In this document: one piece after another, positions 1 through 64,000 of the stretch | Position numbering within the stretch: the first letter of the stretch is position 1 | How the letters are laid out: each line of letters starts with the position of its first letter | Virus record (IMG/VR): IMGVR_UViG_3300049170_000080 | Location: 888-64,887 of that record | DNA length: 64,000 nucleotides | Origin: a virus | Taxonomy: Duplodnaviria; Caudoviricetes | Direction: 5' to 3' (one strand) | Program-made: the position numbers and the translations under genes | Notes under the pieces: model-generated | What the model was told of the DNA's origin: nothing | The model's database searches: none | Seen by the model: only the letters and a program-made list of their open reading frames with translations

Positions 1-390
1 GGCCCCAAGTGGGGGACCGCCGACAAGAACGCCACCCGCGCCTTCCAGCAGGCACAAGGCTGGACCGGTACGGACGCCGACGGTATCCCCGGCGCCACCA
101 CCTGGAAGCTCCTCGTCGAAGGCAAGGGCAAAGACATCCCCGCCCTGCCCAAGTACGAGCCCTACCCGGGCGCCGCCTTCTTCCACGGCGGCCGCTACAG
201 CCCCGTCATCACCGCCATGGGCCGCCGCCTCGTCGCCGAGGGCTGCGGCGCCTACCGGCAGGGCCCCGGCCCCAACTGGACCAATGCCGACAAGGAATCC
301 GTCCGCCGGTTCCAGCGGAAGATCGGCGCCGAGCAGACCGGCATCCCGGACAAGGACACCTGGGACGCCCTCAAGGTCCCCAACGTCTGA
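1..390 (+). CDS. Endolysin, C-terminal peptidoglycan-binding domains (5' truncated by window)
   Basis: Frame 1 open from base 1 to TGA 388-390: GPKWGTADKNATRAFQQAQGW..DGIPGATTW and ..VRRFQRKIG..TGIPDKDTWDAL, two PGBD-like repeats; directly upstream of holin. Confidence 0.85.
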   Translation, partial: GPKWGTADKNATRAFQQAQGWTGTDADGIPGATTWKLLVEGKGKDIPALPKYEPYPGAAFFHGGRYSPVITAMGRRLVAEGCGAYRQGPGPNWTNADKESVRRFQRKIGAEQTGIPDKDTWDALKVPNV

Positions 391-426
391 CCCCCCATCA
401 CCCTTCCACGCAGAAACGAGACCCCC

Positions 427-819
427 ATGAAGTTCCTCGGACGTGAGCCCGTGGCGATCCTGGCGTTTATCGCCATCGCCCTCAAGCTCGGCTCCGCCTA
501 CGGCCTCGACGTCGACGCCGACACCCAGGCGCTCATCATGACGTTCCTGGCCTGCGGCGTCGCCGTCGCTGAGGCATTCATCCTCAAGAGCGGCGCGGCC
601 TTCGCGGCCATCGTCAACCTCGCCCACGCCGGCCTCGCCCTCTTCCTGGGCTTCGGCCTCGAGATGACGGCCGAAGAGCAGGCCCTGTGGATGCTCCTCA
701 TCGAGGGCGCCGTCGCGTTCTTCGTCCGCCGCGAGGTCACCGCCCCGGTGCAGGCCCTGCGCATCGAGAAGTCCAGCCCCCTGGACAAGACCGGCCCGCA
801 CGCGGCCGCCGGCTCCTGA
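427..819 (+). CDS. Putative holin
   Basis: 130 aa, several hydrophobic segments, begins MKFLGREPV, follows endolysin. Confidence 0.7.
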   Translation: MKFLGREPVAILAFIAIALKLGSAYGLDVDADTQALIMTFLACGVAVAEAFILKSGAAFAAIVNLAHAGLALFLGFGLEMTAEEQALWMLLIEGAVAFFVRREVTAPVQALRIEKSSPLDKTGPHAAAGS

Positions 820-862
820 CCGGCTTACCTGCGTCCCCTCAACCCTGGACTGGACCCGGTGA

Positions 863-1159
863 ATGAACGCGACCGTCACCCTGGTCGGCGGGCTCATGGC
901 GCTCGTCGGCGTTCTGGCGACGGCGGCGGTCGCGTACCTGGGAAAGCGCGGCGAGAACGCGCTGACGGGATACACCAGCCTGACGGACCAGCTCCAGGAA
1001 GAGCGGACCGAGCTGAAGCAGGAACTCGTCCAGAAGAGCGTCCAGCTGGCAGAAAAGGACGCCGCGCTGGCCGCGAAGTCAGAGCAGCGCGCCGCCGATC
1101 AGGCGGAGATCACGCGGCTCCGCGCGCTGGTGTGGCAACTCGGAGGGGACCCGACGTGA
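863..1159 (+). CDS. Membrane-anchored coiled-coil protein of lysis cassette
   Basis: N-terminal TM helix then heptad-rich segment; GTG start; stop overlaps next start. Confidence 0.65.
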   Translation: MNATVTLVGGLMALVGVLATAAVAYLGKRGENALTGYTSLTDQLQEERTELKQELVQKSVQLAEKDAALAAKSEQRAADQAEITRLRALVWQLGGDPT

Positions 1160-1851
1160 GGCGCACCGAGCATCTCCTTGCCCACCACTGGCGTGGCATC
1201 GCCACGCTGTGCGCGATTGTCGCCCTCTTCGGGATTGCTGCGCTCCTGTGGGCGCGCGTCGACAGCACGGACCGGGAGTCGGCGCGCAAGGCGCAGCAGC
1301 TTGCCGCAGAGGCAGACCTGCGCGGCCAGGCCGTCGCCACGCTGGCCACCGACGTCCGCCGCCTCCGTACGCAGATCAAGTCCGAGGGGAAGACGCCGGT
1401 AGCGCCGGACCCCACGAAGGCCGTGGACGACCTCCCCGAACGGGCCGCCGTACCGGTGCCCCTGCCGGGGGAGAAGGGCGACAAGGGCGACAAGGGGGAC
1501 CCGGGTAAGCCCGCGCCCACCATCACCCCGTCGCCGGGCGCCTCCGGCCAGCCGGGCCAACCCGGCCAGCCGGGCCAGGAGGGACTGCCGGGCAAAGATG
1601 GCGCGGACGGCCAGGACGGCCAGGACGGAGCGGACGGCCAGGACGGGCAACCGCCCGCCGGGTGGATGTACACCGACGCCCAGGGCACCAAGTACGACTG
1701 TCGGCCCGTCGACAACTTCGATCCCGACGCCCCCCGATACACCTGCACCGCGGTGTCGTCCGAGGAACCGGAACCGTCCACGCCTCCGCAGAACCCCAAC
1801 TCCAACGGCATGAACCTGGCCGTCCTCGCCCCCGACCGCCGCCGCTACTGA
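1156..1851 (+). CDS. Membrane-anchored collagen-like protein
   Basis: GTG at 1156 overlapping upstream TGA; TM segment, coiled coil, G-X-Y repeats (GDKGDKGD, GQPGQPGQ, GQDGADGQ). Confidence 0.75.
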   Translation: MRRTEHLLAHHWRGIATLCAIVALFGIAALLWARVDSTDRESARKAQQLAAEADLRGQAVATLATDVRRLRTQIKSEGKTPVAPDPTKAVDDLPERAAVPVPLPGEKGDKGDKGDPGKPAPTITPSPGASGQPGQPGQPGQEGLPGKDGADGQDGQDGADGQDGQPPAGWMYTDAQGTKYDCRPVDNFDPDAPRYTCTAVSSEEPEPSTPPQNPNSNGMNLAVLAPDRRRY

Positions 1852-1864
1852 AGGGCAGACGCTG

Positions 1865-3136
1865 ATGACCACGGTGAACGGCAAGCTGATCGGGGCGGCC
1901 AACCCGGAGCGGGTGGAGATGGTCGCCAACCTCGTTGACGTCACCGGCAAACCGGCGGTCGGCTACGTGCCCACCCAGGACGGTGAGATCGTCCGCCCGG
2001 TCCCCATCCAGGCCAACAGCAGCGGCGTGTGGACGGTCACCCTGACCGCGAACACCCTGATCGAATCGACGTCGGGGGACACCCTGTGGGCCGTACAGGA
2101 AGGCCGCGCCCTCGACGGCACCCCCGTCCTCACCCACATCCTCGTCCCCGAAGACGAAGGCCCGTGGTGGGTGGGCGACCTGCGCATCGACCTATCCGAC
2201 ACCACCACCGGTGACGGCAGCATCGTCTACGTGCCCGGGCCCGCCGGACCAGCAGGCCCTGCAGGTGCGACCGGGCCGGAGGGACCCGCCGGAGCGGCAG
2301 GCGCGGCCGGCGCCACGGGCGCGTCAGCGTACGAGGTGGCCATCTTGGAAGGCTTCACCGGCACCGAAGCCGACTGGCTGGCCTCCCTCACCGGCCCTCA
2401 AGGCGCGGCCGGGCCCGCCCGCCCAGGCCTGCTCAGCGTCAACGCCCAGCCCGACAACAGCCTCGGCATCGACGGAGACTGGGCCATCTCCCCCGGGGAA
2501 CGCCGCATCTACGGCCCGAAGACCGCAGGCGCCTGGACGGTGTGGTCCCGGATCGACCCACCCACCGAACCCGGCTGGCAGCGCAACGGCTTCGCCACCC
2601 TCGACGGCAGCGACCTGTATCTCACCCACGCCGCGGACGGCTTCGGTGCGGGCACCTGCTGGCGCACCACGCTCGCCCCCACCGAGGGCCTCGACGTGTC
2701 CTTCACCGCCGAGATGTCCGGCGGCACCGGCGCCGACGGCATCACCTTCGCCCTCGCCGACCCCGCCACCGCAGCCACCTTCCAAGGCGGCGGCGGAGGC
2801 GACCTGGGCCTGGTCGGCTGCGCCGCGGCCGCGCTCGCCCTCGACACCGGCGCCGGATCCCGGGCCCGCCTCGTCACCACCACCGAGACCGCGATGACCA
2901 CCATCGCCACCTACGGCGGCGCCCTGGACCTACGCGCCGCACCCGTCCAGGTCCGCGTCCTCTACCAGGCAGGCAAACTGTCCGCCTGGCTGGACGGCAC
3001 CCTGCTGTTCGACGAGGTGACCGTGGCGGCGGCCGCGAACGCCCGGATCGGCTGGACGGGCTCCAACGGCGGCGCCAACGACAACCACATCATCCGCGAC
3101 GCCGCCTTCGTCCCCAAGGGCGGCATCCAACTCTGA
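1865..3136 (+). CDS. Collagen-repeat protein with C-terminal L-type (ConA-like) lectin domain; possible fibre/adhesin
   Basis: GPAGPAG repeats; GADGITFAL, GGDLG, ALDT, IGWTGSNGG..NHII pattern typical of legume-lectin fold. Confidence 0.65.
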   Translation: MTTVNGKLIGAANPERVEMVANLVDVTGKPAVGYVPTQDGEIVRPVPIQANSSGVWTVTLTANTLIESTSGDTLWAVQEGRALDGTPVLTHILVPEDEGPWWVGDLRIDLSDTTTGDGSIVYVPGPAGPAGPAGATGPEGPAGAAGAAGATGASAYEVAILEGFTGTEADWLASLTGPQGAAGPARPGLLSVNAQPDNSLGIDGDWAISPGERRIYGPKTAGAWTVWSRIDPPTEPGWQRNGFATLDGSDLYLTHAADGFGAGTCWRTTLAPTEGLDVSFTAEMSGGTGADGITFALADPATAATFQGGGGGDLGLVGCAAAALALDTGAGSRARLVTTTETAMTTIATYGGALDLRAAPVQVRVLYQAGKLSAWLDGTLLFDEVTVAAAANARIGWTGSNGGANDNHIIRDAAFVPKGGIQL

Positions 3137-3145
3137 GCGGCCGGC

Positions 3146-3886
3146 TCAGGGCGCCACACGTCCGTTCGCATTGAAGGCCGCGTAGGTGAGCGGCATCAGC
3201 TTGGCCCACTCCGCCTCCATCTTTTCGCCCACCATCTCGATCTCCCGCTGCGGGAAAGACGGGACCTTGGCCAGCTCGTGCTGGGTGCGCAGGCCGAGGA
3301 AATGCATCAGCGAGCGGGCGTTGCAGGTGGCGTACATGGAGGAGTACAGGCCGACGGGGAGCACCGCGCGGGCGACCTCGCGGGCAACACCGTCCTCGAT
3401 CATCCGCTGGTAGGCCCTGTACGCCAGGCGGTACCCCGCGGTCATCCGTCGTGATGCGGTGTGGCGTAGGGCGTCACTTCCCGCCTCGAAGCGGTACTGA
3501 CCGGGCTTGCCGACCTGCACCAGCTTGCGGTCGGGGCCGGGGACGTAGAAGACCGGCTGGAGCTCCCGGTACCGGCCCGACTCCTCGTTGTAGGACCAGC
3601 CGACGCGGTGCCGCATGAACTCCCGGAAGACGAAGATCGGGGCGCTGATGAAGAAGGTCATCGAGTTGTGCTCGAACGGGCTGCCGTGCCGGTCCCGCAT
3701 CAGGTAGTTGATCAGGCCCTGGGAACGCTCGGGATCCTTGCCCAGCTCCTCCAGGGACTGCTCGCCGACGGTGGAGACACGGGCGGCCCACAGCACGTCC
3801 GTATCAGCCGCGCTGTGCTTGACCAGCTCGACTGTCACGTCGCTGCGGAAGATGGGGTCGATTGCATCGGCGGGGGCGTGGGTCAC
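3146..3886 (-). CDS. thyX: FAD-dependent thymidylate synthase
   Basis: RDRHGSPFEH and RHRVGWSYNEESGRY (ThyX motif); GTG start at 3886 preferred over the longer ORF call. Confidence 0.95.
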   Translation of the reverse strand: MTHAPADAIDPIFRSDVTVELVKHSAADTDVLWAARVSTVGEQSLEELGKDPERSQGLINYLMRDRHGSPFEHNSMTFFISAPIFVFREFMRHRVGWSYNEESGRYRELQPVFYVPGPDRKLVQVGKPGQYRFEAGSDALRHTASRRMTAGYRLAYRAYQRMIEDGVAREVARAVLPVGLYSSMYATCNARSLMHFLGLRTQHELAKVPSFPQREIEMVGEKMEAEWAKLMPLTYAAFNANGRVAP

Positions 3887-3973
3887 CTGGGCGCTCCGTT
3901 CAGGGAAGGGGTGCGCCCAGTGTCCCGGCCCTGCGAGGAGAGGATCCCTCCGCTCGTACGTACGATGGCCAGC

Positions 3974-4144
3974 ATGAGCACGCCCGCGCCGAGACCCGCT
4001 CCGCCCCTGCCCGAGTGCCCGCCGTCCCAGGTCGGCCCGTGCACCCGGTGCCAGCAGCCCTGCCACCGGTACGGCACGGGCGGGAACCCACTCTGCGTGC
4101 TCTGCTACCAGGAGTTGGAGGCCTGGCGGGAAGCCCGCAAGTAG
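3974..4144 (+). CDS. Small zinc-finger-like protein
   Basis: CTRCQQPC..LCVLC in 56 aa; followed by terminator hairpin. Confidence 0.6.
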   Translation: MSTPAPRPAPPLPECPPSQVGPCTRCQQPCHRYGTGGNPLCVLCYQELEAWREARK

Positions 4145-4157
4145 GCGGCAAAACGGG

Positions 4158-4187
4158 CGAGGGCCCTCACCGTGGTGAGGGCCCTCG
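4158..4187. terminator. Intrinsic terminator-like hairpin between convergent genes
   Basis: CGAGGGCCCTCACC-gt-GGTGAGGGCCCTCG perfect 14 bp inverted repeat. Confidence 0.75.
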
Positions 4188-4205
4188 GTACTGCATCGCT
4201 CCCGG

Positions 4206-4457
4206 TCAGCGCCGGGACTGGAACCAGATGATCAGCAGGGTTACAGCGCCGGAACCGACGCGGCTGGACGCGCCGCGCAGGAGCTCCTCCGAGACGATGC
4301 GTCCCGGACCGGCGAACCGTTTGCGCAGGCCACGGGCCATACGGCGCAGGCGGCTGTCCCTCGAGTAGGCATCCTTGTTAGTCTCTTCCAAGGTGTTCCG
4401 AATCCTTCCAATAGCCGGTTGGTGATCGAATACCGCGCAGGGAGCCCCTTCCGACAT
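4206..4457 (-). CDS. Small membrane protein, paralog of 9266..9448 (start uncertain: 4457 or 4340)
   Basis: C-terminus LLRGASSRVGSGAVTLLIIWFQSRR resembles LARGLAYGVGSGAVSLLLLWAQGRY. Confidence 0.5.
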   Translation of the reverse strand: MSEGAPCAVFDHQPAIGRIRNTLEETNKDAYSRDSRLRRMARGLRKRFAGPGRIVSEELLRGASSRVGSGAVTLLIIWFQSRR

Positions 4458-4610
4458 TGGGCCTCGACAACTCACGTCGGGAACGGGCTCCTTCTGCGTA
4501 TCCGAGTGTATAGAGGGCATCGGGGGCTGAAGACCCAGGGGACCACAACTCCTACCCTTCGCACACGGGCCGTCACACCACGTATCCGCTTGTAGCGGTC
4601 GGGTCCTGTC

Positions 4611-4670
4611 CAGTCCCATTCAGTCCCGCTCAGTCCCATCGAGTCCCGGCGGAACCCGGCGGAACCCGGG
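4611..4670. repeat. Six 10-bp phased degenerate repeats
   Basis: cagtcccatt/cagtcccgct/cagtcccatc/gagtcccggc/ggaacccggc/ggaacccggg. Confidence 0.8.
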
Positions 4671-4685
4671 ACTCAGACAGCAGCC

Positions 4686-4701
4686 TGTGACTGTGCTCAC
4701 A
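4686..4701. promoter_or_regulatory. CRP-type box
   Basis: TGTGA-ctgtgc-TCACA, perfect match to the TGTGA-N6-TCACA consensus, in a non-coding stretch. Confidence 0.5.
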
Positions 4702-5015
4702 TTTTCGGCCCATGGCAGAGCTCTCCCTTCAGTAGCCGCATCCGGGCTTGGATGCGGGAACCGTAGACCAAACTGGAGAGTTCGTGTTCCGGGGGCTGCA
4801 ATACACAGCCACCGGTGCCGTCAGCCCAGGTGAACCGGCATGCGACTGCGAATTTCCCCACGATCCTGCGCGCGCAATGCGAGTTCCTGCAAACTGCAGC
4901 TAAGTACAGCTAGTTGGGGCAGGGCGGCGAGTCGTCCACTTGGCCAAATCTCGTCAGGCGTAGCTCAGGCACCGATGCGTCGAGGTAAGGCCGTCAAAGG
5001 CGCGAGGATGAATCC

Positions 5016-5366
5016 ATGACCGACGGCTTCGTCCACCTGCCCAACGTGCTCGTGCGGTGCATCAACGACTGCGGCGGATACCTCGCGGTGCGCGACGGTG
5101 AGTACGTCCGCGTGGACGACCAGGACGAAGCCACACGGTTCGTCTCGGAAACCGGAGGGTGGCAGGCGTCCATGGAGGCCGGCTGGGGCAACATGCCTCC
5201 CCCCGGACACCAGCCGCACGACCGGCCCTTCGGCACAGGCGGAAGGATCACCTGCGACGGCAGCGGAGTCGGCGACTGCACGGAGGCCCGCGCCTACAGG
5301 AACTCCATCGTCTGCCCCGGATGCCGAGCGTCCGGCTGGCGCCTCACGCAGAAGCCCTCTGGGTAA
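5016..5366 (+). CDS. Hypothetical protein
   Basis: 116 aa ORF, RBS-like gagga upstream, Cys pairs. Confidence 0.6.
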   Translation: MTDGFVHLPNVLVRCINDCGGYLAVRDGEYVRVDDQDEATRFVSETGGWQASMEAGWGNMPPPGHQPHDRPFGTGGRITCDGSGVGDCTEARAYRNSIVCPGCRASGWRLTQKPSG

Positions 5367-5419
5367 CGCGCATGAGGTGTGTTCTTCAATCGCAGATCGC
5401 ATCGCTTCACCGGAGATTG

Positions 5420-5440
5420 GCTCCTGACGAAGAATCGAAC
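5420..5440 (+). repeat. 21-bp direct repeat, copy 1
   Basis: GCTCCTGACGAAGAATCGAAC identical to 7266..7286; both followed by NNNTCGAAC. Confidence 0.9.
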
Positions 5441-5493
5441 GGATCGAACTGCCGGGAACTACCAGAACTACAGGATCGGCACGGGGTGGGCAC

Positions 5494-5751
5494 ATGCACG
5501 CAAGTACCGACGACGAGGCCACCGCGCACCTGCTGGTCGTGGCGGCCTTCCACAACGCAGCAGCCAAGGCGGACGAGCACGACGACGTCTCCATCGGCGA
5601 GTTCTCCCGGGCTGTCCTCCAGCGCTTCGACGAGTACGGCGAACTCCAGGGCCGCCTGTACGACGTCGTCCGCGGCTACGCACAGAAGCACGCTTCCCTT
5701 GAGGAACAGGCAGCGCTGGAGCGGTGGATCGCAGAGAAGACCGGCCGCTGA
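5494..5751 (+). CDS. Hypothetical protein
   Basis: 85 aa helical-looking ORF with high-GC codon usage. Confidence 0.6.
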   Translation: MHASTDDEATAHLLVVAAFHNAAAKADEHDDVSIGEFSRAVLQRFDEYGELQGRLYDVVRGYAQKHASLEEQAALERWIAEKTGR

Positions 5752-5881
5752 CACGCGCCAGGCGGGGATCTGACCGTCTGGCTCCAGCTAATGTTCCTAC
5801 AGTCGACCGTTCGGGAACCGTGGGGAACAACCTGGCCGGATGCCGCAATCATGGGACTCTCAAGCCTGCAAGGGAGTCCGT

Positions 5882-6364
5882 ATGCACCAGCCTCGCCGTT
5901 TCCATCTCCAGCGCGACACCGACATCACCGGTGTGTCCGGCACTGGCCGCGTCGCTGAGGGCGTCATGTGGTCCGACGGCACCGTATCCGTTCGCTGGCT
6001 CGGAGAGCGCCCCAGCGCGGTCTTCTGGGAGAACGGACTGGCCGACGCCGAACACGTCCACGGACACGGCGGCCACACCCGCATCGTGTGGGACGACCCA
6101 GAGCCCGCCACGCCCGGCGAGTGCGAGCACTGCCCCGACGGTCACACGCCGGCCGACCGCGGTTCTCAGCCCTGGAGCGCGTACGTCGGCCCCCAGCGGG
6201 ACAGCGATGGTCAGCCGATGCAGATCATCGTGGCCCGTTCCGCAGGTGCGCACGTCGCGGAGTCCGATGCCGAATGGATCAGGGCACGGCTGAACGGCCC
6301 GGCCGACGAACGTCCGACGGTTATGCGGCCGACCACCTTCTCGCGACTCGGGCGCGGCGCGTAA
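5882..6364 (+). CDS. Conserved phage hypothetical protein
   Basis: RRFHLQRDTDITGVSGTGRVAEGV..DGTVSVRW..HGHGGHTRIVW, recalled from actinophage proteins; ATG 5882 after ggag. Confidence 0.7.
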   Translation: MHQPRRFHLQRDTDITGVSGTGRVAEGVMWSDGTVSVRWLGERPSAVFWENGLADAEHVHGHGGHTRIVWDDPEPATPGECEHCPDGHTPADRGSQPWSAYVGPQRDSDGQPMQIIVARSAGAHVAESDAEWIRARLNGPADERPTVMRPTTFSRLGRGA

Positions 6365-6421
6365 CGGGCGCCCTGTCTGTCAGGATCGCTCTCTCCCACG
6401 CGCATAACGTGTGTTCCGCGC

Positions 6422-7273
6422 GTGGCTGACTGGCATGATCGGGGCATGGTTGAAGCCGCACGTTATCCCGACTACCTGCACAAGACGGCGGAAGCTGTTG
6501 CTGCATTCCGCGACGCCTTCGTCGACTTCTTGTCTCTGCACGAGGAGATGACAGCATCAGGATTCGCGCGTGGCATGGCGCCCGCTGTGGAGCCTCGCGA
6601 TGACGTGGATCCGGCCGACATATCGGCGGCAGCCGCACGGGTCTCTCGGGCAGCAGGTCGCGCTCTGTATGCACCGACTCTGACTGGCACCCTTATTCAG
6701 GTGGAGGGCAAGCCGAAGCCTGTTGACCCGATCGCGGCTTGGCGCTCGGTCACGTTGCCGAAGCCGCTGCTGGAGCCTGGTGACGTGATCGACGCAGCCG
6801 AGCAGATTCTTGGCCGGCTGGAGGCCATGGAGATGAAGGCGACCGCTGAACTACCACCAACCAGCGGGGTCGAGGCCCTTCATCCGTCAATCTGGGGGCC
6901 GGCGGGCAAGCTGTGGCGGGACGGACACTTCCGATCCGCTGTGCATTCAGCCGCGGAGGCCCTAACCGCCCAGCTCAGGACTCGGGTCGGACAACCGGGC
7001 CTGGATGCTACTGCTCTCTACGGGAAGATCTTCTCTGAGAGGGACCCACTCTTGCAGTGGCCAGGCGATCCGACCGATTTGACTGTGAAGTCGATGCGCG
7101 CCGGGTTGGGGAAGTATGCGACCGGCGTCAACATGACGGTCAGGAACACCGCGGCTCATGGGACGGCAGAGATGTCGGCGCAGGACGCGATGGAGCGCCT
7201 TGCTGCGTTGAGTCTCTTGGCGCGATGGATCGACGAGTGTGAAGACATCTCCTCACCGGAGAATCGCTCCTGA
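6422..7273 (+). CDS. TIGR02391/Ymh-type HEPN-domain protein
   Basis: LHPSIW..LWRDGHFRSAV..A..RNTAAH (Rx4H)..A.ERLAALSLLARWID; codon usage less GC-skewed than neighbours. Confidence 0.75.
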   Translation: MADWHDRGMVEAARYPDYLHKTAEAVAAFRDAFVDFLSLHEEMTASGFARGMAPAVEPRDDVDPADISAAAARVSRAAGRALYAPTLTGTLIQVEGKPKPVDPIAAWRSVTLPKPLLEPGDVIDAAEQILGRLEAMEMKATAELPPTSGVEALHPSIWGPAGKLWRDGHFRSAVHSAAEALTAQLRTRVGQPGLDATALYGKIFSERDPLLQWPGDPTDLTVKSMRAGLGKYATGVNMTVRNTAAHGTAEMSAQDAMERLAALSLLARWIDECEDISSPENRS

Positions 7274-7286
7274 CGAAGAATCGAAC
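7266..7286 (+). repeat. 21-bp direct repeat, copy 2
   Basis: Identical to 5420..5440; overlaps stop codon of the HEPN gene. Confidence 0.9.
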
Positions 7287-7352
7287 ACGTCGAACATCGG
7301 AGGGATCATCGTGCGTGGCGTCGGATAACCTCTCCTTACGCGACGTCAGGGC

Positions 7353-7574
7353 TCAGTCCTGCAGCATGTCCTGGAACAGTTCGCAGTCGACGGCATGCCA
7401 CGCACGGACCATGATCTCGTCCTCAACCCGCACCACTTCGATGCGCCAGGCCAGGCAGTGATGGCACGGCCAGATCTCGTACGCCTCGCCGTCTTCGTCG
7501 AAGGCCGGCATGTCGATCGAGCCGACAGGGGCACTTCGCGTGGTGTTCGGCCTGCGCTCAGGGGTGTCTGTCAC
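7353..7574 (-). CDS. Hypothetical protein with CxxC/HxxxC
   Basis: 73 aa ORF, WPCHHC..WHAVDC. Confidence 0.6.
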   Translation of the reverse strand: MTDTPERRPNTTRSAPVGSIDMPAFDEDGEAYEIWPCHHCLAWRIEVVRVEDEIMVRAWHAVDCELFQDMLQD

Positions 7575-7612
7575 CGGTCCAGTATCGCGTCGGAGGGATC
7601 ATCCCGGCCCAC

Positions 7613-7640
7613 GTACTAGATAATTACTGTTATCTGGATC
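7613..7640. other. dif/lox-like 11-6-11 recombination site candidate
   Basis: GTACTAGATAA-ttactg-TTATCTGGATC; AT-rich island with imperfect inverted arms, upstream of recombinase operon. Confidence 0.45.
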
Positions 7641-7665
7641 TAGAGCAGTGAGGGAGCTCGCGCCC

Positions 7666-8088
7666 ATGAGAGTGATCATCGACGGCAAGCTGGAACTGGA
7701 CCTACCCGCGCCTCCCCGAGAGGGAGAAATCATCTCCTGGGACGGCGACGCCCGCCGCGTTGAGACCGTCGTCTGGCTCATCCCGAACACCAACATGTAC
7801 GGACAGGCCCCTAGCGCCGAAGACGTCTCCATCCATGTCCAACGGGAGAAGGACTGGCGCGAAGGCCTCACGGAAGCAGAGCTCCATGCCCGCTTCGGAC
7901 ACCCGGACTTCGAGTACCGAACCACTGAGGGCGCTCGCAAGCAGTTCGACGCCAGCATCCCGCCCGCCGACGACAACGGCGACCCAGACCCCACGTGGGA
8001 AGTGAACGTGGACGCAGGCCGCAACGGTTGGGACCGCTTCGACTACACCGAAGAGGCGTACTGGCGCCGCCGGAAGCAGAAGCGGTGA
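7666..8088 (+). CDS. Hypothetical protein
   Basis: ATG 7666 after agggag; stop overlaps recombinase start. Confidence 0.65.
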   Translation: MRVIIDGKLELDLPAPPREGEIISWDGDARRVETVVWLIPNTNMYGQAPSAEDVSIHVQREKDWREGLTEAELHARFGHPDFEYRTTEGARKQFDASIPPADDNGDPDPTWEVNVDAGRNGWDRFDYTEEAYWRRRKQKR

Positions 8089-9161
8089 CCGAGCTCGTCC
8101 CCGCCGCGCGCCCGGACCAGCTCGCCGCACCCACCCACAGTGCCGCTGACGACTGGCCCCCCGAAGCCCTCGACTTCGCCACCGAGTTGGCCGCGCACTA
8201 CCCGGCCGGCGACCCCTACCCGGGAGTCGTCGGAGCGTGGATCGCGCGGCAGAAGACCGTCAACACCCGCCGCACGTACGTCCGCCAGTACCGGGTGTGG
8301 GATACCTACGCCCGTAAGACCGGCACGCACCCGCTCGAGGCGCGCTTCCCGCTGGCCGAGGCGTTCTCCCGCCACCTTGAGACCGCGCCCACCCTGCAAC
8401 CGGTAAAGGGCGGCCACCGAGGGGAGAAGGCACCAACCGGCCCGCCCCGCTCCGACGCCGCCCGCGCCAACCTGCTCTCAGCGTGCTCCTCCTTCTACAC
8501 CTACGCCGTCCGCGCCCGCGCAGCCGAGATGGATCCCTTCGCCCTCGTCTCCCGACCCGAAATCGACCAGGACGGCTCCGACACCGAAGGCAGCACCGAA
8601 GAAGAGTCCGCACGCCTCCTGGCCGTCGCCTACGAAGACGGCCCCCGCTCCTACGCGCTGCTCCTGGCCATCTACACCATCGCCCTGCGCCTGGACTCCG
8701 CCCTACGCGCGCGCGTGGAAGACCTCGGCTACGACAAGGGCCACCGCATCCTCAACGTCCGACTCAAAGGCGGCCGCAAGAAGCCCAAGGTGGTCCCACC
8801 GGCCACCGGACACGCCATCGACGTCTACCTGGCCGGCCGCACCACCGGCCCGCTCTTCCAGACCCGCAACGGCAACCCGCTCGACTCAACGTACGTCTGG
8901 CGGCTCGTGAAGCGCCTGGCCAACAAGGCCGGCATCGCCAACGCCGCCACCTTCCACCCGCACGTCCTCAAGCACGACGCCGTCACCCACGCCCTGGACG
9001 CCCCCGACGCCAAGCTCCACCACGTCCAGGACTTCGCCGACCACAAGGACCCGCGCACCACCCGCCGCTACGACCGTCGCAAGGGCCGCCTCGACAACAG
9101 CCCCGGCTACCGCATCGCCGCCCGCATCGCCGAACGGCTGCCCGGCCGGGAGGATGACTAG
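8085..9161 (+). CDS. Tyrosine recombinase (XerC/Cre-like), atypical active-site motifs
   Basis: ALRLDS (R), KGG (K), HPHVLKH, ADHKDPRTTRRY (H, Y); N-terminal core-binding region. Confidence 0.85.
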   Translation: MTELVPAARPDQLAAPTHSAADDWPPEALDFATELAAHYPAGDPYPGVVGAWIARQKTVNTRRTYVRQYRVWDTYARKTGTHPLEARFPLAEAFSRHLETAPTLQPVKGGHRGEKAPTGPPRSDAARANLLSACSSFYTYAVRARAAEMDPFALVSRPEIDQDGSDTEGSTEEESARLLAVAYEDGPRSYALLLAIYTIALRLDSALRARVEDLGYDKGHRILNVRLKGGRKKPKVVPPATGHAIDVYLAGRTTGPLFQTRNGNPLDSTYVWRLVKRLANKAGIANAATFHPHVLKHDAVTHALDAPDAKLHHVQDFADHKDPRTTRRYDRRKGRLDNSPGYRIAARIAERLPGREDD

Positions 9162-9265
9162 CGCTTGAGCTCGCCAGCGTGGACTGCCGGGCCCGGTAGA
9201 TGGCGCCGGCGTCGATGCTGAGTGTGGGGCGGACCCCACAAGGAGCCCGCCCCACGGTTCCGCGG

Positions 9266-9448
9266 TCAGTACCGGCCCTGTGCCCACAGCAGGAGCAGGC
9301 TCACGGCTCCGCTGCCAACGCCGTACGCCAGGCCGCGGGCGAGGTGCTGCTGGATACGCCACTGCCACAGTCGACGCCAGAGCCGCAGCATGCGGCCCTC
9401 CTGCTTGGCCTTGCCCTGGTTGCCGGCCTTGCTACGTTCGTTGCTCAC
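9266..9448 (-). CDS. Small membrane protein
   Basis: 60 aa, basic N-terminus, C-terminal TM GLAYGVGSGAVSLLLLW. Confidence 0.6.
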   Translation of the reverse strand: MSNERSKAGNQGKAKQEGRMLRLWRRLWQWRIQQHLARGLAYGVGSGAVSLLLLWAQGRY

Positions 9449-9752
9449 GGGTCTCTCCTCGTATCGCTGGGATCCGCGCAGGGATCTCCGCCCGGTGCCC
9501 GGCCAGGCTTCGCCGGGTGGAGGCTCCTGCTCGCGGGACTGGGCCGATCGGCCCGATGCGATGACGATGACGGGGCGGGCCTTAGCCAGGCAACTCCCGG
9601 TCTCCGGGGGTGAACCCGTCTACGCTGCGCGGTATCTGAGAGGCCGTCCAGGCAACGTTGAAGGGGCAGGAGACGGTTCTTCCTCAACTCCCGAAACGCG
9701 GAGGACGAGGCTGATGGCTGTGGCGTAGAGGCGACGGCACTGTTTGCAGTAG

Positions 9753-10619
9753 TCACGTGCCGTTCGCGGGGGTGTCCCAGTAGCCGGTGTGGGCGAGGGC
9801 GTCGGCGGTCACGGGCGGGGTGCGCTGCGCCAATACGGGGGACGTGGCCGCGATCTGCTGGACGATCTTGTTGGGGTATTCGGAGACGACGCCGTGGCCG
9901 CCCTCGCCGGTGATGAGGCAGTGCACGCCGTCGGCCGGCTTCCTGCGCTTGGGCAGGTACTCCTTCACCGCGGCGGAGGTGAGGGGCTCGAGGGTGTAGG
10001 CCTTGCCGACGTTCTCGTGGTCGTCGGGGGCCCGCACGTCGTAGACGAGCGCGCCGTTGGGGGTGGTCTGCTCGTAGAGGTGGCGGATGTCGAGGCGGAC
10101 GATCTGCCCGGGGCGCAGGCCCTCGAGGAGGAGGTAGGCGATGAGCCGGTCGCGCAGGTGGTTGCGGGAGTTGTGGGGGCCCCAGCCGCCGACGGCGGCA
10201 AGGAATGCGGCGCGTTCCATGGGGTCCAGGCGCTTGGGCCCGCCGGCGTCGCGGTCGACCCCGGAGCGCAGTTCGGTGAGGTCGGGGGCGGCGCGGATGA
10301 TGCGGCGTTCGGCGGCCGCGGAGTAGTACTGGGTGAGGGCGGTGATGCGCCGGTCGTGGGACTTGGCGGCCTCGGGGTGCTCGGCGGCGAGTTGGGCGAG
10401 GGCGTCGGGCCCGTCGAAGGGCCGGTTGCCGAGGTAGAGCCGCAGGTACCGTTCGTCCGCCCACGCGGCGACATGCTCGATGCCGAAGTCCAGGGGGTTC
10501 ACACCGCGCTGGTCGCACCAGGTGAGCCAGGAGCCGACTTCCTGCCGGTAGGCGGTCTGGGTGGAGGGGCGCAGGGCGGAGGTGGTGAGCCAGTCGTCCA
10601 GGAGCAGGCGGGGGTCCAT
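9753..10619 (-). CDS. Truncated/degenerate tyrosine recombinase-like protein
   Basis: SAM-like N-domain (STQTAYRQEVGSWLTWC), RDRLIAYLLLEGLRPGQI; HxxR box replaced by DALAH and ORF ends 11 residues later. Confidence 0.75.
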   Translation of the reverse strand: MDPRLLLDDWLTTSALRPSTQTAYRQEVGSWLTWCDQRGVNPLDFGIEHVAAWADERYLRLYLGNRPFDGPDALAQLAAEHPEAAKSHDRRITALTQYYSAAAERRIIRAAPDLTELRSGVDRDAGGPKRLDPMERAAFLAAVGGWGPHNSRNHLRDRLIAYLLLEGLRPGQIVRLDIRHLYEQTTPNGALVYDVRAPDDHENVGKAYTLEPLTSAAVKEYLPKRRKPADGVHCLITGEGGHGVVSEYPNKIVQQIAATSPVLAQRTPPVTADALAHTGYWDTPANGT

Positions 10620-10883
10620 GGGCTCTTATTCTGCCCGCCCCACGTAAAGGATCAAGTTTCCGTGAAACCTCGGAGCCCCCACCCACTAGGGGATGTCGCG
10701 CGCGGTGGGGTCCGCACTTTCGCATGTCCTGTACCACGACGGCATCTGGGGGCTGGGGGTCCCGAGGTTTCGTGAACAGTCCAGGTAGAGGGTGCGAGGG
10801 CCCTTTGCGGGGCCCTCCGTTGCCGGGTGAGAACACGCTATGCGCTCGGACAGGGTTTGTCTGAGCCGCTATCCCCAGGCGCG

Positions 10884-11327
10884 TCAGCGGGCACGGTGCG
10901 GCGTCGTGTACGCGTGTCGGATCGGGTCCCGGCGGTGCGGCAGCGTGGCCGCCACGACCAACGGCCAGTCCACGGCCTGCCGCGTCAGCTGCGCTGCAGG
11001 ATGACGCTCCCAGTCCGGCGCTCCCGTGCGGGTGGCCAGCAGCGCTTCCGCCAGGCACTCACCGCACACGCCGGCGGCCTCGCTCCAGTGCCGGTCCGTC
11101 TCTTTGCGGTCCGGGTGCAGCTCCATGTGCCGCCACGACGCTTCCATCAGCAGCCGGGGCCAGTCGATCGCGATCACGACCCGCTCCAGGACGGCGGCCA
11201 TGGCTTCCTCGGCGGCCTCGTACTGCTCCGTGGGCATGGTCTGGCACTCACCCCGGGCGCCGTTCCACACATGCCGACCGACCACGTCCTGCGCCAGCAC
11301 CTTCACGACAGACAGGAAGTTGGGCAC
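10884..11327 (-). CDS. Hypothetical protein
   Basis: 147 aa ORF with repeated IDWP/VDWP motif; start may be internal (MPTEQ). Confidence 0.55.
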   Translation of the reverse strand: MPNFLSVVKVLAQDVVGRHVWNGARGECQTMPTEQYEAAEEAMAAVLERVVIAIDWPRLLMEASWRHMELHPDRKETDRHWSEAAGVCGECLAEALLATRTGAPDWERHPAAQLTRQAVDWPLVVAATLPHRRDPIRHAYTTPHRAR

Positions 11328-11339
11328 GAGATCTCCGCT

Positions 11340-11540
11340 CTAAAGTCCGGGAAGGGCATCTTGGTCGATGTCGAACCGTGTGCTTGCGTGCCGCGGGTCG
11401 GGATCGCACTCCGGACCGAGGCCGCGCATCCGCGAGACCGGGTCGGTCAGCTCCCGGCCGCAGCCGTGGCCCTTGCACCACACCCGCCGGCGCGGGCCCG
11501 ACTCCACCCCAAGCAGGGCTTCCTGACGTCGTATCGCCAT
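11340..11540 (-). CDS. DUF6011-like zinc-binding protein
   Basis: CKGHGCGRELTDPVSRMRGLGPEC. Confidence 0.7.
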   Translation of the reverse strand: MAIRRQEALLGVESGPRRRVWCKGHGCGRELTDPVSRMRGLGPECDPDPRHASTRFDIDQDALPGL

Positions 11541-11655
11541 GGGTCCAGTGTGATCCGAGAGAAGGGGTAGCGGCGTGGCACGATCATTTTGTACGCTTCG
11601 CGTGCGCGATCAGTGCGCAGCGGCCACCAACCCCGGTCAGGGGCGGTGGCCTTTG

Positions 11656-11865
11656 TCATGCCTGGCGTCTCCTCCGCTCACGTCGGTAGCAGTCCGAGCC
11701 ATAGGCGGACTGGCCAAAGGCCGAACGGGGCGCGGTGGCCGGATCGGGCGGAAGAGCCTTCTCGTCACCCTCCGCAAGTCGCCGGAGCCGCTTGAGCGTG
11801 ATGGTGCGCCATCCCAGGCGCTCCGCTCTGGCAGCGGCCTCCAGGATCAGCTGGGCAATCTCCAT
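11656..11865 (-). CDS. Hypothetical protein
   Basis: 69 aa; aggagg RBS upstream on minus strand. Confidence 0.55.
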   Translation of the reverse strand: MEIAQLILEAAARAERLGWRTITLKRLRRLAEGDEKALPPDPATAPRSAFGQSAYGSDCYRRERRRRQA

Positions 11866-11875
11866 GAGGTGCCTC

Positions 11876-12274
11876 CTAGGCGGCCAGTGCAGTGGTGGAG
11901 CGGGTGACGGCGGTGCGGGGGAGGTAGTCGCGGCCGAGTTCGCGGGCGATGAGCTGGCGCTCGCTGCGGACCACGATGCCGCGTCCGGCGGGGGTTGTTG
12001 CCTCGGGGAGGTCCAGGACGAAGCTGATGCGGTGGAGGGTGTAGGCGGTGATCTGGTCGATGTAGAAGCTGCGGGCGTCGCCGCGGAGGCGGCACATGGC
12101 GCGGACCTGGATGCGGCCGGACTTCGTGGTGCGGATGTCGTGGGGCTCGATGGTGCGGATGCTCTCGGTGCCGTCGGCGTCGGTGTAGGTGATGGTGACG
12201 GCGTGCTGGCGGTCGATGGCGCGGTAGAGGTCGGCGAGGGTCTTGGTGGTGGTCTGCTTGGCCGTCAGCTTCAT
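11876..12274 (-). CDS. Stand-alone WYL-domain protein
   Basis: AI..QHAVTITYTDADG..SIRTIEPHDI..VRAMCRLRGDARSFYIDQI; no HTH domain. Confidence 0.85.
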   Translation of the reverse strand: MKLTAKQTTTKTLADLYRAIDRQHAVTITYTDADGTESIRTIEPHDIRTTKSGRIQVRAMCRLRGDARSFYIDQITAYTLHRISFVLDLPEATTPAGRGIVVRSERQLIARELGRDYLPRTAVTRSTTALAA

Positions 12275-12314
12275 TGGTGTTCCCCCTTGGTGTGGTGCGA
12301 TGCCTTCACTCTAG

Positions 12315-12355
12315 CCCGTATCGGCATTGTCATGCAATGCCGATACGGGTATTGT
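12315..12355. promoter_or_regulatory. Palindromic divergent promoter/operator, copy 1
   Basis: CCCGTATCGGCATTG-tcatg-CAATGCCGATACGGG; + strand TTGTCA-N17-TATTGT; - strand TTGCAT-N18-TAGAGT. Confidence 0.85.
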
Positions 12356-12498
12356 TGAGGTTGTTGGGGCAGCCGCCCCGACCGCCCGGCCGAACGGCAT
12401 GGCGTCTCAATGCTGATTGGAGGACACTGGTGGGCATTGCCCCCACGCGCCCGCCTGGCCGGCCCCGGTCCGAACGGCGCCCGCCGAGAGGACCCCGA

Positions 12499-13338
12499 GT
12501 GAGTCACCCCCTCCGCCAAGGCCTGGCCCTTGCCCGCGACCAGCTGAAGAAGGACGGGCACCTCGAGCTCCAGGCCTACGTGGACGCCGTTCTCGCCCCG
12601 CGCGGCTGGATGGCCCTGCGAGACAGTGAGCAGTCCGTGACCACGGTTCCGCTGTCGCTGACCATCACCAGCGGGCTGAAGGCCGAGCTGAAGGCGGCCG
12701 CGGCGGAGTTCGACGTGGTGCTGGACTCGCTGGCCGAGGAGGGCTTCAACCAGGCGCTGGAGAAGGGCTGGCTGCCGCCCAGGACCGTGGACAAGCGATC
12801 ACTGCCCTCGTACCAGGACAACCCCGCGTACGCGAAGGCGATTCTGCAGCTGCAGGTCGACGCGGATCTGCGGGACCGGGTACGGGAGGCGCTTCCGGAG
12901 ATGACGGAGCGGGCCGGCTACCGGGTCACGATGTCAGGTATCGCTGTCGCGTGGATTGCCGACCAGCTGGGTGTGCGGCGGCCGGGGGAGAACTTGCAGC
13001 CTCTGCTGCTGCAGGTGATCCCGCGGGCGTGGCGTGACCACTGGGAGGCGGTGGCGACCGAGCGGGATGTCACCTTGCAGTCCGTGCTGGAGGACGGCAT
13101 CCGTGCGCTGCGGGACGGGTCGTGGCAGATGCCGCGTCCGGTGCGCGCCGCGAAGGGCTCTGGGATGGCAACGGAGAACGTAGTCCGCAAGGTCATGGTC
13201 CGGATCGACGCCGATCTGCTGGACTACCTCGACGAGGCGGCCCCGCGGCTGGCAGAGCAGCACGGACGGAAGGTGTTCCCGGGCACGATCGCCCTGGCGA
13301 TTTTGAAGGACCGGCTGGGGCTTCCCGCCGGCGAGTAG
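12499..13338 (+). CDS. Putative DNA-binding protein with about four tandem ribbon-helix-helix-like repeats
   Basis: GTG 12499 after gagagga; repeats LSLTITSGLKAELKAAA, LQLQVDADLRDRVREA, LLQVIPRAWRDHWEAVA, VMVRIDADLLDYLDEAA. Confidence 0.55.
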   Translation: MSHPLRQGLALARDQLKKDGHLELQAYVDAVLAPRGWMALRDSEQSVTTVPLSLTITSGLKAELKAAAAEFDVVLDSLAEEGFNQALEKGWLPPRTVDKRSLPSYQDNPAYAKAILQLQVDADLRDRVREALPEMTERAGYRVTMSGIAVAWIADQLGVRRPGENLQPLLLQVIPRAWRDHWEAVATERDVTLQSVLEDGIRALRDGSWQMPRPVRAAKGSGMATENVVRKVMVRIDADLLDYLDEAAPRLAEQHGRKVFPGTIALAILKDRLGLPAGE

Positions 13339-13422
13339 TGGACCGGGTGCGGGCCGGTCTGGATGCCGACACCGGTCCGGCCGCGCACCCCGTACATCGC
13401 ATAACCCCATAGGAGAGACCTC

Positions 13423-14454
13423 ATGGCGCAAGCCGCCGAGGCCCCCGCCAGCACGACGGCGGAGGGCCCCACCTCGCACACCCAAAATCAGGACGACGGG
13501 TTCGACTTCGTGGACGCAACGCGACCTGCGACGAACGCTTTCATTGCGCTGACCGGGCCGGCCAACTCGGGGAAGACCTACACCGCTTTGGCCATGGCCA
13601 CGGGGATGGGCACCCGGATCGGGGTGTGTGACACCGAGCGCGGCCGCGCCAGCCACTACGCCGGCTTGTTCCCGTTCAAGCATCTGCGGATGCCGGACTT
13701 CCGCCCTCAGACGCTGGTGCGGGCCCTGGCCGTAGGCGCCCGGCGCGGCATTGACGTGATGATCATCGATTCGGGGACGCACTACTGGTCCGGCCGGGGC
13801 GGCGTCCTCGAGCAGGTCGACCGCACGACCGAGGCCTCGCGGTCCAAGAACGCGTTCACGTCCGGCTGGAAGACCATCAAGCCGGTCGAGCACGAGATGT
13901 GGGACGCGATCATGGCGTACCCGGGGCACGTCATCATGACGCTGCGGGTCAAGACCGCCTACGAGCTCGTGTCCAACAAGCAGGGCGGCGTGGAGCCGAA
14001 GAAGCTCGGGCTGAAGCCGGACCAGCGGGCCGATGTGGAGTACGAGTTCGACTTCGTCGGCGACCTCGACATGGAGCACACGATGACCGTGTCGAAGTGC
14101 TCGTACCCGGACCTGTTCGAGTCCGGGGAGCGGATCGAGATGCCGAACACGGAGACCGGCCACCGGATCGTGAAGTGGCTGGGTGAGGGCACGCCGATGC
14201 CGACGGTGCAGGACTACGTCGAGCGGGTCATGCAGCCCGAGATGACGTACGAGCAGCTGCTCGGCCTGTACCAGGGCGAGCTGTCCCAGCGCGGTCTGCT
14301 CGGTGCTGCCCTGTTTGCCCCGGACACCGGGGAACAGACCACCCTCGGCGGGCTGATCGCCCGTATCGGCGGTGCACGCAAGGCGGCCGCCGAGAGCGTG
14401 ACTGCGCCGAGCCACGCCGCTCAGGGCGGCCCCGGGGAAGGGCAGGCGGCCTGA
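13423..14454 (+). CDS. AAA-family ATPase (Sak4/AAA_24-like phage recombination protein)
   Basis: Walker A GPANSGKT, CDTERG, Walker B MIIDS, YEFD motif. Confidence 0.8.
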   Translation: MAQAAEAPASTTAEGPTSHTQNQDDGFDFVDATRPATNAFIALTGPANSGKTYTALAMATGMGTRIGVCDTERGRASHYAGLFPFKHLRMPDFRPQTLVRALAVGARRGIDVMIIDSGTHYWSGRGGVLEQVDRTTEASRSKNAFTSGWKTIKPVEHEMWDAIMAYPGHVIMTLRVKTAYELVSNKQGGVEPKKLGLKPDQRADVEYEFDFVGDLDMEHTMTVSKCSYPDLFESGERIEMPNTETGHRIVKWLGEGTPMPTVQDYVERVMQPEMTYEQLLGLYQGELSQRGLLGAALFAPDTGEQTTLGGLIARIGGARKAAAESVTAPSHAAQGGPGEGQAA

Positions 14455-16001
14455 TGGCGCCGCTGCGGATAGGCAGCCTTTTCACCGGAACGGGCGCCTT
14501 GGATCTGGCCGTGATGGACGTCTACGACGCCGAGGTGGTCTGGCACTCGCAGTACGAGCCGCCGGACAAGAACGGCAAGGAAGACACCAACCAGTACGCG
14601 GCGAAGATCCTGGCCCGTCACTGGCCGGACGTGCCGAACCTCTGGGACATCACGAAGGTCGACTGGCAGGCCGTCATCGAGGAGCACGGGCCGGTCGACA
14701 TCCTCACGGGCGGGTTCCCCTGCCAGGACGTTTCCTCCGCCGGCCGCCGGGCTGGTCTGACCGCGGACTCCAGGTCCGGGCTGTGGGCCCACTTCGCCCG
14801 CGCCATTTACGAACTCAACCCCCGATTGGTGGTGATCGAGAATGTCGAAGGGCTCCTCTCAGCTCCCGCTGATCGTGGACTGGGACTCGACGCTGAGGCT
14901 CTGGAAGAAGAGGCCAAGGCAGGACGGGTTCTTCGAGCTCTTGGAGCCGTTCTCGGAGACTTGGCCACCCTCGGGTTCCATGCGGAGTGGGAGCGCGTGG
15001 GAGCGGACGAGGTCGGCGCCCCGCACCGGCGTCGCCGCATCATCATCTACGCCTGGCCGGCTGCTCTCGACCCCGGTGGCCTCGGACGGTGGGACGGATC
15101 GGGGTTCGTCGGCGGGCTGGGGGCTGAGGGACGAGGCGCGGAAGCTGCTGCCGACTCCGCGCACCTCGGACACGAACGGGGCGGGGCCTCACGGCGACGG
15201 GGGCCCGGATCTGCGGACGGCGATCTCGATGCTGCCGACGCCGCGGGCGAGGGACGGGAAGGGGGCGGGCTACGAGGACGATCTGCCCTCAACGGTGGAC
15301 CGGCTTCTTCCGACGCCCACCGCGTCGAATCCGAACGACGGGGAGTCGCTGGAGTCCTGGGAGGCCAGGCGGCAGCGGAACAAGGCGAAGGGGATCAACG
15401 GGAACGGGCAGGGCACACCACTGGCGATCGCCGTCCGGCAGATGTCGAACCCGCCTGCCCCACGTGCGGATGCGGAGAGTCCTTCCACGACGCTGGAGGA
15501 TTCTGCGCCGGGTCCTGCGGCGGCACCTGCACCGACCCCGAACTCGGACGGTCCGATGAAGCTGATGCCGACGCCCAGGGCGACGGACGGGACGAAGGGC
15601 GGGCCGAATCAGCGCGGCAGCAAGGGCGACCTGATGCTTCCGAGCCTGGCGGCGCAGCTCCTGCCGACCCCGACAGCGTCGGATGCCGAGCGGACGTCCT
15701 CGACCTTCGGCCGGGGCAACCCGACCTTGACTGGGGCGATTACGGACCCGCCATCCGACGGTGGGAAGCCGTCCTCGGACGACCCGCCCCCTGGCCAACC
15801 GACGCTCTGGGACGCCTGAGCCCCGTCTTCACCGAATGGCTCATGGGCCTCCCAGACGGCTGGGTCACCAACACCCCTGGCCTGACCCGGCCCGCCATGC
15901 TCCGTGCCCTTGGTAACGGCGTCGTCTGGCAGCAAGCCGCCCACGCCATCCGATGGCTGCACCAGCGTGCGAGTGCGGCAGCCGGATCAGCAGCCGCTTG
16001 A
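14454..16001 (+). CDS. DNA (cytosine-5) methyltransferase
   Basis: Motif I SLFTGTG, IV GGFPCQ, VI VIENV, VIII PHRRRR, terminal EWLMGLP and LGNGVV; low-complexity middle. Confidence 0.9.
   Translation: MAPLRIGSLFTGTGALDLAVMDVYDAEVVWHSQYEPPDKNGKEDTNQYAAKILARHWPDVPNLWDITKVDWQAVIEEHGPVDILTGGFPCQDVSSAGRRAGLTADSRSGLWAHFARAIYELNPRLVVIENVEGLLSAPADRGLGLDAEALEEEAKAGRVLRALGAVLGDLATLGFHAEWERVGADEVGAPHRRRRIIIYAWPAALDPGGLGRWDGSGFVGGLGAEGRGAEAAADSAHLGHERGGASRRRGPGSADGDLDAADAAGEGREGGGLRGRSALNGGPASSDAHRVESERRGVAGVLGGQAAAEQGEGDQRERAGHTTGDRRPADVEPACPTCGCGESFHDAGGFCAGSCGGTCTDPELGRSDEADADAQGDGRDEGRAESARQQGRPDASEPGGAAPADPDSVGCRADVLDLRPGQPDLDWGDYGPAIRRWEAVLGRPAPWPTDALGRLSPVFTEWLMGLPDGWVTNTPGLTRPAMLRALGNGVVWQQAAHAIRWLHQRASAAAGSAAA
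14842..15819 (+). CDS. Alternative-frame ORF nested in the C5 MTase gene (LPTP-repeat protein)
   Basis: 325 aa in +1 frame; SETWPPSGSMR and six L[LM][PS]TPx[AT]x[DN]-type repeats; protein-like composition where the MTase frame is not. Confidence 0.7.
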   Translation: MSKGSSQLPLIVDWDSTLRLWKKRPRQDGFFELLEPFSETWPPSGSMRSGSAWERTRSAPRTGVAASSSTPGRLLSTPVASDGGTDRGSSAGWGLRDEARKLLPTPRTSDTNGAGPHGDGGPDLRTAISMLPTPRARDGKGAGYEDDLPSTVDRLLPTPTASNPNDGESLESWEARRQRNKAKGINGNGQGTPLAIAVRQMSNPPAPRADAESPSTTLEDSAPGPAAAPAPTPNSDGPMKLMPTPRATDGTKGGPNQRGSKGDLMLPSLAAQLLPTPTASDAERTSSTFGRGNPTLTGAITDPPSDGGKPSSDDPPPGQPTLWDA

Positions 16002-16080
16002 CCTTCGCGCCTGCATCCGTGTGGGCGCGATGTACCACCGCACCCCCTCTCTGGCCGTCGCGCCGAATCGAGGTCCCGTC

Positions 16081-16380
16081 ATGTCCGAACCCGTGCGCTG
16101 GGTCATCCCGGCCATCCTGCTGATCGCTGTCGCTGGTGTCCCGCTGATGCTGTGGTGGGAGAGGCGGCGGCCGACGTCGTACACCCGGCGCCGCCAGGGG
16201 GCCCTGGCGGCGTGGCATGCGCTGCCCACGGGGGCGCAGGAGGCCGTCGACAACATCGCGCTGGACGCCGCTGAGGCGGCGGAAGCAGCGGCCAAGGAGT
16301 CGGTGGCCCGTGCTGTGGATGCCCAGATGGAGGCCGCGGTGCTGGAGGCGGTCAAGCGCAACGCCCTGTTCCACCCCTGA
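16081..16380 (+). CDS. Membrane protein
   Basis: N-terminal TM WVIPAILLIAVAGVPLMLWW. Confidence 0.6.
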   Translation: MSEPVRWVIPAILLIAVAGVPLMLWWERRRPTSYTRRRQGALAAWHALPTGAQEAVDNIALDAAEAAEAAAKESVARAVDAQMEAAVLEAVKRNALFHP

Positions 16381-16422
16381 CACCCATTGTTCGCAGGCCT
16401 TCCCGGAAGAGAGGTGAGTGCC

Positions 16423-16728
16423 GTGCCTGTTCGTACGTTCACTGCCGCCGCGGCATTTGCCGCGGCGGTTGCCGTATCCGCTGCCGTCGGGGTGGTGGTG
16501 CGGCGTCGATGCCGTCGTCTGGAGCGGGCGGCGGCGGTTCAGCGGCTGATGGCCGGCTGCCAGGTGCGGGACAACGCCGCGCTGCGCCGGGAGCTGGCCG
16601 GGTTCCGCTACCGCCTGGACCGGGAGTTCGCCCAGCAGGCGTCGCTGGCGGAGGCCGACCAGGTCCTCGATGAGGTTCTCGCCCACCACACACGTGTAGA
16701 CCCGCACCCGGAAGGGGGACCGGTATGA
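16423..16728 (+). CDS. Membrane-anchored hypothetical protein
   Basis: gagagg RBS, hydrophobic N-terminus, stop overlaps whiB-like start. Confidence 0.6.
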   Translation: MPVRTFTAAAAFAAAVAVSAAVGVVVRRRCRRLERAAAVQRLMAGCQVRDNAALRRELAGFRYRLDREFAQQASLAEADQVLDEVLAHHTRVDPHPEGGPV

Positions 16729-17741
16729 CCGGCACCAACAGCATTCTCGAGAGCCAGGCCGTGTCGGTTGAGGCCGCGCGGGCCGCGTGGCTGGAGCACC
16801 GGCACTTCCGCTACCGCGGCTGCGCCCCCGACGCCGACAACCCGCTGCAGATGGCGGGGAACCCGGAGCTGCCGGTGGGCGCGCATCATGCGCCGGACGT
16901 GGACGGCGGGGAGTCGCAGAAGGCGCGGCGGAAGCGGGAGGCCGCGGCGGTCGAGGTGTGCCTATCGTGTCCGGTGATGGTGCTGTGCGACCGGTACGCG
17001 AACAGCCTCACCGAGGAGGGCCGGCTGGCGGAGCCGGACGGGGTGTGGGGCGGGCGTACCGGGCTGGAGCGGCACAAAGCCTTGATTCGGGCGCGGCATG
17101 CGGTGCCGCCGGCGCCGGACCGCCGGTTCGAAACGGCGAAGAAGCGTGCGGTCCTCCGGGCGTTGGCCGTGTGCTGGGATCCGTACGAGGTGGCGGAGGT
17201 GGCGTCACGGCTGCTGCTGTCGTGGGGCGAGGGCCACGGGATGGATGTGGGGAGGGCGAACTGGCAGCGGTCCAATCTGACAACGCTGTTGGGTCTGCCC
17301 CGTGCCGCTACCCGTGCGCAGTTCCTGGCGGCCGCCGGGGAGCGGGGGCTGCTGGAGGGTGTGCAGGTGGTGGCGGATGACGGGTCGGTGCCTGCGGTGC
17401 CGCCGCCGACGCGGATACCGGTCATGGCGGGCGCTGAGGACGACGACCTCTGTCCGCCGAAGGAGCCGCCGCTGCCCGAACCGCTCGGGCCGCCCGAGCC
17501 GTTCCCCGCGCCCGACACCGTGCCGGATCCCGTCGCGGACCCGGAGGAGCCGGAGCAGGCTTCGGAGAGTGGGCGGTTGCGTGGCCCGCTGCGGCTGCTG
17601 TCGCCGCGCCGGAACCGGTTCACCGACGTCCAGGGGCAGATCGCCCTGTGGGAAGCCGAAGACGCCGCGGTCTGCGACCTGGCCGACCTGGCCGAGGTGC
17701 ACACCCTGTTCCCCGCCGAGCAGCTCCTGGCGGCAGCGTGA
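16725..17741 (+). CDS. whiB: WhiB-family Fe-S transcription factor with long C-terminal extension
   Basis: C..CLSCPVMVLC and GVWGG turn. Confidence 0.75.
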   Translation: MTGTNSILESQAVSVEAARAAWLEHRHFRYRGCAPDADNPLQMAGNPELPVGAHHAPDVDGGESQKARRKREAAAVEVCLSCPVMVLCDRYANSLTEEGRLAEPDGVWGGRTGLERHKALIRARHAVPPAPDRRFETAKKRAVLRALAVCWDPYEVAEVASRLLLSWGEGHGMDVGRANWQRSNLTTLLGLPRAATRAQFLAAAGERGLLEGVQVVADDGSVPAVPPPTRIPVMAGAEDDDLCPPKEPPLPEPLGPPEPFPAPDTVPDPVADPEEPEQASESGRLRGPLRLLSPRRNRFTDVQGQIALWEAEDAAVCDLADLAEVHTLFPAEQLLAAA

Positions 17742-18202
17742 CCGGCACCCGGCAGACCTCTGCCCCGCTCGGCCAGGAGGCTGCGCCTGGCCGTGACGAG
17801 GACAGGGCGGCCGACGTTGGGCACGCCGATGCCGTCCTTGCCCGCCGGGCCCGGTCGTCCGGTGACTTCCTGGCCGGTCTCATCGCCGCCGCCCAGCTCG
17901 AGACCGTCGGCCGGCCCGACCGGCTGCCAGCGGACCTGTTCCCGGGCACGGACCCGGAGGTAGTGCAGGAGATATGGGAACGGGCGCTCGCGGTGGGCCT
18001 GCTCGCGGGCAGGGTCTCGTCGGCTCCGCGCCTGTACCGGGATCAGATGGCGCGGGTCGAAGAGGCGTTCGCCCGGGCCGGGTTCGAGGCGATGGGCAGG
18101 GCAGTGGCCCGGGCGCGGCGCCTGGTCGCGCCGGAGGGAGGCCCGCGCGCGGACGGGGAGTCGGCGCGCGGGCACGGCCCGGACGGTAGGGAGCCGGTGT
18201 GA
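17738..18202 (+). CDS. Hypothetical protein
   Basis: GTG overlapping upstream TGA; protein-like translation. Confidence 0.6.
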   Translation: MTGTRQTSAPLGQEAAPGRDEDRAADVGHADAVLARRARSSGDFLAGLIAAAQLETVGRPDRLPADLFPGTDPEVVQEIWERALAVGLLAGRVSSAPRLYRDQMARVEEAFARAGFEAMGRAVARARRLVAPEGGPRADGESARGHGPDGREPV

Positions 18203-18544
18203 TTTGTCGTACGAGAGACACGACTTGGGAGGCGAGGGACAGATGGCAACGTCAACGGGTAGGCTGAGCCGCGCGTCAGACGTGCAGTCATTTGCGAGGC
18301 TGGACGGAAGACGCCCCAGAAAGTCGGAAGCCCCCGCTGCCACCCGATGGGCGGCAGTCCCGGTTTGCGAGGCCGGGACGCGAGGGCTACGACACCACAC
18401 ACGTTTCCAGACGAATGAAGGTGCCGACGTGGCAAAGAGTACCCGGGGTGTTCCCCGATCAGACAGTGAGACCCGAACCTCCGCCGTGAAGATCACACCG
18501 GTGTCGAGTGTTTCGGCCACTGTCCCCACTATCCACATCAGCGC

Positions 18545-19360
18545 ATGACCCCCGACGACCGGGACGGCCTGCTCCGCTACGACGAGCTCGCCGCCCGGGT
18601 CTATGGCGAGGAGCGCATGCCCAGCGGAACCCGGGATCTGATCCTGGCCCTGGGCTGGGTCACCCTGCGCGACCCGAGCCGTCACGACCCCGCCCGATCC
18701 ATTTGGGGCCGAACGCGCGACGTGCTGAACGCGGACAACAAGAAGATCTGGCAGCTCATTGCCGACGACGTTCCGCGCTACGACTCCGACCTGCACGACA
18801 AGCTGTCCTGGGGATGCCAGGCCCCGATGGTCCGCGCGAAGCGGCTGTGCGGCCGTACCACCATGTACGGCTTCTCGGAGTTCGACCCGGCTACCGGGTG
18901 GGCGACCTCCTGGGGGTTCTGCAACCGGCCACGCTGCCGCGAGTACATGCGGGCGATTGAAGCGCGCGCCAAGGGGAGCCAGGAGCGCGCGCCCGAGCCG
19001 ATCCCGAACACTGGCGGTCTGCTTCCCCTGTTCTTCACCTGGAACTGGGAGGACAAGTACCGCAAGGCGATGGAGTTGATCCGGTACAGCACGTCGTGGG
19101 AGCCGCCGTCGTACGGCTTGTCGGCTGATGAATGGCCTGCGGTTCCCGGCCAGGAGAAGCCGAAGGCGTTCCCGAAGCTGCGGCTGGTCGTTTCAGAGGG
19201 CGATGTTGTTGCCGCTCCTGCACCCAAGTTGGTGACTCCAGAAGCCAGCCGCGCCTCGGTGGCGCGCTCGAACCTCCGAGCCGAACGCCAGCGCGCACAG
19301 TTCTCCGTGGTGGACCTGCCACGGCAGGCCTCGTCCATTGAGGGAGATCGAGTGACTTAG
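18545..19360 (+). CDS. Hypothetical protein with Cys cluster
   Basis: 271 aa; CQAP..LCG..GFCNRPRC. Confidence 0.65.
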   Translation: MTPDDRDGLLRYDELAARVYGEERMPSGTRDLILALGWVTLRDPSRHDPARSIWGRTRDVLNADNKKIWQLIADDVPRYDSDLHDKLSWGCQAPMVRAKRLCGRTTMYGFSEFDPATGWATSWGFCNRPRCREYMRAIEARAKGSQERAPEPIPNTGGLLPLFFTWNWEDKYRKAMELIRYSTSWEPPSYGLSADEWPAVPGQEKPKAFPKLRLVVSEGDVVAAPAPKLVTPEASRASVARSNLRAERQRAQFSVVDLPRQASSIEGDRVT

Positions 19361-19384
19361 CAAGTTCGTAAGCGGGAGGTCCTG

Positions 19385-19477
19385 AGCCCCTTGGCGGGGG
19401 CTTCACCCTCAACCGCTGGCCGCTGGTGTTGGCGCACCGTGCGCGGCCTCGTGCAACGGCCCGGAGTTGGCGCTCCG
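19385..19477 (+). ncRNA. Structured leader upstream of rep: three hairpins with identical UUGGCG loop
   Basis: agcccc-TTGGCG-ggggct (19385), ggtg-TTGGCG-cacc (19425), cggag-TTGGCG-ctccg (19462). Confidence 0.5.
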
Positions 19478-19597
19478 AGCTAAGGCCCATCTCTACCGGA
19501 TTGGCAGCCGGTCGGGACGAGCGACTTTCAAAGGTTCTCCAGAACCACCTTCACCACCGAGCGGGCTTTTTCATGTCCGCAGGACGGCAGGTACATA

Positions 19598-21010
19598 GTG
19601 CAGCACCGCACGCCCTCTTGTCAGCTTCCCTCCCCCCGTACGTCCGATTCGCGAGGAATCTCCCACCGAGCGGACGACACTGAGTGCCCCCAGACGCCAC
19701 CGGACACGCACACCCCCAGCCTCGAAACCGAACACCTGATCGATTACAGTGCTGATCGGTTCGCTCTCGTGCGCGGCGCCGCCCAGGAGGTGGCGTGCAC
19801 TGCCTCGCGCCGGAGCGGCCCGCGTCGGTGGCTTCGCGCGGTCCGGTGGCTGATCGCAGCCGGCCTCCACGGCCGTGCGAACGCCACCACGCAGAAGGTG
19901 GCCGACGACCTCGCCGCGCGCATGGACTACGGCTCGGGGCACGTCCGGTACTGCCTGGACGACATGGCCGCCCGGCTCGGTATCTCCAAGGCCAGCATCA
20001 AGCGGCATGTCGGCTACCTCCGCGAGCTGGGGGCGCTGGCGTGGGTGCAGCACGGCACCCGGGCGAACGTCCGCCGGCTGCTCGGCAGGAAGGGGTACGC
20101 GGCGACGGCGACGGTGTACGCCGCGGTGATCCCGGCCGTTTACGACCACGCCATGGGCCACCGCATCATCGGATCCGGCTACACGGCACGCATCATCATC
20201 GACCTCCGCAACCGCCCCACGGTGCCCGCCCAGGCTGCTGGACCTGTGGATAACCCGCCTGTGGATAACTCCACTTCACCGGGCCTTGAGCCCCCTTCCC
20301 GTATGAGGGTTAAGGGAGAGGGTCAGGTACAGGTAGTAGGTGGTGAAGGAACTTCTACCGCGCAAGCGCGGGCAGCCGCACCAGTCACCCGCCCGAAGAA
20401 GAAGCACACGATCACCGGCTACGCGATCACCGCGGAGCGCATCGACCGTGCCCGTCGACTCGCCAAGACGGTGCGGCCGCAGGTGAACTGGATCCAGCGC
20501 GCCACCCACGACCAGCTCTCCTGGGTGCTGCTGGACCTGGTCGCCAAGGACTGGGCCGAGCCGCAGATCGTGCTGTGGCTCAACCGCCTCGGGCTCGAGG
20601 TCGACGCACGCCGGTGGCGGCCCCGCTTCCCGCACCGCGTCATCGCTGCCGCCCTCCTGGGCACCGACCGGGCGGACAAGCAGCGCACCGACACCCAGGG
20701 CGCCACCTACGAGGACGACCTGCGCCACGCGGCCGCACCCACCGAGGAGTTCAGGGCGGTGGCCCGCGCGCTCCGCGAGGAAGTGCCGGAGACGTGGGCG
20801 GAGTACCCGGACCTGGACCAGGTGCCGTCCCAGACCTGGGAGAAGGTCAACTTGCAGGAAGCCGCCACCCAGGACCCGGCGCTGATCCTGTCCTTCGCCC
20901 AGCACGCCGGCCGGGAGGAAGCCATCCGCGTCTTCGGCACGAAGGCGGCCGCCGCCCTCGACTGGGAGCTGGAACGCCAGGCCGCCGGATTCGGGACGAT
21001 CGTCTCGTGA
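19598..21010 (+). CDS. Putative plasmid-type replication initiator (wHTH)
   Basis: CLDDMAARLGISKASIKRHVGYLRELG HTH; resembles Streptomyces plasmid Rep-like proteins from recall; internal DnaA boxes; near par locus; start uncertain. Confidence 0.6.
   Translation: MQHRTPSCQLPSPRTSDSRGISHRADDTECPQTPPDTHTPSLETEHLIDYSADRFALVRGAAQEVACTASRRSGPRRWLRAVRWLIAAGLHGRANATTQKVADDLAARMDYGSGHVRYCLDDMAARLGISKASIKRHVGYLRELGALAWVQHGTRANVRRLLGRKGYAATATVYAAVIPAVYDHAMGHRIIGSGYTARIIIDLRNRPTVPAQAAGPVDNPPVDNSTSPGLEPPSRMRVKGEGQVQVVGGEGTSTAQARAAAPVTRPKKKHTITGYAITAERIDRARRLAKTVRPQVNWIQRATHDQLSWVLLDLVAKDWAEPQIVLWLNRLGLEVDARRWRPRFPHRVIAAALLGTDRADKQRTDTQGATYEDDLRHAAAPTEEFRAVARALREEVPETWAEYPDLDQVPSQTWEKVNLQEAATQDPALILSFAQHAGREEAIRVFGTKAAAALDWELERQAAGFGTIVS
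20245..20268 (-). promoter_or_regulatory. Two perfect DnaA boxes inside rep gene
   Basis: TGTGGATAA at 20245-20253 and 20260-20268 (TTATCCACA on minus strand). Confidence 0.7.
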
Positions 21011-21450
21011 CGCCTCACCCGCAGCTGGCCCTTGTCGGCCTCACCGGCTCCCGCACCTGGCCGGACCTCCGCCTCCTCGAGGACACCCTCCTCGACGTGT
21101 GGCACGACGCCCTCCAGGACGGCTTCGAGGGCATCGAGCTGATGCACGGCTGCGCGGAGGGAGCCGACGCCATCGGTGACGCCTGGGCCATCCGCCACGG
21201 TGTGCCCCGCCGCCGACGGCCGGCCGACTGGAACGGGCCCTGTGCGGACGCCTGCCCGCCCGGACACCGGCGCCGTAACCGCCGTGGCATCGAGTACTGC
21301 CCGCTGGCCGGCCACCGCCGCAACCAGCAGATGGTCGACGAGGGGCCGCTCCTGCTGGTGGCTGCGCACCACAACGGGTCCACCGGTACAGCGGACTGCA
21401 TCCGCCGGGCCGAAGCCGCGGGCATCCCCGTGCTGACGCTGGCCACCTGA
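21007..21450 (+). CDS. SLOG-family (DUF2493/YspA-like) protein
   Basis: LTGSRTW, MHGCAEGAD, AGHRRNQQMV, GTADCIRRA..AGIP. Confidence 0.8.
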   Translation: MTPHPQLALVGLTGSRTWPDLRLLEDTLLDVWHDALQDGFEGIELMHGCAEGADAIGDAWAIRHGVPRRRRPADWNGPCADACPPGHRRRNRRGIEYCPLAGHRRNQQMVDEGPLLLVAAHHNGSTGTADCIRRAEAAGIPVLTLAT

Positions 21451-21482
21451 GCCGGGGGAACGTTGCGCCGGATCCGCGAGAC

Positions 21483-21500
21483 GGTTTACCGCGGTAAACC
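21483..21500. promoter_or_regulatory. Perfect 18-bp palindrome, putative operator
   Basis: GGTTTACCGCGGTAAACC, about 30 bp upstream of ATG 21529. Confidence 0.5.
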
Positions 21501-21528
21501 AATCGGCCCCCGCCCCCGGAGGAGAGCC

Positions 21529-22569
21529 ATGCGCGCCCGCAGCATCGACCGGAACAGCGGAGACGACCGCCAGCCCGGGCTGGCGGTCTCCCGCACCTTC
21601 TGGGTCAGCGACGTCCCCCGCCTTATCCCCCTGTGCCGGATCCTCGGCCACAAGCCCGTCGTGGACGGCACCGCCACCCCCTGCCGGTGGGTGGCCTGCG
21701 ACCGGTGCGGCGTACGCGCCGACCCGCAGGGCAATCTCGACCCCGCGCAGTGGGACATCGGGCAGCCCTACACCGGCCCGGTCCACACCGCGCCCCCACT
21801 GGCCCCGATCGTGCGCCGGCAGCTCGCCCGCAAGGGCATCCAGCCCGCGCATGCCGGAGAGCCCGGCCCCATCCCCACCCGCCCGGTCGGCACCGTGGGC
21901 GGTGAGATCCACGTGGGGAAGTCGAAGTGGCGGTCCGTCGGCGTCGACTTCAAGGTCGGCAACATGGGCAGCGAGCAGGTCCTGGCCGCCAGCCTCCGCC
22001 TCGGCCCGCTCGGCTCCCTCTACCTCCACACCGAGGACCACGGCCGCTGGCTCCAGCGACGCCTGAATGCGACCGGCTACCAGTCCCGCGAGACCGGCCT
22101 GTCCTACTACCGCGGCCGCCTGTCCTGGCAAATATGGGCAAAGCGCGATGAGTGGAGTAAGACGGACCCGAAGTGGATGCACGGCAGCGTTCCCATCGAC
22201 CCCCGCCACTACCTGTACGGACCGACCAGGAACCGGAAGGTGGCCGAGACGGAGAAGGTGCCCGCTGTCGTCCGTATGCCCGAAGGCGACACCTACGACG
22301 TCCTGGTGCACCTGGAGAAGTGGGAGACCCGGCGCACCCGCGGCCGCGCCCGCACCTACTGGACGGCCCAGTGGGATTGCAAGGACGGCATCCCGGTACG
22401 CAATGACACCTGGAAGGGAGACAAGACGTTCTCCTGCGCGTGGGGCATCGAGGGGGTTACGCCGGATACGCCGCGCTGGTCGCACATCATCGCCGCCGCC
22501 GCGGCGGAGACCTGCTCCCGTGACCGGGCTCGCTACAACTACCGGGCCCCCAGTGAGGACGTTGCATGA
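21529..22569 (+). CDS. Hypothetical protein
   Basis: ATG after ggaggag; CRILGH..CDRC zinc-like N-terminus. Confidence 0.7.
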   Translation: MRARSIDRNSGDDRQPGLAVSRTFWVSDVPRLIPLCRILGHKPVVDGTATPCRWVACDRCGVRADPQGNLDPAQWDIGQPYTGPVHTAPPLAPIVRRQLARKGIQPAHAGEPGPIPTRPVGTVGGEIHVGKSKWRSVGVDFKVGNMGSEQVLAASLRLGPLGSLYLHTEDHGRWLQRRLNATGYQSRETGLSYYRGRLSWQIWAKRDEWSKTDPKWMHGSVPIDPRHYLYGPTRNRKVAETEKVPAVVRMPEGDTYDVLVHLEKWETRRTRGRARTYWTAQWDCKDGIPVRNDTWKGDKTFSCAWGIEGVTPDTPRWSHIIAAAAAETCSRDRARYNYRAPSEDVA

Positions 22570-22955
22570 GCCGCAGGAAGACCGGCCGCCGGATCAGCGG
22601 CGACCCCCGCAAGTCCGGCGGCGACATCGCCGGCCCGGGCGGACCCCACGACCGCAACAGCGTCATCGTCGACACCACTAACGCAGTCATCCTGGACGCC
22701 GCGACCGTCACCGAGGTGGAGACCATCAGTGGACAGCCGGGCCTGGCGATGCTCCTCGAGGGCCGCATCGCCCGCACCCCCGAGCGCGCCCGGAACCTGT
22801 ACCTGATGAACGAGGACGGCGCCGCCGCCGTCGTCACCGAACTCCTCGCCCTCGCCCACCGCATGGGCCCCGAGTTCGGCGCACGCTTCACAGCCCGCCT
22901 GCAGCACCTCCTCGACACCGACGCCTTCACCGGCGAACGCCCGGATCCGCAGTAG
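22566..22955 (+). CDS. Hypothetical protein
   Basis: ATGA overlap with previous gene. Confidence 0.65.
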   Translation: MSRRKTGRRISGDPRKSGGDIAGPGGPHDRNSVIVDTTNAVILDAATVTEVETISGQPGLAMLLEGRIARTPERARNLYLMNEDGAAAVVTELLALAHRMGPEFGARFTARLQHLLDTDAFTGERPDPQ

Positions 22956-23023
22956 CCGGGGGAACGATGTGCCGGAATGGGTGCACCGTGTAGGCGATCA
23001 CCGCGCACGAACGGAGCCGCCTC

Positions 23024-23224
23024 ATGCTCGCCACCCCCGCCACGGACACCCAGCCCACCATGTGCCTCCTCCACGGCGACTTCCACACCATGGGCCAGGA
23101 CTGCTGGGCCGCCGCCCTGGACTGGCAGTTCGCCCACCCCCACCTCGAGGGGCAGCAGGCCCGGGACGCCTACCTGGCGGAGGTGGAGCGGCAGATGCTC
23201 GACAACCTGGTCAGGAGCCGCTGA
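23024..23224 (+). CDS. Hypothetical protein
   Basis: ggag RBS; 66 aa. Confidence 0.55.
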   Translation: MLATPATDTQPTMCLLHGDFHTMGQDCWAAALDWQFAHPHLEGQQARDAYLAEVERQMLDNLVRSR

Positions 23225-23358
23225 TGCCCGCCACCGCTCCTGCCCCGTCCCGCCCGCGGCCGCCGGTCGCCTATGAGCACGGGCAGCTGTTCCAGGAGCC
23301 GGTGTACGAGGACGGGCAGCCGTACGACGGCGATGACGACCTCGAGGGCGAGGACTGA
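23224..23358 (+). CDS. Small acidic hypothetical protein
   Basis: TGATG overlap; MPATAP..DGDDDLEGED. Confidence 0.45.
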   Translation: MPATAPAPSRPRPPVAYEHGQLFQEPVYEDGQPYDGDDDLEGED

Positions 23359-23373
23359 GCGAGACAGGAAAGC

Positions 23374-23389
23374 GTGCCACATGTGGCAC
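23374..23389. other. parS-like palindrome 1
   Basis: GTGCCACATGTGGCAC perfect palindrome downstream of par operon. Confidence 0.7.
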
Positions 23390-23441
23390 AAAACCGAGCG
23401 GCCCGGCAGTCCACTTGGACGCCGGGCCTCGAGCCGGAATC

Positions 23442-23459
23442 TGTGCCACATGTGGCACA
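23442..23459. other. parS-like palindrome 2
   Basis: TGTGCCACATGTGGCACA, same core as copy 1. Confidence 0.7.
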
Positions 23460-23470
23460 CTTCGGCGAGC

Positions 23471-24361
23471 TCAGTCCACGGACACCCCGGCTTCGGCGAG
23501 GGCGGCCCCCAGAACCTGGTGCAGCAGGCGGACCCGGTCCGGGTCCTTCTTCACCGCTTCGCGCACGGTGTCCGGGACCAGCAGCTTCGCGGCCCGCTCC
23601 ACTGCCGCTCCCGCATCCACTGGCGCGGATGTCACCGCGGGGGCGTCCTCATCGGGTTCCGGCTTCGTTGACAGGCTCAGCAACTGCTTGGCCTTCTCCA
23701 GCTCTTCCGGAGTCGGCAGCGGCCCCTTCTTCGTCGAACAGGCCGTTGCCCACACCTTCACTACCGACTCCGGGCCGTGCTGGATCCGGACGGGGTGTAG
23801 GGCATCGACCTGGCGGGCCGAGAGGTCCGGCAGCGGGTGTCCGGCTTCCTTCAGCAGCCGCAGCAGGGGGATGGTCTGCGTGATGCGGTAGCCGGTCCTG
23901 CGGGGCATGTCGTGCTGCTCCCTCAGGTACTTTGCGAAGGACCGGTAGGGCTTGCCTCCGCTGTCCAGCATCAGCTTGTACAGCCGATGCTGGTGCACCC
24001 ATGCCAGGTACGGGCCGGCCTCGTCGACGAAGGCTTCGGTGGCGCCTTCGACCTTTTCCTGCCAGCGGGCCTTCGCGGCGTGGATGTTCCGCTCGCATAC
24101 GGCCAACTGGTCGGCAGGCGTGGAGTTCGGGTCGGGCATCGCGGCAGTCGTCTCGAAGACCGGTGCTGCGGGCGCAGGAGCAGGGGCAGCGGCGGGAGCT
24201 GGGACAACCGCCGACGGGGCTGCGGCAGCGGCTTGGGCAAGGCGCTGCTGCTGCTCCTCCTCCCACCTGCGCAGCTGCTCCTCGCGTCCCCCACCCGTGC
24301 CGGTCACCTGCCCGCCGACGACAGGTACGACGGGCAGGTCCTTGGGCCTGTTCCTGCTCAC
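23471..24361 (-). CDS. Putative centromere-binding partner of ParA (no recognisable ParB CTPase N-domain)
   Basis: GTG overlaps parA stop; SFAKYLREQHDMPRRTGYRI HTH-like segment; position between parA and palindromes. Confidence 0.6.
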   Translation of the reverse strand: MSRNRPKDLPVVPVVGGQVTGTGGGREEQLRRWEEEQQQRLAQAAAAAPSAVVPAPAAAPAPAPAAPVFETTAAMPDPNSTPADQLAVCERNIHAAKARWQEKVEGATEAFVDEAGPYLAWVHQHRLYKLMLDSGGKPYRSFAKYLREQHDMPRRTGYRITQTIPLLRLLKEAGHPLPDLSARQVDALHPVRIQHGPESVVKVWATACSTKKGPLPTPEELEKAKQLLSLSTKPEPDEDAPAVTSAPVDAGAAVERAAKLLVPDTVREAVKKDPDRVRLLHQVLGAALAEAGVSVD

Positions 24362-25503
24362 GCGGTCAGCTCCTTCGCCAGCGCACGCATCACTTCGGAC
24401 TGCTGGCAGTCCGGCGCGTACTCCAGCAACGGAATCTCGTAGTCGGAGGCCTCGCGGCCCTCGATCGAGTCCTTCAGCGTTGCGAGAGTGCCGGGGGTGG
24501 TGAGCTCGTGCCATCCGACGTAGAAGGCGCGGGTGACGGTGCCCTTGCGGGAGTCATAGGCGTTGACGACGAAGCCGAGCTGGTCGACGACGACGCCGGT
24601 GCGGGTCTCCACTGCCTCGATCTGCGTGTGCAGGAGGTTGTAGGCCTTGAAGCTGGACTTGTCCGACCAGACGGGAATGAGGATCCCTGACCGTTCGATC
24701 AGCTCGCCGGGACGGCGCTGCACGTAGTGGATGGCGAGGTCCATGGCCAGGCCGAGGTTCGGCGGGCCGTCCAGGATGATGACGTCGTAGTCCTGCTCCA
24801 CCGGGGCCAGAGCGTTGATGAGCGCGCGGTCGCGGCCGATCTGCATCACGGCGAGTTCGGCGTCCATGAGGAATGCGTCTTGGTCGGCAGGCAGGACGTG
24901 CAGGCGTCCGCCGAACCGCTCCTGCGGGAGGGCGACGAGGGAGCGGGCCAGATGCTTGGTGGCCTTTCCCTTCATGTGCGTCAGAAGGCTGTCCGCCCCT
25001 TCGGGGAGACCCTCTATCTGCAGCCTGGTCGACAGGTGCTTCTGGGGGTCGTAGTCGACCAGGAGGACCCGCTTGCCAGCCTCTGCGCAGGCCTGCGCAA
25101 TCCCGGACGCGACGAACGTCTTACCGACGCCGCCCTTCTGATTGCCGACCAGGATGCGCTGCACGGGCTGCTCTACCAGGCGCTCCTGGGGGGAGGGGTA
25201 GGCGTCGAGCCACAGGGTGACGGCTTGGGCCATGCCCTGGACCTTGGTGATGCCGCGTTCCTCGCAGGCCGCAGTGAAGCGTCCGGGCAGGCCGACAGGC
25301 AGGAACACACCCCAAGACCGGGGCTTGTTGGCCTGGACCTCAGGAGCGGACGGGGTATCGAGCCAGAGGTTGATCGCGGAGGTGGCGGCGTCCTGGACGT
25401 TGAGACCGTGCTCGGCTGCGCGGATCCTCAGGTCACGGCGCATCTCTGCCGTCAGATTGACGAGCAGTTTTTCGCGTGATGAATCGGTGCTGGGGTGGGT
25501 CAT
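24358..25503 (-). CDS. parA: ParA-family partition ATPase with N-terminal extension
   Basis: Deviant Walker A NQKGGVGKT, LVDYDPQ, IILDGPP; about 110-aa N-terminal region with two RHH-like repeats. Confidence 0.9.
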   Translation of the reverse strand: MTHPSTDSSREKLLVNLTAEMRRDLRIRAAEHGLNVQDAATSAINLWLDTPSAPEVQANKPRSWGVFLPVGLPGRFTAACEERGITKVQGMAQAVTLWLDAYPSPQERLVEQPVQRILVGNQKGGVGKTFVASGIAQACAEAGKRVLLVDYDPQKHLSTRLQIEGLPEGADSLLTHMKGKATKHLARSLVALPQERFGGRLHVLPADQDAFLMDAELAVMQIGRDRALINALAPVEQDYDVIILDGPPNLGLAMDLAIHYVQRRPGELIERSGILIPVWSDKSSFKAYNLLHTQIEAVETRTGVVVDQLGFVVNAYDSRKGTVTRAFYVGWHELTTPGTLATLKDSIEGREASDYEIPLLEYAPDCQQSEVMRALAKELTA

Positions 25504-26374
25504 GGCGAGCAAATTACCAGGCGATCTTCGCGCGAGGTGGGAGGGGGCAGGGGTGTAGCCGGATTGTCATTCGGATGGCGGAGCGGCGAGTGACGTCGCG
25601 CACGGTCAAGTCCCCGCCTCCGTCCCCGACTTGACGGAATCATGCGCAGCAGGCTGTTGCGTGTGCGGTTTCCGGCCAAAAGCCTGATGGGCTGTCAGCG
25701 GCCGGTCGAATCCAGTCGACGAACTGTCTAATACGTGCACAGTTGTCGGGGTTTTTCATCAGCCAATCGTGTGGACCTGCTGTGAAAACCTTCCCCACAA
25801 GCGAATATGCCGGATTGAGTGAAAGAGCCCGCCCCCCACCAGTTGGGTGGCCGGCCGCCCAGCCGGGGCAGGACCTGCGTGGATCGCAGCCCTCCAGGCT
25901 CCAGCCCTGGCCCGTGGCGGCCGGCCCCACCCTCCCAGTCGCAATCGGGCCGGGGCGGATGGTGGCACTGTTCCTACACCCATGGCACGATCCGCGGCTA
26001 CAATCGCCGCATCTGGCGGGCATGCCCGTGAGGTCTCGAAGCCCCCGCAGGGACTCCAGAGCGCGGTCGTTGTCGGCAAAACACGTCCCCCGCCCTGCCC
26101 GTGGGGGCTTCTCCTTTTCACGCTGCTTGAGCGCTTGGGACGGTAGAAACCGCGTTCAGGTTGCCCCCGGTAACCGCATAGGCCGAATCTGTACACCATC
26201 CCGTGTCAGAGATCGGTCAAAACTCCATCTGTCCTTACACACACGTGTCCCGGGGTGTCACAGTGGCATTCCCATAGCGCGGACTGGCAGCTGCGCGACG
26301 GGCGGGCCTGCCGCACGCCGACCGGCAGGTGCGAGTCCTTCCCGAACATTCTGCCGGAGGAGCGGAGACGCCCC

Positions 26375-26752
26375 ATGTCCGCAGCAGAACCGGTCGACCC
26401 TGCCCCCACACCGTCCGGATTGAACACCGGTCCGGGCGCGGCCGTAATCGATATCACCGCACACAGGAACCGGACCACGGGTAAGGGGTGGAGGGCGATG
26501 ACCGAACCGACACTCCCCGTGGAGGAGACCGAGACCGTGCGGCAGGCGTACGCGGGGGAGGTGGAGGCCGCGTTCAACGCGGCCGGCTACACCCTGACCG
26601 ACGAGACCACGGCGGGGGTGTACCTGCGCACGCTCGACGTCGTCGTCCACGCCCTGAACGGGGCGGCCGCCCAGGAGCTCGTCACGGCGGAGCAGCGCGA
26701 CGATCTGGCCGAGCTGATCGAGGACATGAGGTCCGTACCCCGACTTGTGTGA
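26375..26752 (+). CDS. Hypothetical protein
   Basis: ggagg/ggag RBS; alternative start at MTEPT. Confidence 0.6.
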   Translation: MSAAEPVDPAPTPSGLNTGPGAAVIDITAHRNRTTGKGWRAMTEPTLPVEETETVRQAYAGEVEAAFNAAGYTLTDETTAGVYLRTLDVVVHALNGAAAQELVTAEQRDDLAELIEDMRSVPRLV

Positions 26753-26963
26753 ATATGCCAGGGGTTCATACCGTTTCAGCGGTCGGACACCGACACTGAG
26801 CGCTGATCCTTTGACACAATCCGTTCAACTCGAGCCTCACACGTGCCAGTATGGGGCGTCCGGAATCACCCGGAGTCACAACTTCCGGCCTCCGGCGCGC
26901 GCCCCTGCACAACTCTGCACGGACGATCCGCGCCCCGGCGGCCGCCTACGGGACGGGGAAACC

Positions 26964-27509
26964 ATGGGCGCAGGAGACGACACCGCAGCACACCGCCTCG
27001 ACCTCCTCCACGCCTACTTCCTCGAGCATCCCGTCACCGGACCCACCGGCACCCCCCGCCGCCGCTCCTCCAGCCCCGGCACCCCGGTCAGCCTCACCAC
27101 GGTCGACCACATCGCCGACGCAGTCCGCGAGGTCACCGAACTCACCCGCGACGCCAACTCCGACGCCGCCCCCCTCCCGCCGCGCGTCGGCGACGTCTAC
27201 GCCTGGTGCGTGGAGAACACCCTCAATACGGAGCGGGCCCTCCAGCAGCGCCGCGACACCGTCATCTACCGGCAGCAGCTAGAGCACGCCATCGCCATGG
27301 GGGACACCAAGGTCGTCCGCCCCCACCGCTGCCCCGCCTGCCGCACCTTCGGCCTGATGTGGCCGGGCGACGGCGACCCGCGCGCCCTGTGCACCAACCG
27401 TCGGTGCCTGACCAGCGGCGGGATGTCCCGGCGGTGGACCCTGGCCCGCCTTGCGTACGAACACGTCGCGGAAAAGTACGAAAAAAGTGTTCGTGACTGT
27501 GCAACCTGA
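26964..27509 (+). CDS. Zinc-finger hypothetical protein
   Basis: CPACRTFGL..CTNRRC. Confidence 0.7.
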   Translation: MGAGDDTAAHRLDLLHAYFLEHPVTGPTGTPRRRSSSPGTPVSLTTVDHIADAVREVTELTRDANSDAAPLPPRVGDVYAWCVENTLNTERALQQRRDTVIYRQQLEHAIAMGDTKVVRPHRCPACRTFGLMWPGDGDPRALCTNRRCLTSGGMSRRWTLARLAYEHVAEKYEKSVRDCAT

Positions 27510-27642
27510 GCCCGGGTATGCGAGTCGTACTCACCAGCACCACCGCTGTACCTGAACCACACAACCGGACCTCCAAGGTCCACCCGTATTCGGCGTCACC
27601 GGAGCTGCGAACGATGGCGGCCGCCGACCCCGGGAGGCCAGC

Positions 27643-27888
27643 ATGGCCGTCACTGTCCAAAGCCCCTACGTCTTCGCCCCGGACCTGGTCTCCCTGAAGG
27701 AGGCCAGCGCGCTTTTCGCCGAATGCGGACCCGGCCGTGAGGCCTCCGCCCGGACCCTGAAACGGTGGGCGACCAAGCACGGCATCGCCGTCGAACGGGC
27801 CGGCCGCGACGACGTCGCCTCCTGGTCGGACCTCCTGGACATCCACGCCAAGGAGATCGACCGCCGCGAGGCCAGCGGCCAGGCGTAG
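27643..27888 (+). CDS. Small HTH (MerR/excisionase-like) protein
   Basis: VSLKEASALF..SARTLKRWATKHGI. Confidence 0.65.
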   Translation: MAVTVQSPYVFAPDLVSLKEASALFAECGPGREASARTLKRWATKHGIAVERAGRDDVASWSDLLDIHAKEIDRREASGQA

Positions 27889-27903
27889 CAGCCCCCTTCA
27901 TCC

Positions 27904-27935
27904 AGCCCCAGCTCCCGCACCCCGGAGCTGGGGCT
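27904..27935 (+). terminator. Intrinsic terminator
   Basis: AGCCCCAGCTCC-N8-GGAGCTGGGGCT followed by TTCTC. Confidence 0.8.
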
Positions 27936-27955
27936 TTCTCATACCAGCCCAGAAT

Positions 27956-27989
27956 GGCATTGCGCTGCAATGCCGATCGGGGTTATTGT
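27956..27989 (+). promoter_or_regulatory. Palindromic promoter/operator, copy 2
   Basis: GGCATTG-cgctg-CAATGCCGAT; TTGCGC-N18-TATTGT. Confidence 0.75.
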
Positions 27990-28059
27990 GGTTGGGCCGA
28001 CAACGACAGGACCCCTCAACACGGGCCTGACCACGCGTTTCTGACATCCCGGAGCACCC

Positions 28060-28389
28060 ATGGCCGTGATCACGCACGCCCTGCCACGCCTCGAACCCGG
28101 CACCACCAGCTACCACAACCTCACCGAGGCCCAGCAGACGCGCTTCGACCGCCTCATGGAAAAGGCCGACACGGCCGGCCCCGCGAACTACGGCGACGTC
28201 ATGGAAGCGGTCGCCGACCTGGTCGGCCTGCCGGAGGGCGAGATCCGCAAGTGCGGCTGCTCCTGCTGGTGCCCCGTCATCTTCGACGCCAACAGCGAAG
28301 ACGCGCACGTCATCGAGCACGGCGAGGACTACAACCTCGGCCGCCACCAGTGCCCCACCTGCGCCGACCACCACCGCGAAACCGCCTGA
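28060..28389 (+). CDS. Zinc-binding hypothetical protein
   Basis: CGCSCWC..CPTC; ggag RBS. Confidence 0.65.
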   Translation: MAVITHALPRLEPGTTSYHNLTEAQQTRFDRLMEKADTAGPANYGDVMEAVADLVGLPEGEIRKCGCSCWCPVIFDANSEDAHVIEHGEDYNLGRHQCPTCADHHRETA

Positions 28390-28405
28390 CGTCATGGAGA
28401 ACCTG

Positions 28406-29209
28406 ATGAGCAGCACCCCGAACCTCACCGAGTACGACGTCATCCTGGTCGCGAGCAGCGCAGGTAAGGACTCCCAGGCGATGCTCGACTACGTTGCCGA
28501 ACTGGCCGCGCAGGCCGATGTGATGGACCGGGTCGTCGTCCTCCACAACGACCTCGGCGAAGTCGAATGGCCCGGCACCGCCGAGCTGGCCCAGGAGCAG
28601 GCGGAGCACTACGGATTCCGCTACGAGATGCGTCACCGAGAGCAGGGTCTGCTTCTCGATCAGATCCGCGCGCGGCACTACAAGCTGCGCGCCAAGGGTG
28701 ACACCACCACTCCGGCCTGGCCGTCATCGGCAGCCCGTTACTGCACCTCTGACCAGAAGCGCGGTCCGGCTCGCAAGCTCATCACCCAGCTCGTCAGCGA
28801 ACTGAACCTCGACCGCCAGGCGCGCGTCCTGTACTGCCTCGGCATCAGGGCCCAGGAGTCCAGCGGACGAGCCAAGAAGCCCGCCCTGGAGCTCGACAAG
28901 GCCGCCACCAGCCGCGTCCGCGAGGTCACCACCTGGCACCCGATCCTCGACTGGACCGAAGACCAGGTGTGGGCACGCATCAAGGCATCCGGGGTCCGTT
29001 ACCACTGGGCCTACGACAAGGGCATGAAGCGGCTGTCCTGCTCCTTCTGCGTCCTCGCCTCCCGTGACGACCTGGCCTGCGCCGCCCGGCTCCGCCCCGC
29101 GATGGCCCGCAAGTACCTGGAGCTGGAGCAGGAGATCGGCCACACCTTCAAGGCCGACCTGTCCATGGCGGAGATCGTCGCCGAGGCCGAGTCCAACACG
29201 GCCGCCTGA
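28406..29209 (+). CDS. Phosphoadenosine-phosphosulfate reductase family protein
   Basis: PP-loop SSAGKDS, WPS..RYCTSDQK, GIRAQESSGR, PILDW, RLSCSFC. Confidence 0.85.
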   Translation: MSSTPNLTEYDVILVASSAGKDSQAMLDYVAELAAQADVMDRVVVLHNDLGEVEWPGTAELAQEQAEHYGFRYEMRHREQGLLLDQIRARHYKLRAKGDTTTPAWPSSAARYCTSDQKRGPARKLITQLVSELNLDRQARVLYCLGIRAQESSGRAKKPALELDKAATSRVREVTTWHPILDWTEDQVWARIKASGVRYHWAYDKGMKRLSCSFCVLASRDDLACAARLRPAMARKYLELEQEIGHTFKADLSMAEIVAEAESNTAA

Positions 29210-29283
29210 CCCACCCCACAGGCTCCCCGGCCGCGCACGACCACTGCTCTGCGCGGCCGGGTGAACAACCCCGGGAGACCCGC

Positions 29284-29730
29284 ATGCGCGACCCCAAGAA
29301 CGTCCTCGCCGACATGGCCGACGTCATCAACCTCGAAGGCCTCCACCGCGGCGAGCAGCTCGGCCAGCGAGGCTACGTCGACCGTTTCGACCTGTGCGCC
29401 CACGCCTACCTGCGCGCCGAATGGGTCGGCTCGAACAGCGTCCCCGCCGAGTTCTTCGACGACGAACTCGGCGGTATCCGCCTCATCGAGTCCAGCGCCG
29501 GCGCCATGGCCGCCCTCCGCGCCATCTCCGACGTCCTGGACTCCACCGTCGACGAGGAAGAGCTGGTCCCCGGCCTGCACGTGCCGAACTACATCGCGCA
29601 CGTCTCCAACTGGGCCCGCTTCGGCCCGCCCTGCAGCAACCAGCCGCCCACCGTCAGCGAGGTCATCGGGTGCCTCCACCGGGCCGCGAACACCCTCGCC
29701 ATCCAGACGCCCGCTGCTCCCGCCGCCTGA
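29284..29730 (+). CDS. Hypothetical protein (DUF6197-like)
   Basis: HVSNWA..PT.SEVIG.L.RAA pattern recalled from Streptomyces phage proteins. Confidence 0.5.
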   Translation: MRDPKNVLADMADVINLEGLHRGEQLGQRGYVDRFDLCAHAYLRAEWVGSNSVPAEFFDDELGGIRLIESSAGAMAALRAISDVLDSTVDEEELVPGLHVPNYIAHVSNWARFGPPCSNQPPTVSEVIGCLHRAANTLAIQTPAAPAA

Positions 29731-29745
29731 AAGGTCCCAACTGCC

Positions 29746-30039
29746 ATGACCTGCATGACCGTCGCCCCGACCGCCGGCGACTACACGGACCACCCCGACT
29801 ACCTGCGCGGCCGCGCCGACGCCGGCGACCACGCGCTCGAGCGCACGGTCGACGAGATGGTCGTGCTGCTCAGCATGGCCATCGACTACGCGTCCATCCC
29901 GTACGCGGAGGGGTACGCCGACCGCGTCACCGAACTCCGCCTCGAGCTCGACACCGTGGCCCCGCTGGAAATGGAACTCGCGCACACCCGGCGGCCCAAG
30001 CAGGACCGGCGCCCCACCGCCTGGGGGTGGGCCGCGTGA
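29746..30039 (+). CDS. Hypothetical protein
   Basis: 97 aa in dense operon with overlapping stop/start. Confidence 0.6.
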   Translation: MTCMTVAPTAGDYTDHPDYLRGRADAGDHALERTVDEMVVLLSMAIDYASIPYAEGYADRVTELRLELDTVAPLEMELAHTRRPKQDRRPTAWGWAA

Positions 30040-30713
30040 ACCTCCGCCGCATCGCCTCCACTGCCTTCACCCTCACCCTCGCCGCGGGCGCGCTCCTCGT
30101 CGCCCCCACCGACGCCCACCCCGCCGGGCCCGTCACCTCCGGCAACGGCTGGAAGATCGGCGCGCCCCGCATCACCCACATCGACAGCAAGCCCTGGGTG
30201 ATCGCCTTCCACGACAGCACCTCCCGCACCAAGCTCACCCCCTACCTGCGCCACACGGCCGCCGAACTCACCGAGCGGCTCGGGGTCCAGGTCACCGTCA
30301 CCACGCGGATCGTCCCCGCCAGCCGCACCACCTGCACCCGCGGCCACGTCATCACCTACCGGTACATGAGCAAGCCCAACCCGGACCGGCCCAACCAGTC
30401 CTTCGCCGTCGTATGCGGCAACAGCAGGCAGGCCGCCGACGGCGCCTCCATCTACATCAACTCCGACTACTGGTCCCCCACCCGCCGCTTCCGCGAGTCC
30501 ACGCGCATGAACGTCATCTGGCACGAGTCCGCGCACGCCGTCGGTCTCACCCACCCCGACACCTGCCCCACCAACGCCGACGGCCGCCGGCCCCTGATGT
30601 GCGCCGACCAGCCCACGGACCTGCGCACCCGCCGCTACAGCCCCTACGAGACCGCCGGCTTCCGCCGCCTGATCGCCAACCGCATCTACTACAGCCCCTA
30701 CGCCCCCCAGTAA
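30036..30713 (+). CDS. Secreted zinc metalloprotease (metzincin-like)
   Basis: Signal peptide (MNLRRIASTAFTLTLAAGALLVAP..AHP); WHESAHAVGLTH = HExxHxxGxxH; downstream PLM Met-turn. Confidence 0.75.
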   Translation: MNLRRIASTAFTLTLAAGALLVAPTDAHPAGPVTSGNGWKIGAPRITHIDSKPWVIAFHDSTSRTKLTPYLRHTAAELTERLGVQVTVTTRIVPASRTTCTRGHVITYRYMSKPNPDRPNQSFAVVCGNSRQAADGASIYINSDYWSPTRRFRESTRMNVIWHESAHAVGLTHPDTCPTNADGRRPLMCADQPTDLRTRRYSPYETAGFRRLIANRIYYSPYAPQ

Positions 30714-30783
30714 CCCCGCACCGCTCGCCCACCAGCACGGAGATCCACCCCATCACAGCACCACGCCAGGACGGAGCCACACC

Positions 30784-31485
30784 ATGGCCAGGACCCCCAG
30801 CCCGCGCAAGGCCACCACCGAACAGCCACGCAAGGCCGGCACGACACGCAAGGCCGCCGCCAAGACGACCCGCGCGCCCCGCAAGGCCACCGCGACGAAG
30901 CCCGCAAAGCCCGCTCTGTCCCTGGTCACGAACACCCCGGACACCGACGACCGCTCCACCGTCGTCGACCTCCGCCCCCCGGTCCCCGTCCGCCGCAAGC
31001 TGTTCGTCGGCCCCATGGGCCCCAACGAGCAAGCCGCCATCCGCGCCGCCCTCGCCGCCGCAGCCCTCGGCCTCCCCGTCCCCGTTCGCGCCTGGACCGG
31101 ATCCCAAGCCCAGCTCGCCGACGGTCTCCTCCTCATCCACAACCCCGGCCCCGACCGCATGTTCACCGCCCAGATCGCGTGCCGCCACGGCGCCATACAC
31201 GGCTGGCCCATCTCCACCGCCCAGCAGCTGCGCGAAGCCCGCGCCCTCACCCACGCCTGCGAACGCCGCCACGCCGCCCCCACCACCCACGACGACGGCA
31301 TCACCTGCGACTACGAGAAGGCCATCCAGCACGGCATCCGCCCCACCAACCGGCTCGCCGAAGGCATCAAGACCATCCGCAAAGCCCGCACCACCACCCA
31401 GTCCCTGCACCTCAACCAGATCACCGACGGACTCAAGACCCAGGCCGCCGACACCGAGCCCGCGAAGGAGCACCCCAAGCCGTGA
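30784..31485 (+). CDS. Hypothetical protein with K/A/T-rich histone-like N-terminus
   Basis: RKATT..RKAAAKTTRAPRKATATKPAKP. Confidence 0.65.
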   Translation: MARTPSPRKATTEQPRKAGTTRKAAAKTTRAPRKATATKPAKPALSLVTNTPDTDDRSTVVDLRPPVPVRRKLFVGPMGPNEQAAIRAALAAAALGLPVPVRAWTGSQAQLADGLLLIHNPGPDRMFTAQIACRHGAIHGWPISTAQQLREARALTHACERRHAAPTTHDDGITCDYEKAIQHGIRPTNRLAEGIKTIRKARTTTQSLHLNQITDGLKTQAADTEPAKEHPKP

Positions 31486-31961
31486 CCGGACTCCCCAAGG
31501 ACGTCCTGGACGCGGCGGACGCCGCCTTCGAGGATTGCCGCGACCGTAACGAGCACGCCCACGAGTTCCGTACCGGATCGTGCTGCCTTCGCGCCGCCAT
31601 CACCGCGGCCCTGGGTGTCCACGCTGCCGAGCAATGGGCCGAGAAGCAGGCCGACCAGCTATGCCTGAGGTACGCCGACTTCCGTGCCGGCAGGTGGGAG
31701 ATGGAGCTGTCCATGGCCCGCGAGATGGGCGCCGCCTACACCGCCATGGCCAAGACCCTCCTCGGCGACGCCCCCAACTACACCGAAACGAAGATCTGCT
31801 TCGACACGAAGATCGCGGAGTCACCGGAGACGTACACGCTGGTCGTCCAGCGACACGCCCCCGGCGTCCTCACCCCGCACGAAGCCCGGCAAAAGGCCGA
31901 GGCCCGCGTTGGCGAACTTGAAGCCGAACTACGGCAGCTGCGCGGTGAAGCACATGCCTGA
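31482..31961 (+). CDS. Hypothetical protein
   Basis: GTGA overlap; C-terminal coiled coil. Confidence 0.6.
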   Translation: MTGLPKDVLDAADAAFEDCRDRNEHAHEFRTGSCCLRAAITAALGVHAAEQWAEKQADQLCLRYADFRAGRWEMELSMAREMGAAYTAMAKTLLGDAPNYTETKICFDTKIAESPETYTLVVQRHAPGVLTPHEARQKAEARVGELEAELRQLRGEAHA

Positions 31962-32178
31962 CCACGCCCAGGACTACGTCGCAAGCCTCGCCGCCGAGCT
32001 CCGCAACCGGCACCCGGCCCTGCAGCCCACCACCGTCGAGGACGACCTCGCCCTCCTGCGCGCACGCCTCGCCATCGTGGCCCGCTTCATCCACGACCCC
32101 CTCCACGACCGGGCAGCCCGCGAAGCCCTCGCCCGCGACCTCCAACTCCCCGCCCCCGCCCCGGAGGCCCACCAGTGA
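31954..32178 (+). CDS. Hypothetical protein
   Basis: 74 aa, operon-coupled. Confidence 0.55.
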   Translation: MPDHAQDYVASLAAELRNRHPALQPTTVEDDLALLRARLAIVARFIHDPLHDRAAREALARDLQLPAPAPEAHQ

Positions 32179-33002
32179 CGGCCAAGACCAGGTACCCCTG
32201 CCCCAACGACCAGAAGAAGCGCTACGCCACCCGCGAAGCCGCCGAAAGCGCCGCACGCCGATCCCAGATAGCCATCGACACCCCCCTCCACCCCTACGTC
32301 TGCGTCTGCACCTGGTGGCATCTCAGCAAGCGGACCCCCGACACCGTGCCCACCGACGCCATCGCCGACCCGAACGACATCTACCGCCTGCAAATCCAGT
32401 CCGACGCCGCCTTCCGCGAGACCGTCGCCACCGAGGCCCGCGGCAAGCTCCCCACGCACGACCGCATCGCCCTCCGCCAGCCCGGCAACCTCCTGCGCTG
32501 GCACAAAGCCCTCAAGGAACTCCGAGCCGACGTCAACCGGCAACTCACCACCCGCGCCACCGACAAATCCCTCGAGGCCCACGACTGGCGCAGGCGCGCC
32601 GAGGGATACCGCGACACCCTCACCCTCCGCCTCCAGGAATGCCGCGACCTACGCGCCCGACACCTGGAGAAAACCCAGCAGCAGCGCGACGCCGAGCACC
32701 TCGAGCGCACCGCCTCCCAAGCGGAGATCCAGCAGGCGGCAGCCGCCTCCAACGCAGCCCGCCGAGCAGCCCGCGACGAGGAACTGGACCGGCAACTCGA
32801 CACCCACGGCGCCCCCTCCCACCGCAACAAGGAACTCAGGCGCCAAGCCGGCGAGAACGCCATCAAGCGCCTCATCGATGCCCACGGCGTCGAGTTCACC
32901 CGCTACCTCGCCGAGGAATGCGCCGTCCTCGGAGCGCCACTCCCGAACCGCGTACGCAAGTACCTCACCGATGACTCCGCCGACCTCGCCCAGACGGCCT
33001 GA
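32175..33002 (+). CDS. Hypothetical protein with N-terminal zinc motif and coiled coil
   Basis: CPNDQKKRYATRE..PYVCVCTWWHLS. Confidence 0.65.
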   Translation: MTAKTRYPCPNDQKKRYATREAAESAARRSQIAIDTPLHPYVCVCTWWHLSKRTPDTVPTDAIADPNDIYRLQIQSDAAFRETVATEARGKLPTHDRIALRQPGNLLRWHKALKELRADVNRQLTTRATDKSLEAHDWRRRAEGYRDTLTLRLQECRDLRARHLEKTQQQRDAEHLERTASQAEIQQAAAASNAARRAARDEELDRQLDTHGAPSHRNKELRRQAGENAIKRLIDAHGVEFTRYLAEECAVLGAPLPNRVRKYLTDDSADLAQTA

Positions 33003-33021
33003 CCAGGGAGACCCCACCCCC

Positions 33022-33564
33022 GTGACCATCACCGACCCCGAGCCCGCCACCGATACCTGGCAGCAGGTCGCCGACATCACCGTCTACGGCACCCCCGCCG
33101 GCCAAGGAGCCATCAGCTTCCTCGGCAAGGGCCGCGGGGCCAAGCACACCAACGAAAAGACCCTCAAGCCGTGGCGCCGCGACATCGTTCTGGCCACCCG
33201 GGACGCCACCGGCGCCCACGGATACACCGACTGGGCCGGCATCTGCCTCACTTGCCGCATCAAGAAGGACGAACACGGCCTGCACGTCAACGTCCCCACC
33301 CGAGCGGACATCACCATCACCGTCGCCAAGCCGAAGAGGGCCCCCAAGCGGCGCAGAACCTGGCCCATCACCCGCTCCAGCCACGACATCGACCACCACG
33401 CCCGCGCCGTCCTCGACTCACTCTCCGCATCCGGCGTGATCAAGGACGACTCGCAGGTCACCGAGCTCGCCATCCGCAAGGTCTACCCGAACGAGCACCC
33501 GGACGCGCTGGCCGAGCCTGGCGCCATCATCCGCCTCTACACCCTTCCCGGAGCCACCAAATGA
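33022..33564 (+). CDS. rusA: RusA-like Holliday junction resolvase
   Basis: VYGTPAGQG, KPWR, DIDHHARAVLDSL, DDSQV..L.IRK. Confidence 0.8.
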   Translation: MTITDPEPATDTWQQVADITVYGTPAGQGAISFLGKGRGAKHTNEKTLKPWRRDIVLATRDATGAHGYTDWAGICLTCRIKKDEHGLHVNVPTRADITITVAKPKRAPKRRRTWPITRSSHDIDHHARAVLDSLSASGVIKDDSQVTELAIRKVYPNEHPDALAEPGAIIRLYTLPGATK

Positions 33565-34022
33565 GCCTGACGACCCGCCGCCCCACAACCGACGCCGCCG
33601 ACTGGCGCGCCCTGGCCTCCTGCGCCGAAGTGGACGGAGAGCTGTTCTTCCCCGTCGGTGACAACGACGCGGCCCGCGCCCAAGCCGCGCAGGCCAAGAA
33701 GGTCTGTGCTGGCTGCCCGGTCCAGGAGACGTGCTTGTCGTGGGCACTGGAGCACCGGCAGGACACCGGCGTATGGGGAGGGCTCACCGAAGAGGAACGC
33801 GGTCGCATCCACCAGAGGCGCGGGGAGGGCTACTGGGCCCGGCGTCGGAATGTGGCGGACCACATCTATGAGACGCGGGTGGAGGAGTTCCAGGCGTTGG
33901 TGGATCAAGGGCTGGATCCGCAGCAGATCGCGACGGAGATGGGGACCAACGTGCAGACCGTGAATCGGGTTCTGGATCGCCTTGCTGCTGACCGCACGGC
34001 CGGGCAGGAGGTTGCGGTATGA
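33561..34022 (+). CDS. whiB: WhiB-family transcription factor with C-terminal HTH
   Basis: W..ASC..D.ELFFP, AKKVCAGCPVQETC, GVWGGLTEEER. Confidence 0.9.
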   Translation: MSLTTRRPTTDAADWRALASCAEVDGELFFPVGDNDAARAQAAQAKKVCAGCPVQETCLSWALEHRQDTGVWGGLTEEERGRIHQRRGEGYWARRRNVADHIYETRVEEFQALVDQGLDPQQIATEMGTNVQTVNRVLDRLAADRTAGQEVAV

Positions 34023-34828
34023 GCGCGTTGACGTCGAGGCAGCGGGGCGATTTGGCTGAGCAGATGCTGCCGGTGGCGGCGAACCTGGCGGTGCTGGTGC
34101 ACGGCGATGGCGGGCCGGAGGACATCGGTGAGGTGCTGTCCGGGCTGAGCGACACGGAGAAGAACGCGCTGCTGGTGGTGCTGGCGGGGATGGTCGATCT
34201 GGACCGTCCGGTAGGCAGCGGCCTGTCCTGGACTGCGGTGACCCGGAACGGGGCCCTGCCGATGCAGTCGTGGCTGGGTCAGCGGCCGCTGCGGGAGCAC
34301 GCCTCGGAGGCGGTGGTGGAGCTGGGTGAGGACTTCGTGGACTGGGCGGCCGTCGCCAAGTTCCTGAAGGGCTTCCGTGTGGAGGTGACGGACGCGGACT
34401 TCCTCGCGGCGGTGCAGCAGTGCGTGGCGGACGGGATGTCGCTGGCGGATGTCGACCTGCTGCGGCGGTGGCCGGCGAGGACCGCGGAGAACTGGGTGAA
34501 CCGGCTGCGGAAGCGGTATCAGCGTTCGGGCCGGGAGTTCCCGAGCCTGGCCCCGGCGGCCGGGCGGGAGTTCACCGAGAAGGAGGTGGTGGAGATCCGG
34601 GTGCGGTCACAGCGCGGGGTGACGGACCTGGAGATCGCGTTGTCCTTCGACTGCACGCGGGAGACGGTCGCGGACATTTGCCGGGGCCGACGGTATCGGG
34701 ACTTCGGTGGGCCGATTCGGGAGGCTCGGAGCGCGAAGGGACTGCGGGCGTCGCGGCAGTTCATGCGTGGGCACGCGGATGGGTCGCAGGCGGCGCTGAA
34801 GCGGCACCAGGTGGGCACGGCGGCCTGA
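34019..34828 (+). CDS. Putative DNA-binding protein (two HTH-like segments)
   Basis: GMSLADVD..W and GVTDLEIALSFDCTRETVADICRG. Confidence 0.6.
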   Translation: MSALTSRQRGDLAEQMLPVAANLAVLVHGDGGPEDIGEVLSGLSDTEKNALLVVLAGMVDLDRPVGSGLSWTAVTRNGALPMQSWLGQRPLREHASEAVVELGEDFVDWAAVAKFLKGFRVEVTDADFLAAVQQCVADGMSLADVDLLRRWPARTAENWVNRLRKRYQRSGREFPSLAPAAGREFTEKEVVEIRVRSQRGVTDLEIALSFDCTRETVADICRGRRYRDFGGPIREARSAKGLRASRQFMRGHADGSQAALKRHQVGTAA

Positions 34829-34890
34829 ACTGCGGCGGGTGCGGTAGGGGTCTGGCCTTCGGGCTGGGCCCCTTTCGCATGCCATCCAAT

Positions 34891-34931
34891 CCCGTATCGG
34901 CATTGCGTTACCATGCCGATACGGCTAGTCT
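34891..34931 (+). promoter_or_regulatory. Palindromic promoter/operator, copy 3
   Basis: CCCGTATCGGCATTG-cgtta-CCATGCCGATACGG; TTGCGT-N17-TAGTCT. Confidence 0.8.
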
Positions 34932-34975
34932 GGTGGTGCCGACAACGACCCACCCAGCACACCCTTGGGGGACCC

Positions 34976-35089
34976 GTGCCCTGTGACTGCGGCGCCACCC
35001 GCGAAGAACTCGCCGCTGGCATCCACGCCCCCGAATGCATCAGCCACGACGGCCGGACCGACGACCCGTCCGACCACTACGGCCAGTAG
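34976..35089 (+). CDS. Small Cys/His peptide ORF
   Basis: GTG after ggggga; MPCDCGATREELAAGIHAPEC..; first ORF after promoter 3. Confidence 0.4.
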   Translation: MPCDCGATREELAAGIHAPECISHDGRTDDPSDHYGQ

Positions 35090-35097
35090 GAGAACCG

Positions 35098-35760
35098 ATG
35101 GCCCGCAAGAACATCCCAGCGCCCTACGGCTGTTCCTGGTGCGGCGACGAGAAGCACCACCACGGGAACCAGTGGTCGCTGATCATCGGACTGCATGAGT
35201 GGCGGCAGCCCACGCAAGAGCAGATCAAGGAACGCATGCTGCGCCGCCTTGACGCCCGACTGAACGCTGAGCCGCCGAAGTACCACGCCACTACGGCTTG
35301 GGCCGCCGACCTGAGCGGTGAGAGCGCCGACCCGTACTGCGCCGACTGCAAGACCGACAGCTGCCGTCCCTGGCAGCGGATCCAAACGAAACTCGACCGG
35401 ATCCGCTGGGGGATCGCCTACCCGACGAAGCACTCTCAGCGCACCCAGGCGGGCGGCTGGGGAGGCGACCTGCCGTTCCGACTTCGGTCCCCTACGTCCT
35501 CTGGGGGACCGTCCCGGCCGCGCTTCCCCCCAGCGCGGCAGCCGCCGCCCCACCCCCGCACCCCCTCGCGGGTGGGGCGGCGGCACCCACAACCCGAACC
35601 ATCCAGCCGAAGGGCAGTAAGTGAACGCCTACTACAAAGACGATCAGGTCACCCTGCTACTCGGCGACTCCCTACAGGTCCTCCAGACGTTGCCAGACGC
35701 ATCCGTCGACTGCGTCATTACCTCACCGCCCTACTACGGTCTGCGCGACTACGGCGCTGA
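35098..35760 (+). CDS. Zinc-binding hypothetical protein; true end probably near 35481
   Basis: aggag RBS; CSWC..CADC; after GGDLPF the frame becomes low-complexity and overlaps the next gene. Confidence 0.55.
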   Translation: MARKNIPAPYGCSWCGDEKHHHGNQWSLIIGLHEWRQPTQEQIKERMLRRLDARLNAEPPKYHATTAWAADLSGESADPYCADCKTDSCRPWQRIQTKLDRIRWGIAYPTKHSQRTQAGGWGGDLPFRLRSPTSSGGPSRPRFPPARQPPPHPRTPSRVGRRHPQPEPSSRRAVSERLLQRRSGHPATRRLPTGPPDVARRIRRLRHYLTALLRSARLRR

Positions 35761-36640
35761 AGGCCAGTACGGGCTCGAGGCGACGCCGACGGAGTACGTC
35801 GAGACGATGCGCGCACTGTTCGCCGAGGCGCGGCGCGTGCTCGCCGACGACGGGACGCTCTGGCTGAACCTCGGCGACTCCTACAGCAGCGGCCAAGGCG
35901 CGCTGAACACCGGATTCAACGAGCGGTGGCACGGCGAGGGCACCGGCGGGCAGAGGAAGCAGGAGAAGGGGCGCCCGTCCCGCCGTCGTGACGGCGCCGA
36001 AGTGGCGGCCGCCCGCCGGTCCGTGACGGGGCTGCCGCCCAAGAACCTCCTGATGATCCCCGAGCGGGTGGCCATGGCGCTCCAGGACGACGGCTGGATC
36101 CTCCGCAACAAGATCGTGTGGCACAAGACCAACGCCATGCCGTCGTCCGTGACTGACCGGCTGTCCAACCGGTACGAGCATCTGTTCCTGTTCTCCAAGG
36201 CGGAGCGGTATTGGTTCGACCTGGACCCGATCCGTGAGCCGCACACGATGCGCCCGCAGCGCAGGCCCTCAGGGCACAAGACGCGGCAGAAGCTCGGAGT
36301 CCTGCCAGCACAGACCTTCTCCACATCGCAGCGCGAAGAGCCTGGAGTCGACGGGCACCCGCTCGGCCGGAATCCCGGCGATGTCTGGTCCATTCCGACG
36401 AGGCCCTACCCGGCGGCTCACTTCGCGGTGTTCCCGATCGATTTGCCGCTGCGCTGTATCAAGGCCGGCTGTCGACCGAGTGGAACCGTCCTTGACCCGT
36501 TCTCCGGCTCCGGCACCACCGGCGCAGCAGCGCGGCAGCTCGACCGCCGGTACATCGGCGTCGACCTGAACCCGAAGTACCACGACCTCGCCAAGGACCG
36601 GTTCGCGCAAGGTGTCCTCGACTTCGGCGGTGCCGCGTGA
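35621..36640 (+). CDS. Amino (N4-C/N6-A) DNA methyltransferase, beta class
   Basis: TSPPY motif IV before VLDPFSGSGTT motif I; YIGVDLN. Confidence 0.92.
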   Translation: MNAYYKDDQVTLLLGDSLQVLQTLPDASVDCVITSPPYYGLRDYGAEGQYGLEATPTEYVETMRALFAEARRVLADDGTLWLNLGDSYSSGQGALNTGFNERWHGEGTGGQRKQEKGRPSRRRDGAEVAAARRSVTGLPPKNLLMIPERVAMALQDDGWILRNKIVWHKTNAMPSSVTDRLSNRYEHLFLFSKAERYWFDLDPIREPHTMRPQRRPSGHKTRQKLGVLPAQTFSTSQREEPGVDGHPLGRNPGDVWSIPTRPYPAAHFAVFPIDLPLRCIKAGCRPSGTVLDPFSGSGTTGAAARQLDRRYIGVDLNPKYHDLAKDRFAQGVLDFGGAA

Positions 36641-36729
36641 CCGCGTTCTGCCTGTATCCGCTGGCCGTGTGGCAGTTGACCGCTCGCCCCCCTCACCTAT
36701 CTGTCCCTCAACTTCACAGGACAACGCCC

Positions 36730-37227
36730 ATGACCACGGTCACCCCCAGCTCCATCCACCTCGAGCAGCTCGCCGCGCAGCACGCCTGGCAGGTGTTCCG
36801 GCACCCCAACCGGGAGGTCGACGACAGCGGACTCGACGCCCGCATGAGCGCTGGCGCGTTCCTTGACGTCGCCCTCACCGCGTGGAAGCAGGAGGACAGC
36901 GCGGCCGGCCCGATGCTGTCCGCGCGCGTCGACGGCCCCGATGCCCCCGCCGCTGTCCTGCAGTTTGCCGTGGCCGAGGCCGTCACTCTGTCCCTGGCCG
37001 GCCCCTCGAGCCGCCCGCAGCTGGATTACACGGTGGCGGGCCGGGTGGCGTGCGTGTGGCAGTCCGGCGGGGTGTGGCTCGAGCTGTGGTGCCGAGACAC
37101 CCAGACCACTGTCCGCCCGGAGCCCGCACCGGCCCGTCCGTCCCGGCTTCGCACCCTGCTCGGCCCGGGCGCTCGACTTCCGTTCACCCGACGCGCCACC
37201 ACCCCGAAGGAGACCCCCGCAACATGA
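36730..37227 (+). CDS. Hypothetical protein
   Basis: ATG after agga. Confidence 0.6.
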   Translation: MTTVTPSSIHLEQLAAQHAWQVFRHPNREVDDSGLDARMSAGAFLDVALTAWKQEDSAAGPMLSARVDGPDAPAAVLQFAVAEAVTLSLAGPSSRPQLDYTVAGRVACVWQSGGVWLELWCRDTQTTVRPEPAPARPSRLRTLLGPGARLPFTRRATTPKETPAT

Positions 37228-37781
37228 CCACCAGCACCGACACCCGCGCCCACCCGGGCCGCCGGATCCTGTTCACCCGGTACAGCGACCTCGGCTCCAA
37301 CACCCCCGCCAAGACCGGCATCATCACCGCCCTCGTCCCCGAGCAAGGCGCGTCCCTGAAGATCCGCCTCGACGGCCGGCGCAGCACCCTGCATGTCCCG
37401 CCCGACTACCAGGGCCTCACCTACCTCGACGACGTCACCGAGGTGCCCGAGCTCCCGATGGGACGGTTCACGCCCACCGCGGATGAGCTGGAGGGGGAGT
37501 GGGAGGGCGTCCCCCTGTGCTCGATCGGCGAGGACGGCGACGTCATCGCCCTCACCGACGACCACGCTCAAGCGGTGCACGCGATGGGCGTGTACCGGCG
37601 GGACATGGCCAGCTGCCTCTACAACCCCGACTTCGACGAGATCGACCCGGCCAAGGTTGTCGCCCATTGGGCGGTGTTCGAGTGGGAGCCCGAGGACGCC
37701 GAATGCCCGTGGACGGTCCGCTGGGGCGACGACGTCGAGGGCGAGGACCAGGCCGTCCGCATCCACTACCTGCCCGCCTGA
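37224..37781 (+). CDS. Hypothetical protein
   Basis: aaggag RBS; acidic. Confidence 0.65.
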   Translation: MTTSTDTRAHPGRRILFTRYSDLGSNTPAKTGIITALVPEQGASLKIRLDGRRSTLHVPPDYQGLTYLDDVTEVPELPMGRFTPTADELEGEWEGVPLCSIGEDGDVIALTDDHAQAVHAMGVYRRDMASCLYNPDFDEIDPAKVVAHWAVFEWEPEDAECPWTVRWGDDVEGEDQAVRIHYLPA

Positions 37782-37798
37782 TGAGGAGGTACCACCGC
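37782..37798 (+). repeat. 17-bp RBS-containing direct repeat, copy 1 (copy 2 at 38312..38328)
   Basis: TGAGGAGGTACCACCGC immediately before start codons at 37799 and 38329. Confidence 0.85.
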
Positions 37799-38314
37799 GT
37801 GAGCGCGATCGAGTTGCAGGAACACAGCCCCACCCAATGGTTCTGGGAAGCCGACAGCGACAACTGCCCCCACGGACCCGAACCCGAAGACGACACCGCC
37901 GAAGCGTGGGACATCTGGCAGGAACGCCACACAGGCAGCCCGCAGGACGTCTTCATCTGCCTTGACGCACCCGCCGGTGAAGCCTGCGAGGAGTGTTCTG
38001 GCGATGCCAACGAGTTCGTGTCCTGGTCCGCCTGCGCGGCCCGCCCACGCGTCCGCAAGACCAGCGAAAGCCTCTCTCAGCACCGCGCCGTAACCGTCCC
38101 GGTAGGCAGGCTGGAGTGCCTGGGGCGGGAGTGCGACGACTTCTTCACCGACGACGGCGACGAGATCCCCGGCAAAACCGAGTGCTCGCACCTGCACGAG
38201 ATGGAGATCTGCGAGGCCTGCTCCGAACCGCCGCCGGGAGACGCGGACGAGTTCCCGCCCGTCGTCGCCTGGACGGACTGCAAGCACAAGATCACCGTCA
38301 GCCCCAGCCCTTGA
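37799..38314 (+). CDS. Cys-rich acidic hypothetical protein
   Basis: Multiple CxxC; internal duplication (GDANEF/GDADEF). Confidence 0.65.
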   Translation: MSAIELQEHSPTQWFWEADSDNCPHGPEPEDDTAEAWDIWQERHTGSPQDVFICLDAPAGEACEECSGDANEFVSWSACAARPRVRKTSESLSQHRAVTVPVGRLECLGRECDDFFTDDGDEIPGKTECSHLHEMEICEACSEPPPGDADEFPPVVAWTDCKHKITVSPSP

Positions 38315-38328
38315 GGAGGTACCACCGC

Positions 38329-38910
38329 ATGACCGCAACCCCCGAGACCATCAGCACCGAGACACAGCACCACTTCCTCACGGGGCTCGCCCAGCAGGGC
38401 GGGTACGCACACCGGTTCGCGAAGGCCGGCCAGACCGCCGAGGCCCTGGAACACCTGGGCGCCATCGAACGCCTGGCCGACGCCTACCGCGAAGCCGCGG
38501 GAGTGGTGGAGCGGCAGGCCATCCACCGGCACTTCGGCCTGTCGTACGCCAACTACCTGGTCGTCCCGCGCACCCTGCTGCAGTCCATGCCCGACGTGTG
38601 GCAGGCGAAGTTCGTAGCACTGCTCGACCAGCTGGATGAGGCGTTCGCGCACATCCCGCGGGCCGACGTGTACGACGTCACCGCGGGCAAGGAGGACCTA
38701 CTGCGGGACATGACCGAGACCGAGCTGTACCAGGCGGGCGTCGAGGTCACCGGGGACGACGAATTGGGCCATGGCCCGGACACTGTGTATCGGCGGATCT
38801 CGGACGGCGCAGTGCTGGAGGGCGACTCGTACGGCTTCCGCCCGGGCGTGGACCCGGTGCCGCCCTACAACCGCGCCCGCATCGAGCCGCGCCTGGACGG
38901 TGGCGCGTGA
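38329..38910 (+). CDS. Hypothetical protein
   Basis: HFGLSYANYLVVPRTLLQSMP..WQ motif recalled from actinophage proteins. Confidence 0.65.
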   Translation: MTATPETISTETQHHFLTGLAQQGGYAHRFAKAGQTAEALEHLGAIERLADAYREAAGVVERQAIHRHFGLSYANYLVVPRTLLQSMPDVWQAKFVALLDQLDEAFAHIPRADVYDVTAGKEDLLRDMTETELYQAGVEVTGDDELGHGPDTVYRRISDGAVLEGDSYGFRPGVDPVPPYNRARIEPRLDGGA

Positions 38911-39467
38911 CCATCCTCGAGCTGATGCCCACCAGCACGGATCTGGACGTCGTCGTCGACCACCGAACGGATCTGGCCGGCGGGACCATGTCCGCCGCGT
39001 TCGACCAGTCCCGCACCTACCGATACCTCCTGACCCGTATCTGGGACCCAGCCGTGCCGCCGCTGGTGTTCGTCATGCTCAACCCGTCCACCGCGGACGC
39101 TTCCGACGACGACCCGACGATCCGGCGCTGCCTGGGCTTCTGTCGACGGGAGAGGGCGGGCGGCCTGGTCGTGGTGAACCTGTTCGGGCTGCGTTCCACC
39201 GACCCGCGCGCCCTGCTCCACCACCCCGATCCGGTCGGCCCGTACAACGACGCATTCGTACGGCAGGCCACCGACATGACCGACACTGTGGTCTGCGCGT
39301 GGGGTGCGGCCGGCGTCACCAGGGACCGCGGGCAGGAGGTCACCCGGGCGCTGACGGCCCGGAGGGTGCCGCTGCACTGTCTGGGGAAGACGTCGACGGG
39401 GCAGCCCAAGCATCCGCTGTACCTGCCGAAGGGCGCCGCCCTCGAGCCGTACGAGACCGCGGCGTGA
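38907..39467 (+). CDS. DUF1643-family protein
   Basis: YRYLLTRIW, FVMLNPSTAD..DDPTIRRC, VVNLF, AWG, PKHPLY. Confidence 0.9.
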   Translation: MTILELMPTSTDLDVVVDHRTDLAGGTMSAAFDQSRTYRYLLTRIWDPAVPPLVFVMLNPSTADASDDDPTIRRCLGFCRRERAGGLVVVNLFGLRSTDPRALLHHPDPVGPYNDAFVRQATDMTDTVVCAWGAAGVTRDRGQEVTRALTARRVPLHCLGKTSTGQPKHPLYLPKGAALEPYETAA

Positions 39468-39853
39468 GCGCCCCGGTTCAGGCGGGTCCGTCCCTTCAGG
39501 GTGGCGGGCCTGCCGCGTCTCTCACCGCACGTGAGTTGGAACTCCTGACACGAGTCGCAACAGGCGAGACGTACCCACAGATCGCCAAGGACTGGGTCGT
39601 CGCTGAGATCACCGTCCGTACCACCGGTGTCCGCGTCATGCGGAAGCTGGGCGCATCCACGATCGCCAACGCGGTGTTCTTGGCCTGCCGGGCCGGCATT
39701 CTCGACCCGAACCGGCGCCACGGCGATCATCCCGGGTTCGCTGCTCACAAGTACTACGGCGAGGAGCCGTGTGAGGCGTGCTGGGAGGGCGAGCGCGCGT
39801 ACCGACGGGAGCTTCGTGCTGCCCGGAAACGTTCGGCGGGCGCCGCAGCGTAG
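39464..39853 (+). CDS. LuxR-type HTH regulator
   Basis: LTARELELLTRVATGETYPQIA..VMRKLGA; C-terminal HG..H..E.PCEAC. Confidence 0.8.
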   Translation: MSAPVQAGPSLQGGGPAASLTARELELLTRVATGETYPQIAKDWVVAEITVRTTGVRVMRKLGASTIANAVFLACRAGILDPNRRHGDHPGFAAHKYYGEEPCEACWEGERAYRRELRAARKRSAGAAA

Positions 39854-39922
39854 CCCTCAAATCGCCGCATCTTAGACATTGTCACCGGCGGGTAAGACCG
39901 ATCAACGCCCCGGGAGGGCTCC

Positions 39923-40165
39923 GTGCGTCGCATCCCACTCGTGATTGCCGAATGCGCCCTCGTGGCCGCGATAGCCGCGGGCACCGCCTGGGCGTGGATG
40001 TACTTCACCGGCAGCTGGACCCTCACGTTCGGCTCCATCCTCGCCTGCACTGCCATCACAGTCGCGGCCACGCATGTGGTGGAGGCCGCCGTCAGGCGGG
40101 TTCGCCGCGGCCGGCGCCGCAGAGCACACGCCCGACCCCACCCCAAGATTCGGAAGGCCCTCTGA
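39923..40165 (+). CDS. Small two-TM membrane protein
   Basis: Two hydrophobic segments, Arg-rich tail. Confidence 0.55.
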   Translation: MRRIPLVIAECALVAAIAAGTAWAWMYFTGSWTLTFGSILACTAITVAATHVVEAAVRRVRRGRRRRAHARPHPKIRKAL

Positions 40166-40464
40166 TGCACCTCACGCTCATCACCATCGGCAACTTCGTC
40201 ATCTGGCCGACCGTGCTGGCTTCCTTCTTCGGTCGCATCAGCCCCCCTCAGGCCAGCGGCATCGTGGCACTCGGCAACGCTCCCATCATCGCTGCGTTCG
40301 CCCTAGACGGGTCGGAGAGTGTGGCGTCGGCCTTTGCCGGTCTGGCCGCCCTCAACGCATGGGGCTGGTGGCACGGGGGTGGCAGTGACGGCACGCGTCG
40401 CCGGCTGAGGTCGTGGAAGCGCCGTTTCCAGGGCGTCCGCCGCACTGCCCCCTCGCACGCGTAA
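40165..40464 (+). CDS. Membrane protein
   Basis: TGATG overlap; hydrophobic; WWHGGG..RRRLR..RRTAP tail. Confidence 0.6.
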   Translation: MHLTLITIGNFVIWPTVLASFFGRISPPQASGIVALGNAPIIAAFALDGSESVASAFAGLAALNAWGWWHGGGSDGTRRRLRSWKRRFQGVRRTAPSHA

Positions 40465-40499
40465 GCCCCGACCAAGACCAGAAAGGACACCGCCTCCGC

Positions 40500-40994
40500 A
40501 TGCCCCGTGATGAACTCAAGCAGACACAGGCCGAGTTGCTCTTGGCCCAGCGGCACGCCCACAACACTGACGCTGAGCGGGCTGAGATGGAGGCCCGCCT
40601 GCGCACCGAGCAGGCCGCCACCGCGCGGGCCCACGCGCGCGCCGCCCGCGCGTACGCCGAGGGGGTCAGCGCGCACGCTGCACTCGCCGAGGTGCGGCGC
40701 CTGTGCGACACCACGATCGCAGCGTCCTCCCGTGTCCAGGCCGTGGAGCAGGCACGCGACACCCTCGCCGCCATCGACTCCGTGATGGAAGGCCCGACCT
40801 TGCCGGGGGACGCCGCCTGGCACTCGGTGTGGCTGCACGGCAACTGGCGCTACCTGACCAAGCAGATGACCACGCCGGAGCGGGAGCACGCCGCGGACGC
40901 TGTCGCCCGGTACGGCGCCTACCTGACCAACGAGGACCCGGACCTCGGGCCTGCGGAGCCGGAGGACCTGCGCTGGTGGAGGGACGACCGGTGA
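40500..40994 (+). CDS. Hypothetical protein (coiled coil)
   Basis: gaaagga RBS; WHSVWLHGNWRYLT motif. Confidence 0.6.
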   Translation: MPRDELKQTQAELLLAQRHAHNTDAERAEMEARLRTEQAATARAHARAARAYAEGVSAHAALAEVRRLCDTTIAASSRVQAVEQARDTLAAIDSVMEGPTLPGDAAWHSVWLHGNWRYLTKQMTTPEREHAADAVARYGAYLTNEDPDLGPAEPEDLRWWRDDR

Positions 40995-41425
40995 GCGTTG
41001 ACGTGCACCTGGGAGACCGCCAGGGCCTGGACCGGGCGCGCCGCTACCTGGCCCCGGTCGCCGAGTACGCCACGGACGGCGTGCATTGGTCGGTGTACCA
41101 GTGGCTGCCGATGTTCGAGGCGTGGGCGACGGGCATGTCGCTGTGCGGGGGCAGCATGCGGCAGGGCCCGCTGCCGGAGGGCACGACGGTGACGTGCGTG
41201 CGGTGTGAGGAGTGGCGGCCGAAGTACGAGCGGATGCTGGCTCCCGGCTACCGGCCGGAGGACGACGACCCCGAGGTGCTGAGGGCCCGGCTGGAGCGGA
41301 TCCGCGCGGAGGTGGCGCTGCTGTGCGACTGCTGCGCCGACAGCCGGGAGCGCATGGGCCGGATCCGTGCCGAGCTGGGTCTGGGCACCGATGGCTACCT
41401 CCCGGAGGACGGTGAGGGGTCGTGA
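40991..41425 (+). CDS. Hypothetical protein
   Basis: GTGA overlap; LCG..CVRC. Confidence 0.6.
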   Translation: MSVDVHLGDRQGLDRARRYLAPVAEYATDGVHWSVYQWLPMFEAWATGMSLCGGSMRQGPLPEGTTVTCVRCEEWRPKYERMLAPGYRPEDDDPEVLRARLERIRAEVALLCDCCADSRERMGRIRAELGLGTDGYLPEDGEGS

Positions 41426-41700
41426 GCGCGGCGGGTGGGTCGGCGGCGCGTTGGGCTGCGCAGCAGCGTGCGGACGCCCTTGCCGCAGAGTGGCACCGAA
41501 GGCACCAGCGGCTCGAGGAGCTGACCAAGCGCGGCCCGGAAGCACAGGTGGCCATTGTGGAGCACGTTCGTGGCGAGCTGGTCGGCCTGCGTGGAGCCCT
41601 TGGCATCCTCCTGGGCGGCGAGGTGGAGGGTGGCACGGCGGACCTGTTGGGCTGGTCCTACTACCAGGAGTGGCTGGGCCGGCAGGGGGTGGAGGGGTGA
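41422..41700 (+). CDS. Hypothetical protein
   Basis: GTGA overlaps at both ends. Confidence 0.55.
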   Translation: MSAAGGSAARWAAQQRADALAAEWHRRHQRLEELTKRGPEAQVAIVEHVRGELVGLRGALGILLGGEVEGGTADLLGWSYYQEWLGRQGVEG

Positions 41701-42311
41701 GTGCTGGGGGTTCGGCCGCGCGGTGGGGCCGGGAGCAGCGTGCGCACGCCCGGCGGGGTGTGTGGCGTCGTGTGCTGGCCGCGTTGGGCGTCACGGTGCA
41801 CACGCGCAGGGCGGACGCTCGGGCGGCGGCCTGTGACGCCGGCGCGGTCGGGGAGGCCCGGACGGCGGTGCTGTTAGCGCCGCTCGAGCTGTGCGGGTGG
41901 TGGGTGTTGCACGACCGGCGGATACCGGGTGCCCGCCGGGCGAACGCCGACCACGTCGTGATCTCCCCGGCCGCCCGGGTGTACCTGGTGGACTCGAAGC
42001 TGTGGTCGGCGAAGTGGCCGGTGCACCTCGAGGGCGACCGGCTGATGCATGGGAGGGTCGACCGGTCCCGGGTGGTGGCGTCGCTGTTGTACGAGACGGA
42101 CCTGGCGGGCCGGGCGCTGGGGGTGGTGGTGCAGCCGTTGATGGCGGTGCACAACGCCACCGTTGCCGGCGGCGGGTTCTACGTGGAGGGGATACCGGTG
42201 CTCCCCGCGGCCGCGTTGGAGCAGGCGCTGGTGTTCAACGAAGGGCCGCGGGATCCGGGGGCGGCCGCGCTGGCGGTGCGCGCCGCGCAGATCCTTCCGC
42301 CCTACACGTAG
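41697..42311 (+). CDS. NERD (nuclease-related domain) protein
   Basis: GAVGEARTA..W.VLHD..NADHVVI..VYLVDSK. Confidence 0.85.
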   Translation: MSAGGSAARWGREQRAHARRGVWRRVLAALGVTVHTRRADARAAACDAGAVGEARTAVLLAPLELCGWWVLHDRRIPGARRANADHVVISPAARVYLVDSKLWSAKWPVHLEGDRLMHGRVDRSRVVASLLYETDLAGRALGVVVQPLMAVHNATVAGGGFYVEGIPVLPAAALEQALVFNEGPRDPGAAALAVRAAQILPPYT

Positions 42312-42453
42312 CGGGGCGTACGGTGATCGCATCGCCTGGGAAGCAGAGGACGGCCCGCGGCTCTTCGGAGCTGCGGGCCGTCTTTCTTGCGTTCCGGTCC
42401 GGAGCGAAGGGCCAGGTCGCGGGGTGTCCGCCCACGCCCGTAGACTCGCAAGT

Positions 42454-42798
42454 ATGTTCGATGATCTGCCGCCTGACCTGGACCGTCTTGAGGTTTTGCG
42501 GACCTGGCATGCGATGTGGGTGGCGCGCATCGACGAGAAGATCAAGCAGGTCCGATTGGCGCAGGAGCAGCAGGCGCGCGTGGCCGCGGAGGCGGAACGC
42601 AGGGCGCCGGACTGGCTGATCGAGTACGGGCTGAACCGCGACGCGATCCCGAACACGGTGCACACGGGGGACTGCCGCATGACGGGCAAGCGGGCGAAGG
42701 GCGTGGACTCGGACACGGCGCGCCGGGCCCTGGCGGGCGGGGTGGAGGCGTGCATGCACTGCCGGCCGGACACGGAACTCGGCTACCTCGAGGGCTGA
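42454..42798 (+). CDS. DUF6233-like protein, probably leaderless
   Basis: LPPDLDRL..W..VHTGDC..C.HCRPDTELG; TAGACT at 42441-42446, 7 nt before ATG. Confidence 0.75.
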   Translation: MFDDLPPDLDRLEVLRTWHAMWVARIDEKIKQVRLAQEQQARVAAEAERRAPDWLIEYGLNRDAIPNTVHTGDCRMTGKRAKGVDSDTARRALAGGVEACMHCRPDTELGYLEG

Positions 42799-42923
42799 GC
42801 CCTCCTGGTGGGAGGCTTCCGCCGTGTCGGGGTGGGGCGTACGGTGAGTCCTCCCTGGGGGCACCCATCGACGGCCCGCAGCTCTACGGAGCTGCGGGCC
42901 GCTGTTGTGCGTGTAGTGCGTGG

Positions 42924-43628
42924 CTACTCGAGCAGGTCGGCGACGTGGCGGGCGATCTGCTGCTCGTCGGTGATGAAAGCGCCCTTGCTCCCGGCGTTGT
43001 TGGTGGCGTCCTCGTCGTAGCGGGTGGGGCGCGCCAGCAGTCCGCCAGCGAGCCTCTTCCACTTCTGCTCAACGGTCTGCACCGGCACCCGGAACTCGGC
43101 CGCCTCCGGGTGCTCGCGCTCCAGGAGCAGCGATGCCACCGTCGGCAGCAGCTCCTTCACGGGGTAGTTGGGCTGCTCGGCCGGCTGGGCTTCCACGGCC
43201 TGCACCAGCTCGATCTGGACGGGGTCGCTGTCCAACTGGGTCATCAGGTCGACGCGGACGCAGGTGGCTCCCGCGCGGGAGAGGTACCAGGCCTGCTGCT
43301 CGTTGCCGATGGTCATCCAGCCCCGCAGGTGCATGGCGTCGGCGACGCGCGGCCACAGGGCGGAGCGGGCGCGGAGCCACACCACGACCGGGAGGCCGGG
43401 TACTGCGGCGGGCTGGTCGGGGTCGGCGCGCAGGATGCGGGTGATAACCGTGCGGTCCTTGCGGTCGATGGCCTTGGCGATCTGGGTGGCGGAGCGTTTG
43501 CCGACCGTGTGGGCGTCGCGGACGGTCTGCTCGTACACCTGGACGGCATGGTCTCTGCTGGCGCGGGCGGTGCGGATCTTCTCGTCCCAGTCCGGGCCGC
43601 TGGGCTGGGTGGGCTGCTCGGTGCTCAT
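42924..43628 (-). CDS. Putative HTH-containing protein
   Basis: SATQIAKAIDRKDRTVITRIL. Confidence 0.6.
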   Translation of the reverse strand: MSTEQPTQPSGPDWDEKIRTARASRDHAVQVYEQTVRDAHTVGKRSATQIAKAIDRKDRTVITRILRADPDQPAAVPGLPVVVWLRARSALWPRVADAMHLRGWMTIGNEQQAWYLSRAGATCVRVDLMTQLDSDPVQIELVQAVEAQPAEQPNYPVKELLPTVASLLLEREHPEAAEFRVPVQTVEQKWKRLAGGLLARPTRYDEDATNNAGSKGAFITDEQQIARHVADLLE

Positions 43629-43652
43629 GGCGGGGTTCCTTTGCGGGCCGGG

Positions 43653-44465
43653 TCAGGCGGTGATGATCCAGCCGGACGGGGTGCGGGTGGCGGCGATGCG
43701 CCCGGTGGCGGCCCATCGGCGCACGGTGCGCGGGGAGACCTTGGCGTGTCCGGCGTAGGCGGTGGTGGACAGCCCCGCCGGGCCGTCGGTGACGGGAATG
43801 GTGATGGTGACGACGCCGGTGGTGTCCTGCTCCGCGGCCTGCACGGACGACGTCTCGGCGTTGGTGTCGGCGGTGTCGGCGATGGTGTGGCCGTGCTCGG
43901 CCAGCGTGCGGTCGATGTCCGCGAGCTGGGCCACAAGCTGCTCCCGCCTGGCCACGAGGGCGTCGATGTCGATGGTGGAGCCGACGATGGTCAGCCCGGG
44001 GAGGTCGTCGGAGACGGCGGCGCGCGGGATGTCACGGACCTCGATGACGGTGTCGTTCTCCGGTTCAAGCGCCGGGTACTTGGTGCTGCCGCCGCTGTAG
44101 GCGAAGCCCCCGCTGATGAGGACGACGTTGGAGCCGAGGCGGACTGCTTCGTCTCGGAAGCGCCGGGAGGCGACGACGCGCCCGGCGAGGAAGAGCTCGT
44201 TGTCGCCCTTGGTGTGCCCGAAGCGGCTGATGTTCCAGCGGACGGTGACGAGGTCGGCCTGGTCGGTGGGGCTGCCGTCGGTGCCGTAGATGTCGCGGAG
44301 GAGTTCGCGCAGGCGCTCCTCGTCGCGGGGGTCGAAGGTCCACTGGCGGTGGCCGCTGTCCCAGCGTCCGCCCATGGCCTTGGCGTCGGCGACGAAGTCG
44401 GCGTTGTAGGGGCTGGTGACGGCGAGGCGTCCGTTGGTGAGGGTGGTGATCTGGATGTCGCTCAT
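43653..44465 (-). CDS. Protein with DUF5710-like N-terminus and C-terminal HTH
   Basis: SPYNADFV..AKAMGGRWD..W; LSTTAYAGHAKVSPRTVRRWAATG. Confidence 0.65.
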   Translation of the reverse strand: MSDIQITTLTNGRLAVTSPYNADFVADAKAMGGRWDSGHRQWTFDPRDEERLRELLRDIYGTDGSPTDQADLVTVRWNISRFGHTKGDNELFLAGRVVASRRFRDEAVRLGSNVVLISGGFAYSGGSTKYPALEPENDTVIEVRDIPRAAVSDDLPGLTIVGSTIDIDALVARREQLVAQLADIDRTLAEHGHTIADTADTNAETSSVQAAEQDTTGVVTITIPVTDGPAGLSTTAYAGHAKVSPRTVRRWAATGRIAATRTPSGWIITA

Positions 44466-44510
44466 GAGTGCTTCCCGTCGTCGGGGCGGGGACCTGTCCC
44501 CCCGCGTTGT

Positions 44511-44546
44511 GTATGAGAAGCATACGCGAATGTATGCGTGCCATAC
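44511..44546. promoter_or_regulatory. Tandem operator GTATG-N5-CATAC x2
   Basis: 44511-44525 and 44532-44546, 21 bp apart, upstream of the HTH gene pair. Confidence 0.7.
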
Positions 44547-44593
44547 AAGGGGTTGCGTGAGGAAGACCCCCCAGCCGGAGGGCCCTCATCAAC

Positions 44594-44743
44594 GATCACA
44601 CCCCCGCGAGTGCGGGGAAAGAAGCAACGAACCAGGTCAGGAACGGCTCGTTCATCGGAACACCCCCGCAAGTGCGGGGAGCACAGCGGCCATCCGCTAC
44701 TAAAGGGCGGGCCACGGGCCATCCCCGCAACTGCGGGGAACGC
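44594..44743 (-). CRISPR. Type I-E-like CRISPR mini-array, 3 repeats / 2 spacers, no cas genes in window
   Basis: 29-bp repeats at 44594, 44656, 44715; middle copy on minus = GTGCTCCCCGCACTTGCGGGGGTGTTCCG; all have CCCCGC-N4-GCGGGG stem; spacers 33 and 30 bp. Confidence 0.8.
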
Positions 44744-44812
44744 CGCCCGGTCTCCCCGGCGGCCCGACCACTATGGCATCCCGCACTGACAACGCGCAGG
44801 GAAACAGAGAAG

Positions 44813-44828
44813 CCCCGTCGCGACGGGG
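44813..44828. terminator. Terminator-like palindrome
   Basis: CCCCGTCGCGACGGGG downstream of minus-strand operon. Confidence 0.5.
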
Positions 44829-44970
44829 GACGCACGACGGGGCCTGACGGAAGTGTGGCATGCGGCCCCGGCATCGGGGCGTAGATACGCGCTAGGGACG
44901 TCTCCCGCCGACAGGAGACGCCCCTCGAGCGCGCTGGACGACAGCCTGTCAGACGGCACCGGCAACAGCC

Positions 44971-45273
44971 TCAGGGCCGCTCCCAGTCACCTTCATCGTT
45001 CGCCACCATGCTGGCGCCGCAAGGCCCGCACAGCCCCGTACGGCGGGTCGTTCCCATCTCGCTGATGTCGATGATGTCGTCGTGCGGGCACGCTTCCTGG
45101 TCGACGGGCGTGGCTAGGGCGACCGCGCGGGCCGCTCGGGTGCCGGGTTCGGGGGTGATGCCGAGCAGTTCGTGTTCCAGGACGGCGATGCGGTCGGGGT
45201 CGGGATGCTCCTGGGCATGCTGCTCAGAACTGCGACGCTGGCCGTTGCCGAACAGGCGGCCCCAGAGGTTCAT
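44971..45273 (-). CDS. Hypothetical zinc-ribbon protein
   Basis: CPH..CGPCG. Confidence 0.6.
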   Translation of the reverse strand: MNLWGRLFGNGQRRSSEQHAQEHPDPDRIAVLEHELLGITPEPGTRAARAVALATPVDQEACPHDDIIDISEMGTTRRTGLCGPCGASMVANDEGDWERP

Positions 45274-45551
45274 GTATCCGCTCCGGGCACGCGCAGCCAC
45301 TGCGGCGGCTCGACAAGGCACGGCACCGTGGCCTGGCTGGTGACCGGTCCGGAAGCGTCCGGGTCGCTGAGGATGTTCCCGGTGCGCTCACACCGGACGT
45401 ACCCCGTGTACTGGATGACCTGCTGTCCGTCGTGTTCGGTGATGCGCAGGCCGGAGTCGTGGAGCGGAACGGTGAGGGGGTCGATGCCGTTGGCGGTGAG
45501 CCATTCACACAGGGCGAGGCGCTCTTCCTCCGTGGGGCGGGCGACGGACAT
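45270..45551 (-). CDS. Hypothetical protein
   Basis: Overlapping stop/start at both ends. Confidence 0.6.
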   Translation of the reverse strand: MSVARPTEEERLALCEWLTANGIDPLTVPLHDSGLRITEHDGQQVIQYTGYVRCERTGNILSDPDASGPVTSQATVPCLVEPPQWLRVPGADT

Positions 45552-45976
45552 CAGGCGCTGGCCTCCTCGGGAGCGGCCGCGGTGAGTCGGCTCTTGCTGC
45601 GGTGTAGGGGTGTGGTGGCGATGTCGCCGGCGGCTTCCTGCTCGGACAGCAGGTAGTAGGTCTTCCCGCCGTCGGTGGAGAACGCCTCCGAGTGGCGCTT
45701 CGACTGCCAGAGCGGTGTCTGCGTCAGCCCTTCGGCGTGACGGTCGATCCATTCGTTGGGGTCGTCGGTGAGGTCGGAAAGCGGCTGGTATCGCAGCAGC
45801 TTGTCCAGGTGCATGGCGGCGTGGAAGGCGCTGCTGCCGGAGTGGCCCATGTCAGCGAAGGCTTGGACGACGCGGCACAGGCCGCGGATGGTGTCGGGGT
45901 CTTCGCCGATGAGGCGGAGTTCGCGTCGGGCGTGGGCGACGAGGCCGGACTCTGCTTTGCGGGGTGCTGGGGGCAT
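45551..45976 (-). CDS. Conserved phage hypothetical protein
   Basis: LVAHARREL..FADMGHSGSSA..PLSDLTDDPNEW..WQS.R..AFSTDGGKTY. Confidence 0.7.
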   Translation of the reverse strand: MPPAPRKAESGLVAHARRELRLIGEDPDTIRGLCRVVQAFADMGHSGSSAFHAAMHLDKLLRYQPLSDLTDDPNEWIDRHAEGLTQTPLWQSKRHSEAFSTDGGKTYYLLSEQEAAGDIATTPLHRSKSRLTAAAPEEASA

Positions 45977-46076
45977 GCCGTCTACGGTCCCGCGGTTTGC
46001 GCGGAAGGTTCCCCCGGGTTGGGGAGGCCCGGCCGGTGCTGGGGGCACGCGGCCGGGCCGGTCTTCATGGTGCGGT

Positions 46077-46295
46077 CTATCCCCAGGTGCTGTCGCGGGG
46101 TGCGACTCGGTCGGTGCCGGAGTCCCCCGACCCGCTGTCGTCGCTGTCGTCGGTGGTCGGGGTGGTGGTGTCGGGTGCGCCCCAGGTGGAGTCGCCGGCC
46201 GGGGCGGCGATCGGCAGGTCGGCGAGGGCGTAGCCGGTGGCGGCGGTGGCGGTGAGGGCGATGGTGGCGGCGAGACGCTGGAGGCGTTTGTGCAT
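46077..46295 (-). CDS. Secreted peptide precursor with duplicated DSTWG motif
   Basis: aaagggga RBS; 72 aa; signal peptide MHKRLQRLAATIALTATAATGYALA; GDSTWG internally and RDSTWG at the C-terminus. Confidence 0.8.
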   Translation of the reverse strand: MHKRLQRLAATIALTATAATGYALADLPIAAPAGDSTWGAPDTTTPTTDDSDDSGSGDSGTDRVAPRDSTWG

Positions 46296-46582
46296 GGTGG
46301 TTGGTCCCCTTTCCGGGTGGTCAGGTCGTGTTTCGGGGACAGCATTGTGGGGCGTCGGCCCGCTTCTCGTTCCCTGTTCCTGCTGCGAATCCCTCAACTG
46401 GCTGTGTTTTCCTGGCAGTTAGACACAACCGGTCATGGGGAGGATGGGGAGTACGAGCGTCGGGGGACGCCCCGGGACCAATTTGCCTTAGGCTGATTTC
46501 GCTCTCAACCGTTCTCGACTGCGTATTGCCGCATTGCGCGCGTACGCAGGGCGGGGGCCTGTTTTGACGGGGGATCGGACCT

Positions 46583-47665
46583 TTGGCCATAGATATCGGA
46601 ATGGGTGACAGGGAGTTCCTGTCCGCTGCCGCGATCCGAACGTTTGGCCTGATCGCACGTGGTGAACGCGTCCCCGCCGAGTGTGCGGATTATGTTGCGG
46701 AACTCGTCGAGTGGGGTGTCGTCACCCTGGACACCGGCGATGAAAACAGACCGGTGGCGCTCAACCCGCACGAAGCCGCCCAGCGGCGTATGACGGACAG
46801 GCTGAAAGAGGCTGCCAAGCGGGTCGCGGAACTCAGTCAGCTCCCTGAGATCACGGGCCGTCTGGGCGAGCTGTACGAGCAGGGGCAGGCCCGTACGACG
46901 GGCGGATCCGAATACCTCGACGACCCTGCAGTTGTGAACGCCCGCCTCGACGACGTGATCGCCGGCGCACAGACGGAGCTGCTGACCGCGCAGCCGGGAG
47001 GGCCGAGGAACGAGGAACAGCTGAATCGTTCCCTCGAGCGGGACACCGCCGCGCTGGACCGTGGGGTGGTGAAGCTGACCTTGTACCGGGCGACGGTGCG
47101 GGACAACCCGGTGACGGCGGAGTACGCGCGGGCGATGTCGAACCGCCCGTCGGGCAAGTGTGCCGAGTTCGGCACCCTCGTGGGCCCGTTCGAGCGGGCG
47201 ATCATTGTGGACCGGCGGGTGGCGTTCATCTCCAACCACCTGGTCGAAGGGGCGCCGCCGCACGCGGCGTGGCAGGTCACCGACCCGGCGATGGTCGCCT
47301 ACATCGCGGCCGAGTTCGATGACCGGTGGCGGCGCGCGGACCCCTGGCACGGGGAGATGCGGGCACGGGGGCAGCACGGCGTGGACACCGTCTCCAGCGT
47401 GGACGGGATCCGTACGACGCGACGGCAGCGGGAGATCATGCGGGACATGGTCGCCGGCCGGGACCAGCGCGCCATCGCGGGCCGCCTCGGGGTATCCGTA
47501 CGTACCGTCTCCGACGAGATCAACGCACTGCGGGATCTGTTCGACGCGTCGTCGCGGGAGCAGTTGGTGTACAAGTGGGCGTTCTCCGCGGACCGGATCG
47601 TCGATGACAGCACCGACGCGCTCGGCGGCGGCCCGGGGGCCGGCCCGGTCAACGCGGTCGCCTGA
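46583..47665 (+). CDS. LuxR-type regulator with N-terminal wHTH-like and central TrmB/PLD-like sensor domain
   Basis: ERAIIVDRRVAFI central motif; TRRQREIMRDMVAG..IAGRLGVSVRTV LuxR HTH; start TTG 46583 or ATG 46601. Confidence 0.85.
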   Translation: MAIDIGMGDREFLSAAAIRTFGLIARGERVPAECADYVAELVEWGVVTLDTGDENRPVALNPHEAAQRRMTDRLKEAAKRVAELSQLPEITGRLGELYEQGQARTTGGSEYLDDPAVVNARLDDVIAGAQTELLTAQPGGPRNEEQLNRSLERDTAALDRGVVKLTLYRATVRDNPVTAEYARAMSNRPSGKCAEFGTLVGPFERAIIVDRRVAFISNHLVEGAPPHAAWQVTDPAMVAYIAAEFDDRWRRADPWHGEMRARGQHGVDTVSSVDGIRTTRRQREIMRDMVAGRDQRAIAGRLGVSVRTVSDEINALRDLFDASSREQLVYKWAFSADRIVDDSTDALGGGPGAGPVNAVA

Positions 47666-47668
47666 CCC

Positions 47669-48163
47669 TCAGGAACGGTCCTTGCGGGTCGCGTTGGACG
47701 GCTGCACGCCCTTCAGCACCGCCAGCTCCCGCTCCACCTCGGTCAGCCTGGCCAGGTATGCGGCGGCCTGCTCCTTCCAGTCCGGAGGGTCGCCGATACG
47801 GACACGGCCGGTCATGAACCGGTCCCAACCCTCCAGCGCGTACTCCAGGTCCCGGACACGGGCGCGCAGGCCGCCCGGGTCGCGGTCCTGACGCAGTTCG
47901 GCGACCTCGGCCTCGAGGCGGCGCATGTCCGCCAACGTGCGGACCTTCTGACGCTCCCGGCCCTTCTCATACCCGCGGCAGAACGCCTCTCGGCGCTCCT
48001 CCCGCGGGCACTCCTCGATCCACGGCAGCAGCGCGGCCGCCGCGTCACGGTGCTCCTGCGCCCGCTCGGCGTCTTCCTCCTCGATCTCGTCCAGGCCGCG
48101 GAAGTCGTACTCGCGTGCGAGCTGGTCGGCCAGGCGCTCAAGGCGGCTGGGCTGCTCGGTCAT
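47669..48163 (-). CDS. Coiled-coil hypothetical protein
   Basis: gaggga RBS. Confidence 0.6.
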   Translation of the reverse strand: MTEQPSRLERLADQLAREYDFRGLDEIEEEDAERAQEHRDAAAALLPWIEECPREERREAFCRGYEKGRERQKVRTLADMRRLEAEVAELRQDRDPGGLRARVRDLEYALEGWDRFMTGRVRIGDPPDWKEQAAAYLARLTEVERELAVLKGVQPSNATRKDRS

Positions 48164-48308
48164 GTCCGGTCTCCCTCGTCGAGGGTGGGCTGCTCGTAGC
48201 GCGGGGCCAGATCGATGGTCTCCTGGCCCTCGAGCGCGGGCGGGGGCGGCTGGTCTAAGCGGGCGCGTACGGCCGCGAGACGGGCGTACGCGGCGCCCTC
48301 CCGGTCGT

Positions 48309-48476
48309 TCAACCGTCCTCCATGGTGGGGGTGGCATCTTCACGCTCGCAGAGCAGCAGGAACAGGTCCCTGGCCCGGTCGGACCACAGATCGGCCAGGG
48401 CCTGAGCGTGCTCGTACTGGGCGCGTACGGCGTGGGTGCTGGCATTGTGGACGAACTCGGGACGAAGGCCGTTCAC
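48309..48476 (-). CDS. Small hypothetical protein
   Basis: GTGA overlap. Confidence 0.5.
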   Translation of the reverse strand: MNGLRPEFVHNASTHAVRAQYEHAQALADLWSDRARDLFLLLCEREDATPTMEDG

Positions 48477-48868
48477 CCGTCCCCCAGGTCCTGGTCGGGG
48501 CAGTTGATGGTGCGGCACCCGTCGTGCACGTAGCAGCCGTGCACGCACCGCGGCCGGTTGTAGGACGGGGCCTGGTCCCGGCGCGGGGCACGGCGTACAG
48601 GGACGGTGGGGCGTTTGTGCCAGCCCGATGGCTCATCCTCGATGTCCGGGTCCCACTCGGCGACCGCGTCCCGGACTACGGACGGGTCGCGGGGATAGCA
48701 CCAGCCGTGGTCGTAGCCGAGAGACTGCGGGTCGTTCTTGGGCACGGCGATGAGGCGAATGTTGAATCCGTGCCACAGCCAGAGGTAACGGTGGGTGTCG
48801 TCGGCGGCGAGTTCTTCGCCTTGCCAGTGCTCGTCGGGGATGGGGGCGGGGTGGTGCACGACGGTCAC
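48473..48868 (-). CDS. Hypothetical protein
   Basis: YDHGWCY..WD..EPSGWHK; C-terminal Cys/His. Confidence 0.6.
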   Translation of the reverse strand: MTVVHHPAPIPDEHWQGEELAADDTHRYLWLWHGFNIRLIAVPKNDPQSLGYDHGWCYPRDPSVVRDAVAEWDPDIEDEPSGWHKRPTVPVRRAPRRDQAPSYNRPRCVHGCYVHDGCRTINCPDQDLGDG

Positions 48869-49437
48869 GCGCTTGTCCTCTCGCAGGAGGGGTGTCGGTG
48901 GGCAGCGGTTCCGATCGCGTGCGGGTAGTCGTAGGCGCCGGGCATGGGCTTCCACGTTTCCCCGTGCGCCCCGCACGTCTTGCATCGCCACCGCTCGCCC
49001 CCGTCGACCTGTTCGAGGTCGAAGCGATCGTAGAAAGCGTCCAGTTCGGCCTTGCGTTCCTGGTAGATGGTGGTTCGCCGCTTGTAGGTCTCGTAGACGT
49101 TGCCGCGGTAGCGGGGGTTGTCGATAGTTTCGTTCCAGCCGGGCCGGTAGTCGGGGTGGGTGCGCCACAGGCGAGCGAGGCCGCACATGGTGGTGCAGGG
49201 GACGCCGGCGGTGGCGGTGCAGGTGACGCAGGCGGCGTGGGAGCGGCCGCGGGCATCGATCCAAATGTTGTGCTGGTCGGCGATGAGGTAGAGCGTGTCG
49301 ATGCGGTTCAGCTCGGCGTCCCGGGCTTGTCCGGTCGGTAGTTGCTCGGCGGTTGTCTGGGCTTCGGCGAGGCGGGCGTACACGAAGTCCTCGCAGCGGA
49401 ATTCCCACCGCCAGTTCGGGTCGTCGGGGCCAGTCAC
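48865..49437 (-). CDS. Hypothetical protein
   Basis: CVTC..PCTT..LA..W..HPDY; CKTCG. Confidence 0.6.
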   Translation of the reverse strand: MTGPDDPNWRWEFRCEDFVYARLAEAQTTAEQLPTGQARDAELNRIDTLYLIADQHNIWIDARGRSHAACVTCTATAGVPCTTMCGLARLWRTHPDYRPGWNETIDNPRYRGNVYETYKRRTTIYQERKAELDAFYDRFDLEQVDGGERWRCKTCGAHGETWKPMPGAYDYPHAIGTAAHRHPSCERTSA

Positions 49438-49439
49438 CC

Positions 49440-49616
49440 TCAGTCCTCCCCGCAGGCGTGTTCGTCGGGGGTGAAGGGATGGCCGTTCTCGTCGTGGAGG
49501 ACGAGTCCGTCGTCTTCGTCGTACCAGCCGTCACCGGTCGTGCCGCAGTTGCCGCACTCCCAGCGGCCGGCCAGGCTGATCCCGGTGAAGCCGCCGGTGG
49601 TCGGGTTGGAGGCCAT
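49440..49616 (-). CDS. Small zinc-ribbon protein
   Basis: WECGNCG..HAC; aaggagg RBS within the 24-bp repeat. Confidence 0.55.
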   Translation of the reverse strand: MASNPTTGGFTGISLAGRWECGNCGTTGDGWYDEDDGLVLHDENGHPFTPDEHACGED

Positions 49617-49619
49617 GGT

Positions 49620-49826
49620 TCAGGCCTCCTTCGGCTGCTGCGCCCCACCAGCGGGGGTCTCGCGCCAGCGGACTTCGGTCCGGGCGATGAATGCGTCGCT
49701 TACCTGGCGGCTGACCACCAACTCACCGTTCGTGACGTCCACGGTCATGCCGTGGTGCTCAGCCAGCTTGATGAGGGCGGCGATCCTGTCGGCCCAGAAG
49801 TCGACATTGGTGAAGCGGGTGATCAC
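49620..49826 (-). CDS. Small hypothetical protein
   Basis: aaggagg RBS within the 24-bp repeat. Confidence 0.55.
   Translation of the reverse strand: MITRFTNVDFWADRIAALIKLAEHHGMTVDVTNGELVVSRQVSDAFIARTEVRWRETPAGGAQQPKEA
49623..49646. repeat. 24-bp direct repeat, copy 1 (copy 2 at 49832..49855)
   Basis: GGCCTCCTTCGGCTGCTGCGCCCC; both upstream genes end in GAQQPKEA. Confidence 0.9.
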
Positions 49827-50905
49827 GGCCGGGCCTCCTTCGGCTGCTGCGCCCCGACGGAGGGCTGCTCCTCGAAGCTGCACAGGTTGTGCCCGGCGGG
49901 CTTCTGGCACTGGAGGCCGTAGCCGTCGAACTCGCTGTTCGGGCACTGCTCCGGCGGCCGGCCGGGGTTCATCAGGCAGGTGCCGGGGTCGATGCCCTCG
50001 CAGTTCGAGCAGGCGTGCGCCTCGCTGTCTGCCTGTCCCGGCACGGCAGCCACAACAGCGGGAGTGGCTTCGGCGGCCAGGCGGCGGAGCTCCTGCACGG
50101 TGATGTGGCCGTCCCACTCCTCGGCCTTGTCGGCCAACTCCCGGAGCACGGTGGCCCGGTCGACGGGCGCGGGCAGTATGGCCAGCACCGCGTCGGCCCG
50201 GCTGTACGCGTTCGCCCGCACGGTCTCGGGTCGCCGCATGGAGGCGTACTGCGGGGCGTTGTTGCCCTCAGCCCAACGCATCAGCGCCTCGGCGATCTGC
50301 TCCCGCAGCACGGCCCGGTCGGTGGGGGCCTCCTCGGCCTCTGCACGCAGCCACGGCCACTCCCGGTACAGCACCGGCAGAACGGCATCAGCGAGGTCGC
50401 CGCGGCGCATGTCCATGCGGTAATCCGCGGCTTCGAGCGCGGCGGCTATCTCGGCGCGGAGTCCGGCACGGCGAGACGGCGTGGTCTGGTAGGTGGCGGG
50501 CGCCTGCCCAGCAGGAACAGCAGGAACAGCAGGAACAGCAGGAGCGGAGGGGGCGTTGCGGTGCACGATCGCGTCTGCCGCCGCGAGGGCAAGCGACACG
50601 TACTCGCCCACGGACAGGCGCACCTCCTCGCCGCGCTCCAGCAGGGCCAGAGCATTGGGCCCGAGATGAATCTTGATGGTGTGCAGTGCGGGTTCGATGA
50701 GTTCGGCCAACTGCGTCACGGTGTACGTGTCGAAGCCGATCGACGGGAAGCCGTCAGTGTCCGTGTAGACGCGCGGCAGGCTGACGGTGGGCTCCGGCTC
50801 CGGCGCGTGCTCGCACTCGCCCCAGACGAGCGTGTGGGCCCCGGCCTGGCGGCACTTGCGGTTGCAGCCGTCGAAGTCGACGGCGGTCTCGGTCTGGTCG
50901 GTCAT
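49823..50905 (-). CDS. Mosaic hypothetical protein
   Basis: 360 aa; several Cys modules; 9-bp tandem repeat (PAV)n at 50509-50543. Confidence 0.65.
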   Translation of the reverse strand: MTDQTETAVDFDGCNRKCRQAGAHTLVWGECEHAPEPEPTVSLPRVYTDTDGFPSIGFDTYTVTQLAELIEPALHTIKIHLGPNALALLERGEEVRLSVGEYVSLALAAADAIVHRNAPSAPAVPAVPAVPAGQAPATYQTTPSRRAGLRAEIAAALEAADYRMDMRRGDLADAVLPVLYREWPWLRAEAEEAPTDRAVLREQIAEALMRWAEGNNAPQYASMRRPETVRANAYSRADAVLAILPAPVDRATVLRELADKAEEWDGHITVQELRRLAAEATPAVVAAVPGQADSEAHACSNCEGIDPGTCLMNPGRPPEQCPNSEFDGYGLQCQKPAGHNLCSFEEQPSVGAQQPKEARP

Positions 50906-50937
50906 GGGTGTCCTTCGGGTGGCCGGGGGCGGGGCGG

Positions 50938-51576
50938 TCAGGCGGCGGGATCGGATCCGAACAGGCTCGGGGTGTGATGCAGCTCGTCGAGCCAGCCAGT
51001 CAGGCGGGCCAGGTTCTTCTCAGGGCCGAACGCGAGATACGTGCCGTCCGCGGAGTCGCAGCCGAACCATTCGGCGGTCCGCAGCCGCTGGCGGGAGTTG
51101 ACGCGGCCCATGTGGACCCACTTGCCGCGCTCCTTCGCCTCACGGGCGAGGGCCTCGGCAACCGGTCCGGTCTTCCACTCGGTGGATCCGGCGATGAACA
51201 GGACGTCGAAGGCGTCCCAGGGCACGCCCAACTCGTCGCAGCCGTCTTGTGCGGCGAAGGCGGCAGGGATGCCGAGTTCGCGGATGCGGGACAGCCACGG
51301 CAAGGACTCAGCCAGCGTGCCCTTGGCGTCGAACGGCACGTCTGGGGCGACAGCGCCGAGGCACAGTTCCGGCCCGTAGCGGTCGACGGTGCGGGCCAGC
51401 CAGACGAACCAGGCGTCGGCACCGGGCCAGCCTTTGCCGAACTTGCCGTTGTCGCAGAAGTACTCCGCGTCGTCCGGGATCACGTTGCCCTGTGCCGGAG
51501 TCGTCATGCAGCCGATGAGCCCGGCCCTCATCGCGGCCCGCACGTCAGGCCCCGAGGGAGTGCCGAGGTACAGCAT
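50938..51576 (-). CDS. TGT-fold, DpdA-like guanine transglycosylase candidate
   Basis: YFCDNGKF (cf. DSGxF), APDV, FAAQDG, LFIAGS, WVHMGRVN, GCDSADGT follow the order of TGT/DpdA barrel motifs. Confidence 0.6.
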   Translation of the reverse strand: MLYLGTPSGPDVRAAMRAGLIGCMTTPAQGNVIPDDAEYFCDNGKFGKGWPGADAWFVWLARTVDRYGPELCLGAVAPDVPFDAKGTLAESLPWLSRIRELGIPAAFAAQDGCDELGVPWDAFDVLFIAGSTEWKTGPVAEALAREAKERGKWVHMGRVNSRQRLRTAEWFGCDSADGTYLAFGPEKNLARLTGWLDELHHTPSLFGSDPAA

Positions 51577-52075
51577 GGCGCACCATCCGGGCGGCGACGA
51601 TGACGGTGACGGGCAGCAGCGTCGCCCATACGGCCTTGCCGACGAGTTGGCCGCCGACGGTGTGGGCGGTGATGGGGAAGCCGGCGAGGGCGAGGAACGC
51701 GTAGGTGTCCACGGTGGCGCCGACGATCCCCGAGAGCAGGGCGGCGCGCGCCCAGCCGCGGTCCCGTAGCGGGGTGTAGACGGCCGTGTCGAGGAGTTCG
51801 GCGAGGAGGAAGGCCACGGTGGATGCGACGGCCAGGGCGGGCGATGTGACGGCCGTGAGGACGGCGCCGGTGGCTATGCCGGCGAGGACCCAGCGCCAGC
51901 CGCATACGTCTTGGACGACGTCGCGGAGGAGGAGTGCCAGGCCTGCAGCGTAGGTTCCGGCTGTGGTGATGAGGCCGAAGCCGACGGGGACGAGGCCGTA
52001 GTGGGTGGTGAGCCAGTTCGCGGCGACGATGGCGGTGATGTAGGTGGTGAGGGCGATGGCGCCTCGGGTGTTCAT
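51545..52075 (-). CDS. yhhQ: VUT/YhhQ-family (queuosine-precursor) transporter
   Basis: TIVAANW-like start, GLVPVGFG..AGTY.AGL..LLRDVVQ, AFLLAELLDTAVYTPLR, SGIVGA.VDT..FL..AG..GQLVGK. Confidence 0.85.
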   Translation of the reverse strand: MNTRGAIALTTYITAIVAANWLTTHYGLVPVGFGLITTAGTYAAGLALLLRDVVQDVCGWRWVLAGIATGAVLTAVTSPALAVASTVAFLLAELLDTAVYTPLRDRGWARAALLSGIVGATVDTYAFLALAGFPITAHTVGGQLVGKAVWATLLPVTVIVAARMVRHAVPRHSLGA

Positions 52076-52105
52076 GCGGGTCCTTCCGGGTGTGGGTGGG
52101 CGGGG

Positions 52106-52753
52106 CTACACCGAGGCGGCGGGGCCGGTGTCGGTCTTGAAGCCGCCCCGGGCCGCAGCACGGCGGACGGCACGGGCCTGGTGCTCCCAATAGGCGCGGT
52201 CGTCGTCGGACATGCCCTCCCACGGCGCGCCCTGCGGGTCGAACCGCTGCGCCAGCCAGGCGGGGAACGTGTCCGCGACGCCAGTGTCCGGTGCGCCGTC
52301 AGCGGAGGGCATCGTCGCGAGGACCTCGTCGATGCCCTCGCGGAGGCTCATCGGTGCTTTTGGCGTCCACTGGGTCGCGAACAGCACGGCCATGGCGAGG
52401 CAGTCGCGTTCACCGACTGTCACCGCCAGCTTGGCGCGCAGTCTGCGAGCCTCGGCCACCAGCGCCTTGGCCACCTCCGGCGACATGGCAGCGATGTACG
52501 CGGCATCTGCCTGGACCTGCGCCCAGTCCTCCTCGGCCGTCCACTCCCGGTGGGCGGGGTCGTTGTCGAGGGGCTCCTCGTCGAAGCGGGCGATTGTGCG
52601 GCGCGCCTTGTAGCCGTTGCCGGTGTCTTCGAGGTCGGCGGCGATCTCGATCAGGGTGTCGCCGCCGAACGTGTACGTGCCCCACGGTCCGGGGGTGGCG
52701 GCGTCGGCGCGGGCTTCGATGGCGTCGAGGTCGGGGGTGGGCTGGTCGGGCAT
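52106..52753 (-). CDS. Ead/Ea22-like phage protein
   Basis: LDAIEARADAATPGPW..ADAAYIAAMSP..ALVAE.RRLR. Confidence 0.7.
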   Translation of the reverse strand: MPDQPTPDLDAIEARADAATPGPWGTYTFGGDTLIEIAADLEDTGNGYKARRTIARFDEEPLDNDPAHREWTAEEDWAQVQADAAYIAAMSPEVAKALVAEARRLRAKLAVTVGERDCLAMAVLFATQWTPKAPMSLREGIDEVLATMPSADGAPDTGVADTFPAWLAQRFDPQGAPWEGMSDDDRAYWEHQARAVRRAAARGGFKTDTGPAASV

Positions 52754-52784
52754 GCGGTCCTCCAAGGGGCGGGGTGGGGGCCGG

Positions 52785-53054
52785 TCAGGCGAAGGGCTGA
52801 GGGTCGAACGGGCGGCGGGGGCGCCACTGGTGGCTGCAGTCGTCGTTCGGGCAGCAGGCGCGGATGCGTCCGGTGGCGTCGGTGTTGTCGGCCGAGAGGA
52901 CGGGCGGGGCCTGGTTCGGGTCGGCGGGGCGGATGGTGCCGTTCTCGTCGATGACGGCGTGGCCCCAGTCGAGGTGTCCGGTCACGTCCTCGGCGATGGT
53001 GGCGGGGTAGCGGCACTTGGGGCAGAGCAAGATGCGGGTGGGCTGGTCGCGCAT
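52785..53054 (-). CDS. Zinc-ribbon hypothetical protein
   Basis: ATG 53054 after ggag; LCPKC..CPNDDCSHQW. Confidence 0.55.
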   Translation of the reverse strand: MRDQPTRILLCPKCRYPATIAEDVTGHLDWGHAVIDENGTIRPADPNQAPPVLSADNTDATGRIRACCPNDDCSHQWRPRRPFDPQPFA

Positions 53055-53154
53055 GAGGGCGGCTCCCAGGGTGATTGGGGCGTAGTTGGCCAGCGTGCCG
53101 TGGATTGGCGTGGGGGTTCCCCCGGGTGGTGGCGGGGCTGGCTCCAGAGTGCTC

Positions 53155-53196
53155 ATACTATCCGTATCGGCATGGCTATGCAATGCTGATACCGGG
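53155..53196. promoter_or_regulatory. Palindromic promoter/operator, copy 4
   Basis: CCGTATCGGCATGG-ctatg-CAATGCTGATACCGG; minus strand TTGCAT-N17-TAGTAT. Confidence 0.75.
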
Positions 53197-53290
53197 TGGT
53201 GAGAGTGTGGTAGCACCCGGCCCCTACCGCTCAACGCCCGCACGAGGCACGCTGGATGGGCCGACAACACCACCACGAAAGGGGACGACC

Positions 53291-53410
53291 ATGCAGTGCA
53301 CAAGGTGCGGAGGAACCGCCCAGGAGGGCCCCAACGGATCCTGGATCTGCCCTCAGTGCGGGCCGGTATCCGGCTGCGCGCCGGCGCCGGAGGTAGGGTC
53401 GTCTGCGTGA
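53291..53410 (+). CDS. Minimal zinc-ribbon peptide
   Basis: aaagggga RBS; MQCTRCGG..WICPQCG. Confidence 0.6.
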   Translation: MQCTRCGGTAQEGPNGSWICPQCGPVSGCAPAPEVGSSA

Positions 53411-53637
53411 CCAGGCGACGCGCACAGCCCCTGTCGACCCCGGAGGCAGCGACCGCGGCCGCGGCGTTCCTCGAGGGGCAGGAGATCACGACGACGAACT
53501 GCCGGCGCTGCGGCACGGAGATCAGCGGGATTCACGGGCGCTACAGCTGCGGCTCCTGCGGCTGGGTGAACCACTGGTCGGAGGGGCACACGGTGCTGCC
53601 GACCGCGGACCAGGATCCCGACGCACCCACCAGCTGA
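53407..53637 (+). CDS. Zinc-ribbon protein
   Basis: CRRCG..RYSCGSCGW. Confidence 0.65.
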   Translation: MTRRRAQPLSTPEAATAAAAFLEGQEITTTNCRRCGTEISGIHGRYSCGSCGWVNHWSEGHTVLPTADQDPDAPTS

Positions 53638-53654
53638 CCGGCTGGAGACGCGAG

Positions 53655-53684
53655 GAAGCCCCCAGGCGTGTGCCTGGGGGCTTC
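53655..53684. terminator. Bidirectional terminator
   Basis: GAAGCCCCCAGGC-gtgt-GCCTGGGGGCTTC between convergent genes. Confidence 0.8.
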
Positions 53685-53774
53685 TCCAGCTCTTCCCCTC
53701 ACCGGGTCTCTGTCGGGTCGTGGGGGCGCTTGCGTGGAGTCCCACACTCGGGACACAGCGAGCATGACAGCAGA

Positions 53775-54044
53775 TCAGGAACCCGTTCCCTCGCCGCCGT
53801 TGCGACCCTGCCCGGCCCGCTGCACCCACGATGTGATCACGGCGAACGTCGACCAGTCGGCGGTGTCGGCCAGCCACTCGGCGATCCGCTCGTCGTATGC
53901 GCCCAGCTCGACCCCGGCCGTGTTGAACACGTCCCGCAGGATGGAGGCCTTCTCGGCAGCGGTTGGGTAGTGGTCGTTGCTGGGGTAGGTGAGCGGCTCA
54001 CGCTGGATGGGGCCGGTGGGGATGCCGGTGTCGTCCAGGTCCAA
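53775..54044 (-). CDS. Hypothetical protein
   Basis: TTG start after gaggga; AGVELGAYDERI..WLA motif. Confidence 0.55.
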   Translation of the reverse strand: MDLDDTGIPTGPIQREPLTYPSNDHYPTAAEKASILRDVFNTAGVELGAYDERIAEWLADTADWSTFAVITSWVQRAGQGRNGGEGTGS

Positions 54045-54276
54045 AGCGGTCTCCCTCGGAGGGTCGTTGTCGGCGTGGCCGCCAGTCTGCCAGCGCCCGC
54101 CAGTGCCGCGGGCGGGTTCGGCCGGTGTCCCCTTCCGGCCGGGGTGAACATGAACGCAGGGTCCTGGGGCACGGCTGCACGTCTCCCGTTGCACGTCACG
54201 GTCCGGCTACGACGCCTCCAGAGGGATCTCCACGCGGCGCAGAATGCCCCGACGACTCGAACCACCCGGGGGACCC

Positions 54277-54747
54277 ATGCGCCGCACCACCGCCACCGCT
54301 GCCGCCGTACTCACCGTCCTGCTCGCCGCGGGCTGCTCCGACACGGAAGCGGACGGCAAGCCGGCCCCGTCCAAATCCTCGGCGTCGGACGGGGCCGGCA
54401 GGCTGTCGACGACGTGGGGGCCGAAGCTGGCCGCCGTCACCGACGGCAAAGACGCCGTCTGCAACGAGGTCGGCGACCAGGCGTGCGCAGAGCACCTGAC
54501 GGACATCGCCCTCGCCGTCGGCGACCTGGAACGGGACGTCAACGAGGCCGGCGGCAACACCGTCTACCCGCGGACGGTGGCCGAGCTGGAACGGGTAAAC
54601 GACGCGGTCGACGCGTACACCGAGCACGAGTGCCTGGGCGACGAGAACGCGGGCATTGCGGGGTCTCCGTGCCCGGACGACGCGCAGACAATCCTGACCG
54701 GGGGGAAGACACTGCCGCTGGCGTTGCAGGCCGACGAAGGCGCCTGA
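54277..54747 (+). CDS. Lipoprotein
   Basis: Signal peptide with lipobox LAAG-C; two Cys pairs. Confidence 0.8.
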   Translation: MRRTTATAAAVLTVLLAAGCSDTEADGKPAPSKSSASDGAGRLSTTWGPKLAAVTDGKDAVCNEVGDQACAEHLTDIALAVGDLERDVNEAGGNTVYPRTVAELERVNDAVDAYTEHECLGDENAGIAGSPCPDDAQTILTGGKTLPLALQADEGA

Positions 54748-54807
54748 GCGACACCCCGACGAGAACTGAGGTAGCGCCCCCGACTCAAGGCCGAGGGCGC
54801 CGCCCGT

Positions 54808-54981
54808 TCATCGATTCTGCGGGTTGGATCCCCGGATCACGTCAGCCAACTCCAGCAGCGCCATCGCAACTGCGCCTAGCCCCAGCCCGACGACGAGGGC
54901 CAGGTCCTGGTCGTCAGCCTTTCGTCGTGCTGCATCAGCCAGCTCCCATGCCCTACTGCCAGCCGCACCCCAACCCGACAT
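54808..54981 (-). CDS. Small membrane protein
   Basis: LALVVGLGLGAVAMALLEL; downstream of dnaB. Confidence 0.5.
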   Translation of the reverse strand: MSGWGAAGSRAWELADAARRKADDQDLALVVGLGLGAVAMALLELADVIRGSNPQNR

Positions 54982-55063
54982 GCTGCCCCCTTCGGTGGAT
55001 GTCCCCGCAGAGGGCACGGTCCCGCAAACCTCGCAGACCGGGCAACGGTGTCGAACCGGCCAA

Positions 55064-56455
55064 TCAGGTGTGCGCCATGTCCACGAAGCGCGAATAGTGG
55101 AGCTGCGCGGCAACGGTCACGCAGGCCGTCGGCCCGAACCTGTTCTTCTCAATGACGAGGTCAACCTCGCCGGCCCGGGCGGATTCCTTGTCGTCCGCGT
55201 CCGGCCGCTCGACCTTGATGACAACGGATGCGTCGTTCTTGATTGCTCTCGACTCGCGCATGAGGCCGTCGTCGTTGAGCTGCGACAGGGCGATTACGTG
55301 GCAGCCGAGTTGCACGGACAAGTTCTTCAATCCGCGGGACACGCCCGCTACGGCTTGCTCCCGCGTAATGCTGCGCGACTGTTCGACCTCTACAAGCTGG
55401 AGATAGTCGACGACCAGCAGGTCCAGGCCATCGGCGCGCGCGCAGGCCCGTGCTGCTGAGGCGATGTCACCGAGCGATGCACCGTCGGGGCGGTAGACCC
55501 GCAACGGGAGTGTCTGGAACAGCTCCGGACCCAGACGTCTGACGGTCTCCCAACCCTCCACGGTGAGGCCGCCCTGGTGGGTCAGGTGATGCAAGGCGAT
55601 CTTCCCCTCGGCGGCGGCGATCTTCTGCATCAGCTCGGTGCTGCTCATCTCCAATGAGGAGAACATCGCCTTGGCGCCCGTCTTCGCGGCGGACACGGCC
55701 GCGTTCAGCGCGAACGTCGACTTGCCCACGCCGGACTGCGCGGCCACAACCGTCACGTTGCCCGGCTGCATCCCCGACGTGATGGTGTCGAGGTCTTCGA
55801 ATCCGTACGTCAGGCCGGTTTTCCTGCCGTCCTGGATGTCCTCTAGGTCCGCAACGAAGTCCAGGTACAGGTCGCCGACTGCGGGGGGCGCTTCGTGTAG
55901 GCCCGGGATGCCGGCGATGATCTCGGTGAGCTGCTGCTCGACCAGGTCCCGGATCTCGTCCTCGTCCCCCCGCTCGCTGTACGCGTAGTCCAGGATGCGC
56001 TGAGCCGACTCGATGACCGCCCGTCGGTAGGCCTTGGCGCGCACGATCTCGGCGTACTGCGGGCCGTTGGCGGCGGTGGACACAGCCTGTACGCAGGTGT
56101 GCAGATACGAGGTTCCGCCCACGCGGGCAAGTTCCCCGCGCTCGGTCAGCTTCGCGGCGACCGTGACCGGGTCCACGGGCTCACCGGCCGCGTGCAGTTC
56201 ACGGATCGCGCGGTGAATCGTTCCGTGCGCGGGCTGGTAGTACTCCTCGGCGCGGATGCCCGTGTCGAGGATCTCGGCGAAGTACCGGTACGTCGTACTC
56301 GTCGGGCTGCCGGCGAGAAGCAGCGATCCAAGGACCGACTGCTCGGCGGCCCTGTCCTGCGGCGGAAGGCGGGCGAAGGTGACGGCCTCGTTGTCCCACT
56401 GCTCGGCGTCGCCGCCGGGGGTGCCGTGGTGCTGCGCGGGAATGCTGGTGGACAC
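55064..56455 (-). CDS. dnaB: Replicative DNA helicase
   Basis: AEQSVLGSLL N-domain; Walker A AAQSGVGKST; FSSLEMS; VVDYLQL; ALSQLN; IEKNRFGPT. Confidence 0.95.
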   Translation of the reverse strand: MSTSIPAQHHGTPGGDAEQWDNEAVTFARLPPQDRAAEQSVLGSLLLAGSPTSTTYRYFAEILDTGIRAEEYYQPAHGTIHRAIRELHAAGEPVDPVTVAAKLTERGELARVGGTSYLHTCVQAVSTAANGPQYAEIVRAKAYRRAVIESAQRILDYAYSERGDEDEIRDLVEQQLTEIIAGIPGLHEAPPAVGDLYLDFVADLEDIQDGRKTGLTYGFEDLDTITSGMQPGNVTVVAAQSGVGKSTFALNAAVSAAKTGAKAMFSSLEMSSTELMQKIAAAEGKIALHHLTHQGGLTVEGWETVRRLGPELFQTLPLRVYRPDGASLGDIASAARACARADGLDLLVVDYLQLVEVEQSRSITREQAVAGVSRGLKNLSVQLGCHVIALSQLNDDGLMRESRAIKNDASVVIKVERPDADDKESARAGEVDLVIEKNRFGPTACVTVAAQLHYSRFVDMAHT

Positions 56456-56533
56456 TGGAGGTCTCCTGCTCGGTCAAGCGTTCAGGGGATGCGCGGGCCG
56501 CTCCCATGCCGGGGAGCGGCCCGCGGTACTTCG

Positions 56534-57568
56534 TCAGGGCGCTGGCACGGCCAGGGCGCACTCAAGGCAGCCACGCCGGTAGCGGGCCGGGTGATCCGGG
56601 CACAGCTCCCGGCCATCCGCGCCCTGTGTCGAGCCTGCACGGGACCGCACCCGGTCATACAGCCGCAGGTCCTCGATCCATCCAGGAAGGCACTTCACCC
56701 AGGACTTCGCACCACCGGTGTTGCGGAAAATCTCCGCCTCCAACAGCAGCCGCTGGTCGTCGTCCAAATCCTCGACGGCCGGCCACCCCTGCTTACGCAT
56801 CACCCGCAACAGGCGGGGGGCCTGCTTACGGGCCGTCGCCCCGCCCGCCTGCCACCGCTGCATCTGCTGCAAGAAGTCCTCAGCCCGCCGGATCTCCTCT
56901 GGGGAGAACTCCGCCCCCTCCTCCCTCGGTGACGGAACCCCGCTCGAGGTGTGCGTGAGGGGGGAGGGGGAGGAGGTATCCACCTCCTCCGGGGGGTGTG
57001 GGGGGTGGCCGACGGAATCGGGGATATCCCTGTTCCGGCCCTGACCTGCGGCAACGGCCGAATCTGGCGTCCGGTTTTCCCCGACTTCGGGGAAAACCCG
57101 ATCTCGCCTCTGGCCTGCCGAAACAGGGGATTCCCCGACTTCGGTGCAGGCTGGCGAGCCCGGAATCGGGTTTTCCCCGATTCCGCCTGCAGCCTGCGAC
57201 AACGCGCCGGTGCCCGAGCGGACGTACTCCGGATTGTTGGCCGGGTTACGGTACGCCCAGTAGCGCCACTGTGGGCGTTTCGTCTTCGGGTCGTACACCG
57301 ACTGGCGATGCAGGTGGCCGACCGCCATCAGGCGTTTGGAGATGACTTCGAACCGGTCGACGCTCATCTTCCAACCCTGGCTCCTCATCCCCGCCGCCAA
57401 GTCCTTGGCCGAGGACAGGTCCCCGGCCGGCAGCAGGAGAAGGTAGATCAGGACGCCTAGGTCTTCGGGCTGGAGGCCGTTCGTCTTTGCGACGGCTCGC
57501 CCGACGATCACTTCTTCAGGCGCCTCGGAGCCGCGGCCGAAGGTGGCTCCTTCGAAGACCCCGCTCAC
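56534..57568 (-). CDS. Phage replication initiator-like HTH protein
   Basis: N-terminal wHTH-like domain, low-complexity linker carrying DNA repeats, C-terminal CPDH..CLEC; directly upstream of dnaB. Confidence 0.7.
   Translation of the reverse strand: MSGVFEGATFGRGSEAPEEVIVGRAVAKTNGLQPEDLGVLIYLLLLPAGDLSSAKDLAAGMRSQGWKMSVDRFEVISKRLMAVGHLHRQSVYDPKTKRPQWRYWAYRNPANNPEYVRSGTGALSQAAGGIGENPIPGSPACTEVGESPVSAGQRRDRVFPEVGENRTPDSAVAAGQGRNRDIPDSVGHPPHPPEEVDTSSPSPLTHTSSGVPSPREEGAEFSPEEIRRAEDFLQQMQRWQAGGATARKQAPRLLRVMRKQGWPAVEDLDDDQRLLLEAEIFRNTGGAKSWVKCLPGWIEDLRLYDRVRSRAGSTQGADGRELCPDHPARYRRGCLECALAVPAP
57013..57185. repeat. Iteron-like repeats inside initiator gene (putative ori)
   Basis: TTCCCCGA(C/T)T(T/C)CG in both orientations at about 57013, 57077, 57085, 57131, 57161, 57173; perfect GGTTTTCCCCGA-ct-TCGGGGAAAACC at 57073-57098. 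Confidence 0.7.
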
Positions 57569-57613
57569 CGAGCACAGCTCCGCGTGGGAGTGATCGCATA
57601 GGGGGACCTACTT

Positions 57614-57786
57614 GGCAGCTTGCGAACTGCCGCTACGCTTGGCATGAAGCCTCCGCTCTTACCGGGGTGGAACTTGCAAGGCCCAGCGGGCTGCGATCCG
57701 CTGGCACTGCCCGAACGGCTGGCCGGAAGTTGCTGCGACTTCCTGCTGGCCGTTCTGCGTTTCCGGGGCTGAGGCTGCGATCTCAG
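57614..57786 (-). ncRNA. Leader with four hairpins sharing a (G/C)(C/T)TGCGA loop core
   Basis: Stems at 57614, 57683, 57725, 57769 with + strand loops cttgcgaa, gctgcgat, tgctgcg, gctgcgat. Confidence 0.45.
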
Positions 57787-57801
57787 ACGCCGGTAACGCG
57801 G

Positions 57802-58086
57802 TCATTCTTCCGTTTTCCTGCGAGCCCGTTGCCCCTCGTTGGGTCCTCGCCCCCCGCGCGTCGGACCGTTCTTGAAGTACGTCAGAAAGGCACCCGTCTC
57901 CATGGTTCGGGCGTTTCCGACCATGACGTAGGGGTGCCTGTCGGGCTGATCGCCGAATGGCCAGTCCTTGGCGGTGCGGGCGATGTACCTGAGCCCGTCA
58001 GGAGTGATGCTCTCGACCAGGCCCTCGTTGATGAGGAGCTGGGCGCCCGTTGTGAACGTGACGAACGGGGGCGTGCTGGGCATCAC
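57802..58086 (-). CDS. Small DNA-binding protein (AlpA/excisionase-like), paralog of 59678..59965
   Basis: VTFT..ITPDGLRYIART..WP..MVGNA.TM..YF..GRGP. Confidence 0.65.
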   Translation of the reverse strand: MMPSTPPFVTFTTGAQLLINEGLVESITPDGLRYIARTAKDWPFGDQPDRHPYVMVGNARTMETGAFLTYFKNGPTRGGRGPNEGQRARRKTEE

Positions 58087-58288
58087 CGGGTATTCCCGGC
58101 ACGGCTGAACTTCGGAGTTCTCGGAGTTGTCGCTAGGGTGGGCAACGTACGGATCCTTCCTTCACGGGTGGCATCTGTGCAGCCGGGGCGTATTCGCAGT
58201 ACGCCGGCGTGGAAACGGTCGGCCGGGGAAACCCAGCTCGGCCGTTTCTGCTGTTCAGGGCGGGCTACGCACCCACACGCTCCTTTCC

Positions 58289-59494
58289 TTATGCCGCCAA
58301 GGCGGTGATCGCCTCGACAGTCTCCTCAGCTGTGCGGTTCCCGGCATAGCGGGGCGCCGCGAGCATTCCCGCAAGCCGCTCGGCCCGCTTCACGATCCAC
58401 GAAATCTGCTCTTCCAAGGGCAACGACAGCACCGGCTGGATGGCTTCAGCTGCCCCTTCCACGTCGTCGAGCTGGACCCGCGCCGTGGCCAGGTAGATGT
58501 ACGCCAGCCGCTCATCGTCCAGCGACCGCTCCTCCTCCGGCCCGGCCTGCCACAACTCGATCGCCGTGACCGCCTCCCGCGCTGCGCGCTCCGCGTCGTG
58601 CCCGCCCTCGAGCCAGATCAGCGAGGATCCGGCGTAGTAGGACTGCTTCGCCCTCGAGAACCCGAACAGCCCGCCAAGCGAGTCCGGGCGCCGGATCCGC
58701 TCCCGCGCCTGCTCGGCACCATCCAAAGCGGCATTCGCCGCCCTCGAATCGCCCAGGTTCGCCAGGCACTGGGCCTCACCGCACCGCAGCCGGGCCTCCC
58801 CGGTACCGTGCCCGTGGCCCACCCACTGATAGCCGTCCCGCACGTACTCCAGCGCACGCCCGTAGTCACCCTGGAACCTGGCGATCAGCGACTTCGTGCC
58901 AGCCACCCACGCGGCCAACTCGGCATCCCCCGCAAACTCCGCGCACCGTCCCGCCGCCGTAGCGTGCTCCAGCGCCTCGTCCGAGTCGCCCATGTCGAGC
59001 AGCGCGTACGACAACACCCCGGACAACCGCCCGGCAGCGACGTACAGATCGGAACGGTCCTGCGGCCGGTGATGCCCCGAACGCAGCCGCTCGAACGCCT
59101 CCCCGCGCAGCAGGTGCGCGCGGTCCATCATCGGCGCCGGGGGAGAGGCCAGATAGTCCACCGCGGTAGCCGACACGCCCTCCTGGAGCTCGGAGATGTC
59201 CAGGTCCGCAAGCGCTGTCAGATCCCGGGACATCGCGAGCGCCGCAGCACGCGTACGGTGCGCGGCCGCAGCCTCCCGGCGGGCCGCATCCTCCCGGTGC
59301 CACTGCTCCACCAGCGCACCGTTCGCGCCGGTCGCCTCGTCCGCCGCCTCCGCCACGCACAGCGGCGTCGGCCGTCTGCCCGACTCGAAGTTGTGCAGCG
59401 ACGTGCGGTCGTAGCGGACACGCTGCGCCAAGTCCGCAAGGGACATGTGGGCAGCCATCCGCCATTCACGGAGCAGTTCCGGGAAGGTCGTCAT
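58289..59494 (-). CDS. XRE-family HTH regulator with C-terminal TPR-like helical domain
   Basis: FPELLREWR..MSLADLAQRVRYDRTSLHNFESGRR; long Ala/Leu-rich helical repeats. Confidence 0.85.
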   Translation of the reverse strand: MTTFPELLREWRMAAHMSLADLAQRVRYDRTSLHNFESGRRPTPLCVAEAADEATGANGALVEQWHREDAARREAAAAHRTRAAALAMSRDLTALADLDISELQEGVSATAVDYLASPPAPMMDRAHLLRGEAFERLRSGHHRPQDRSDLYVAAGRLSGVLSYALLDMGDSDEALEHATAAGRCAEFAGDAELAAWVAGTKSLIARFQGDYGRALEYVRDGYQWVGHGHGTGEARLRCGEAQCLANLGDSRAANAALDGAEQARERIRRPDSLGGLFGFSRAKQSYYAGSSLIWLEGGHDAERAAREAVTAIELWQAGPEEERSLDDERLAYIYLATARVQLDDVEGAAEAIQPVLSLPLEEQISWIVKRAERLAGMLAAPRYAGNRTAEETVEAITALAA

Positions 59495-59677
59495 GCCGCG
59501 AGTCTTCCTCCTCTCAAGCCATGTCGGCAGTGCTCGCCGCCCTGTTCGCGGGCTTTGTCTGTTGGCAAATCACGGTCGGATCGATTGCCAACAGCAGCGT
59601 CAATCCCGTGGGCGTGCACTGGTGCTGGCATGGAGTCAGCACTGATCGACATCTCATGGAGCAGCCGTGACGCAGCA

Positions 59678-59965
59678 TCAGTCATCCGAGGTGGTGGAGT
59701 CCTTGCTGCCCTTGGCCGGGCCGCGCCCTCGAACGGTTCGGTGCTCGAAGAACTTTTCGATGGGATCCCAGGGCATCGCCCACGCGTTGCCGACCTTCAT
59801 CCACTTCTCGGGGGGGACCGGCCAGGCTGGGTCTGTCTCCGCGATGTGCCGGACTCCTTGCCGCGTGATCGGTCTTGAGACCAGCTTCCGCTCAGTCACG
59901 CGCTTGGCGATCTCCGTGAACGTCACCATCTCGGGGATTTCCCTCCTCTCTTCTCCAGACCCCAT
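59678..59965 (-). CDS. Small DNA-binding protein (AlpA/excisionase-like)
   Basis: VTFT..ITRQGVRHIAET..WP..MKVGNAWAM..FF..GRGP. Confidence 0.65.
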   Translation of the reverse strand: MGSGEERREIPEMVTFTEIAKRVTERKLVSRPITRQGVRHIAETDPAWPVPPEKWMKVGNAWAMPWDPIEKFFEHRTVRGRGPAKGSKDSTTSDD

Positions 59966-59981
59966 GAACTCACCTCTCCCT

Positions 59982-60015
59982 AGTACTTGTCAATGCGCAA
60001 GTACTGTCGTAGTGT
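59982..60015. promoter_or_regulatory. Divergent early promoter with operator
   Basis: AGTACTTG-N8-CAAGTACT (59982-60005) overlapping TTGTCA-N17-TAGTGT. Confidence 0.7.
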
Positions 60016-60028
60016 CGGTACAGCAAGA

Positions 60029-60059
60029 AGCCCCGGTCGGGTTGTGGCCGACCGGGGCT
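60029..60059 (+). terminator. Leader hairpin (attenuator/terminator candidate)
   Basis: AGCCCCGGTCGG-gttgtgg-CCGACCGGGGCT just after the promoter. Confidence 0.55.
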
Positions 60060-60128
60060 CCCGGTCCCAATCGGTGCTCCAACACCGAAACGGACAGCCG
60101 AACCCCTGCTTCACCAGGAGGTCGACCT

Positions 60129-60335
60129 ATGCGTGATGTTACTTGCGCATCGACAAGCCGAACAGCCTCACCCTCCGCCAACGCCTCGCGCGTCCTCGGC
60201 TCATTCCCCGCCTCGCACCCCCGCGGTAGCTGGCCGGCCGACGAGTTCGCGGCCGCGCGCCGCGCCGAAGGCCTCAACGTCGCCGTCGTCATGGACCTCG
60301 CCACCGACAACTTCCTCGTGAAGGCGGTGGCGTGA
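60129..60335 (+). CDS. Small hypothetical protein
   Basis: aggagg RBS; WPADEFAAARRAEG..VVMDL..D.FLV. Confidence 0.65.
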   Translation: MRDVTCASTSRTASPSANASRVLGSFPASHPRGSWPADEFAAARRAEGLNVAVVMDLATDNFLVKAVA

Positions 60336-60661
60336 TGGCCGACTTCGAGAACGAGCAGCAGCCCACTCCGCAGGACCTCGCCGCGCTGGAGCTCTACCAC
60401 CAGCTCTGCAACCTCAGCCCCGACGACGGCGACCGCGTCCTGATGGTCACCCTGCGGATGCCGAACGGCCGATACATCGGCGACGTCTGGCTCTCCCAGC
60501 AGGACGTGGAAACCGCCGTGGACAAGCTGATCGCGGTCAACATTGAGCGCGCCGACATCGAGGCGGGCCTGGCCCCGGCAGCCCCGCTGCCCGAGGTCGA
60601 CCCGGACGAGGTCGCCGCGATGATCGCATCCCTTCAGGACCTGGCGGACGGCGATCTGTGA
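60335..60661 (+). CDS. Acidic hypothetical protein
   Basis: TGATG coupling. Confidence 0.65.
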   Translation: MADFENEQQPTPQDLAALELYHQLCNLSPDDGDRVLMVTLRMPNGRYIGDVWLSQQDVETAVDKLIAVNIERADIEAGLAPAAPLPEVDPDEVAAMIASLQDLADGDL

Positions 60662-61050
60662 TGGACCTCCACACCGCCGCCAACGGCGTGCCCCCGCTGG
60701 ACGGCACCGAACTCGGTGACCTCCTGGACGACCTGGCCGGAGTCCACGCCGGAATCGACCTGATCCGCGACGGACTGCGCCTGATCGCCCTCGAACGGCA
60801 CACCCCCGACTGCACCCAGACCCTCACGGTCACCCTGGCCGGCTCCCCGGACGGCACCGACGTCCTCACCGCGATCGGCCTGGCCGTCGCCCGCCTCACC
60901 GCCCCCGACACCAACCCGTGCCTGCGCACCCTGCCCTTCGACCAGCAGAAAGACACCCAGCGCCACGGCGAGCAACTCGTGTACCAGCTCGCCGACCCCG
61001 ACCTCCACCAGCACGCATCCAACGCATCCGGCGCCATCCACACCGACTGA
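60661..61050 (+). CDS. Hypothetical protein
   Basis: TGATG coupling; 3' end duplicated at 61427-61475. Confidence 0.65.
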   Translation: MDLHTAANGVPPLDGTELGDLLDDLAGVHAGIDLIRDGLRLIALERHTPDCTQTLTVTLAGSPDGTDVLTAIGLAVARLTAPDTNPCLRTLPFDQQKDTQRHGEQLVYQLADPDLHQHASNASGAIHTD

Positions 61051-61060
61051 AGGACAACCC

Positions 61061-61378
61061 ATGGCCCTCCCCGCATGGCTGCCCAGCCAGCAAGCCGCTC
61101 GTGCCGCCAACGTCCTCGCCGCCGCCGCCGACCAGTTCAACCTGTGCCGGACCATCGCCGCGACCCTCCACGCCCAGGGCCGCGAACACCACAACGACCC
61201 CACGTGGCAGGCCGCGGCCGCCGAGAGTTCCCGCCTCAACAACCGGGCGGAGTCTGTGGGATTCGACGAGCATGCCGTCGCCGCCGAAGCCGACCGCCGC
61301 CGGTCCGCCCCCACCCCCGCCCCGGCCCGTGAGAAGACCTCCCGCGTCCGCATCAACCTCGGCGGACGGAAGAAGTAG
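61061..61378 (+). CDS. Hypothetical protein
   Basis: aagga RBS. Confidence 0.6.
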   Translation: MALPAWLPSQQAARAANVLAAAADQFNLCRTIAATLHAQGREHHNDPTWQAAAAESSRLNNRAESVGFDEHAVAAEADRRRSAPTPAPAREKTSRVRINLGGRKK

Positions 61379-61389
61379 CCACCCCACCG

Positions 61390-61425
61390 GGGCCCGGCAC
61401 CGCAGCCGACACGGACCGGGCCCCC
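61390..61425 (+). repeat. Intergenic hairpin module, copy 1 (copy 2 at 61745..61781)
   Basis: GGGCCCGGCA(C/T)CGCAGCCGACACGG(A/G)CCGGGCCCC. Confidence 0.85.
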
Positions 61426-61487
61426 ACCTGCACCAGCACGTCAGCAACGCGTCCGGCGCCATCCACACCGACTAGGAGACCAACTCG

Positions 61488-61733
61488 ATGACCACGAACC
61501 TGACCGAGACGACCCCGGCCACCAGCCACCCGGCCCCGATCAAGCACCACTGGATCATCACCGTCCAGACCGACGATGGCCGCCAGGCCACCCGCGACGG
61601 ACGCATCGACGTCGTCCCCGGCGTCCACACCCACGAATCGTCCTTCCAGGCCGTCCGCAAGCTCGTGGAGGACTGGCTGGGCACCGACGAGATCACCGTC
61701 GTGTTCTTCTCCCTCGTCCCGAATCAGCTCTGA
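61488..61733 (+). CDS. Hypothetical protein
   Basis: aggag RBS; HWIITVQT..VVFFSL.PN. Confidence 0.65.
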   Translation: MTTNLTETTPATSHPAPIKHHWIITVQTDDGRQATRDGRIDVVPGVHTHESSFQAVRKLVEDWLGTDEITVVFFSLVPNQL

Positions 61734-61807
61734 CTCACCCCTGAGGGCCCGGCATCGCAGCCGACACGGGCCGGGCCCCACCCCCTCACCCCGAAAGGAA
61801 CCCCATC

Positions 61808-61939
61808 GTGCCGACCCTGATCACCTCCTTATGGCGACACCTCTGCCGCAACTCCGGCCAGTGCTCCATCTGCCAGGGCTGGTTCCCCGACTGGAACGGC
61901 GGTGTCTGCGCCGCCTGCATCGCCACCGGCCGCACCTGA
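61808..61939 (+). CDS. Small zinc-finger peptide
   Basis: aaagga RBS; CSICQGW..VCAAC; not in supplied ORF track (43 aa). Confidence 0.55.
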   Translation: MPTLITSLWRHLCRNSGQCSICQGWFPDWNGGVCAACIATGRT

Positions 61940-62056
61940 CCCCCGCACCCCACCTCTGGCCCTCCCGAAGGCCGTACGCCGAAATCCCCCACGGCGTACG
62001 ACCCTCAGCAAGGCCAGCACCCCGCGCCCCGACCTCTCACCACAGGAAGGACCATC

Positions 62057-62365
62057 GTGAACAAGGCCACCCTCACCGAGGCCGGCATCCTCACCGTGTC
62101 GGCCGCCATCGCCGCCAGCCTCGGCGTCCAGCTCGCCGACCACAGCGTCAGCATCGCGGCCATCACCGCCACCGTCGTCTTCACCCTGACCACCGGCATG
62201 TACTTCGCCTTCCAGGTCGGCCAAGGCCTGCGCACCAGCTACTTCGCCTGCCCGGCCAAGGGCTGCACCGCCTCCATCCGCGCCCGCGGCACCGACCCGA
62301 AGGAACTCGCCCGCCTCCAGGCCCTGGCCACCGACCACACCAAGCACCCGGCCAGCACCCGATGA
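62057..62365 (+). CDS. Two-TM protein with C-terminal zinc-binding motif
   Basis: Two hydrophobic segments; CPAKGC..H..H. Confidence 0.65.
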   Translation: MNKATLTEAGILTVSAAIAASLGVQLADHSVSIAAITATVVFTLTTGMYFAFQVGQGLRTSYFACPAKGCTASIRARGTDPKELARLQALATDHTKHPASTR

Positions 62366-62544
62366 CCGGCCCCGAGTTCGCCGCCGCCCACGGCAACGAC
62401 GCCAGCACATGGAGCCCCGCGGACATCGAATGCGAGATGAACCTCGCGGAGATGGACCGCCTCCCCGCCCTCCGCTTCCTCGCCGCCCGCCGCGCCACCA
62501 CCCCGACCGCCACCAGCCCGGCCGACCTCACCCCCGCCGCCTGA
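62362..62544 (+). CDS. Small hypothetical protein
   Basis: ATGA overlap; AHG.D.STWS. Confidence 0.5.
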   Translation: MTGPEFAAAHGNDASTWSPADIECEMNLAEMDRLPALRFLAARRATTPTATSPADLTPAA

Positions 62545-62566
62545 CCACCCGAGAGGAATCACGCCC

Positions 62567-63760
62567 ATGCTCGCCGAAGTGCAACACGCGGTCGAACGGG
62601 TGCCCGTGCTCGCATGGGCCACCCTCCTCCCCCTGATCACCCTCGCCTTCGGATACCGGATCGCCCGGAAAACCGACCCCCGCGCCACCTCCCGCAAGCC
62701 CCGCGACAAGGCCAAGCGCCGCACCCTCACCGGCCTCCTCGGCATGGGCCTCGTCGTCACCGCCGGCCTCGCCCTCTCCACCAACACCAGCGCCCGCTTC
62801 GCCCTCACGCGACTCCACATGGACTCGCCCTGGCACATGACCATCGGCCTCGCCCTGGAAGCAATCGTCCTCGGCCTGTCCGTCTACTCCTGGGCCTTCC
62901 ACGACAAGAGCGTCGCCCGCGTCGTGTACGCCCTCGTCCTCGCCCAGGCCATCGGCGCCGTCGAAGTCACCAGGTTCGAAGGCGAGGACCTGGGCACCGC
63001 CCTCGTCCGCATCGTCGGCCCGGTCATGCTTGCCTACGGCCTCCACAAGCTCCTTGGCCTCGAGTCCAAGCTCGGCAAGATCGAGATCAAGTCCGACGGC
63101 ATCCTCGCCCGGCTGTGGACCGATCAGAAGAACCGGCTCGAGAGCCGACTCGGCATCGGCTCCCGCGGCGCCGACGCGGCCGCGATTTCCCGCGCCAACG
63201 CCGCCGACAAATTCGTGCACCTGAATTCCGTCGGAAAGCCGCGCCGCATGTCCGACCGCGCCTACCGCAACGCCCTCGTGAAATCCGGCCGGGCCGCCCT
63301 GCACGGCCTGGAAGGGATTGAGCGGCAGATGGCGGAGGCCCACCTCGTCGACCGCATCGCCTACGAGAAGGGCATGCAGCTCGGCGGCGACCACTTCGAA
63401 ACCGCCCTGATGCGAGGGGTGCGGTCGAACACCGGCACAGCAGGAACGGACGCAGCTCTTCCGTATGGGATGGGCTTTCTGGCCAGCGCGGCTACCCAAG
63501 CCGCACCCTCCGGCCACACCGCAGACACAGCCGAGCCGCACAGCGACAAGCCGCAGCCGCGTTCGAACCCCGCCACAACCGACGCCGAGCGCAAGGCCCG
63601 CGCCTTCCGCGTCTACGCAGACCTCGGACAGCCCTCCCAGCGCGCCTTCATCAAGGAATGGCGCGACCGCAAGTACGGCGAAACCGACCAGACCCTCCGC
63701 GAGCTCTACAACGAAATGCACGAGGCCTTCGAGAAGGCGCGGAAGGGAAACACCGAATGA
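62567..63760 (+). CDS. SpdB-like multi-TM plasmid spread protein candidate
   Basis: Four to five TM segments, VRIVGPVM..LH..LGLE motif resembling Streptomyces Spd proteins, C-terminal HTH-like tail. Confidence 0.5.
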   Translation: MLAEVQHAVERVPVLAWATLLPLITLAFGYRIARKTDPRATSRKPRDKAKRRTLTGLLGMGLVVTAGLALSTNTSARFALTRLHMDSPWHMTIGLALEAIVLGLSVYSWAFHDKSVARVVYALVLAQAIGAVEVTRFEGEDLGTALVRIVGPVMLAYGLHKLLGLESKLGKIEIKSDGILARLWTDQKNRLESRLGIGSRGADAAAISRANAADKFVHLNSVGKPRRMSDRAYRNALVKSGRAALHGLEGIERQMAEAHLVDRIAYEKGMQLGGDHFETALMRGVRSNTGTAGTDAALPYGMGFLASAATQAAPSGHTADTAEPHSDKPQPRSNPATTDAERKARAFRVYADLGQPSQRAFIKEWRDRKYGETDQTLRELYNEMHEAFEKARKGNTE

Positions 63761-64000
63761 TGCGCGGCCCCAAAGGCTCGGAAAGGTGCCTGACCAGCCA
63801 GCCCTTTTCTCCCACCGAGACCGTTCTCAAGACTTCTGAAAGGACGTACAGGAGGTGAGTGCACAGCCGATTACTCCCTTCCAGATCAGCCCATCGGCAA
63901 CCTCTCCGGACGCTACTGTGAGTGACAGCGATGGCGGCGGGGCGGGGCGGGGAAGCGCCGCGAGGCTGCTGAACGACCACGAGGGGGCCTTGTGCGCGGT

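What the first reader, a model, noticed from the sequence alone, without database searches (positions are those of the whole stretch)
14454..16001. Dual-coding C5 methyltransferase locus: a 325-aa ORF nested in the +1 frame
The MTase frame has motifs I-VIII and X, but its variable region reads as low-information sequence. The +1 frame, starting at an ATG within motif VI (gagaATGtc), encodes a coherent protein with six LPTPxAxD-type repeats. Precedent: M.EcoHK31I needs a beta polypeptide encoded in an alternative frame of the alpha gene. The repeats could form a modular or multispecific target-recognition subunit. Double frameshifting is an alternative explanation.
Basis: partly seen in the sequence, partly recalled or inferred. 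Interest (0 to 1): 0.7.

Follow-up and report, generated by a model that had tools for sequence, protein, structure and literature searches.

The report
Two-frame phage cytosine methyltransferase gene
One 1.5-kb stretch of this Streptomyces phage-plasmid is most likely read in two overlapping frames to make the two chains of one DNA cytosine methyltransferase; annotators usually miss this layout, although many relatives keep it.

Summary

- **Frame 0 (14454-16001):** it carries C5-methyltransferase motifs I-VIII. A 220-residue G/A/D/R-rich stretch follows, then motifs IX and X.
- **+1 frame (14842-15819):** it starts at an ATG inside the ENV codons, behind the strongest Shine-Dalgarno match in the gene. 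It encodes a conserved N-terminal element plus six LPTPxAxD modules.
- **Conservation:** all 17 related Streptomyces-type loci fetched, and phages of Arthrobacter, Mycobacterium and Gordonia, put the variable region in the +1 frame.
- **Both frames are translated:**
  - The +1 frame has the coding GC3 signal and the higher amino-acid conservation.
  - Frame 0 has no stop across the nested gene in any locus where motifs IX-X lie in frame 0. About 44 stops were expected in total, 4.7 of them in the window.
  - Ordinary window genes, and relatives whose IX-X lie in the +1 frame, show stops at the expected rate.
- **No slippery site** is present, so double frameshifting is unlikely.

The closest known enzymes are M.EcoHK31I and M.AquI. 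Here the nested chain carries the variable region, not motif IX. Activity, chain assembly and the role of the repeats are untested. This scan has already reported the same layout on at least eight other genomes.

The parts
14454..16001 (+). alpha ORF (frame 0, 515 aa): motifs I-VIII, a stop-free linker, then motifs IX-X
   Evidence: ORF. PF00145 at 94 bits over residues 5-200. phrog_1008 positions 214-328 match residues 394-513. Motif coordinates.
14454..15068 (+). Catalytic half of alpha: motif I FTGTG 14481-14495, PCQ 14718-14726, ENV 14838-14846, LGDLA 14952-14966, motif VIII PHRRRR 15021-15038
   Evidence: Frame-0 GC3 is 0.83-1.00 up to about 14840. Aligns to residues 1-180 of the single-chain homolog P0098.
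14828..14837 (+). Shine-Dalgarno-like GGTGGTGATC, 4 nt upstream of the beta start. It lies within the codons for motif VI residues VVI.
   Evidence: Predicted pairing with the 16S 3' tail is -18.2 kcal/mol, the strongest in the gene (background -6.0, sd 3.2). It is -12 to -17 in 13 relatives.
14833..14835 (+). TGA stop in the +1 frame, two codons before the beta ATG. It rules out entry into the +1 frame from further upstream.
14842..15819 (+). beta ORF (+1 frame, 325 aa): N-terminal element plus six LPTPxAxD modules
   Evidence: ORF. +1 GC3 is 0.83-0.93. phrog_1008 positions 76-215 match residues 14-157. 2634 database relatives at E <= 0.001, many called as stand-alone hypothetical proteins.
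14842..15068 (+). First dual-coded overlap: alpha's motif VI-VIII segment and beta's N-terminal element (hairpin 14872-14910; FSETWPPSGSMRSG 14950-14991)
   Evidence: Both frames are conserved column by column. The same register (LGDLA over SETWP) is found in Streptomyces, Arthrobacter, Mycobacterium and Gordonia phages. +1 identity is 0.454 against a null of 0.380, z 4.9. Frame 0 uses rare codons here.
15064..15681 (+). Array of six LPTP-type modules in beta, starting at 15064, 15148, 15232, 15307, 15565 and 15661
   Evidence: The modules align with those of single-chain homologs. Predicted unstructured.
15069..15719 (+). alpha linker: the frame-0 reading of the beta gene, G/A/D/R-rich and poorly conserved, but free of stops
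   Evidence: Frame-0 identity is 0.22-0.40 against 0.55-0.74 for the +1 frame. There are 0 stops against 4.7 expected, P(0) = 0.006. Composition.
15732..15819 (+). Second overlap (88 nt): the start of alpha's C-terminal module (WGDYGPAIRRWE...) over the last 29 codons of beta
   Evidence: Here frame 0 is the better conserved frame, and the second position of +1 codons varies most.
15732..15998 (+). C-terminal module of alpha: WGDYGPAIRRWE 15732-15767, motif IX 15813-15863, motif X GNGV 15912-15923
   Evidence: The homologous segment lies in the +1 gene in Colucci, Geodirt and ByChance.

Best explanation
The locus encodes a phage C5-cytosine DNA methyltransferase made of two chains, read from two overlapping frames of one mRNA.

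**Alpha (frame 0, 515 aa).** It contains the AdoMet-binding and catalytic motifs I-VIII. A linker of about 220 residues follows; it is simply the off-frame reading of the beta gene. Alpha ends with the WGxY helix and motifs IX and X.

**Beta (+1 frame, 325 aa).** It starts on its own at the ATG formed by the ENV codons, behind a strong ribosome-binding site. It supplies what single-chain relatives carry between motif VIII and the WGxY helix. That is a beta-strand element of about 70 residues that belongs to the folded core, followed by six flexible LPTPxAxD modules.

**Assembly (inferred).** The two chains associate non-covalently, as in M.EcoHK31I and M.AquI. Beta's N-terminal element completes the small, DNA-facing domain.

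**Shown here:** the conserved frame layout, the coding signal in both frames, selection for an open frame 0, and the start signals.

**Inferred:** translation of both chains, their assembly, enzyme activity, and any role of the repeats in target choice.
For: 1. **Frame order is conserved.** The order 0, +1, 0 holds in 17 of 17 Streptomyces-type loci, and in phages Raleigh and MidnightRain.
2. **The +1 frame is coding.** Its GC3 is 0.83-0.93. Its column identity is 0.55-0.74, against 0.22-0.40 for frame 0.
3. **Frame 0 is kept open.**
   - There are 0 stops in 21 loci, against 0.4-5.9 expected per locus from synonymous-codon shuffles.
   - The null is calibrated on 19 window genes: 49 stops observed, 47.6 expected.
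   - Three relatives with IX-X in the +1 frame act as a natural control. They show 6, 1 and 1 stops against 7.1, 1.3 and 2.4 expected.
4. **Beta has its own start.**
   - The ATG in ENV is the first +1 start in 13 of 17 loci, two codons after a stop.
   - It uses AAT, which is 7.7% of Asn codons in window genes.
   - The SD pairing is -18.2 kcal/mol, the strongest in the gene.
5. **One profile is split between the two frames.** phrog_1008 positions 76-215 match beta and positions 214-328 match alpha.
6. **Single-chain homologs carry the same parts in series**. In the AlphaFold model of P0098, the equivalent of beta's N-terminus is confident (pLDDT above 90) and the LPTP array is not. The model matches M.HhaI at Z 22.6.
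7. **Split C5 methyltransferases are known to work** (PMC2836561, PMC3404938).
Against: - There is no direct evidence of translation of either chain, of assembly, or of methylation.
- Beta alone folds poorly in silico (mean pLDDT 57.7).
- The excess conservation of the +1 frame in the first overlap is significant but modest (0.454 against 0.380).
- One relative (L004, identical to L012) has a TAG inside beta, so the nested gene can be lost in at least some prophages.
- The loci are related by descent, so the per-locus stop tests are not fully independent.
- No route is known by which two old protein elements came to overlap in two frames.
Confidence: 0.75

Rival explanations
1. Two programmed ribosomal frameshifts (+1 after motif VIII, -1 before the WGxY helix) yield one ordinary single-chain methyltransferase.
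For: Joining the three segments in the order frame 0, +1, frame 0 would resemble single-chain homologs such as P0096 and P0098. Frame changes in a phage gene invite this idea.
Against: - Beta's conserved N-terminal element overlaps motifs VII-VIII on the same nucleotides. No single path can therefore include both.
- No X XXY YYZ heptamer lies in the +1 frame within 90 nt of the second junction in any of 15 loci, and the junction sequence is not conserved.
- Frameshifting gives no reason for frame 0 to be free of stops.
- A +1-frame stop sits two codons before the ATG.
Confidence: 0.04
2. There are three products. Alpha in effect ends after motif VIII. Beta is made separately. The IX-X module is produced by a -1 shift from beta or by internal initiation. 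The frame-0 linker is not part of a working protein.
For: Relatives of the Colucci type make IX-X as part of the +1 gene and end frame 0 just after motif VIII.
Against: - Frame 0 has no stop after motif VIII in any locus of this layout, although 0.4-5.9 are expected per locus. Colucci-type loci do have them.
- There is no conserved start codon or slippery site before the WGxY helix.
Confidence: 0.1
3. The gene is a decaying or non-functional methyltransferase with two compensating frameshift mutations. The long open frames are a by-product of 70% G+C.
For: High-GC DNA often keeps off-frames open. One relative carries a nonsense codon in beta. Gene callers give inconsistent annotations.
Against: - The same frame order is kept in loci whose +1 proteins are only 35-40% identical, and in a 63% G+C Arthrobacter phage.
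- The +1 frame shows purifying selection.
- Frame-0 stop avoidance exceeds the calibrated null.
- Start signals are conserved.
Confidence: 0.05
4. The +1 segment is a selfish insertion element with an out-of-frame gene, like the hidden HNH endonuclease of the ShiLan domain in actinophage methylases. It is not a subunit of the enzyme.
For: Out-of-frame ORFs inside actinophage methylase genes, with a stop-free host frame, have been described (PMC11855218).
Against: - Beta has no nuclease domain. Its only family match is a DNA methyltransferase family.
- Its parts are the normal variable region of single-chain relatives.
- It is present in every relative of this clade rather than patchily.
Confidence: 0.03

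Closest known systems
M.EcoHK31I (E. coli, YGGCCR), alpha/beta C5 methyltransferase
   Same: The beta chain is encoded wholly inside the alpha gene in another reading frame. Both chains are needed: silent removal of the beta starts abolishes methylation in vivo (PMC2836561).
   Different: In M.EcoHK31I, alpha keeps the target-recognition domain and beta supplies motif IX (PMC2836561, PMC3404938). Here alpha keeps motif IX and beta supplies the whole variable region. Alpha also carries an off-frame linker of about 220 residues. Sequence relatedness to M.EcoHK31I was not tested, because no sequence was available.
M.AquI (CYCGRG), alpha/beta C5 methyltransferase
   Same: The enzyme is split within the variable region between motifs VIII and IX (PMC3404938). 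The two genes overlap in different frames (from my own recollection of Karreman and de Waard 1990, not read here). Relatives of the window's gene in phages Colucci, Geodirt and ByChance have this two-gene layout.
   Different: In the window, motifs IX-X have returned to the alpha frame. Beta is therefore nested rather than trailing, and alpha spans the whole locus.
PHROG 1008 (phage 'DNA methyltransferase', the Colucci gp83-type second subunit)
   Same: Beta matches profile positions 76-215 (E 3.4e-23). Alpha's C-terminus matches positions 214-328 (E 1.3e-31).
   Different: In the window the family's single profile is divided between two reading frames.
ShiLan domain: hidden out-of-frame HNH endonuclease in actinophage methylase genes (PMC11855218)
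   Same: A second gene sits in another frame inside an actinophage methylase gene, and the host frame stays free of stops and reads as disordered sequence.
   Different: That insert is a mobile endonuclease with a patchy distribution. Here the nested gene is a conserved part of the enzyme itself.
Multispecific C5 methyltransferases of Bacillus phages (SPR, phi3T, rho11s; from my own knowledge, not checked here)
   Same: Tandem, exchangeable modules lie between motifs VIII and IX, and their number and order vary between relatives.
   Different: Those enzymes are single chains, and each module has been mapped to a target sequence. No target is known for any LPTP module, and no sequence similarity was tested.

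Membership tests
C5 cytosine DNA methyltransferase (Pfam PF00145) | Pfam score above the gathering threshold | tested here: met
   94.2 bits against a cut-off of 22, over residues 5-200 only.
C5 cytosine DNA methyltransferase (Pfam PF00145) | Motifs I (FxGxG), IV (PCQ), VI (ENV), VIII (QxRxR type), IX and X (GNGV) | tested here: met
   All are present in frame 0 at 14481, 14718, 14838, 15021, 15813 and 15912. Motif VIII reads PHRRRR, with H in place of Q, as in relatives.
C5 cytosine DNA methyltransferase (Pfam PF00145) | Variable (target-recognition) region contiguous with the catalytic motifs in one chain | tested here: not met
   The homologous region lies in the +1 frame.
C5 cytosine DNA methyltransferase (Pfam PF00145) | Forms 5-methylcytosine in DNA | not testable with these tools
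   Needs expression and methylation mapping.
M.EcoHK31I-type nested heterodimer | Second chain encoded entirely within the first gene, in another frame | tested here: met
   14842-15819 lies inside 14454-16001, in the +1 frame.
M.EcoHK31I-type nested heterodimer | Nested chain carries motif IX; outer chain carries the target-recognition domain | tested here: not met
   Motif IX is in frame 0. The variable region is in the nested chain.
M.EcoHK31I-type nested heterodimer | Both chains required for activity | not testable with these tools
   Needs start-codon knock-outs that are silent in the other frame, as done in PMC2836561.
M.EcoHK31I-type nested heterodimer | Sequence homology to M.EcoHK31I alpha and beta | not tested
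M.AquI-type split enzyme | alpha = motifs I-VIII; beta = rest of the variable region plus IX-X | tested here: not met
   In the window IX-X lie in the alpha frame. The feature is met in relatives Colucci, Geodirt and ByChance.
Programmed ribosomal frameshift gene | Conserved slippery site at the frame junction | tested here: not met
   No X XXY YYZ heptamer in the +1 frame within 90 nt of the junction in 15 loci. Junction sequences differ between loci.
Programmed ribosomal frameshift gene | Only one frame conserved at any position | tested here: not met
   Both frames are conserved across 14940-15060.
PHROG 1008 second-subunit family | Significant match to the profile | tested here: met
   Beta E 3.4e-23 (positions 76-215); alpha C-terminus E 1.3e-31 (positions 214-328).
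Multispecific phage C5 methyltransferases | Each tandem module specifies its own DNA target | not testable with these tools
   The modules vary in number and order between relatives, but no target data exist.
Out-of-frame homing endonuclease insert (ShiLan type) | Nested ORF encodes an HNH or other nuclease | tested here: not met
   No Pfam family matches beta. Its only PHROG match is a DNA methyltransferase family.

The most novel reading that the evidence does not exclude
The LPTPxAxD modules are independent mini target-recognition units. Beta would then be an exchangeable multi-specificity cassette for a constant catalytic chain. The rapid switching between layouts seen among close relatives would be the footprint of module shuffling. 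These layouts are: the return to frame 0 before the WGxY helix, in mid-array, or not at all. It would also follow that a protein element older than the split, beta's N-terminus, has been kept overlapping motifs VII-VIII in a second frame across four host genera. That would be an unusually old and tightly constrained case of dual coding.
Probability: 0.2. Interest if true: 0.8.

Novelty: new variant of a known kind. Interest (0 to 1): 0.58.

Why it matters
- **Annotation.** Phage records give this locus as one 'DNA methylase' gene (Darolandstone gp38, Seagreen gp68), or as a methylase plus a hypothetical protein (Colucci gp82/83). Thousands of metagenomic relatives are called 'hypothetical'. 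Recognising the nested chain corrects these records.
- **Dual coding.** The locus is a natural, widely conserved example in which each frame visibly constrains the other. The signs are rare codons, stop avoidance and start codons built from motif codons.
- **Enzyme design.** It extends the short list of natural split C5 methyltransferases. Such enzymes are used as platforms for targeted methylation (PMC2836561).
- **Phage-host biology.** If the repeat modules set target specificity, the family would be a ready-made library of exchangeable recognition units. Phages could use them to escape host restriction.

Tried and rejected
- **Genus-wide search:** Relatives were fetched with the search for related loci instead.
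- **Beta against Pfam and solved structures:** no match by sequence.
- **AlphaFold of beta alone:** it gave a mostly low-confidence model (mean pLDDT 57.7), so no fold search was run on it.
- **-1 frameshift site:** a search at the second junction found none.
- **Sequencing error or pseudogene:** rejected because of conservation and the selection tests.
- **Literature:** six of seven full-text searches, including those for actinophage cytosine methyltransferases and for heterodimeric C5 enzymes in phages, found no description of the LPTP nested gene. The search found only the unrelated ShiLan HNH case. The 1995 M.EcoHK31I paper is not held, so its sequence could not be compared.
- **BLASTP of alpha against P0098:** it reported the N-terminal match only. 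The C-terminal homology rests.
- **LAGLIDADG idea:** one beta relative (P0024) seemed to carry an N-terminal LAGLIDADG domain, but Pfam gave no support.
Full report
**1. What is in the window**

- The + strand holds a 515-aa ORF at 14454-16001 and a 325-aa ORF at 14842-15819. The second is offset by 388 nt, so it is in the +1 frame.
- The +1 ATG lies inside the GAG AAT GTC codons of motif VI.
- Frame 0 matches Pfam PF00145 at 94 bits, but only over residues 5-200.
- Frame 0 carries these motifs:

| Motif | Position |
|---|---|
| I | 14481 |
| PCQ | 14718 |
| ENV | 14838 |
| VIII (PHRRRR) | 15021 |
| WGDYGPAIRRWE helix | 15732 |
| IX | 15813-15863 |
| X (GNGV) | 15912 |

- Between motif VIII and the helix, frame 0 reads 220 residues that are 59% G, A, D or R.
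- The +1 protein has six LPTP-type anchors, at residues 75, 103, 131, 156, 242 and 274.
The one correction is that frame 0 also holds motif IX.
- Context: the gene sits in a phage early region, after an AAA_24 ATPase gene whose stop overlaps the alpha ATG, and before a WhiB-like gene.

**2. Which frame codes where**

- Third-position G+C follows frame 0 up to about 14840. It then follows the +1 frame (0.83-0.93) to about 15750, and then frame 0 again.
- Both frames are high around 14950-15080.
- In the stretch after ENV, frame 0 uses many codons that are rare in this element, such as GGA, TTG and several T-ending codons. This is what is expected if the other frame dictates the sequence there.

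**3. Relatives**

- A tblastn search with the +1 protein alone fetched 6 genomic and 12 viral-contig loci.
- In all 17 Streptomyces-type loci analysed, the N-terminal half is in frame 0, the LPTP protein is in +1, and the C-terminal module is in frame 0. This holds even where the +1 proteins are only 35-40% identical.
- Annotated phages show three layouts:

| Layout | Frame order (N half, LPTP region, IX-X) | Phages |
|---|---|---|
| A | 0, +1, 0 | Darolandstone, Raleigh (Streptomyces), MidnightRain (Arthrobacter, 63% G+C) |
| B | 0, +1, +1, as two overlapping genes | Colucci, Geodirt, ByChance |
| C | Returns to frame 0 in the middle of the LPTP array | Seagreen, prophi91-4 |

- A tree of the catalytic half interleaves these layouts. 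For example, ByChance (B) is sister to Seagreen (C). Two layout-A loci sit inside a clade of single-chain enzymes. The position of the return to frame 0 is therefore evolutionarily labile.
- The +1 start over motifs VI-VIII is the constant feature.

**4. The first overlap is true dual coding**

- In all four host genera, the frame-0 text VLRALGAVLGDLA.LGY.A.W...VGAPH.R.R is overlapped, in the same register, by the +1 text LF....P(F/Y)SETWP.SG.M.NG. LGDLA lies over SETWP.
- Column identities are high in both frames there.
- I kept each frame-0 protein and redrew its codons from that locus's own usage. This gives a +1 identity of 0.380 (sd 0.015, maximum 0.431), against 0.454 observed, z 4.9.
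- Single-chain homologs (P0096, P0098 and about 5000 others) carry the same +1 element in series, about 20 residues after motif VIII. The LPTP modules, the WGxY helix, motif IX and motif X follow.
- The two elements share nucleotides in the window, so no single translation path can contain both. At least two polypeptides must be made.

**5. Beta has its own start**

- In 13 of 17 loci, the ATG in ENV is the first start codon of the +1 frame and lies two codons after a TGA.
- It depends on AAT, which makes up 7.7% of Asn codons in the window's genes.
- The 22 nt upstream pair with the 16S rRNA 3' tail at -18.2 kcal/mol. The tail sequence is taken from general knowledge. This is the strongest site in the gene (background -6.0, sd 3.2). 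The value is -12 to -17 in relatives.
- Loci with AAC in ENV use a GTG a few codons downstream. That GTG is built from the LLSA codons with the rare Ser codon AGT.

**6. Frame 0 is translated through the nested gene**

I shuffled synonymous codons of the +1 gene, keeping its protein and codon usage, and counted frame-0 stops.

| Set | Frame-0 stops observed | Expected |
|---|---|---|
| Window | 0 | 4.7 (P(0) = 0.006) |
| MidnightRain | 0 | 3.7 (P(0) = 0.006) |
| All 21 loci of layouts A and C | 0 | 0.4-5.9 per locus, about 44 in total over non-redundant loci |
| The remaining (+2) frame, 17 Streptomyces-type loci | 2-11 per locus | not calculated |
| 19 ordinary window genes (calibration) | 49 | 47.6 |
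| Layout-B relatives (frame 0 not needed after motif VIII) | 6, 1, 1 | 7.1, 1.3, 2.4 |

- Selection against stops in frame 0 therefore appears exactly when motifs IX-X lie in that frame.
- This is what a full-length alpha predicts. Frameshifting or internal initiation does not predict it.
- No X XXY YYZ heptamer exists in the +1 frame within 90 nt of the second junction in 15 loci, and the junction sequences differ.

**7. The second overlap**

- Beta's last 29 codons (15732-15819) overlap the WGxY helix.
- There frame 0 is the better conserved frame, and the second position of +1 codons varies most. I read the beta tail as a by-product.

**8. Family and structure**

- PHROG 1008 is the family of the Colucci-type second subunit. 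In the window it is split between frames: positions 76-215 match beta and positions 214-328 match alpha's C-terminus.
- An AlphaFold model of the single-chain homolog P0098 is confident for residues 1-210 and 440-520. The first range includes strands 168-207, which align with beta residues 8-67. The LPTP array (215-395) has pLDDT of 30-50.
- The model matches M.HhaI at Z 22.6 over 247 residues.
- Beta alone gives mean pLDDT 57.7, with only a confident N-terminal hairpin.
- Inference: alpha's linker occupies the place where single-chain enzymes already tolerate about 180 flexible residues. Beta's N-terminus docks in trans to complete the small domain.

**9. Comparison with what is known**

- M.EcoHK31I has a beta chain nested in another frame of alpha. 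There beta supplies motif IX, and alpha keeps the recognition domain. Removing the beta starts silently abolishes methylation (PMC2836561, PMC3404938).
- M.AquI is split in the variable region, with IX-X on beta (PMC3404938). Layout-B relatives resemble it.
- The window combines nesting, as in M.EcoHK31I, with a split in the variable region, as in M.AquI. It adds an off-frame but obligatorily open linker.
- Actinophage methylases are also known to host out-of-frame HNH genes with a stop-free host frame (PMC11855218). Here the nested gene is part of the enzyme.
- My full-text searches found no paper describing the LPTP nested gene (for example).
- This scan has reported the same layout on at least eight other genomes, with the same reading. 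Those notes are not independent evidence.

**10. Open points**

- No expression, assembly or activity data exist.
- The role of the LPTP modules is unknown. Multispecificity is only an analogy.
- One relative has a nonsense codon in beta.
- How two old elements came to overlap is unexplained.

**Verdict:** a real, conserved two-frame, two-chain methyltransferase gene. It is a new variant of a known kind.

Noticed in passing
L021:1850-1900 (Mycobacterium phage Seagreen) and L022:2000-2050 (prophi91-4): In both phages the +1 gene ends ...D-L-TAG. Frame 0 then reads (TA)GAC CTG CTA CC... = D-L-L-P-T-P, 8 nt on. The Asp-Leu pair is thus encoded twice, around a conserved TAGACCTGCTACC. A Leu-to-Leu hop over 5 nt would give a seamless LLPTP module. 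I did not test whether this is a recoding site or a recombination scar.
   Followed up: partly
L004:2954-2956 (identical to L012): A Streptomyces prophage copy has TAG in place of the Tyr codon of GKGAGYEDDL in the nested gene, while frame 0 stays open. This is either a decaying copy or a tolerated loss of full-length beta.
   Followed up: partly
L013:5241-5867: The same viral contig carries a second C5 methyltransferase about 1.7 kb downstream. Its catalytic half and an LPTP module are in one frame (single-chain type).
   Followed up: no
window 14452-14456: The stop of the upstream AAA_24 ATPase gene overlaps the alpha start (TGATG). This suggests translational coupling within the early operon.
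   Followed up: no
P0024 (beta relative, 519 aa): This beta relative has an extra N-terminal extension of about 190 residues containing GIFDGEGS, which recalls LAGLIDADG endonucleases. Pfam gave no match, so this is only a lead. PMC9957025 reports lone LAGLIDADG inserts in an actinophage methylase family.
   Followed up: partly
L007:2339-2700 and L008:2339-2700: In these two loci the frame-0 VI-VII linker is short. Beta's N-terminal element therefore overlaps motifs V-VIII even more tightly, and neither the ATG in ENV nor the LLSA GTG is available. The beta start there is unclear.
   Followed up: no
L005, L006, L016 and L018, frame 0 between ENV and LRALG: Several relatives read EPC..C(V)GD (a CxxC pair) in the frame-0 VI-VII linker, where the window has no cysteines. 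The significance is unknown.
   Followed up: no

Follow-up and report, generated by a model that had tools for sequence, protein, structure and literature searches.

A cas-less cluster of type I-E repeat units on a Streptomyces phage-like element as a candidate RNA counter-measure to CRISPR

The locus and its surroundings

The DNA analysed here (the window, 64,000 nt) is nearly all of a 64,887-nt IMG/VR virus record, which is linear and about 72% complete. Because the record holds a tail-fibre-like gene, an integrase, ParA, a DnaB helicase and a DNA methyltransferase, it is, judged by its gene content, a temperate phage or phage-plasmid of Streptomyces phage-like character. In a 505-nt gap inside a series of minus-strand genes lies an array of three repeat-like units. 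Is there any cas gene to go with it? The preliminary description of this DNA had called the array an orphan, and had named a complete cas operon elsewhere on the element as the finding that would make it an ordinary array remnant. The orphan status is confirmed for the window, where all eight Cas proteins of the Streptomyces plasmid pM92 gave a best E of only 0.12 in tblastn. As for the rest of the element, the Pfam models of Cas6e and Cas7e had no match across the 64,887-nt record, so that no co-resident cas gene was found in the roughly 72% of the genome that it represents.

Upstream of the array, on the same strand and 0.8 kb away, is a Tad3-domain gene (45551..46000, minus strand; Pfam PF25185). 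The domain covers about 45634-45946 with an E of 6.5e-30 and 103.8 bits against a cut-off of 27, and the reading frame is backed by the GC3 profile. We take this domain to be the family of type I Thoeris inhibitors, that is, an anti-Thoeris protein. A longer ORF was called at 45551-46345, whose true start is probably internal, near 46000; from about 46320 to 46100 another frame appears coding by GC3, and it is the small secreted-peptide ORF of the preliminary description. Going toward the array, the Tad3 gene is followed by a small ORF, a 116-aa ORF with no informative family and no informative atlas neighbour, and a terminator-like hairpin (44813..44828, minus strand; CCCCGT-CGCG-ACGGGG and then a T-rich tail) which ends this upstream operon.

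Downstream of the array is a 270-aa gene (43653..44465, minus strand) with a C-terminal BldC/MerR-like HTH. A peptide-pattern search found no relatives of it among viral or genome contigs; a homologue is present on an Actinacidiphila plasmid, where it is flanked by two clusters of I-E-like units. Two palindromic operator-like sites (44531-44547 and 44511-44525, minus strand) stand before the gene. These palindromes, TGTATG-N5-CATACA and GTATG-N5-CATAC, overlap a possible TTGTAT-18-TATGCT promoter of the HTH gene within 44511-44547, and a comparable pair is found upstream of the homologue on the plasmid (3005-3050). From the sequence, the palindrome pair and the HTH gene likely form an autoregulated, Aca-like arrangement. 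There is also a hairpin GCGGGG-N8-CCCCGC in the 5' UTR of the gene (44486-44505). Its stem halves are those of the units but exchanged, its loop has 8 nt, and the plasmid shows it conserved (about 2975-3000).

Repeat units, leader and pseudo-spacers

The hairpin CCCCGC-N4-GCGGGG occurs exactly three times in 64 kb, and all three copies fall within 44602-44738. Their stems begin at 44602, 44664 and 44723, giving stem-to-stem spacings of 62 and 59 nt. In dinucleotide shuffles the window holds 0.13 exact hairpins on average and none of 100 shuffles reaches three, while the same hairpin with two mismatches is not enriched elsewhere in the window (29 found, 38.6 expected). The spacing yields 29-nt units at 44594-44622, 44656-44684 and 44715-44743, with intervals of 33 nt (44623-44655) and 30 nt (44685-44714) between them; the three 29-bp repeats and the spacers of 33 and 30 nt in the preliminary description are therefore reproduced. 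Each unit has the structure of a type I-E repeat, namely 29 nt with a CCCCGC/GCGGGG stem of 6-7 bp and a 4-nt loop. Folded alone, each forms a 7-bp hairpin, at -17.5 kcal/mol for R3, -14.0 for R2 and -13.2 for R1 (z -2.4 to -3.4).

On which strand should the units be read? Their flanks were compared with those of 36 recurrent Streptomyces I-E repeats, whose stem is identical to that of the units. On the minus strand R3, R2 and R1 agree at 10, 11 and 6 of 13 flank positions, and on the plus strand at 6, 6 and 4. Random flanks reached at least 10/13 in 4 of 2000 trials and 11/13 in none of 2000, and the 6/13 of R1 is at chance level. Since the flanks of R3 and R2 match host repeats on the minus strand only, the units are, on sequence criteria, CRISPR-derived and of type I-E, with the minus strand as the canonical one and R3, R2, R1 as the order of reading. 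The earlier assignment to type I-E with divergent flanks thus stands (the units are 72-78% alike over 32 nt), and its plus-strand orientation has to be reversed. In this direction the first unit, R3 (44715..44743), has a 5-nt 5' part, CCCCGC-AGTT-GCGGGG and the 8-nt handle ATGGCCCG; R2 (44656..44684) consists of GTGCT, CCCCGC-ACTT-GCGGGG and the handle GTGTTCCG; and the last unit, R1 (44594..44622), keeps an intact hairpin between degenerate flanks, with the handle GTGTGATC, and resembles a terminal repeat.

How close are these units to host repeats? Over the whole unit the best identities to sampled host repeats are 23/29, 25/29 and 21/29, with R2 sharing 25/29 with the array repeat of one host locus (L164) and having the same GTGTTCC handle as the array of another (L165). 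The handle of R3, ATGGCCCG, is identical in 7 of 8 positions to ATGGCCCC, which host arrays and host crRNA-like genes have as their handle. The host consensus, from 80 Streptomyces I-E loci and pM92, is [C/G]TGCT, the stem-loop and ATGG[T/C]CCC, with some variants; the handles of the units end in G and the sampled Streptomyces repeats in C. Against plasmids, blastn aligned 44599-44739 to a genuine I-E array on pM92, which adjoins cas2e-cas1e-cas6e. Rfam gave nothing at its gathering thresholds for the region, the best entry at E up to 10 being CRISPR-DR10 with 13 bits. Folded as a whole, the region does not stand out (z -1.3), since its near-palindromic stems are able to pair among themselves. 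The 12 stem bases are invariant across the three window units and four units of a related viral contig (L079), while loops and flanks vary; as read from this alignment, it is the part bound by Cas6e that is under selection. The cluster differs from a bona fide array, for which near-identical repeats, a constant 61-nt period and unique spacers of 32-33 nt are expected: its units are 72-78% alike, with periods of 62 and 59 nt and spacers of 33 and 30 nt, whereas host arrays have near-identical repeats at periods of 61-62 nt.

Just upstream of the first unit is a 26-nt leader motif (44753..44778, minus strand), conserved with L079. The window at 44720-44778 and L079 at 3796-3853 are 81% identical, and L079 is the only other IMG/VR contig in which the motif was found. 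The leader contains an extended -10-like sequence, TGcCATAGT, with its hexamer at 44770-44775, and is a putative promoter; a consensus sigma-70 scan found no two-hexamer promoter for the array. No terminator follows R1 in the window, unlike in L079 and in the Actinacidiphila plasmid. The stem of the terminator-like hairpin at 44813-44828, CCCCGT/ACGGGG, is a compensated variant of the repeat stem, and the same variant is present in the crRNA-like genes of two host loci (L161, L162). On its 5' side it has GCGTC, similar to the GCGTT of R3. By this resemblance, the hairpin may be a fourth, decayed unit reused as terminator.

The two intervals are here called pseudo-spacers. Pseudo-spacer A (44685..44714, minus strand, 30 nt) repeats at its start 7 nt of the handle before it (TGGCCCG). 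Pseudo-spacer B (44623..44655, minus strand, 33 nt) has the canonical I-E length, begins with ATG and contains an internal hairpin of 8-9 bp. Both had been said to fold. Only B folds unusually well (-10.3 kcal/mol, z -2.8, equalled in 3 of 200 shuffles); the fold of A is ordinary (z -0.8, 35 of 200). B also opens an ORF of 20 codons, stop included, with high GC3, which runs through R1 to a TGA (44595-44655, minus strand) and has a G-rich stretch 7 nt upstream; the ORF may be coincidence.

What could the pseudo-spacers target? As reported before, the window itself holds no protospacer, and no second copy of A or B was found in it at up to three mismatches. The matches to phages and plasmids that the preliminary description suggested looking for did not appear: in databases that are themselves incomplete, A and B had no protospacer above chance in GenBank phages or PLSDB plasmids and none in IMG/VR (exact patterns with every sixth base free), and none above chance in five related virus records and three plasmid records. 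B had none in metagenome contigs, none in 401 Streptomyces genomes (25 specified nt, up to three mismatches), and none in 251 Streptomyces genomes when its 16-nt seed was required to follow an AAC PAM. It had also been proposed that the spacers are aimed at host cas promoters. This did not hold in 80 Streptomyces I-E loci, a single clade fetched with the pM92 Cas7e protein: seed plus AAC PAM gave 0 matches for A and B, and a partial-match scan of the same cas loci did no better than reversed controls. Two further candidates were rejected. Local alignments of A and B to the creA and creT regions, as expected of mimics of the host regulator or cas promoter, scored no higher than shuffles, and the score of A as a host regulator guide that has decayed was reached by 187 of 300 shuffles.

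Related arrays, host regulators and type I-E pressure

Is the window's array a singular case? In IMG/VR, at least 119 contigs have two I-E stems at a distance of 40-49 nt. Among the clusters listed, about half are regular arrays and the rest are small clusters of unlike units; many of the listed high-GC contigs have 2-7 divergent units, often 3-7, at an irregular spacing of 42-66 nt, and several end in a terminator. Neither Cas6e nor Cas7e was found in three of these listed viruses, which are 94-100% complete. The contig L079 is a mosaic relative of the window with which it has the leader in common. In its array, five units are separated by 33, 19, 20 and about 13 nt, and a strong terminator comes behind them. 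The leader is conserved between L079 and the window, and the spacer content differs. There is no sign of mutual targeting, because the 33-nt guide of L079 has no match in the window. Directly upstream of the L079 array (1521-2569, plus strand) are two NUDIX-domain genes, one of them HTH-fused, which may be further counter-defence genes.

The Actinacidiphila glaucinigra plasmid NZ_CP109145 (L002) carries homologues of the window's 270-aa and 234-aa genes, and on both sides of them a cluster of three I-E-like units (1427-1590 and 3590-3730, plus strand). Each cluster ends in a terminator, and both open with the same ATGGCCCG handle as R3. Two complete 156-kb phages have orthologous arrays of at least five units (L074, 2814-3060, plus strand; L108, 5768-5990, minus strand). 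Guide 1 of these arrays copies the guide of the host regulator described below. Between them the first 16 nt of the 32-nt guide 3 are kept with only position 6 differing, and the distal half has diverged. In terms of sequence this is a seed-only constraint, the pattern of a functional seed.

The 12-nt core common to L079 and L074 was the route to a set of host regulators. At least 16 of the 80 Streptomyces I-E loci have a two-repeat crRNA-like gene in the gap between cas3 and casA, antisense to the cas genes (L126, at 6825-7222 on the minus strand; L132, L133, L156, L160-L162, L168, L175, L178, L180, L184, L185, L193, L196 and L203). These genes have the handle ATGGCCCC or ATGGTCCC and a guide of 20-33 nt. 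Each of these guides has a counterpart site at a distance of about 320 nt: of the guide's first 14 nt, with positions 6 and 12 left aside, 10-12 of 12 agree with the site, and the site always has an AAC PAM. In L126, for example, it includes both the ATG and the ribosome-binding site of a hydrophobic two-helix ORF of 69 aa (6993-7202). By sequence and layout the host elements are of the known CreR/CreA type, a CreTA/CreR-like safeguard module.

Phage guides were then compared with these sites. Guide 1 of L074 agrees with the target sites of L126 and L133 in 12/12 positions. Guide 3 of L079 agrees with the target of L180 at 11/12 seed positions and is the same as the opening 12 nt of the host guide in L180. 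Because their guides match host regulator guides or targets, the arrays of L079 and L074 are, as far as sequence can define them, viral crRNA-like 'Cracr' arrays in the published sense. The guides A and B of the window are not, on the same sequence definition, because neither matches a host crRNA-like guide or a site in the cas loci.

Does the element family meet type I-E systems at all? We compared 3045 host spacers, from the 80 Streptomyces I-E loci and the pM92 array (L001), with the window. Three protospacers with an AAC PAM were found, at 13471-13500 (29/30, to a spacer of L156), 63531-63561 (29/31, L202) and 47287-47314 (25/28, L131, with the mismatches at codon third positions). In all three the C of the PAM is the last base of the host repeat, and the best match of reversed spacers was 26/30, obtained once. 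Since Streptomyces I-E arrays hold spacers against it, the element family is, by these matches, under type I-E attack from Streptomyces, and Streptomyces with I-E systems are its hosts.

Explanations and known systems

What, then, does the array do? We think it somewhat probable that the locus is an RNA counter-measure to type I-E CRISPR, a virus-borne, cas-less array of the Racr/Cracr kind. The reasons for this suggestion are the invariant stems, the host-like handles and the conserved leader on a cas-less carrier under I-E attack, together with the anti-defence neighbour and the relationship to L079, whose array copies a host regulator. In this scenario the array would be read on the minus strand from the short leader, which is conserved and may act as promoter, into a transcript of about 200 nt that is predicted to form three Cas6e-type hairpins. 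Cas6e cuts at the 3' base of the repeat stem. Cuts by the host enzyme at each stem would thus release two crRNA-like RNAs, in which an 8-nt 5' handle is followed by a middle of 30 or 33 nt and then by a 3' hairpin. These RNAs would compete with host crRNAs, some of which target the element family as the spacer matches indicate, for Cas6e and Cascade subunits, and I-E interference would be weakened. The guide segments may also steer Cascade to some site, as is done by one unit of L079, which, to judge from its seed, evidently guides Cascade to the target of the host crRNA-like regulator. The mode may be occupation of Cas6e and Cascade alone, as with Racrs, or guiding as well, as with Cracrs. 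A decoy or regulatory role rather than recent adaptation had already been favoured in the preliminary description, and the divergent units, the missing protospacer, the pseudo-spacers of L079 and the anti-defence neighbour agree with it. Several points run counter to the counter-measure reading: A and B, at 30 and 33 nt, come near real spacer length and match no host crRNA-like guide or cas-locus site in the 80 loci, the sigma-70 scan gave no two-hexamer promoter, the units are clustered where Racrs are solitary, no terminator follows R1, the handles end in G, and the neighbouring Tad3 gene acts on Thoeris and not on CRISPR.

Could the array instead be a working mini-CRISPR array, which borrows host Cas6e, Cascade and Cas3 against competing phages or plasmids in superinfection exclusion? 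Both RNAs would have the full crRNA anatomy of handle, spacer of 30 or 33 nt and 3' hairpin; a spacer of 33 nt is usual in Streptomyces I-E arrays, real arrays likewise have a degenerate last repeat, and the leader is kept while spacers differ between the window and L079. Superinfection exclusion of this kind has been shown for archaeal viruses. Viral mini-arrays are moreover an established class (PMC11656645). The published ones have repeats identical to those of the host, however, and here R3 and R2 reach 23-25/29 to host repeats while the units are only 72-78% alike among themselves. Spacer A is 2 nt short and has a handle copy at its start. Searches of GenBank phages, PLSDB, IMG/VR, metagenome contigs, five related viruses and Streptomyces genomes yielded no protospacer, and the spacers of relatives, at 13-20 nt, are too short for interference. 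This explanation, the chief rival, is weakened by the non-identical repeats, the missing protospacer and the short intervals in relatives, and we consider it rather unlikely. Some of the same features, namely divergent repeats, the lost flanks of R1, an A that resembles scrambled repeat material with a duplicated handle, and the absence of a known target for A or B, would also fit a decaying remnant of a host I-E array or an older viral one, acquired by recombination and drifting without function; the missing terminator behind the array and the mosaic relation of the element to L079 fit it too. Against such drift, 36 of 36 stem positions are intact in the three units despite the divergence of flanks, the upstream leader is kept in L079, which is only distantly related and mosaic, arrays of this design are present in many cas-less viruses among the matches listed, and the orthologous pseudo-spacers of L074 and L108 hold the functional-seed pattern. 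Loss of function is thus improbable in our view.

There is a further question of whether the hairpins have anything to do with CRISPR, for they might be tandem GC hairpins that act in the leader of the 270-aa HTH gene, where they would terminate transcription, stabilise the RNA or bind a protein. They do lie in the 505-nt gap upstream of that gene and on its strand, its homologue on the plasmid is also near such hairpins, and another GC hairpin is present in its 5' UTR. Yet stem sequence, loop length, a period like 61 nt and 10-11 of 13 flank bases match I-E repeats, and there is no T-run behind the stems. Structural hairpins tolerate compensatory changes in the stem, whereas here the stem sequence itself is fixed. 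A CRISPR-unrelated origin is therefore very unlikely. One more reading deserves mention, though we give it only a small chance: units with a 'GTGT-N-CCG' handle and a full-length guide (guide B of the window, guide 1 of L079 and guide 3 of L074/L108) might be a separate class of phage guides which reprogram host Cascade. Their targets would lie outside the CRISPR locus, in another defence system or a rival element for example, and the seed-only constraint between L074 and L108 would speak for silencing instead of cleavage. Some units of such an array would be decoys and others guides with new targets, which would make it a multiplexed phage tool.

How does the locus compare with known systems? 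Type I-E Cracr arrays with 2-3 pseudo-spacers are published, with viral guides of 17-24 nt and the criterion that at least 9 PAM-proximal nt are shared with a host CreR/CreA guide or promoter target (Liu et al., bioRxiv 10.1101/2024.10.29.618823). Like them, the array in the window has a cas-less phage or plasmid as carrier, at least two non-identical units of type I-E with different intervening guides outside a cas locus, and anti-defence genes around it, and its relative L079 copies a host guide seed. Unlike them, its guides of 30 and 33 nt match no host crRNA-like guide or cas/creT promoter in 80 loci. Racrs, whose class includes RacrIE1 and RacrIE2, are solitary repeat units, and the survey that found them left out repeats lying within 100 bp of another (Camara-Wilpert et al. 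2023, PMC10651486). The array shares with them that it mimics the repeat of a CRISPR subtype present in hosts of its virus and that it lies by counter-defence genes, and by analogy Cas6 and other subunits would be bound in useless complexes. It differs by having three units 59-62 nt apart with spacer-like intervals, where Racrs are solitary by definition, and an anti-Thoeris (Tad3) gene rather than a known acr as neighbour. Viral mini-arrays resemble it in their one or two spacers, the lack of cas genes and use of host machinery, similar size and a conserved leader; most of their spacers match related viruses and their repeats are identical to those of the host (PMC11656645), and neither holds for the window. 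Mini-arrays of the CreR/CreA type are known from I-E loci, where they lie between cas3 and cas8e (Shmakov et al. 2023, PMC10120712). Their layout of two repeats and one guide with a degenerate distal repeat recurs in the window, but they are inside cas loci and their seed matches an AAC site about 320 nt away, whereas the window is viral and has no such match.

The concept is already published in the form of Racrs and I-E Cracr arrays, and the locus is, as its sequence presents it, a new example in a Streptomyces phage-like element. If active, it would be an RNA-level anti-CRISPR of a Streptomyces temperate phage or phage-plasmid, placed beside a protein inhibitor of Thoeris in a compact multi-system counter-defence island. 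To our knowledge, the interplay of CRISPR and phages in Streptomyces has been little studied. A ready test set is at hand in the host I-E loci with crRNA-like regulators and AAC-flanked targets over a small hydrophobic ORF, and in the phages L074, L108 and L079, whose arrays copy host guides. Since the principle is known from the published systems, the value of the locus lies in a new example and in a Streptomyces model system for them.

Follow-up and report, generated by a model that had tools for sequence, protein, structure and literature searches.

Gene-encoded linear peptide signals with cytoplasmic receptors are regarded as a speciality of Bacillota, while the signals described for actinomycetes are small molecules (PMC10075063). 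Among the closest described systems is arbitrium (AimR-AimP-AimX) of Bacillus SPbeta-like phages, in which an element-encoded pro-peptide is exported through Sec and yields a short C-terminal mature peptide, the peptide gene adjoins the gene for a cytoplasmic DNA-binding receptor, and the peptide varies between related elements. Rap-Phr/RRNPP(A) cassettes of Bacillota are built along similar lines, with a small exported propeptide gene next to the receptor gene, a C-terminal mature pentapeptide, multiple and sometimes non-identical copies per propeptide, and orphan receptors; phage Rap-Phr systems carry tandem pheromone copies within Sec-exported propeptides (PMC11343458). Phages also encode LuxR-type quorum-sensing receptors, which have an acyl-homoserine-lactone autoinducer-binding domain and respond to host signals (PMC6456758).

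Here, we analyse a locus within a viral stretch of 64,000 nucleotides (hereafter, the window), in which the gene for a predicted secreted peptide precursor ending in DSTWG diverges from a gene for a TrmB-like/LuxR regulator. As predicted from sequence, the pair shares with arbitrium the features listed above and, in phage Chymera, a position beside the lysogeny module. Unlike in arbitrium, the putative receptor combines a TrmB-like wHTH, a PLD-like domain and a LuxR HTH instead of a TPR/RRNPP fold, the 2 genes are divergent rather than co-directional, and no aimX equivalent was identified, with a hairpin and variable accessory genes lying downstream of the peptide gene. The DxxW(G) motif is four or five residues long and frequently occurs in 2 to 3 copies, the hosts are Actinomycetota, and the module, known from its sequence, is also chromosomal. 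Compared with RRNPP(A) cassettes, the adjacent exported propeptide with a C-terminal mature peptide is recognisable, judged by sequence only, whereas the receptor fold is unrelated, with no TPR detected by Pfam in the regulator or its homologues, and the phylum differs.

The regulator resembles TrmB and TrmBL2 of Thermococcales in its N-terminal wHTH, coiled-coil dimerisation helix and PLD-like effector domain, but is bacterial, carries an additional C-terminal LuxR/GerE HTH, displays only 13-19% sequence identity and is paired with a secreted-peptide gene. TrmB effector domains bind sugars, not peptides, as established for Pyrococcus/Thermococcus TrmB, whereas the ligand proposed here is a peptide. 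With phage LuxR-type receptors, the regulator has in common a phage-borne LuxR-type HTH and a proposed role in sensing an extracellular signal; by contrast, its sensor is TrmB/PLD-like, with no match to Autoind_bind (the acyl-homoserine-lactone domain), and the element itself would encode the signal. Actinomycetes go unmentioned in a 2026 review of phage communication, and we found no description of a DxxW(G)/TrmB-LuxR system in the peptide-signalling literature among open-access papers and bioRxiv.

The precursor and the regulator

The original prediction was that a 72-aa ORF with a ribosome-binding site and a Sec signal peptide carries DSTWG twice, in the layout of a processed pheromone precursor, beside a non-RRNPP regulator with a TrmB/PLD-type domain and a LuxR HTH. 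Each element of this anatomy was recovered (Table 1). The precursor ORF has a codon-position GC content of 0.64/0.67/0.92 and an AAGGGGA ribosome-binding site 9 nt 5' of its ATG. Its N-terminus consists of three basic residues and an 18-residue hydrophobic stretch that finishes with A-L-A just ahead of Asp26, where signal-peptidase cleavage is predicted; the same build of n-region, h-region and AxA site is common to all 32 listed precursors. An alternative TTG start at position 46397 (106 aa) was ruled out, with GC3 falling to 0.82 and the extension being unconserved.

Table 1. Features of the peptide-regulator locus, in positions of the window.
Feature	Position	Strand	Basis or detail
Tad3-family gene (type I Thoeris inhibitor), first after the peptide gene and hairpin	45551..45976	-	Pfam PF25185
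GC-rich hairpin, 20 nt past the precursor stop	46026..46059	-	10-bp arms GGCCCGGCCG / CGGCCGGGCC
Secreted-precursor gene (predicted), 72 aa	46077..46295, stop codon included	-	GC3 0.92, ribosome-binding site, ATG start
DSTWG, C-terminal copy, residues 68-72	46080..46094	-	Ser codon AGC; stop directly after
DSTWG, internal copy, residues 35-39	46179..46193	-	Ser codon TCC
Signal peptide (predicted), residues 1-25	46221..46295	-	read from sequence: basic n-region, hydrophobic h-region, AxA site
Conserved intergenic blocks, phage-plasmid loci	46296..46519		MAFFT alignment, 15 loci
Two tandem 14-bp palindromes TGCG-N6-CGCA	46520..46548		candidate operator, 35-63 bp before regulator start
Regulator, 360 aa	46583..47665	+	Pfam GerE, predicted fold, homologue N-termini
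Regulator domains			residues: TrmB-like wHTH ~10-60, coiled coil 61-103, PLD-like 104-262, LuxR/GerE HTH 279-329
R149-S150 codons, helix 144-159 of the PLD-like domain	47027..47032	+	candidate specificity residues, covariation

Across precursors, conservation is confined to the signal peptide and the motif; the spacers are hypervariable, and every related precursor ORF terminates in DxxWG or DxxW. In the Chymera precursor, the first DPGWG directly follows the A-Q-A signal-peptidase site and the second directly precedes the stop, so that both ends of the peptide unit are marked. We propose that the mature signal is the C-terminal DSTWG copy. The Ser codons of motif copies within one gene are of non-interconvertible types, namely TCC and AGC in the window and AGY and TCC in the DSVW clade, showing that selection acts on the peptide rather than on the DNA; the Trp and Asp codons are invariant across motif copies. 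The precursor belongs to no family in Pfam, PHROGs or NCBIfam, and a word-based homology search with the peptide alone as the query returned only itself. A profile built from 20 precursors matched 15 small proteins, all of them unnamed.

The regulator gene starts with TTG, preceded by a GGGGGA ribosome-binding site, consistent with the N-termini of its homologues. Searches of Pfam, PHROGs and NCBIfam yielded the HTH only, namely a C-terminal, four-helix GerE-type HTH (PF00196, 3.5e-6, 27 bits against a cut-off of 23.5), and PDB profile matches, to the HTH regions of RhlR and NarL, likewise covered only this region. PF00196 matches 23 of 28 homologues, and Pfam Regulator_TrmB matches 2 of them. 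The AlphaFold2 model of the regulator (pLDDT 83.6) retrieved TrmBL2 (1.5e-12), TrmB (6.5e-10), Nuc/PLD (4e-7) and the TrmB sugar-binding domain 2f5t (1e-5) in Foldseek, and the predicted fold displays the wHTH, coiled coil and PLD-like architecture of the TrmB family. The regulator is cytoplasmic and receptor-like, with the predicted TrmB effector-domain fold.

Conservation and distribution of the pair

Adjacent DxxW(G) peptides were anticipated beside homologous regulators and are indeed found there. In one clade (SH-aLRT 99), a divergent precursor with DxxW(G) at its end accompanies 36 of the 44 regulators, being multi-copy in 34 cases and single-copy in 2, and the peptide gene is absent in the remaining 8; with a metagenome scan included, 49 unique regulator-precursor pairs were collected. 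For the 25 loci of Nocardioides-clade regulators, no DxxW-ending ORF was detected within 2 kb by the criteria applied, which does not amount to evidence that such peptides are absent there. A strict detector, requiring at least 2 motif copies and an ORF terminus at DxxW or one residue beyond it, found a single match in all six frames of the window, the precursor ORF itself. In 588 kb of related loci, it returned 34 matches, each in the divergent position 5' of the regulator gene and none elsewhere. The two genes form a conserved unit, the precursor is not a chance ORF, and the layout is the pheromone-precursor layout originally predicted.

The pair is carried by ~90-kb Streptomyces phage-plasmids (pSAM1), by the temperate phage Chymera and by chromosomes. 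pSAM1, whose peptide is DTAWG in three copies, resides in S. ambofaciens ATCC 23877, and Chymera infects S. venezuelae. The chromosomal copies lie on Streptomyces chromosome arms among ordinary genes, including metabolic genes and an NRPS module, and the notion of a phage-specific system was not sustained. The peptide differs between related elements (DTTWG, DTAWG, DSVW and others), and some precursors (L087, L056 and L008) mix DTAWG or DTTWG with DTGWG. Megablast of the 40-54 kb region of the window against phage records gave irrelevant 40-nt matches only.

The intergenic region

The divergent gap between the 2 genes, predicted at about 290 bp, measures 287 bp (46296-46582). The inverted repeat CTGCGTA-N17-TACGCAG noticed in the original prediction is present at 46519-46549 but is better read as 2 adjacent palindromes. 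The 2 units, at 46520-46533 and 46535-46548, are the sole TGCG-N6-CGCA matches in the 64-kb window, in which chance predicts 0.13 occurrences of the tandem form even when two mismatches are tolerated. Of 32 related intergenic regions, 22 contain a strict palindrome site, for which the background is 0.13 per kb, and the DSVW clade has TGGCG-N6-CGCCA at the equivalent place. The conserved tandem palindromes are a candidate operator.

The remainder of the intergenic region contains conserved blocks (GGGGCGYC, TCCTGCTGCGA, CTGGCAG..TAGACGC, GGGGAGGATG..CGGGGGACGCCCC, TGCCnTA and TCAAC). We propose no RNA structure for this leader, with RNAalifold on the peptide-sense strand giving mainly invariant or one-sided pairs and little covariation. 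Rfam had no match in the window or the intergenic region, and a sigma-70 consensus scan gave no promoter within 45900-47800. Past the precursor stop, the fold of 45970-46085 on the minus strand reaches -60.5 kcal/mol (z -3.3), and a similar hairpin occurs 3' of the peptide gene in other loci (mean z -1.6; 17 of 35 below -1.5). The hairpin, which has no U-tract, is probably a terminator or attenuator.

Peptide-regulator covariation and a proposed signalling mechanism

A signal and its receptor were expected to covary. Thr at peptide residue 3 coincides with R149 and with S150 of the regulator, each in 48/48 pairs, the next-best column reaching 43/48, and a separately branching DSTW clade also fits this association. 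For other residues at position 3, Val goes with G150, Ala, Gly and Trp with A150, His with T150, and Cys with V150; the exception is L053, a Trp-type receptor with G150. Since Ala, Gly and Trp all pair with A150, residue 150 is not the sole determinant of specificity. Of the 7 changes at column 150, six map to branches on which peptide residue 3 changes too. The binomial p of the covariation is 0.0022, uncorrected over 319 columns. The independent contrasts number 3 on supported branches (5 on all branches), with a sign test p of 0.25, and the covariation, although present at the residue level, is not statistically decisive. For peptide residues 2 and 5, per-column tests of co-change yielded no notable result.

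When residues 10-345 of the regulator were co-folded with the 30 C-terminal residues of the precursor, alongside 3 controls, the score was 0.40 against 0.01 for the best control, with at least 22% contact agreement and a partner pLDDT of at least 36 across the runs. Among 80 solved complexes, 58 reached this mark, as did 2 of 110 mismatched pairs; scores of 0.60 or under comprised only 7 of the 80 solved complexes and both passing mismatches, and, by the guidance of the tool, wrong passes outnumber right ones in this weak class unless the pairing was already likely. The co-fold, also foreseen as a check, was passed and lends weak support to peptide-regulator binding.

We tentatively interpret the pair as a two-gene peptide-signalling cassette in which DSTWG is read by the adjacent TrmB-like/LuxR regulator, and we give this reading somewhat less than an even chance. 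We infer the secretion, processing, uptake and binding of DSTWG, as well as the sign of regulation and the output, along the following lines. The 72-aa precursor would be exported via Sec and lose its first 25 residues to signal peptidase, and extracellular proteases would trim it to the pentapeptide, at 2 copies per precursor. DSTWG would build up outside the cell and be imported through an oligopeptide permease of the host; it counts against this route that the module includes neither a protease gene nor a permease gene. Once inside, it would bind the PLD-like domain and alter the occupancy of the tandem TGCG-N6-CGCA operators by the regulator, which would set transcription of the regulator and peptide genes, possibly with read-through past the hairpin into accessory genes.

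The principal alternative is that the secreted peptide is regulated without being the ligand: the regulator would sense a sugar or another metabolite and control its neighbouring gene, and DxxWG would act on a membrane sensor, a host receptor, competitors or the cell surface (e.g., in superinfection exclusion). We consider this unlikely, though by no means negligible. The characterised archaeal TrmB-type PLD-like domains, which the regulator fold matches, are sugar sensors; operators in the shared promoter region are as expected for any local regulator; and the weakness of the co-fold points the same way. In addition, 10 clade regulators have no multi-copy precursor, and the 8 with no peptide gene at all must function without a cis-encoded peptide. 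However, a non-ligand role leaves unexplained why R149/S150 track peptide residue 3 in 48/48 pairs, including those of a separate clade. Moreover, no sensor kinase or other candidate receptor accompanies the peptide gene in the phage, plasmid and chromosome loci compared, where the regulator is its only constant neighbour.

Genomic context

The window element, taken to be a Streptomyces phage-plasmid, is viral, being an IMG/VR record estimated to be 72% complete with tail-fibre genes present, and a soil-metagenome DNA run may be its source. The regulator forms a plus-strand island within minus-strand genes (~42.9 to 53.3 kb). The original prediction of a role in lysis/lysogeny or transfer finds no support in the window, in which 38 kb separate the pair from the integrase (8085-9161) and its surroundings are early and accessory genes, with no recognisable switch gene adjoining it by Pfam and PHROGs annotation. 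Only in phage Chymera is the pair beside an integrase and an immunity repressor. The genes downstream of the peptide gene and hairpin vary among loci and are accessory in kind. The Tad3-family gene of the window (PF25185; 1.9e-30, 105.5 bits against a cut-off of 27), which has Tad3-like counterparts in the equivalent position in L002, L052, L058 and L059, is a possible read-through output of the peptide gene.

A more specific, arbitrium-like proposal is that DSTWG is a census signal of the phage-plasmid, reporting the density of carriers or recent infections, with the regulator switching between quiet maintenance as a plasmid-prophage and lytic spread and/or timing the anti-defence cargo (Tad3-like). 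Variant peptides (DTTWG, DTAWG, DSVW) would then be private channels between competing elements, and Actinomycetota would possess a non-RRNPP counterpart of arbitrium that evolved independently. The viral nature of the element, whose relatives are ~88-93-kb plasmids also called viral by IMG/VR, the setting of the pair in Chymera, and peptide variants that differ between related elements, like arbitrium codes, are all compatible with this proposal. Against it stand the remoteness of the window pair from the integrase and any recognisable switch gene, the presence of the module among metabolic and NRPS genes in chromosome arms, and the lack of an aimX-like element. Furthermore, because the palindromes are absent elsewhere in the 64 kb, no distant regulon is visible. 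We regard a census of this kind as improbable.

Less probable still is a RiPP-like precursor, e.g., one modified on Trp as in ComX, with DxxWG as the repeated core. The repetition of the motif, its invariant Trp and the variable spacers would suit such a precursor, but no conserved modifying-enzyme gene adjoins the pair in phage, plasmid or chromosome contexts, and the presence of a Sec signal peptide in place of a RiPP leader suggests that the precursor would be exported before it could be modified in the cytoplasm. Finally, although high-GC DNA is rich in spurious ORFs and a 48-aa plus-strand ORF with a GC3 of 0.94 overlaps the site, a chance ORF with a fortuitous repeat is refuted by the conservation data, namely 49 positional counterparts of the same build, the silence of the strict detector elsewhere, and a motif kept at the amino-acid level despite synonymous and Ser-class codon changes, leaving this reading a negligible probability.

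Implications

Collectively, the DxxW(G) cassette, recurring in ~50 related loci, is a strong candidate for gene-encoded peptide signalling. If confirmed, it would represent an independent invention of peptide-signalling logic by means of a TrmB/PLD-type sensor, and would bring the main antibiotic-producing genus within the scope of phage and plasmid 'communication'. It would also provide orthogonal, easily synthesised peptide-regulator-operator sets for the engineering of Streptomyces.

Precursor genes and the repeated motif

The precursor starts with a typical Sec signal peptide, predicted from sequence to end in A-L-A, and carries DSTWG at residues 35-39, an acidic Thr/Pro/Ser-rich spacer, and DSTWG again as its final five residues. 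All coordinates in the original prediction proved exact on re-checking. Used alone as a query, the precursor had no detectable sequence homologue; we therefore surveyed loci encoding relatives of the divergent regulator, comprising 47 from species genomes, 14 from IMG/VR, 12 annotated plasmid or phage records, 8 from a 301-genome Streptomyces sample, and 39 from metagenomes.

The regulator tree splits into two clades. One, with 44 members (SH-aLRT 99), contains every multi-copy precursor, and the other, with 33 (Nocardioides and Streptomyces core paralogues), contains none. For 34 of the 44, the ORF lying divergently upstream codes for a signal peptide and for DxxW(G) in 2-3 copies, the last of which forms the exact end of the product; another two carry just one copy, at the C-terminus. 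Once metagenomes were added, the search for DxxW(G) peptides beside homologous regulators, suggested with the original prediction, yielded 49 unique pairs. The motif variants are DSTWG (the window alone), DTTWG, DTAWG, DTGWG, DSGWG, DTHWG, DTWWG, DTCWC, DSAWG, DSVWG, DSVW, DSTW, DSQWG, and DPGWG, and most precursor genes are named "hypothetical protein" in RefSeq. A strict detector (an ORF ending in DxxW or DxxW plus one residue, with at least two copies) matched once in all six frames of the window. In 588 kb of loci it matched 34 times, each time in the divergent slot. A chance origin of the precursor ORF is excluded.

Several signs suggest that the short motif would be the functional product. 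Across precursors, only the signal peptide and motif are conserved, with spacers varying in length and sequence. Serine codon classes differ between copies within one gene: the window has TCC in one copy and AGC in the other, and the DSVW clade uses both AGY and TCC. The Asp and Trp codons are fixed. Selection thus acts at the level of the amino-acid motif rather than on repeated DNA. In gp30 of the temperate Streptomyces phage Chymera, the first DPGWG immediately follows the A-Q-A signal-peptidase site and the second immediately precedes the stop; thus, both ends of the unit are marked by independent features. Three precursors mix variants (DTGWG and DTAWG in L087; DTTWG and two DTGWG in L056; DTAWG and two DTGWG in L008) and may represent intermediate stages as signal specificity shifts. 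In Bacillus phages, duplicated Phr pheromones mix variants likewise (PMC11343458).

Whether on a phage-plasmid, a larger plasmid, phage Chymera, or a chromosome arm, the peptide gene has one constant neighbour only, the regulator. One chromosomal DSVW-type pair (L017:6028-10947) adjoins an M20 peptidase, a dehydrogenase, a methyltransferase, and an NRPS A-PCP-TE module, and may be a signalling unit tied to a biosynthetic cluster. In the sister clade, two regulators (L069 and L038; 30-32% identity) lie opposite divergent precursor genes whose products have one motif copy each, DLGWG and DTGWG, at the end, so the peptide link may predate the main clade. Distant tandem TrmB-like/LuxR paralogues (E ~1e-30) lie in the Streptomyces chromosome core (G001:C1:4301673-4303337, loci L068 and L072), as well as at matching places in genomes G002 and G003; no DxxW peptide gene was found within 2 kb of these paralogues.

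Coordinates of the features in the window
Feature	Position	Strand	Details
Precursor gene	46077-46295	-	72 residues; GC3 0.92; AAGGGGA RBS
Regulator gene	46583-47665	+	360 aa; Pfam: GerE/LuxR HTH, nothing else
Adjacent palindromes TGCG-N6-CGCA	46520-46533, 46535-46548		Only matches in 64 kb
Conserved intergenic blocks	46296-46519
GC hairpin after peptide stop	46026-46059		z -3.3
Tad3-family protein gene	45551-45976	-	Pfam PF25185, 1.9e-30
Two collagen-like tail-fibre genes, thymidylate synthase, WhiB-like domain protein	1132-3136, 3146-3886, 16725-17741
XRE-type HTH and TPR protein gene	58289-59494	-	401 aa; NCBIfam NsdA-family TPR-like regulator, 3.7e-27

Regulator architecture and covariation with the peptide

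An AlphaFold2 model of the regulator, built from 28 homologues (pLDDT 83.6), matches TrmBL2 (1.5e-12), TrmB (6.5e-10), and PLD-fold nucleases. Together with the Pfam HTH, these matches point to a winged HTH, a coiled coil, a PLD-like effector domain, a disordered linker, and a LuxR HTH, largely the TrmB/PLD-type architecture originally proposed. Neither Pfam nor NCBIfam holds a curated family for the peptide or the whole regulator.

Thr at the third motif position coincides perfectly with R149 and S150 (window numbering) in 48 pairs, the runner-up column reaching 43 of 48; in the model, both residues are located in helix 144-159 of the PLD-like domain. The association extends to the DSTW clade (L061 and L062), a branch separate from the DTTWG clade. 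Where DTTWG-clade members depart from Thr, S150 is lost as well: T150 accompanies His, V150 accompanies Cys, and A150 or G150 accompanies Trp. Val pairs with G150 and Ala or Gly with A150. Six of the seven changes in column 150 fall on branches where residue 3 changes, although the binomial p of 0.0022 fails correction over 319 columns, and a sign test gives p 0.25 because there are only 3 independent contrasts on supported branches (5 on all branches). We regard the covariation as suggestive.

Some regulators in the peptide-linked clade are orphans lacking a peptide gene. L075 and L005 may listen to DxTWG from other elements, since they keep R149-S150; L004 is grouped with L075. The upstream slot holds a larger gene in L077-L079 and L088-L089 (annotated as helix-turn-helix domain-containing in the last two) and a transposase in L081 and L091.

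Co-folding, likewise put forward earlier, lends weak support to the putative peptide-regulator binding. Regulator residues 10-345 with the last 30 precursor residues scored 0.40 versus 0.01 for the best of 3 controls. Of 80 solved complexes, 58 attained the mark, as did 2 of 110 mismatches; only 7 of those 80 complexes, and both passing mismatches, were at or below 0.60. Contact agreement in the runs was at least 22% and partner pLDDT at least 36.

Candidate regulatory DNA and flanking genes

The intergenic region spans 287 bp. The inverted repeat CTGCGTA-N17-TACGCAG reported there is present but resolves into two adjacent palindromes, a tandem form expected 0.13 times with two mismatches allowed. 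Most DTxWG-type loci have this tandem arrangement 35-65 bp ahead of the regulator start, and in the DSVW clade a single TGGCG-N6-CGCCA occupies that place; 22 of the 32 intergenic regions contain a strict site, compared with 0.13 per kb in the background. The form TGGCGTA-NN-TACGCCA recalls the 7-2-7 sites of NarL-type HTH dimers, a lead only.

Further intergenic blocks are better conserved than the flanking proteins across 15 phage-plasmid loci. Among them are GGGGCGYC and GACGCCCC, separated by ~110 nt, plus a small predicted hairpin that would have a CCCC loop on the peptide-sense strand. These blocks have no Rfam match and show little covariation; they may represent a leader RNA, an sRNA, or sites bound by proteins. 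In the window and in other loci, the peptide stop is followed by a strong GC hairpin, so the peptide gene appears to form a short unit that ends in a terminator or attenuator lacking a U-tract. Beyond it lie variable accessory genes, the first in the window encoding a protein of the Tad3 family, which takes its name from a type I Thoeris inhibitor. In L002, L052, L058, and L059, Tad3-family genes likewise come first, after peptide genes of differing types; Tad3 is a Thoeris inhibitor (PMC13728456).

Proposed function and carriers

Our best, still tentative, reading is a candidate peptide-receptor signalling cassette that would work like Rap-Phr and arbitrium but with a TrmB/PLD-type sensor. 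Somewhat less likely, in our view, is the main rival: the regulator would respond to a different ligand and do no more than control a secreted peptide that acts elsewhere. The fuller original claim, control of lysis/lysogeny or transfer, has positional support in Chymera only and is quite improbable: it finds no support in the window, where the pair is 38 kb from the integrase and candidate operators occur at no other place, and chromosomal copies lie among metabolic, regulatory, and NRPS genes. As for the favoured signalling cassette, we found no description of a DxxW(G) peptide/regulator system in the full-text peptide-signalling literature (open-access papers and bioRxiv); reviews assign peptide quorum sensing to Bacillota and small-molecule signalling to Actinomycetota (PMC10075063).

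The window (G+C ~69%) covers nearly all of its parent IMG/VR record (64,887 bp; 72% complete by CheckV), and the sole public sequencing run with its DNA is a soil metagenome, a possible source. The tail-fibre, thymidylate synthase, and WhiB-like genes support the viral nature of the record, which also carries a tyrosine integrase, ParA, an N6/N4 methylase, and a DnaB helicase. The XRE/TPR protein heads the leftward early region and could be the main switch regulator of the element. Because regulator relatives reside mostly on 85-94 kb contigs or complete plasmids, including pSAM1 of S. ambofaciens ATCC 23877, several of them also classed as viral by IMG/VR, we regard the element as a fragment of a Streptomyces phage-plasmid of ~90 kb, presumably resembling plasmid-phage pZL12. 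Close regulator homologues occur in 8 of 301 Streptomyces species genomes, the regulator matches 102 PLSDB plasmids and one sequenced phage, and its profile gathers 191 clusters (50% identity) at E <= 1e-30. The family is mobile and patchy in distribution.
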